Shown here: positions 1-20,000 of the stretch, piece after piece | Layout: each line of letters starts with the position of its first letter | Numbering within the stretch: position 1 is the stretch's first letter | Made by a program: the position numbers and the translations under genes | IMG/VR virus record: IMGVR_UViG_3300008267_005860 | Reading direction: 5' to 3' (one strand) | Length of the DNA stretch: 20,000 nt | DNA from: an uncultured virus (IMG/VR IMGVR_UViG_3300008267_005860) | Taxonomy: Duplodnaviria; Heunggongvirae; Uroviricota; Caudoviricetes | Notes under the pieces: generated by a model | The model's database searches: none | Seen by the model: the letters and a program-made list of their open reading frames with translations, nothing else | Told to the model about the DNA's origin: nothing

Positions 1-765
1 GCTGGATTTGGCATGCCTAAAGGCCAGTTAACTACTGAAGCAGATGCTGTAGCAGAGCAACAGATTTCTTTTAACAAATGGAAAACTTTTGAAGAGCTGC
101 CGTTGGTAACTACAGGCTGTGACAGCTATGCCAGCTGGCATCCAGCATTTAAGGATTTAAGTCCTTACTATTCATTAGATGAATGTATAGGCAAAATGTT
201 AGATCTTACACCTAACAAACGCTGGACACAGGACAACGGTAATGATGTTCATTTAGTTATCACTGGCGGAGAGCCGTTGCTAGGATGGCAACAGTTATAT
301 ACTCCATTATTAAAGAATCCTCTTATGCAGGATCTATGGAATGTAACTTTTGAAACTAATGGCACTCAAAAGCTCTATGAGCAGTTAAAGGTATTCATTG
401 CATGGAATTGGAATGAGCATACAGGTAGAGAAGTTACCTTTAGTGTAAGTCCAAAATTAAGTGCCAGTGGTGAAGACTGGAATGATACTATTAAGCCTGA
501 AGTAATTATTGACTATCAGGAAGTGGGTTTTGTGTATCTTAAATTTGTAGTGTCTACACTAGAAGATTTAGAAGAAGTAGATCGTGCAGTTGGGGTTTAT
601 AGACGTGCAGGATTTAGAGGGCCTGTGTATCTTATGCCAGTAGGCGGAGTTGTCAGTGTCTATGACAACAATAGAATACACATTGCAGATGAAGCATTAA
701 AAAGAGGTTACTACTATAGTCCACGTTTACACGTTGACTTATGGGGTAACGGATGGGGGAAATAA
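1..765 (+). CDS. queE: 7-carboxy-7-deazaguanine synthase QueE-like radical SAM enzyme (5' end outside window)
   Basis: Frame is open from position 1 (AGFG then MPKG...). Motifs GCDS, ITGGEPLL, FETNGT, SVSPKL, LKFVV, VYLMP and C-terminal SPRLHVDLWG match the QueE/NrdG-like family. Confidence 0.8.
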   Translation, partial: AGFGMPKGQLTTEADAVAEQQISFNKWKTFEELPLVTTGCDSYASWHPAFKDLSPYYSLDECIGKMLDLTPNKRWTQDNGNDVHLVITGGEPLLGWQQLYTPLLKNPLMQDLWNVTFETNGTQKLYEQLKVFIAWNWNEHTGREVTFSVSPKLSASGEDWNDTIKPEVIIDYQEVGFVYLKFVVSTLEDLEEVDRAVGVYRRAGFRGPVYLMPVGGVVSVYDNNRIHIADEALKRGYYYSPRLHVDLWGNGWGK

Positions 766-1214
766 TGAAAAACTTATTAAGAAAAATATTTGGTCTTGAC
801 CAATTAGAAGAAGCTGTTGTCGTTGCTCGTCAAAAACTTGAAGAGGCAGAAAAATCTAAACAAGAAGTAGAAGCATCGCTTCAGAAAGCTCTTAAAGAAG
901 AAGAACTGGCTAAACTTACACCTAAAGAACGTGCTACTGCCAAAGGCGAACCTTGGGTGGCGGTGTTAGACACCCATGTAAACAAAGACAATATTCGCAA
1001 CGGCTTTTTTGAGCTTGACTGGAATGCAGAGTTTGTGTTACAATTGAAACAGGCTGGATACGGCTTTGACGGTGATCCAGATGAAGAAATTGTAGATCGT
1101 TGGTTTAGAGATTTGGCTAGAAACATTTTAGGTGAGGAAGGTCAAGACACTACTCGTGGCGCAGGATTTATAAATGTTATTCCAATTTCAAAAGGCAAAT
1201 CAGAGGTTTCATGA
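765..1214 (+). CDS. Hypothetical phage protein with N-terminal coiled coil
   Basis: ORF 753-1214. The ATG at 765 overlaps the queE stop (TAATG) and is the likelier start. An E/K/A-rich helical segment precedes a globular part (GFFELDWN...IVDRWF). Confidence 0.75.
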   Translation: MKNLLRKIFGLDQLEEAVVVARQKLEEAEKSKQEVEASLQKALKEEELAKLTPKERATAKGEPWVAVLDTHVNKDNIRNGFFELDWNAEFVLQLKQAGYGFDGDPDEEIVDRWFRDLARNILGEEGQDTTRGAGFINVIPISKGKSEVS

Positions 1215-2176
1215 CATATATTTTAGTAGACACAGCTAATACATTCTTTCGTGCTCGTCACGTTATTCGTGGTGATGCTGACATTAAGTTAGGCATGGCC
1301 TTACATATTACATTCAACAGTATTAAGAAAGCTTGGCAAGACTTTAATGGTAGTCATGTTGTGTTCTGTCTTGAAGGTCGGTCGTGGCGCAAAGACTACT
1401 ACAAGCCTTACAAAGCTAATCGAGCAGAAACTCGTGCGGCAATGACGGTTAAGGAACAAGAAGAAGATAAATTATTCTGGGAAACGTTTGATGCGTTCAA
1501 AGATTTTGTTATCAATAAGACTAACTCTACTGTACTTCAAAATTCAGTGTTAGAAGCAGATGATCTTATTGCTGGTTGGATTGCCGATCATCCCAATGAT
1601 GATCATGTGATTATCTCAACAGACAGCGACTTTCATCAGCTGATCGCACCTAATGTTAAGCAGTACAACGGTGTAGCAGAGACACTTACTACTATTGAAG
1701 GCATATTTGATAAGAAAGGCAAACTAGTAGTTGATACAAAAACTAAAGAGCCTAAAGACATTCCTAATCCAGAATGGATCTTATTTGAAAAATGTATGCG
1801 AGGCGATAGCAGTGATAACGTCTTTTCAGCATACCCTAAAGTACGTAAAAATAAATTACAAGAAGCATTTAACGATAGAACCAATAAAGGCTTCGCGTGG
1901 AACAACATGATGTTGCAACGTTGGGTCGACCACGAAGGTGAAGAACACCGTGTGCTCGACGACTATGAACGCAATCGTCGACTAATTGATTTAAAGCATC
2001 AACCGGATCATATTAAATCTATTATTAAAGAGACTATTACTGAAAATAGTAAAACTAAAACCGTTGATCAAGTAGGCATACGTCTTCTTAAGTTCTGTCA
2101 GCTATATGATATGAAAAGAATGATGGATAGTATTCAGCAATATGCAGAACCCCTACAGGCAAAATACAAGGAATAA
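1211..2176 (+). CDS. rnh: T4 RNase H-like 5'-3' exonuclease / flap endonuclease (PIN-like fold)
   Basis: Motifs ILVD, SWRKDYYKPYKANR, LEADDLI, IISTDSDFHQL, GDSSDNV and NRRLIDL are typical of the FEN/T4 RNase H family. ATGA overlap with the upstream gene. Confidence 0.88.
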   Translation: MTYILVDTANTFFRARHVIRGDADIKLGMALHITFNSIKKAWQDFNGSHVVFCLEGRSWRKDYYKPYKANRAETRAAMTVKEQEEDKLFWETFDAFKDFVINKTNSTVLQNSVLEADDLIAGWIADHPNDDHVIISTDSDFHQLIAPNVKQYNGVAETLTTIEGIFDKKGKLVVDTKTKEPKDIPNPEWILFEKCMRGDSSDNVFSAYPKVRKNKLQEAFNDRTNKGFAWNNMMLQRWVDHEGEEHRVLDDYERNRRLIDLKHQPDHIKSIIKETITENSKTKTVDQVGIRLLKFCQLYDMKRMMDSIQQYAEPLQAKYKE

Positions 2177-2180
2177 CACA

Positions 2181-2660
2181 ATGACAGAATTTCAAGCTAA
2201 ACCTATTGTAGATGGAAAATTTTGGATCGTTGAACAAAACGGTGAAAAGATCGGTACGCTATCTAAAAAAGAAAATAATAGATTTGTTTTGAGTAGCAAA
2301 GATGGTTCAAGTTTCTTTGGTAAAAAGGAAGAAATTATCAAAGCATTTGGTAAGGATTTTTTTCAAGCAAAGATTAAAACTACCATGAGTAACGAGGTAG
2401 TAAGAGATGTTTACAGTTATCCGACTAGCTGCCATCCTTACAATCCAATGTTTAATGTTCAAAAGAAGTTACCGTTGTTTACAAAGAGTCCGGATAGTAA
2501 AAGTCTTTACTGTGCAGGATACTATGTAATTAGATTTGATAAAGGCTGGGTTAAGAGCTTCTGTCCAAAGCTAATTACTATTGAACGTTACGAAAACAAA
2601 GGTCCGTTTAAAACAGAATTAGAAATGAAACAGGTGCTATCAAATGCCAGATCCGATTAA
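2181..2660 (+). CDS. Hypothetical phage protein
   Basis: ORF 2142-2660. Likely start is ATG 2181, after AAGGAA and just past the rnh stop. No family recognised. Confidence 0.72.
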   Translation: MTEFQAKPIVDGKFWIVEQNGEKIGTLSKKENNRFVLSSKDGSSFFGKKEEIIKAFGKDFFQAKIKTTMSNEVVRDVYSYPTSCHPYNPMFNVQKKLPLFTKSPDSKSLYCAGYYVIRFDKGWVKSFCPKLITIERYENKGPFKTELEMKQVLSNARSD

Positions 2661-2877
2661 TACTATTCCTATTCAGCAGTTTATACAGCAGGTAAAGGCC
2701 GCTGAACTAGGACAGCAACGTGAAATAAAGCTAGATATTAAAAATGCTAAACTATTGGCACTTTGTCTGGCAGAAGTAAGTGCTAAACTACTAGAAAATT
2801 ACGACGGATTACTGAATAAAATGCAGGCTGCTCAATCCGAGGAAATTGTAATTAAGCTAGACGGTGGCGGTCTATAA
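2644..2877 (+). CDS. Small hypothetical phage protein
   Basis: 77-aa ORF overlapping the upstream gene and filling the gap in the operon; ends in LDGGGL. Confidence 0.65.
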   Translation: MPDPINTIPIQQFIQQVKAAELGQQREIKLDIKNAKLLALCLAEVSAKLLENYDGLLNKMQAAQSEEIVIKLDGGGL

Positions 2878-2886
2878 CTAAAAACG

Positions 2887-2920
2887 GATAAATATATGCG
2901 TAGTTAAAAGGACGCATATA
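2887..2920 (+). promoter_or_regulatory. T4-late-like promoter element (GATAAATA) overlapping a 9-bp hairpin that contains the SD of the next gene
   Basis: GATAAATA at 2887-2894 is 7/8 to the T4 late consensus TATAAATA. Inverted repeat TATATGCGT (2893-2901) / ACGCATATA (2912-2920). AAGGA at 2908-2912; ATG at 2923. Confidence 0.5.
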
Positions 2921-2922
2921 AC

Positions 2923-3207
2923 ATGAGTAGGCCAAAACCAAAAGTTTTGCTCGAATATACAAATAAAAAAACGTATAAGACAGAACAAGTATTAGATTCA
3001 GAAGCTATATGGGCTGTGTTTTACAAAAATCAGCCATTTAATCTCAAAAGCTTTAATAGCCTCACCAGCTATCCTGGACCAAAATACAAAAAAGTAAGTT
3101 TCTCCAATCCTGGACATGCTATTAATCTAGCCAAGAAGCTGAATAGAATGTTTAACAGTGACGATTTCCAAGTGGTCAAACTGACTGCTGGTGAAATACT
3201 TAAATGA
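2923..3207 (+). CDS. Small basic hypothetical phage protein
   Basis: 94-aa Lys-rich ORF (MSRPKPKVLLE...) with an SD-like AAGGA upstream. Confidence 0.78.
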   Translation: MSRPKPKVLLEYTNKKTYKTEQVLDSEAIWAVFYKNQPFNLKSFNSLTSYPGPKYKKVSFSNPGHAINLAKKLNRMFNSDDFQVVKLTAGEILK

Positions 3208-3602
3208 TATCTAGAGAAACATTTACTAAAATTTTCCTTAAGGAGATGAGTCGTAGTACGGACGAAGCAAATGTACGGCTGCATCTTCACAAATGGTGGC
3301 AAAGTAAACGAACCAAAGAGGGTGGCGGGTTACGTTTAAGTTTAGAAGGCTACGAATTCATAGTGAGCGAACTAAATCTAAAAGAATACGAAATTCCATT
3401 TAACGAAAAAATTGAACTGAGTCCTCAAACTATAATATTTTTTGATCAGTTTTTGGACAGTCCTTATTTTTTAACCAATCAAAGTCTTACCGTTTTCAAC
3501 GAGAAAAAGGCATTTGAGCTATATATGTTTTCGGACGACATTCGAAAATACGGGCTAATCAAAGCTATAAACAATCAAAAAGATATCGCCCAAACTGACT
3601 AA
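3204..3602 (+). CDS. Hypothetical phage protein
   Basis: 132-aa ORF with ATGA overlap to the upstream gene; contains a GGLRLS.EG motif. Confidence 0.75.
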   Translation: MISRETFTKIFLKEMSRSTDEANVRLHLHKWWQSKRTKEGGGLRLSLEGYEFIVSELNLKEYEIPFNEKIELSPQTIIFFDQFLDSPYFLTNQSLTVFNEKKAFELYMFSDDIRKYGLIKAINNQKDIAQTD

Positions 3603-3618
3603 AAACTCCAAAAAGGCG

Positions 3619-3647
3619 TTGACAACTAGATGCAACGGCAGTATAAT
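3619..3647 (+). promoter_or_regulatory. Perfect sigma70-consensus promoter upstream of the AAA+ ATPase
   Basis: TTGACA 3619-3624, 17-bp spacer, TATAAT 3642-3647, A-tracts upstream (UP-like). SD AGGAG at 3691-3695 before ATG 3701. Confidence 0.88.
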
Positions 3648-3700
3648 AGATACATAGAACAGTTAGTTCTATAAAGTTTTTAACCTAACTAGGAGTTTTT

Positions 3701-4792
3701 ATGAGCGAGATTAGTTCACGTACCGTTGGCCCAAAGGCCGCAAAAAAGAGTCTGCGTCGTGCCTTTAAAGCCAATCGTCCGTTGTTCCTTTGGGGCCCCC
3801 CGGGTATTGGCAAGTCTGATATTGTCAAACAAATGGGCGAGGAACTCGACGCTCATGTAATTGATATCCGTTTGAGTCTTTGGGAACCCACTGACATTAA
3901 AGGTATCCCCTATTTTAATTCTGAGTCCAATCGTATGGAATGGGCTCCTCCTATCGAATTGCCAGATGCAGAGTTGGCAGCAAAACATGACAAGATCATT
4001 TTGTTCATGGACGAAATGAACTCTGCGGCTCCTGCTGTGCAGGCGGCGGCCTATCAGTTAGTGTTGAATCGTCGTGTTGGTACTTACCGCTTGCCTGACA
4101 ACGTGCTCATCGTTGCCGCAGGTAACCGTGAAACTGACAAAGGTGTTACTTATCGTATGCCTGCTCCGTTGGCTAACCGCTTTGTTCACTTGGAAATGAA
4201 AGTAGACTGGGAAGATTACTTCCAGTGGGCTACTGACAATCGTATCCACAAGGATGTTGTTGGCTTCCTTACTTTCAGCAAGAAAGACCTCTACGACTTT
4301 GACCCAAAGGCTGCTTCACGTGCCTTTGCTACTCCCCGTTCATGGACCTTTGTATCCGAGCTGTTGTTTGATGACGATGAAGACGAAGGCACTTTGACTG
4401 ACTTGGTAGCAGGTGCAGTTGGTGAAGGTCTTGCTGTTAAGTTCATGGCTCACCGCAAGATTGCAAGTAAGCTGCCTGATCCTACTCACATCTTAAAAGG
4501 CAAGGTAAAGAAGATGGACACTAAAGAAATTAGTGCCATGTACTCTTTGACTGTTAGCCTATGCTACGAATTGAAAGATTCTGCAGATAAGAATGCCAAA
4601 GATTGGAATGACCAAGTTAACTACTTCTTCGAATTTATGATGAATAACTTTGAAACTGAATTGGTTGTTATGGGTACTAAACTTGCACTTACTCAATATC
4701 AATTGCCTTTGGATCCAGATGAGATCAAATGCTTTGATGACTTCCATGCCAAATACGGTCGCTTCATTGCTGCCGCTACTGAAAAGCGTTAA
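3701..4792 (+). CDS. MoxR-like AAA+ ATPase (AAA_5 / dynein-related)
   Basis: Walker A GPPGIGKS, Walker B ILFMDE, sensor I AAGN, Arg finger LANRF, sensor II TPRSW; strong SD. Confidence 0.9.
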   Translation: MSEISSRTVGPKAAKKSLRRAFKANRPLFLWGPPGIGKSDIVKQMGEELDAHVIDIRLSLWEPTDIKGIPYFNSESNRMEWAPPIELPDAELAAKHDKIILFMDEMNSAAPAVQAAAYQLVLNRRVGTYRLPDNVLIVAAGNRETDKGVTYRMPAPLANRFVHLEMKVDWEDYFQWATDNRIHKDVVGFLTFSKKDLYDFDPKAASRAFATPRSWTFVSELLFDDDEDEGTLTDLVAGAVGEGLAVKFMAHRKIASKLPDPTHILKGKVKKMDTKEISAMYSLTVSLCYELKDSADKNAKDWNDQVNYFFEFMMNNFETELVVMGTKLALTQYQLPLDPDEIKCFDDFHAKYGRFIAAATEKR

Positions 4793-4809
4793 TTTGGTTG
4801 TGGTACCAT

Positions 4810-4838
4810 TTGACAGGACCTTCGGGTCCTGTTATAAT
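4810..4838 (+). promoter_or_regulatory. Perfect sigma70-consensus promoter upstream of the zincin-vWA gene
   Basis: TTGACA 4810-4815, 17-bp spacer, TATAAT 4833-4838. SD AGGAG at 4854-4858; ATG at 4865. Confidence 0.82.
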
Positions 4839-4840
4839 AT
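4813..4840 (+). terminator. cUUCGg-capped hairpin; possible weak intrinsic terminator or 3' stabiliser of the ATPase transcript
   Basis: ACAGGACC-TTCG-GGTCCTGT at 4813-4832 is a perfect 8-bp stem 20 nt after the stop codon. The tail is A/T-rich but not a clean U-tract. Confidence 0.5.
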
Positions 4841-4864
4841 ATACTGTATAAACAGGAGCAAATT

Positions 4865-6034
4865 ATGACTCAACTAGATCCAGTTATTGACAAAATTGTA
4901 GTAGCCCGTGTAGGACTGCTACTTCGTCATCCGTTCTTTGGCAACATGGCTACTCGTCTTAAAATTGAGGAAGCCAGTGATTGGTGTATGACTGCCGCTA
5001 CAGACGGACGCCACTTGTATTTTAATCGCGAGTTTTTTGAAAAGATGAGCGTTAAAGAAGTTGAGTTCGTAGTAGCTCATGAAATTCTTCACAATGTATT
5101 TGAGCATATGATGCGAGTTGAAGGACGCGATCCTCGCATTTGGAATGCGGCCGCAGATTATAGTGTTAACGGTACCCTTGTTCGTGATCGCATTGGCGAC
5201 AGTCCTAAAGGTATTAAAATTTTCCATGATCCTAAACACTATGGTAAAAGTACAGAACAGATCTATGACGAGATCTATAACGACTTGGACGAGCAAGAAC
5301 TTGCCGCACTGGGTCAACTGTTAGACGAACACATTGATTGGGAAAAAGACGGCAAGGATGGTCGCCCACAATACAGCAAAGATGAACTTAAAAAGATCCG
5401 TGACGAAATTAAAGAGCAGATGATGCAGGCTGCTCAGGCAGCGGGTGCAGGAAATACTCCTGCAGAGATCCAACGCATGATCCGCGAATTGACTGAGCCT
5501 AAAATGAATTGGCGTGAAATTCTTCGCCAGCAAATTCAAAGTACTATCAAGAATGACTATACCTTTATGCGTCCTAATCGTAAAGCATGGCACATGAATG
5601 CTATTTTGCCAGGCACTAACTACGATGAAACTATTGACATTTGTATTGCTATTGATATGAGTGGATCAATCGGCGATGACCAAGCTAAAGATTTTATTTC
5701 AGAAATCAAAGGCATTATGGACGAGTACAAAGACTATAAGATTAAACTGTGGTGCTTTGATACCAAAGTCTACAATGAACAAGACTTTGACGGCTACGGC
5801 GACGACATTATGGAATATGAAGTAATGGGCGGTGGTGGTACTGAATTTGATGCAAACTGGGACTATATGAAAGAGCACGATATCAGTCCTAAAAAGTTTA
5901 TCATGTTTACAGACGGTTATCCTTGGGGTAGCTGGGGTGATGAAAATTACTGTGATACTGTATTCATTATCCATGGCAATGATAAAATTGTACCGCCATT
6001 TGGCGCTTATGCCTACTACGAGTCAAAAAATTAA
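4865..6034 (+). CDS. Zincin-like metallopeptidase + vWA domain protein (DUF2201-like), MoxR partner
   Basis: N-terminal TAATDG and HEILH (HExxH), WN.A.D..VN; C-terminal MIDAS DMSGS, GGGGT.F and FTDGY. Adjacent to the MoxR ATPase. Confidence 0.88.
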   Translation: MTQLDPVIDKIVVARVGLLLRHPFFGNMATRLKIEEASDWCMTAATDGRHLYFNREFFEKMSVKEVEFVVAHEILHNVFEHMMRVEGRDPRIWNAAADYSVNGTLVRDRIGDSPKGIKIFHDPKHYGKSTEQIYDEIYNDLDEQELAALGQLLDEHIDWEKDGKDGRPQYSKDELKKIRDEIKEQMMQAAQAAGAGNTPAEIQRMIRELTEPKMNWREILRQQIQSTIKNDYTFMRPNRKAWHMNAILPGTNYDETIDICIAIDMSGSIGDDQAKDFISEIKGIMDEYKDYKIKLWCFDTKVYNEQDFDGYGDDIMEYEVMGGGGTEFDANWDYMKEHDISPKKFIMFTDGYPWGSWGDENYCDTVFIIHGNDKIVPPFGAYAYYESKN

Positions 6035-6312
6035 TGGCACTAAAAAACGGTAAAGTAAATCCACTTAATGCTCTGGGCTTGCGGAAGGTTAACTTCCCAG
6101 CCCATCATTTTCACTATACTGCACACAATAGATATACACCAACTGTTGTGAAGATGCTAGACACGTGGATATATCATAATCTTAACGGAAGATACTATGT
6201 AGGGCAATCAATTGACTTGATTGACAATACAATAGTATTCACTACTAAAGTTGGATTTGAGCAAGAAAAAGAACTCAGTTTTTTCAGACTTGCCTGTCCA
6301 CATTTAACTTAA
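6034..6312 (+). CDS. Hypothetical phage protein
   Basis: 92-aa ORF with TAATG overlap to the upstream stop. Confidence 0.72.
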   Translation: MALKNGKVNPLNALGLRKVNFPAHHFHYTAHNRYTPTVVKMLDTWIYHNLNGRYYVGQSIDLIDNTIVFTTKVGFEQEKELSFFRLACPHLT

Positions 6313-6354
6313 TAGATAAATTATAAGCATATATAATTGATGTAAGGAGATATC

Positions 6355-6567
6355 ATGACTGAAGAAGTTACTAATGTAGAAAACAATACACCAGCTGAGT
6401 CTGCACAACTGACACTCAATGATTTGGCAGCACTTAAAAGTATTATTGATGTTGCTTCGTCTAGAGGCGCATTTAAGCCAAATGAAATGGTTGCAGTTGG
6501 ACAAGCATACAATAAGCTAACCAGCTTTTTAGATACAATTTCTAAACAACCACAAGGAGTCAAATAA
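6355..6567 (+). CDS. Small helical hypothetical protein, paralog 1 (RGAFK family)
   Basis: Strong SD TAAGGAG upstream; clearly similar to the next ORF. Confidence 0.82.
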   Translation: MTEEVTNVENNTPAESAQLTLNDLAALKSIIDVASSRGAFKPNEMVAVGQAYNKLTSFLDTISKQPQGVK

Positions 6568-6803
6568 TGACTGACGAAGCTCAAGCAGTAGATCAAACTG
6601 AAGTACCACAAGCACCGGCTGCTAATCCAGAATTAACAATCTCTGATTTAGCCGCTATTAAAAATTTAATCGATGTAGTCACTACACGAGGTGCATTTAA
6701 AGGTGAAGAACTTTCCAGCGTAGGCGTTTTATACGACAAGCTCAACAAGTTTTTAACTGCCGTTCAAGCACAGGCACAGCAACAAACTGCTGAGTCAAAT
6801 TAA
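6567..6803 (+). CDS. Small helical hypothetical protein, paralog 2 (RGAFK family)
   Basis: SD AAGGAG and TAATG overlap. Shares LT..DLAA.K..IDV...RGAFK..E...VG..Y.KL..FL with paralog 1. Confidence 0.82.
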   Translation: MTDEAQAVDQTEVPQAPAANPELTISDLAAIKNLIDVVTTRGAFKGEELSSVGVLYDKLNKFLTAVQAQAQQQTAESN

Positions 6804-6812
6804 GGAGATATT

Positions 6813-7463
6813 ATGGTAGATCTTAAACACGTAGGTAGAATAAAAGCCACAGGAAGAAAATGTCTTGTAGCTTTTAGAACTTTACCCGGTGATGCATATC
6901 ACTGCCTAGTAGTACCAACAGAAAACTTACCTGATGATTATCACGATGCACTTATTCAATTAGTTGAATCTGCATCCGGGCAAAGTTCTAACGAATTTGC
7001 TGAAGTACTTTCTCGAGCCAAATTCTCAGACGGTAGTACTATGCTGCCTGCGTTACACACGCAAGGTCGTCTAGTTCGACTACCAACTGATGCAATCGAA
7101 ATGACACCTAACTTCCAAGCAAAGATTGGATTAGACGAGTTGAACGCAGTTATTGCTCAACAACGAGGCGTGGCTATTGATGATTTAGCAGTTAAAGAGC
7201 TTAACAGTAATAAGGTCGAAGTGTCTGAGATTGCCACAGTCAAGGATATATCCAACAACACTAGTAATGACAATGTCGCAAGAACAACATCTGCTAGCGT
7301 TACCCAAGATGAACAACCAGCAGTAAATGCTCTAAACGAAAATGCACCAGCCGAAGAAAAGGCAAAATTCTATCGAGGCAAGGCGGATAAATTGGCCAAA
7401 GAAGCAGCTCAATTTAGACGAATGGCCGAAGAACTTGTCCCCACTAAAAAGAAAAGTGCGTAA
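6813..7463 (+). CDS. Hypothetical phage protein (globular N-terminus, low-complexity linker, C-terminal helix)
   Basis: SD TAAGGAG overlapping the previous stop; 216-aa ORF. Confidence 0.8.
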   Translation: MVDLKHVGRIKATGRKCLVAFRTLPGDAYHCLVVPTENLPDDYHDALIQLVESASGQSSNEFAEVLSRAKFSDGSTMLPALHTQGRLVRLPTDAIEMTPNFQAKIGLDELNAVIAQQRGVAIDDLAVKELNSNKVEVSEIATVKDISNNTSNDNVARTTSASVTQDEQPAVNALNENAPAEEKAKFYRGKADKLAKEAAQFRRMAEELVPTKKKSA

Positions 7464-7773
7464 TGGGAAACCACTGCCCAAAGATGTAATAGATATATGG
7501 CCAGAAGTGTTTGGTGAGATTACATGTAATGTACTTCCACTGACATACTTGCATACTATAACTATTACATTTAAAAATGCAAAAGTTTGGGAAATAAGAG
7601 CTAATAAAATTATGACTGACGATTGGGATTCCTTTGAATCCCACATCAAAGAAATAATTAAAGAATACGAATCAAATATTGAAAATATAGATTTTCGGCT
7701 CGACACAGACAGAATTAAAAAAGACATTACTAGACATACTAAACGTTTTTTAAATAAAAGAAAGTTAAAATGA
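7456..7773 (+). CDS. Hypothetical phage protein (probable GTG start)
   Basis: ORF track gives 7342-7773. An in-frame GTG at 7456 reduces the overlap with the upstream gene to 8 nt. ATGA overlap with thyX. Confidence 0.65.
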   Translation: MRNGKPLPKDVIDIWPEVFGEITCNVLPLTYLHTITITFKNAKVWEIRANKIMTDDWDSFESHIKEIIKEYESNIENIDFRLDTDRIKKDITRHTKRFLNKRKLK

Positions 7774-8450
7774 AAGTCAGACTCGTTTCATATAGTCAAC
7801 CTACAGAAGAATTTCGCAATCAAAACATCAACGATGCACTAGATCTAGTAGCATTTTGTGCGAGAGTAAGTAATCCTAGTAATCAATTTAACACAGAGAC
7901 TAGCGAAAAACTCATCAAATATTTGATCAAACACCAACATTGGTCGCCACTCGAAATGGTTTCAGTTTGTATTGAAATTGAAACCACTAGAGATATTGCC
8001 CGACAAGTTCTGCGTCATAGAAGTTTTAGCTTCCAAGAGTTTAGTCAACGATATGCGGATCCAACTAAAGAAATTGGCGAAGCATTTACTCTGCGTGAAG
8101 CACGTTTTCAAGATAGTAAAAATCGTCAAAACTCTGTTGAGTTTGACATGCAAGACGAACAACAAAAATTATTGGCCTACGAATGGGAACGTGCTCAGAA
8201 GCGTGTTTTATATGCTGTAGAAAAAGAATACAAATGGGCTATTGCTAACGGCATTGCTAAAGAACAAGCCCGTGCATTATTGCCCGAAGGTCTTACAATG
8301 AGTCGTATGTATATGAATGGTACTCTGCGTAGCTGGATGCACTACATTGAATTACGTAGTGCTAATGGTACGCAAAAAGAACATATGGAAATTGCTCAAA
8401 TTTGCGGTCAAGTAATTGCAGAAATATTTCCGTTGTCTAAATCACTGTAA
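7770..8450 (+). CDS. thyX: FAD-dependent thymidylate synthase
   Basis: ThyX signature RHRSFSFQEFSQRY, plus HWSPLEM, KEQARALLP and NGTLRSW.HY.ELR. Confidence 0.95.
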   Translation: MKVRLVSYSQPTEEFRNQNINDALDLVAFCARVSNPSNQFNTETSEKLIKYLIKHQHWSPLEMVSVCIEIETTRDIARQVLRHRSFSFQEFSQRYADPTKEIGEAFTLREARFQDSKNRQNSVEFDMQDEQQKLLAYEWERAQKRVLYAVEKEYKWAIANGIAKEQARALLPEGLTMSRMYMNGTLRSWMHYIELRSANGTQKEHMEIAQICGQVIAEIFPLSKSL

Positions 8451-9337
8451 TGTTGCACATTATCTGATTTTCTAGTTATATTAAAATTAAATGTTTTAAA
8501 CCATTTACTTTGAATAGCTGTTAACGGATCATCTATGGGAAGCTCGTGTTTAATGAGGTTCCCAATTTTTTTGGCTAGTTCTAAAGGATCTTCACCTTTA
8601 ACTCTATCATAGAAGAATGCATTGAGATAATCAAAGTTTCGAACATTGATAAAATTCCAATCAGTAAAGTGTGTCATGTAGCAGCCTTGGCGAGCTCCTA
8701 GTATACTCCAAATACCGTGTTCTACATCTGCACCTACCATTGACCAAATACCTAACCTTTGATAATTACCCGGCCATACATCTTTTAAATGTTTGACTCG
8801 TTGGCCTTGCTCTAGACTCATTTTTACACCTTCACGGAATCCTGCTCTCCATGCTTGTAGGGCACTGCCGTTATTGTGTATCTCACTGAAACTTTTATCC
8901 AGTGGCAAATATTCTAAATCCCAACAAAAGTCTATTTGACTTTTAACATTGTCAGCGTCAGCAAGTTCGTGTGTACGCATACCTTCTACTACATGTCTTG
9001 GCCAACATTTAATGCCACCATTGCCGTACATGAGTCCGTTGATAACATTATAACTAGGCCAACTGATTACACAATTTTCAAAATTAATATCGTTAGGAAC
9101 TTCTATTACTTGATTAAGAAACTTTCCTGTAAGTACATTGTCTCCGTCTATAGTAATAAATCTATCAGTTGTGGATAACTTTGCCGCGGCTTTGTGTGCG
9201 GCATCTGAACCCTTAACTCCATGTACTCTTTTGGCCCAAGGTATTTTATTACACAAGGCAGCATAGTTACGATCAGCGTTAGGCTCATCGTAACTAATAT
9301 AGATTACATCGTATTCACTTACTGTTATTTTTCTCAT
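8408..9337 (-). CDS. Putative GT-A fold glycosyltransferase
   Basis: YDVIYISYDE, RVHGVKG..AAHKAAA and FITIDGDN (DxD after a hydrophobic strand). Paralogous to the C-terminal domain of the 1622-aa protein. Confidence 0.62.
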   Translation of the reverse strand: MRKITVSEYDVIYISYDEPNADRNYAALCNKIPWAKRVHGVKGSDAAHKAAAKLSTTDRFITIDGDNVLTGKFLNQVIEVPNDINFENCVISWPSYNVINGLMYGNGGIKCWPRHVVEGMRTHELADADNVKSQIDFCWDLEYLPLDKSFSEIHNNGSALQAWRAGFREGVKMSLEQGQRVKHLKDVWPGNYQRLGIWSMVGADVEHGIWSILGARQGCYMTHFTDWNFINVRNFDYLNAFFYDRVKGEDPLELAKKIGNLIKHELPIDDPLTAIQSKWFKTFNFNITRKSDNVQHYSDLDNGNISAIT

Positions 9338-12300
9338 TTAAAAATTGCTCGTATAACCAATCAAAGTCATTAATCTTAAATAAGTTCTCTGGATGTTCTG
9401 TAGCAAACTTACGTCCGGCGAGTGCGCCTTTTATGGCAAATTCACCATAGGGCTTGTCTGCACCTTCTGTACACCATACATTCAAACGTTCTTCAGTTTC
9501 TGCATCTACCTGACGATCAATTGTTTTACCTGCTAGTTTAGCACATTCACGGAATGCTGACTTCCAAGTTGAAAACTCATCTGTGTTAAAAGAAGTTATG
9601 TTACTGACCACTTGAACAGGTTTAAACTTGTCACTGATACTGGTTGTCATATCGGGACGAGTTACATCCATATCTAATGTAAGTTGTCTAGGCAATAGTT
9701 TAACACCACCGTAACCGTAGACTAGATTATTAACTGGGTTTTGACTGCGCCATACATGTACAGTATCATGTTCCCATACAGGTATTTCATAGTCAAACTT
9801 GAAGTCATCAACTACAACTGCGTCACCGTCAACTACCCAGAAGTTATCTGTACCTGCCTGTTCGGCTGCTTTGATGTGTGCCTGGTGAATGCCTTTAACT
9901 CCATGTACACGTTTGACTCTTGGATATAGTGTTTTAACTCTATCAAAGTTTTCGTCAGCATTACTTTCGTTATAACTGATAAACACAATGTCATAGGGTT
10001 TAACTTTACTGGCTGTGATATCCCATTCTTTCTTTTCTACAATATAACGGAATGTGATTTCTTTTTCAGTAATTGGAACATGCTTGCTCATTAAGTTAAT
10101 ACCATTATAGTTTTCTTCACCTCTAAATAGGTGTTTAAAACTGTGATTCATATTTCTGTCATAGGTATTGTGATGACTAAAATATGTATCAAAGGCAAAT
10201 GTATCAAGAGGCTCTACTTCACTAGGTACCATCCAGAACAAGTCAGTAGTTGATTTTTCTAATGCTGTTAGATAATCTCTATATGTAGTTACTGTAAATG
10301 TATCATATTTCTTTGGATAGCTAGCTACTAATTCTATTTCTTTCTTTTCACTAAAGAATCTATACTTAAATTCTTTTTCAGATACTAGTACATCCTTGCT
10401 GAACAAACAGATACCATCCCAATGTTCTCCGTTTTTAAATATGTGAGTAATGTGTTGATTATATCGTGGAACATAGTAGTCGAAGTCAAAGTCTTCAACT
10501 ACGTCAACGTCAGTCCATATACCCCAGAACATATTAGATTCAGATAAATCACATGCTTGAACATAATCTTTGTATGTAGAAATATTGAACTTATCGAACA
10601 TTTTAGGTCTACTAGCCAACTCCATCCATTCTTTGCGATCAGTTAGATATCTAAAATTAAATTCTTTTTCTGAAATAAGTTTTTTCTTACTAGCAAGTAT
10701 AACTCCGTCATAGGTATCACCGTTTTTAAATACGTGATTTTCTTCTCTATCGTAACTGTTATGATAGCTAAAATAAAGATCAAAGTTAAACCCATTGACA
10801 ATTTCAACATCGTTAGGTACTATCCAGAACAAATCAGTATTTGAAGTTTCAACAGCATTGAGATATTCTGAATACTTGTTAATATAGAATATGTCATACG
10901 GTTTAGGAGTACTAGCTACTAATTCTATTTCTTTCTTTTCACTAAAGAATCTATAATTAAATTCTCGTTCAGTAACTAACTCATGTTTTGACATCAAGCA
11001 TATACCGTCCCAGTGCTCGTCATTTTTAAATACGTGAGTGATGTGTTGATTGTAACGTGGAACATAGTAGTCAAAGTCAAAGTCTTCAACTAAATCTATA
11101 TCATACCAAACACACCAAAACATATCTGTAGTCGATTGTTTTACTGCATTGAGATAATCATCGTAGGTTTTGATGTTAACGAATCTATTAAATTCTTTTG
11201 GTCTGCTTGCAAGTATTTCCCATTCTTTTTTATCTGGTAAAAATCTATGTTTAAATTCTCGTTCACTTATTGATTTAAACTTGCTAGCAAGTATAATACC
11301 GTCATAGGTGTCGCCATTGAGGAACATATGATTTTCTTCTCTATCGTAACTGTTATGATAGCTAAAATAAAGATCAAATTTAAATTCGTCAACTGTAATA
11401 ACATCGCTAGGAACTATATAAAATAAATCTGTAAGAGATTCGTCTACTGCATTTAAATATTCATCATAACTGTCAATATAAAATATATCATACTGTTTAG
11501 GATAACTTGCTACGTAGTCAATTTCTTTCTTTTCAGTAAAGAATCTATATTTGAATTCTCGTTCACTTACAGGTAAATGTTTACTGAATAAACAGATACC
11601 ATCAAAATGATCACCGTTCTTAAAAATGTGCGTAATGTGTTGATTATATTTAGGCACATAGTAATTAAAATCAAAGTCTTCAACTACATCAACATCATGC
11701 CATACGCACCAGAACATGTTGCTGTTAGATTCCTTACAGGCATTAAGATATTGTTCGTATGTTTTAATGTAAAATTTATCAAAGAGTTGAGGTCTACTTA
11801 CAAGTATATCCCACTCTTTTCTTTCATTTAAAAATCTGTAAGTAAATTCTCGTTCACTTATTGGTGTAGACTTGCTGGCTAAAATAACACCATCATATGT
11901 GTCACCGTTGAGAAACATATGATTTTCTTGGCGGCTGTATGTATCATGATGACTAAAATATAAATCAAATTTGTAGTCATTGACCACTACAACATCATTT
12001 GGTATTAACCAGAATAGATCTGTAGTCGCAGATTGTGCAGCATCTACGTATTCTTCGTATGTGTTAACATAGAATATGTCATAATTTTTAGGATAGCTAA
12101 TAGTATAATCAACTTCTTTTTTATCAGTAAAGAATCTATATTTGAATTCTCGTTCGCTTACTTTATTATACTTGCTAAACAGGCAGACACCGTCCCAGTG
12201 CTCGCCATTTTTAAATACATGAGTGATATGTTGATTGTAACGTGGAACGTAGTAGTCAAAGTCAAAGTCTTCAACTACATTAACATCCGGCCATACACAC

Positions 12301-14183
12301 CAAAACATACTTGTTTTAGATTGTTCACAGGCTGTGAGATATTCTTCAAAAGAATTAATATACCATACTTCAAACTTAACTGGAGAACTGGCAAGTATCT
12401 CTTCTTCTTTTCTATCTATGATAAACTTATTAGTAATTTCTTTCTGTGAAATTTCTATATATTTGCTTACTAAAAAAATACCATCATAGTAATCGCCATT
12501 TAACAACGCATGATTTTCATATCGTGTACATTGTACATTAAATTTAAAATCTTCCAATACGTTAACATCGCTTGGAATCATATAAAACATGTCTGTTGTT
12601 GTCTGTGTTTTAGCTTCTAAATATTGCTCGTATGTGTCTACAATAAATTTATCATATGGTTTAGGATAACTTGCTATGTAATCTACTTCTTTCTTTTCAT
12701 TGAAGAATCTATACTTAAATTCTTTTTTGCTAATTTGATAATGCTTGCTGAACAAACATACGCCATCTAGATACTCGCCGTTTTTAAACACATGAGTTAT
12801 ATGTTGATTATAACGAGGAACATAATAATCAAATTCAAAATCTTCAACTACATTAACATCAGTCCATATAGCCCAGAACATACCTGTTGTAGATTTCTCC
12901 ACTGCTGTTAGATAATCATTGTATGTAGTAATTTCAAATTTATCAAACGCTGTTGGCATACTGGCTAATTCATCGTGTTCTTTTCTATTGATAACAAACC
13001 ATGAATTGAATTCTTTTTTGCTAATTTCCTGTTCTCTAGGAGTTAGCATAATGCCGTCATAAAAATCACCGTTTCTAAACACATGATTGATAGTTCTATT
13101 ATATGTGTCATGATGTGTGTAGTATAGGTCAAGTTTAAAATTGTCTAATATTTTTAGACTGGATGGTACTATCCAGAACATGTCAGTTGTTGAGTTATCT
13201 ATAGCTTCTAGATATTCTTCGTAGGTATCTATGTTGAACTTATCGTAGGGTTTAGGATAACTGGCTACGTAGTCAACTTCTTTCTTTTCATTAAAGAACC
13301 TATACTTAAATTCTTTATCACTTACTTTATTATGCTTGCTGAACAGGCAAAGTCCATCGTAGTGATCACCGTTCTTAAAAATGTGCGTAATGTGTTGATT
13401 ATAACGAGGTGCATAATAATCAAAGGTAAAATCTTCTACAATTTCTATATCATACCAAACACCCCAGAACATATCTGTTGTTGATTGATCACAGGCAGAT
13501 AGATAATCTTCGTAGGTCTTAATATTAAACTTTTCAAATTCTTTAGGTCGACTGGCAAGAATTTCCCACTCTTTTCGATCGCTTAAAAATCTATATTTGA
13601 ACTCTCGTTCGCTTATTGGTTTAAATTTCGACGCTAGTATAATACCATCATAGGTGTCACCGTTGAGAAACATATGATTTTCTTGTCTCTCGTAACTGTT
13701 ATGGTGACTGAAATACAGATCAAACTTAAACTCGTCAACAACATCAACATCGCTAGGCACTAACCAAAACAAATCAGTAGTTGAATTTTCTAATGCTTCG
13801 CAATATTCTTCATATGTGTCTACATAAAAAATATCGTAGCGTTTAGGACAACTTGCTACTAAATCAATTTCTTTTTTATCAGTGAAAAATCTATATTTTA
13901 ATTCTCTGTCACTAATATACTTGTGACGAGGGATCAAAGACAATCCATCAAAATATTCGTTATTTTTAAAAATATGCACATATTCTTCATCCCATTTAGG
14001 AATTGAATACGAAGAAAAATCAAAATCTTCTTTTAATTCTATATCGTCCCATACTGTCCAGAACATAGCAGTAAGGGCTTTTGATTTAGCTTCGTCAAAA
14101 TTTTTGGCTTTTTTAGCAAACGGATATTTTGATTTGATAGTTTTCCAGTTTGGATTGTTTCCAATAACAAAAATATCGTACAT
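9315..14183 (-). CDS. Giant protein: 14 tandem degenerate GT-like modules plus C-terminal intact GT-A-like domain
   Basis: Uninterrupted 1622-aa ORF. The last 227 aa (9315-9998) contain YDIVFISYNE, RVHGVKGIHQAH and FWVVDGD. The preceding 1395 aa consist of roughly 100-aa repeats. Confidence 0.85.
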   Translation of the reverse strand: MYDIFVIGNNPNWKTIKSKYPFAKKAKNFDEAKSKALTAMFWTVWDDIELKEDFDFSSYSIPKWDEEYVHIFKNNEYFDGLSLIPRHKYISDRELKYRFFTDKKEIDLVASCPKRYDIFYVDTYEEYCEALENSTTDLFWLVPSDVDVVDEFKFDLYFSHHNSYERQENHMFLNGDTYDGIILASKFKPISEREFKYRFLSDRKEWEILASRPKEFEKFNIKTYEDYLSACDQSTTDMFWGVWYDIEIVEDFTFDYYAPRYNQHITHIFKNGDHYDGLCLFSKHNKVSDKEFKYRFFNEKKEVDYVASYPKPYDKFNIDTYEEYLEAIDNSTTDMFWIVPSSLKILDNFKLDLYYTHHDTYNRTINHVFRNGDFYDGIMLTPREQEISKKEFNSWFVINRKEHDELASMPTAFDKFEITTYNDYLTAVEKSTTGMFWAIWTDVNVVEDFEFDYYVPRYNQHITHVFKNGEYLDGVCLFSKHYQISKKEFKYRFFNEKKEVDYIASYPKPYDKFIVDTYEQYLEAKTQTTTDMFYMIPSDVNVLEDFKFNVQCTRYENHALLNGDYYDGIFLVSKYIEISQKEITNKFIIDRKEEEILASSPVKFEVWYINSFEEYLTACEQSKTSMFWCVWPDVNVVEDFDFDYYVPRYNQHITHVFKNGEHWDGVCLFSKYNKVSEREFKYRFFTDKKEVDYTISYPKNYDIFYVNTYEEYVDAAQSATTDLFWLIPNDVVVVNDYKFDLYFSHHDTYSRQENHMFLNGDTYDGVILASKSTPISEREFTYRFLNERKEWDILVSRPQLFDKFYIKTYEQYLNACKESNSNMFWCVWHDVDVVEDFDFNYYVPKYNQHITHIFKNGDHFDGICLFSKHLPVSEREFKYRFFTEKKEIDYVASYPKQYDIFYIDSYDEYLNAVDESLTDLFYIVPSDVITVDEFKFDLYFSYHNSYDREENHMFLNGDTYDGIILASKFKSISEREFKHRFLPDKKEWEILASRPKEFNRFVNIKTYDDYLNAVKQSTTDMFWCVWYDIDLVEDFDFDYYVPRYNQHITHVFKNDEHWDGICLMSKHELVTEREFNYRFFSEKKEIELVASTPKPYDIFYINKYSEYLNAVETSNTDLFWIVPNDVEIVNGFNFDLYFSYHNSYDREENHVFKNGDTYDGVILASKKKLISEKEFNFRYLTDRKEWMELASRPKMFDKFNISTYKDYVQACDLSESNMFWGIWTDVDVVEDFDFDYYVPRYNQHITHIFKNGEHWDGICLFSKDVLVSEKEFKYRFFSEKKEIELVASYPKKYDTFTVTTYRDYLTALEKSTTDLFWMVPSEVEPLDTFAFDTYFSHHNTYDRNMNHSFKHLFRGEENYNGINLMSKHVPITEKEITFRYIVEKKEWDITASKVKPYDIVFISYNESNADENFDRVKTLYPRVKRVHGVKGIHQAHIKAAEQAGTDNFWVVDGDAVVVDDFKFDYEIPVWEHDTVHVWRSQNPVNNLVYGYGGVKLLPRQLTLDMDVTRPDMTTSISDKFKPVQVVSNITSFNTDEFSTWKSAFRECAKLAGKTIDRQVDAETEERLNVWCTEGADKPYGEFAIKGALAGRKFATEHPENLFKINDFDWLYEQFLNEKNNSK
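9999..14183 (-). repeat. Intragenic tandem repeat: about 295-bp units alternating between two subtypes (about 590-bp super-period, 7 pairs)
   Basis: Subtype B: FW.VW.D...DF.FDYYVPRYNQHITH.FKNG...DG.CL. Subtype A: FW..P.D...F.FDLYFS.H..Y.R.ENH.F.NGDTYDG..L. Exact nucleotide copies include 10735-10784 = 11329-11378. Confidence 0.92.
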
Positions 14184-14189
14184 ATCATT

Positions 14190-14921
14190 CTACCAGGTAA
14201 TAAACTTATATAGCTCTTTTGCGTAGAGCTCGTGAGGTTTTCCTCCATGATGCCAATACTGCGCCAGTGAGTTTTGATGTCCTTCTCTCACATACTTGGG
14301 ATAAAAGGCATTGTAAGAATTATCAAAGTCCATGTAACGGGATCCGTCTATTAATTTTAAGTAAAAGTCAGTCCATCGATCTCTTTTAGCAAAGTGCATA
14401 GTATTACACATGACATAAGGAATGTCCATTGACTTAAAATAAGATTGCATTTGGTGAGCAAGATTTAAACTTTGTATTTCTAAATATGATTGATTTGATG
14501 CCATGAACTTTTGATAGAATGGTATTATACGTTTTTCCCAATCAGCGTTTCCGTTAAATCCAGGATTTAATCTATAGAATACATTATTAGTGTTTCCAAA
14601 CCAAGAGTTAGTTTCAGATATAATGTATTTTGTTCCTAGCTCTGAAGGTATTTCCATACGTATACTTTCAGTCCATGCAACGCATATAAACAAATCCATA
14701 GTTGATACGTCATATTCTTTATGCAACCATTCTAGTACAGACCTAGCTATAGTAGGATTAGCCGATCCCGGAGACGAAATATTAATAGGTCTACGACCCA
14801 ACATACTTGCTAATAAGTTCCCGAATGAGTTATTTCTGTTAAAATCAGAATCTAATTTTCCATCTATTTCTGAGCCGGCTGCATGACTACATCCAGAGAT
14901 GAGCATAACTTTTTCTTTCAT
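14190..14921 (-). CDS. SGNH/GDSL-like hydrolase or acyltransferase
   Basis: N-terminal ISGCSH (block I-like, Ser nucleophile), NISSPGSAN (block II-like) and C-terminal WHHGGKPH..YA (block V-like His). Confidence 0.5.
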   Translation of the reverse strand: MKEKVMLISGCSHAAGSEIDGKLDSDFNRNNSFGNLLASMLGRRPINISSPGSANPTIARSVLEWLHKEYDVSTMDLFICVAWTESIRMEIPSELGTKYIISETNSWFGNTNNVFYRLNPGFNGNADWEKRIIPFYQKFMASNQSYLEIQSLNLAHQMQSYFKSMDIPYVMCNTMHFAKRDRWTDFYLKLIDGSRYMDFDNSYNAFYPKYVREGHQNSLAQYWHHGGKPHELYAKELYKFITW

Positions 14922-16174
14922 TTCTCTAACCTCTGTACTGTTTTAAAAGTTGTTTTTTCTAACAAACAGTGATAGTTATGATCTAATACTTCCTGCATTT
15001 GATTATAAATTTCTCTTAACTCATTAATACTTTTTGAATTTATGTAATTAATTAAATTTAAAATTTTTATAATACGCTTTTCATGATTTGTTTCTTGATC
15101 ATAACTTTCGTCCCAAAAATCTGAAAATGTTTTAAAGCCCATTCTTTTAGCATATTCTATAGTATGAGGAGGTGCTACTAATATAAAAGGACGCTTATAT
15201 CTTATGGCTTGATATAATTTTTCGCTGTAATTACCACAATGCTGTGCAAATCTTGTTTCATTAATTACATCACAAAAACTATCATTGTAAAAATTTTCTA
15301 ATGGATTTAATCTAGGATTATTAATTGCAGGAGTTTCATAGATAGTATAATCATCTGTCACTGGATAATGAGATGCTGTATTATCAGTTATTTCTACTAA
15401 AGCTTTAGCTTTGATATCTAAACATACTGGAGAATGATAATTTAAAATTTCTAATCCAGAGTTAAGTTGATCATATAGTTCTTTATTTGTTTTTTTCCAT
15501 TGATGTAGAGGAAAAAATAAATCATGTGAAAATGCTTGGTTATTACAATTAAAATACCAACTGTAGTTAGAAGAAACTGTTGATAAGAATGCAGTAATTA
15601 GATGACGATGTTTTGTGTATCGCCAATTTACACAAATAAATTTTTTAGTAAATTTGTTATTAGGAAAACTCTCAAATAAAGAATAATTTTTTAAAAATAG
15701 ATCATTTGTTACTAACTTCATCATCTTTGTATAATGTGGATGATAGTGAGCTGCTTTGTAATCACAGGTATTTACTATTACTTTTTTTAAACCATTACGT
15801 GTAATATATTCTTTAATACTTTCTAACTCATCAGCTCGCATTTCTTGTACATTTGTTTCAAAAGGAAATTCACTGTAAAATCCTCTGTTGTGATGATACT
15901 GTTCTTTACGAGAACAAATAGGTTCGTATAAGAAAAAATGCAAACCTAAATTATTCATAATTGATATGTCGTCAATACTATGACTGATATTTTTTAATCC
16001 CGTTAATTCTCCGTTACCCATGTAAACAAACACAGGCACATGAGGAGCCAGGCCTGAAGAATTTCTAACCTGCTTCATAAAAAGATTTGCATCTGTTTCA
16101 GCGCGGTTTGACATGCCCGGAATATTAAACCAATGTAGTTGTGTTAATTCGTGCTCAGGGGGGCTAGTAATCAA
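14918..16174 (-). CDS. Hypothetical protein with C-terminal GT-B/GT10-like motif (putative glycosyltransferase)
   Basis: TTG start overlapping the upstream stop (TTGA). C-terminal FCDVINET...NYSEKLYQAI..KRPFI resembles the F....EN....Y.TEK...A....PI motif of GT10 fucosyltransferases. The functional call is weak. Confidence 0.45.
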   Translation of the reverse strand: MITSPPEHELTQLHWFNIPGMSNRAETDANLFMKQVRNSSGLAPHVPVFVYMGNGELTGLKNISHSIDDISIMNNLGLHFFLYEPICSRKEQYHHNRGFYSEFPFETNVQEMRADELESIKEYITRNGLKKVIVNTCDYKAAHYHPHYTKMMKLVTNDLFLKNYSLFESFPNNKFTKKFICVNWRYTKHRHLITAFLSTVSSNYSWYFNCNNQAFSHDLFFPLHQWKKTNKELYDQLNSGLEILNYHSPVCLDIKAKALVEITDNTASHYPVTDDYTIYETPAINNPRLNPLENFYNDSFCDVINETRFAQHCGNYSEKLYQAIRYKRPFILVAPPHTIEYAKRMGFKTFSDFWDESYDQETNHEKRIIKILNLINYINSKSINELREIYNQMQEVLDHNYHCLLEKTTFKTVQRLEK

Positions 16175-16671
16175 AGCAGTTCTCCTGTAATCTGAAGTGT
16201 ATATCTATCTTCTACTCCTATATTACTAGCTGCATGAGGAACATCATATTGCCAGAAAAAATAGTCGCCTGCTTTCCAATTTACATAGCCAACATCTGCT
16301 ATTTCTAAATAATGTCCGGGTTGCCAATCTTCTAACATAATTAAAACTCTACAGACATTTGTTGGAACTGCATTAAACAATTTAGTATAAGTTCTAAAAT
16401 GGTCAGTATGAGTAGGCATTATTTCTAGGGTACTCATTTTATAAAAATTATATGTTTGATTTTTTAAACCAAATATATTGTTAAACTTTTCTACCCAACT
16501 TGGCAATGGGTTTTTACTGTCATACATTGATCCTGTAAAACTTTTTATACAGTCATAACCTTTTTCTTTCCACTGGGCAATTTCTTGTTCAGTTACTGGT
16601 TGTTTAACGTAAGAAAAAGTCCTATAACTTTTATCCCAAAAAGGATTAACATGTCCAGTATAAAAGTTCAT
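16171..16671 (-). CDS. 2OG-Fe(II) oxygenase / cupin-fold (DSBH) protein
   Basis: HxD...H facial triad (PTHTD ... PHAASN) followed by R.TLQITG, as in Asp/Asn beta-hydroxylase-like enzymes. Confidence 0.7.
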   Translation of the reverse strand: MNFYTGHVNPFWDKSYRTFSYVKQPVTEQEIAQWKEKGYDCIKSFTGSMYDSKNPLPSWVEKFNNIFGLKNQTYNFYKMSTLEIMPTHTDHFRTYTKLFNAVPTNVCRVLIMLEDWQPGHYLEIADVGYVNWKAGDYFFWQYDVPHAASNIGVEDRYTLQITGELL

Positions 16672-17645
16672 GTATGCTTCCTTTGTATGTCAAGGGTGAC
16701 ACAATGAAAGCCTCCACCTAATGTACGCTGTTGCCTCATTGGTAGCATTGCACATTCAATACCATATTTTTCTAATTCTTTACGTAGGTTGTGTTGATTT
16801 TCTTCTAATGCAACTAGATTAGGATTAACACTGAACAAATTCATATTAATCCATGTGCTAGCATTACAGTAACCAGGATAATGTCCAATATCAATAGGTT
16901 CAGGACACCATATGTAGTCCCATGACTGTAATGGTTTAGGTAACTGATCAATACTTTTAATCCTAGCAGGATTTAACAACATTAGGCCTTCGCGAAGTAA
17001 CCCGATAGTACTGTCTAAATGCATATAACTATACACACCTTCGATAGTCCAAACTTTGTTATTAGGCAGTAACTCTTGTAGATACTCAGCGCCTTGCTTG
17101 TTGCCACTGTTACTGACTAGATAGTATAAATTATCATTGTCTCTTAAAATGTTAGCTGCATCAAAAGCTGGCTCAGTCTCGTTAAGTGCTAGTGTGTTAG
17201 GATCTCCAAGACATTTTAAATTATATAAATCTTCGTCATGCGAACATCTAGCAATCGTTACAACATAGTTGTTTTCAAAATGTTCTTGCAGGGCAAAATA
17301 TTCATTGTGTCTTGCTTTTAATGGTTGAGGTGTTGATAAAATTAATTTATCATGTACTAACACTCCGTCTCTAGGACAATAGTTATAGTAATTAGGAACA
17401 ACATTTTTGTTTGGTCTTAATACAGTTACTCCGCAGGATTTTAAAAAAACAACAAATTTTTCTAAATCTTCATTGGCTTCATCAATAACTTGTTGTGGAT
17501 AAGGTCCTACTGGAATTTCGTTGACATCTTTTACATCTGCATAATTAACAGTTCTTAAACTAATATCGACGGAAGGTATTTTAGCATCGTCTGCAATACC
17601 AACTATAACTGTTTCTAATGGATCCCATTCATTTTTACTTAACAT
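16668..17645 (-). CDS. Amidinotransferase (glycine / inosamine-phosphate amidinotransferase family, StrB1-like)
   Basis: NEWDPL..VIVG, YCPRD, FDAAN (catalytic Asp), MHLDST (His) and LGGGFHCVT (Cys) give the complete pentein catalytic set. Confidence 0.9.
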   Translation of the reverse strand: MLSKNEWDPLETVIVGIADDAKIPSVDISLRTVNYADVKDVNEIPVGPYPQQVIDEANEDLEKFVVFLKSCGVTVLRPNKNVVPNYYNYCPRDGVLVHDKLILSTPQPLKARHNEYFALQEHFENNYVVTIARCSHDEDLYNLKCLGDPNTLALNETEPAFDAANILRDNDNLYYLVSNSGNKQGAEYLQELLPNNKVWTIEGVYSYMHLDSTIGLLREGLMLLNPARIKSIDQLPKPLQSWDYIWCPEPIDIGHYPGYCNASTWINMNLFSVNPNLVALEENQHNLRKELEKYGIECAMLPMRQQRTLGGGFHCVTLDIQRKHT

Positions 17646-18225
17646 TGAACACCTTCATTTTTGATATATCAGGATAATCTGCATTACTCCATTTTTTTGG
17701 AGTTAAATCTTTTACTTGATTGAATTTTTCTATACCTAGCTCTGCTGTTTCAGGAGTCATATAATAATGATAACCAAACATATCAACGTCCTGTTCTTTC
17801 CAAGGCATGTCTTGAAGTCGACCGTCATAACTCATTTTTTTAAGAGTCTGCGCAGAAGAATAATTATCAGTAAGAATAATTCCGCCTCGTCCTAGGTTAA
17901 GATGTTTTTTATATTGGAAACTTAAACACATAAATGTATCCGGCACGTAGCTGTTTTCTTTCCATAAAACTGCTGCATCAATAACATTAGTATTACCAAT
18001 AAAATAATAGTCTTGCCATATTGAGTCTGCAAATTCCCAGGACAAGCCTAATTTTTCAAATGTCATTGGTATAGACAGATAGGTATGTGTAGGACAGGTT
18101 ACTAACCTAGGATTTATATGTCGTAGACAAAGTTCTATAGCGTGTGTACAACTATCGGTTGCAACAGCATATTTAGAACCAAAATATTTTGCAATGGTGT
18201 TTTCAAAGTTAACTATTGGGGACAT
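17635..18225 (-). CDS. Short DegT/DnrJ/EryC1/StrS-family PLP aminotransferase
   Basis: FE..IA.YFG.KYAVATDSCTHAIEL, IDAA, CLSFQYKKHL.LG.GG (PLP Lys) and GYHYYM. Only 196 aa. Confidence 0.82.
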   Translation of the reverse strand: MSPIVNFENTIAKYFGSKYAVATDSCTHAIELCLRHINPRLVTCPTHTYLSIPMTFEKLGLSWEFADSIWQDYYFIGNTNVIDAAVLWKENSYVPDTFMCLSFQYKKHLNLGRGGIILTDNYSSAQTLKKMSYDGRLQDMPWKEQDVDMFGYHYYMTPETAELGIEKFNQVKDLTPKKWSNADYPDISKMKVFNVK

Positions 18226-19999
18226 TTTCTTTTATGTTCTTAATACTAGAGATTGGAATTACTACATTAGAGTGCATTGCTGCCTTTTCAGGAATAGCTT
18301 CCATTTTTGAAATATTTGGAACTTCTACTTCGTACTCTTTAAAATTACCCCAATGACCTTGGCCTCTATATCTATACTGAAAGGTAAAATCTATTGTGTT
18401 ATTTAAAATTCTTTCTTCTTCTAAAAGAACATTAAAGTCGTCACCACTTCTGCCAGCTTCAACATCCCATGTTGGTTTAGCTAACTTCCTTGCTCGCTTT
18501 GCAGTATTACTCATCATGCGACTATAATCCTGAGCATAGAATGGTCCTTTACGACCTCTAGGCGGAGGCTCTCTTTCGTCGTAGGGATTATCAATTTGAT
18601 CAAATTTGTATTTAAAATCAGCAGTCCATTGACCGTCATCTGAAATTTTAAATTTAAATAATGCGTTATACATTCCTGGACCGTATTGGGTTCCAAATTC
18701 TTTTAGATCAATTGTGGGATTAAATAAAATTTCAGCTTCATACCCGCCTCGAGTTTTCCATAGCATACGGAAAAATGGCCACATCTCATTTACTAGTGCA
18801 TCAGCAAAAGGATTAAGATTAGGTTTAATTATATTGTAATCAAACTTTTCATATTCAATTTCTTTTATAAGGTATGGATTGTTTAATTGTATTTTATAGT
18901 GCTCTTTAGCTAGATTAAATCTTACAGGGTATCCAAAAGGTACTTCAGTACATCCCGTCATTAAATCTAGGAACATATGGAGTGTCTTTACTCTGGTCAT
19001 AACATGTGTACCACCTTTGGTAAAATCACTAGTGATCCAATGTCCTTGATATTTTTGTGCGCTGATATTAAACTTATGTGTATTCTGCCCAACAATAGTT
19101 TCCGGTCCTAGACCGTAGCCTACACCGGCGCCAACATTGTTGATATTCATGTCACGCATACGCCACAACAGAGTCATGCTATCAGCAAAGTCTTGTAGCG
19201 TTTCTGTAGGGAATCCTACGATCCAGTTTGTAGCAGCATAGATACCAACTTCCTTACCATCGCGGAAGTTCTGTTCCATTTCTGCAATAGTAACACCTTT
19301 GGCCATGTCGTCTAATACGCTTTGACTGCCGCTTTCAATACCGTAGTTTAGCATAATGCAGCCTCCGGCTTTTAGATCTTTAAAATACTCTAGATCCATG
19401 CGGCCATCACAACGAGCATAACCTGTCCAATTAATTTTAAGACCTTTAGCTTCAACTGCTTTACAAAATGCACGTAGTTCTTTTAAATTGCCGTTAACAA
19501 GACTATCAATGAACCAAATAACATCAACACCTTTATTGTAGTAAAGCCATTCTATTTCAGAAATAAGATCGACTGACTGACGCTGACGATATTTCCAAAA
19601 GTGTGTTTCTTCGCAGAATGTACATTTAGCTGTACAACCTCGACTAATTTCTGTGTTAACACCGTTGGGTAGATCGTAAAGACTAAAGTCAATACTTTCG
19701 TAATCAGGCATTGGCAATCCATTAATATTAACACGCTCGTATTCATCTTGAGTAAGCACAACTGATTCACTGTGTTCAACGCCATTTTCTACATCTTCTA
19801 ATAATTTTAACAGATTAATTTCACCTTCACCCACCACAACATAATCGTAATAAGGATGTACGGTAAACCAACTTTTATGTGCGTTGGGGCCGCCAACTGC
19901 AATTTTAATATGCGGTGCTCTGCGCTTTAATTCTTGCGCCATCCACTTTGTAGGTTCTTCGCTGATATAGTACATAGAAAACCCTACTACTTGAGGATT
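18209..19999 (-). CDS. Cobalamin-binding radical SAM enzyme (class B methyltransferase-like), 5' end outside window
   Basis: Frame is open to the window edge (NPQVVGFS-MYY). B12-domain motifs VVGFS, IAVGGP and VVVGEGE; SRGCTAKCTFC (CX3CX2C); GIESGSQ; IVGFPTET; extra C-terminal region. Confidence 0.88.
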   Translation of the reverse strand, partial: NPQVVGFSMYYISEEPTKWMAQELKRRAPHIKIAVGGPNAHKSWFTVHPYYDYVVVGEGEINLLKLLEDVENGVEHSESVVLTQDEYERVNINGLPMPDYESIDFSLYDLPNGVNTEISRGCTAKCTFCEETHFWKYRQRQSVDLISEIEWLYYNKGVDVIWFIDSLVNGNLKELRAFCKAVEAKGLKINWTGYARCDGRMDLEYFKDLKAGGCIMLNYGIESGSQSVLDDMAKGVTIAEMEQNFRDGKEVGIYAATNWIVGFPTETLQDFADSMTLLWRMRDMNINNVGAGVGYGLGPETIVGQNTHKFNISAQKYQGHWITSDFTKGGTHVMTRVKTLHMFLDLMTGCTEVPFGYPVRFNLAKEHYKIQLNNPYLIKEIEYEKFDYNIIKPNLNPFADALVNEMWPFFRMLWKTRGGYEAEILFNPTIDLKEFGTQYGPGMYNALFKFKISDDGQWTADFKYKFDQIDNPYDEREPPPRGRKGPFYAQDYSRMMSNTAKRARKLAKPTWDVEAGRSGDDFNVLLEEERILNNTIDFTFQYRYRGQGHWGNFKEYEVEVPNISKMEAIPEKAAMHSNVVIPISSIKNIKENVPNS

Positions 20000-20000
20000 C

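Follow-up and report, generated by a model that had tools for sequence, protein, structure and literature searches.

Introduction

In the glycosyltransferase (GT) B3GLCT, the acceptor is bound by a dead N-terminal domain of the GT-A fold, within a cleft formed together with the active domain (PMC13597200, accessible part). In the rulers WbdD and WbbB, a coiled coil holds the terminator apart from a membrane anchor or polymerase site at its opposite end (PMC11231755, accessible part). Among phages, GTs of mycobacteriophages decorate virion proteins (Freeman et al. 2023, as reported in the accessible parts of PMC12619734 and PMC12363180). The pairing of one dead GT-A domain with a live one is known; what our searches did not turn up is an array in which up to 17 half-size, probably dead cores follow one another, kept by selection and differently shuffled from strain to strain. 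A literature search that extended to few subscription papers found no description of this architecture.

Here, we analysed a 20,000-nt stretch of DNA (the window) from an uncultured freshwater giant phage, in which one open reading frame (ORF) encodes 14 repeat units and a terminal domain (T).

Layout of the giant gene

The giant gene and its parts are as follows:

9315..14183, minus strand: giant protein, 1622 aa; one ORF with an N-cap, followed by six cassettes of short-A and B, a single long-A unit and a predicted terminal GT-A domain
13839..14183, minus strand: N-cap unit (B1 of the preliminary description), residues 1-115; a clade of its own in 11/11 orthologs with support 1.0
10308..13838, minus strand: six cassettes of a short-A unit (S, 94-100 aa) followed by a B unit (97-98 aa), from unit boundaries and classes; one by one 13248-13838, 12657-13247, 12084-12656, 11493-12083, 10899-11492 and 10308-10898
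9996..10307, minus strand: long-A unit (L), 104 aa (A7 of the preliminary description), directly N-terminal of T; L precedes T in 11/11 close orthologs
9315..9995, minus strand: T, 226 aa, residues 1397-1622, with a predicted GT-A core (~1397-1538) and a helical C-terminal part
9822..9830, minus strand: DGD (DxD) motif of T in the sequence, residues 1452-1454

The preliminary description had counted 14 units of 94-114 aa and a terminal domain, which agrees with our parsing, with T at 226 aa. Its strictly alternating order (B-A)x7-T has to be replaced by N-(A-B)x6-L-T because B1 belongs to a separate type, the N-cap, and A7 to another, the long-A type. The N-cap is the least truncated copy of T and gave the best profile match to T among the units (P 99.0). 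Sequence identities were 63-75% among B2-B7, 42-80% between A units, 34-49% between A and B units and 20-31% between units and T. In composition, the array is rich in acidic and aromatic residues (net charge -83; F/W/Y 19%), and a hydrophobic membrane segment was not found in the giant protein (maximal 19-residue hydropathy 0.87).

Searches of Pfam, PHROGs, NCBIfam, PDB sequences and Tandem Repeats Finder gave no useful match for the giant protein, and the matches in the ESM Atlas at 0.95 or more were all to viral clusters without a name. PDB sequence matches to TFAM at E 0.01 were rejected as compositional noise.

Misassembly of the array, which the preliminary description had named as a possible refutation, was ruled out by other assemblies and by contig cover. 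The longest exact DNA repeat inside the gene is 50 nt, and three of the four near-identical IMG/VR assemblies carry the same 4869-nt gene (0, 1 and 27 mismatches), the fourth having an in-frame 240-nt deletion. Contigs of sequencing run X1 covered 30/30 bins of the gene at a depth of 12.8-29.5, with no indels listed. Two joints with 20-nt sides in one X1 contig probably derived from another organism. The dN/dS values were 0.112/1.115 (repeats), 0.024/0.49 (T) and 0.083/0.85 (the neighbouring gene D, see below); the repeats are under purifying selection, with a ratio of ~0.1.

The terminal domain is predicted to adopt a GT-A fold

The model of T (pLDDT 92.7) has a core with structural matches to GT-A/nucleotide-diphospho-sugar transferases, the best being B4GALNT1 (9h6j; Z 11.2, rmsd 2.8, 137 aligned), with WrtF (Z 9.8) and SpsA (Z 9.2) among the others. 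In total, 56 chains matched T at a Z of at least 8, and the best 50 of these 56 nearly all fall into the GT-A/nucleotide-diphospho-sugar superfamily. GT2-type enzymes ranked top in Foldseek searches with T, and a model of a glycosyltransferase of mycobacteriophage Che8 was matched at E 3.4e-4 and 12% identity, as a generic GT-A match. The GT-A fold that the preliminary description had assigned to T is therefore borne out at the level of prediction.

This superfamily includes nucleotidyltransferases as well, and they tie with GTs in Z against T (MobA-like 10.5, IspD-type 10.2). Enzymes of the MobA/IspD type carry a glycine-rich signature loop after strand 1; T reads YDIVFISYNE at this place and lacks that loop, although the fold matches. 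DGD or DAD is kept in all 175 distinct T domains, and in the model of T a predicted strand ends with this motif. By their position in the sequence alone, the invariant YG.GG.KL and D1511 are candidates for the G-loop and the xED base. The Pfam GT2 models PF00535 and PF13641 scored above the cut-off in two of the 20 homologs scanned, the giant protein itself being unmatched. From these models and motifs, T is likely a metal-dependent sugar transferase.

The repeat units resemble shrunken copies of the terminal core

That the repeats are shortened copies of T, as previously proposed, was supported beyond chance by profile-profile comparison (probability 96-99%, E 1e-9 to 1e-17; column-shuffled control profiles gave less than 1% in 20/20 cases), and the predicted structures concur. 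Three modelled units lack the first helix, the second strand and all C-terminal helices of T; by alignment, the first helix and second strand are deleted in 13 of the 14 units, the N-cap retaining part of them. Single units aligned to the whole GT-A core over ~95 of 98 residues with Z 4.4-6.5, values below 8 being middling for this tool, and the last S-B cassette, modelled on its own, reached a pLDDT of 94.3. Foldseek with a repeat pair did not find PDB matches at E 0.001 or better. Each unit is predicted to be a self-contained mini GT-A core.

At the site of the DGD in T, W-x-D stands in 7/7 of the units originally called B and P-x-D/S/E in 7/7 A units, exactly as first described. DxD is found in 0/14 units of the giant protein and in one of the 554 units parsed across relatives (29 units unparsed), and the units also lack the invariant residues Y1404, E1406, R1425, G1431 and D1511 of T. 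Because DxD and these other residues are lost, the repeats are probably inactive, in line with the original proposal, although motif loss alone is no proof because some active GT-A enzymes, namely GT14 and bacterial GT6, lack DxD (10.1101/2019.12.31.891697). The residues conserved among the units (F, W, Y, H, G, L, E, K and S) may be purely structural. A model of three units with T (pTM 0.77) is compatible with ordered interfaces.

Unit number and order vary among relatives

The array design is common in related phages, with 0-17 units per protein; close orthologs have 12-17 units, and in many relatives units are absent. The orthologs retain four types of unit. The suggestion that the units form an obligate BA pair did not hold, strict alternation being present in 1/11 close orthologs and runs of A extending up to five units. 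The fixed neighbour pair is A-then-B rather than B-then-A: S is directly followed by B in 46/46 cases in the 11 close orthologs, in which A-A runs also occur, and more distant relatives have B-B runs or A-only arrays. Moreover, single units match a whole GT-A core. In 10,000 shuffles, the S-B neighbourhood was found 16 times on average and 26 times at most, compared to the 46 observed. The S-B order is therefore non-random, yet it implies no structural need because shared descent of a duplicated cassette suffices.

A full T stands at the end of 60 of the 72 repeat-bearing proteins of at least 400 aa, and most of the others look truncated. In a single relative, P0143, the units and the helical C-terminus of T are kept and the catalytic core is lost. 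Standalone T is common, and phages with the same partner genes manage with it. D and T are fused in 65/175 proteins, D-T-methyltransferase fusions exist in others, and in some relatives T is separated from a methyltransferase by a variable helical repeat of unrelated sequence type. Homologs of the island described below are present in genomes of Bdellovibrionales/Oligoflexia, and bacterial standalone T homologs sit between a GT4 gene and two GT2 genes.

The giant gene closes a sugar-tailoring island next to tail-fibre-like genes

The giant gene is the last of a sugar-tailoring island that starts directly behind tail-fibre-like genes. In a record that is 31% complete and has the same gene with 1 mismatch (G001), the island begins right after genes with tail-fibre/collar PHROG matches, and in a second context, the giant gene lies behind fibre genes and ahead of neck and sheath genes. 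Its neighbours in the window are:

8408..9337, minus strand: gene D, 309 aa, downstream; paralogous to T over the full length (hhalign P 100, E 7.6e-42), with the DGD preserved
14190..14921, minus strand: ORF of 243 aa with no Pfam match above the cut-off and no PHROG or NCBIfam match; presumably SGNH-hydrolase-like, by motif
14918..16174, minus strand: ORF of 418 aa, no Pfam, PHROG or NCBIfam match; we assume it may be a GT-B-type transferase
16171..16671, minus strand: ORF of 166 aa with an HxD...H pattern, no Pfam, PHROG or NCBIfam match; which we take to be 2OG-Fe(II) oxygenase-like
16668..17645, minus strand: ORF of 325 aa matching phrog_25854 (unknown function; E 2.5e-28); presumably amidinotransferase-like
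17635..18225, minus strand: DegT/DnrJ/EryC1/StrS-family aminotransferase, short form (PF01041, E 3.6e-18)
18209..19975, minus strand: B12-binding radical SAM protein (PF04055, E 2.8e-16; none of the NCBIfam models for B12 radical SAM proteins reached the cut-off)

Gene D was found within the locus in 28 of the 40 loci of at least 15 kb. A ThyX gene lies nearby on the other strand and adjoins T in 6/40 loci, all of close relatives. Pfam, PHROG and NCBIfam searches named no C5-methyltransferase, 5mYOX/TET or ThyS within the window.

Discussion

We tentatively favour, with a rough probability of 0.45, an active GT-A transferase with a dead, optional binding arm of variable length, probably serving virion or fibre glycan. 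T would be an intact, metal-dependent sugar transferase preceded by 14 miniature versions of its own core, each predicted to fold separately, and the inactive units would form an arm able to bind a repetitive acceptor or partner, probably while the phage glycosylates its own fibres or virion. The array would have grown through tandem duplications, either of one L unit or of the two-unit S-B cassette, and it would improve or retarget an enzyme that exists also without repeats. The GT-A fold of T and of every unit is predicted, and we infer the activity of T, the inactivity of the units, their binding role and the acceptor. It speaks against a binding arm that each unit is only half of a GT-A domain and lacks the hypervariable regions used for acceptor binding in B3GLCT. 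The position next to fibre genes does not name the acceptor because similar islands are read as host O-chain modification (PMC7029224, accessible part).

It is doubtful that the array is instead a scaffold, in which dead units reuse GT-A contact surfaces and recruit D, the methyltransferase and radical SAM enzymes of the island beside T. The frequent fusion of pathway enzymes, the maintenance of four unit types and the precedent of COSMC, a dead GT-A protein that is scaffold or chaperone for its active paralog (10.1101/2019.12.31.891697), fit this reading; fixed partners, however, do not readily account for a range of 0-17 units whose order is shuffled, and standalone T is enough for phages that have the same partners. 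More speculative, and unlikely in our estimate, is a new class of repeat protein, a minimal pseudo-GT-A chain that would read or measure a growing glycan and whose grammar of N, L and S-B would be reshuffled between strains, thereby retuning chain length or acceptor and diversifying the sugar coat of the virion. We consider it quite unlikely that T modifies host LPS or capsule and so blocks superinfection. GTs of host recognition clusters adjacent to fibre genes are read in this way (PMC7029224, accessible part), and the island has homologs in Bdellovibrionales/Oligoflexia, but the giant protein has no membrane segment, and its conserved place in the virion-structure module in two contexts better fits a late, virion-linked action.

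A rigid array that acts as a length ruler for a glycan which T makes or caps would fit a variable arm with the enzyme at one end and would agree with the three-unit model, in which ordered interfaces are possible; the variable helical repeat between T and methyltransferase in relatives also recalls spacer-separated terminators (PMC11231755, accessible part). We regard this as improbable: a strict ruler is weakened because the units range from 0 to 17, 12-17 even among close orthologs, and because the far end, a dead N-cap without a hydrophobic segment, offers neither a second enzyme nor a membrane anchor. That the array is itself a structural or decoy element, displayed on the virion or intracellular, with T secondary, is very improbable. 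It would suit the acidic, aromatic composition and the one relative without a catalytic core, which is a single case set against the many proteins that end in a full T. We give least credence to DNA hypermodification, with T glycosylating modified bases and the array as a processivity arm. This is a known activity of phage GT-A enzymes (10.1101/2023.12.21.572611), and ThyX and a small oxygenase-like gene are close by; however, a strongly acidic array is ill suited to DNA binding, ThyX is on the opposite strand and seldom beside T, and the clusters described adjoin C5-methyltransferase/5mYOX or ThyS (10.1101/2023.12.21.572611), none of which was identified in the window.

The relatives provide a natural length series of 0-17 units on one enzyme, and the units a predicted minimal GT-A core of ~98 residues. 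The locus also gives a handle on the unexplained sugar-tailoring islands that large aquatic phages have next to their tail fibres. Should the units bind glycan, they would be a new type of lectin or ruler; should they bind proteins, a new pseudo-enzyme scaffold.

Comparison with known systems

The host recognition cluster of pelagimyophages and cyanomyophages is likewise a variable island adjacent to tail fibres, with several GTs and radical SAM cassettes; it belongs to another phage group, its function is likewise inferred, and the accessible part of its description notes no repeat-array enzyme (PMC7029224). The mycobacteriophage system of virion glycosylation, in the accessible parts of its accounts, lacks an array, and a glycan in the present lineage is putative. 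A moraphage paper also lists core GTs (PMC12619734, accessible part), which does not imply kinship of moraphages to this lineage. The only cultured phage matched among 50,697 records was Ralstonia phage RsoM2USA (MG752970.1), whose hypothetical proteins 348 (T, 233 aa; 44% identical to T) and 350 (D) lie in the same island order behind structural genes; repeats are absent, and the proteins are unannotated. Neither is among the ten virion bands identified in the accessible part of that report (PMC8504454).

In WbdD and WbbB, as in the giant protein, a long spacer that varies in length ends in an enzyme (PMC11231755, accessible part). In contrast to their coiled coil, the spacer here consists of predicted alpha/beta domains, and its far end has no membrane segment, terminator or DxD; it may still bear an amphipathic helix or a partner site. 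GT2-type enzymes (K4CP 2z86/2z87, WrtF 9omh, SpsA 1h7l and SunS 7msp) share the predicted fold of the T core and the units, the DxD after the fourth strand and, through homologs, weak matches to PF00535/PF13641. They differ in identity (8-15%), in the lack of any GT Pfam match for the giant protein and in the helical C-terminal part that is T's own, and the domains of multi-domain GT2 polymerases are active, unlike the probably dead array here.

The closest likeness in design is to B3GLCT, in which an active C-terminal GT-A domain also stands behind its own duplicated copy, with DxD lost and the C-terminus truncated (PMC13597200, accessible part). The origin of the dead domain from the live one is a B3GLCT-type trait also seen here (hhalign P 96-99%). 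B3GLCT is a eukaryotic beta-1,3-glucosyltransferase of GT31 for which acceptor binding by the dead domain was shown, whereas binding by the units here is putative; and where B3GLCT has one near-complete dead domain, the giant protein has 14 half-size units of four types, with 0-17 in its relatives.

Structure of the array gene

The array architecture is real, unusual and widespread. The window forms the end stretch of a virus record of 72.9 kb that contains phage replication and structural genes; the gene lies at:

9315-14183, minus strand, array open reading frame encoding 1622 aa

Its product comprises 14 units of 94-114 aa followed by an intact terminal domain of 226 aa, here called T. The motif changes that the preliminary description reported at the DxD site of T were found in 14 of 14 units, and its proposal that the repeats are homologous to T was confirmed by profile-profile comparison with 120 T sequences, which gave a probability of 96-99% for each of the four unit types (N-cap, B, short A or S, and long A or L) and below 1% in 20 of 20 column-shuffled controls.

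A feared misassembly was not borne out: gene length is identical in three of four near-identical assemblies, and contigs from sequencing run X1 cover all 30 bins of the gene evenly (28 bins for run X6). The longest exact DNA repeat within the gene is 50 nt. On these assemblies and this coverage, the array is real. The gene in another virus record, G001, differs by one base. In the fourth assembly, at locus L002 (6059-10687), an otherwise identical gene carries an in-frame 240-nt deletion, either a true variant or an assembly error; it yields an A/B chimera whose two sides overlap by 5 nt where they join. At L054 (6854-10696), the array gene appears as two consecutive ORFs of 843 and 411 aa, reflecting a split gene or a sequencing error.

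Order and number of units

A tree of 159 units from 11 close orthologs (T identity 84-99%, 12-17 units each) resolved N-cap, B, L and S groups, of which S was not monophyletic. The window array reads N-(S-B)x6-L-T, and only this protein among the 11 alternates strictly. The proposed obligate BA pair had to be revised: a fixed pair exists, in the opposite register (S then B) and limited to this clade. Every S precedes a B and every B follows an S in the close orthologs (46 of 46, with one unit reassigned to L by tree position), compared with a mean of 16 and a maximum of 26 after shuffling. Single L units and runs of them are both seen, and the unit next to T is always an L. Cassette duplication explains the S-B rule, and a structural need is not required. 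More distant relatives have B-B runs (P0024 and P0029) or an A-only array of 16 units (L062).

The suggested survey of repeat number gave 0 to 17 units across 110 proteins without a fusion to the downstream paralog of T, gene D (0 in 13 proteins); where a contig breaks off within an array, the count is too low. A full T ends 60 of the 72 repeat-bearing representatives of at least 400 aa. The distant relatives P0014, P0019, P0033, P0073 and L099 have longer (about 120 aa), more T-like repeats, which suggests independent expansions from T. In P0128, repeats and T are followed by a C-terminal region weakly matching the SCP2 sterol-transfer family (PF02036, 21.5 bits, cut-off 21.3).

Predicted fold of T and the units

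The last three units and T were modelled together with AlphaFold2 (527 aa, 89 sequences), giving a pLDDT of 92.7 and a pTM of 0.77. In agreement with the earlier assignment, T is predicted to adopt a GT-A fold, its core matching the GT-A/nucleotide-diphospho-sugar transferase superfamily: the best structural match was B4GALNT1 (Z 11.2, rmsd 2.8, 137 aligned residues), and others were a MobA-like protein (Z 10.5), WrtF (9.8) and SpsA (9.2). Foldseek placed GT2-type enzymes on top (K4CP and WrtF, E about 2e-5); viral glycosyltransferase models ranked behind two uncharacterised relatives. The glycine-rich loop of nucleotidyltransferases is absent from T. Pfam GT2 cut-offs were passed by 2 of 20 homologs scanned.

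The three modelled units share the same secondary structure and correspond to the T core minus its first helix, second strand and C-terminal helices. An S-B pair modelled by itself (pLDDT 94.3, pTM 0.81) matched GT-A chains unit by unit, over about 95/98 residues at an rmsd of about 3 and with middling Z scores of 4.4-6.5; Foldseek with this pair returned no match at E 0.001. These unit-wise matches fit the homology found at sequence level, and the prediction is therefore that every unit forms a minimal, self-contained core of the GT-A type. Taken alone, architecture and fold are very probably as described.

Motif loss and selection

We assembled 175 distinct T-bearing proteins from the best 120 of 2544 matches, ORFs from 80 of 261 viral loci and one phage record. 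DGD or DAD is kept in 175 of 175 T domains of this set, which was picked by likeness to T and is biased towards intact T. Of 583 units in total, 554 were parsed, and one has a DxD; the T invariants Y1404, E1406, R1425, G1431 and D1511 are also missing from units. Because some active GT-A enzymes lack DxD (10.1101/2019.12.31.891697), the inactivity of the repeats, proposed earlier, is inferred from the combined residue losses; the losses themselves stand.

Relative to the ortholog L010, dN/dS was 0.112/1.115 across the repeats (1198 codons); for T it was 0.024/0.49, and for gene D 0.083/0.85. The values come from one ortholog pair, in which two units approach saturation at synonymous sites. Judged by these substitutions, the units are not decaying. 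In a single all-pseudo case, P0143 (536 aa), units are fused straight to the helical C-terminal part of T and the catalytic core is gone.

Gene D and the sugar-tailoring island

T has a full-length paralog in gene D. The two are fused in 65 of the 175 proteins, and D is present in 28 of 40 non-independent loci of at least 15 kb. Upstream of the array gene lie genes for a DegT aminotransferase and a B12 radical SAM protein, along with four others that have no family name. Two further regions of the window were noted:

3701-6034, MoxR-type AAA ATPase, then a DUF2201 metallopeptidase/VWA gene
6355-6803, two adjoining small ORFs (70 and 78 aa), seemingly paralogs of each other and conserved side by side in both L009 and L011

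In G001, the island continues for another 13 kb or so, up to genes matching tail-fibre and collar proteins. This stretch holds a UDP-sugar dehydrogenase, twitch radical SAMs and a second paralog of the D type. The second paralog (L083, 8414-9310) occupies the island's usual place for D, so G001 has two D genes, with one T in the parts read. The cultured phage RsoM2USA, with a standalone T, has the same island order. A second genomic context shows the repeat gene flanked by fibre genes on one side and by neck/sheath genes on the other.

In some relatives, D, T and a methyltransferase-like domain form one protein, in which a helical, variable repeat of another kind is the spacer; in P0026, P0032, P0044 and P0056, the D-T fusion leads, in the C-terminal part, by way of a variable number of helical repeats of about 18-19 residues into this domain, which resembles RsoM2USA_347. 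Unrelated to the array units, the helical repeats make up another variable spacer, the second in the same pathway.

Repeat-free T homologs also occur in bacterial genomes (L091, L094, L095, L101-L104 and L106). Those of Photorhabdus (L102-L104 and L106) are standalone, sited between one GT4 and two GT2 genes, with exporter genes nearby. The WOR-3 homolog adjoins a GT28-like gene, and Bdellovibrionales/Oligoflexia have D-T or radical-SAM-T fusions, L091 with a phage-type island.

Possible function of the array

On the reading we favour, T would be a soluble, metal-dependent GT2-like transferase late in a pathway making a modified glycan, whose acceptor, judging by gene position, is probably the fibres or virion. 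The array would most likely be an optional arm that raises avidity or processivity by holding on to a partner or to a repetitive acceptor. We give this reading of the whole protein, transferase and binding arm together, a probability of about 0.45.

That the array instead serves as a scaffold is unlikely, and a host-surface target for T is less likely again. Known chain-length rulers have two functional ends separated by a coiled coil (PMC11231755), an arrangement not seen in the array protein; we consider a ruler improbable. A structural role of the array is more improbable still, and DNA modification by T is the least credible of these alternatives.

No array of this kind was found in the literature searched, largely the main texts of open-access papers. 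Dead-plus-live GT-A tandems are already in print, as are fibre-adjacent GT islands (PMC7029224). For a binding arm, the precedent is B3GLCT, in which a duplicated, truncated N-terminal GT-A domain without DxD is required for acceptor binding (PMC13597200): B3GLCT has one dead N-terminal copy, whereas the protein described here would carry an array of them.
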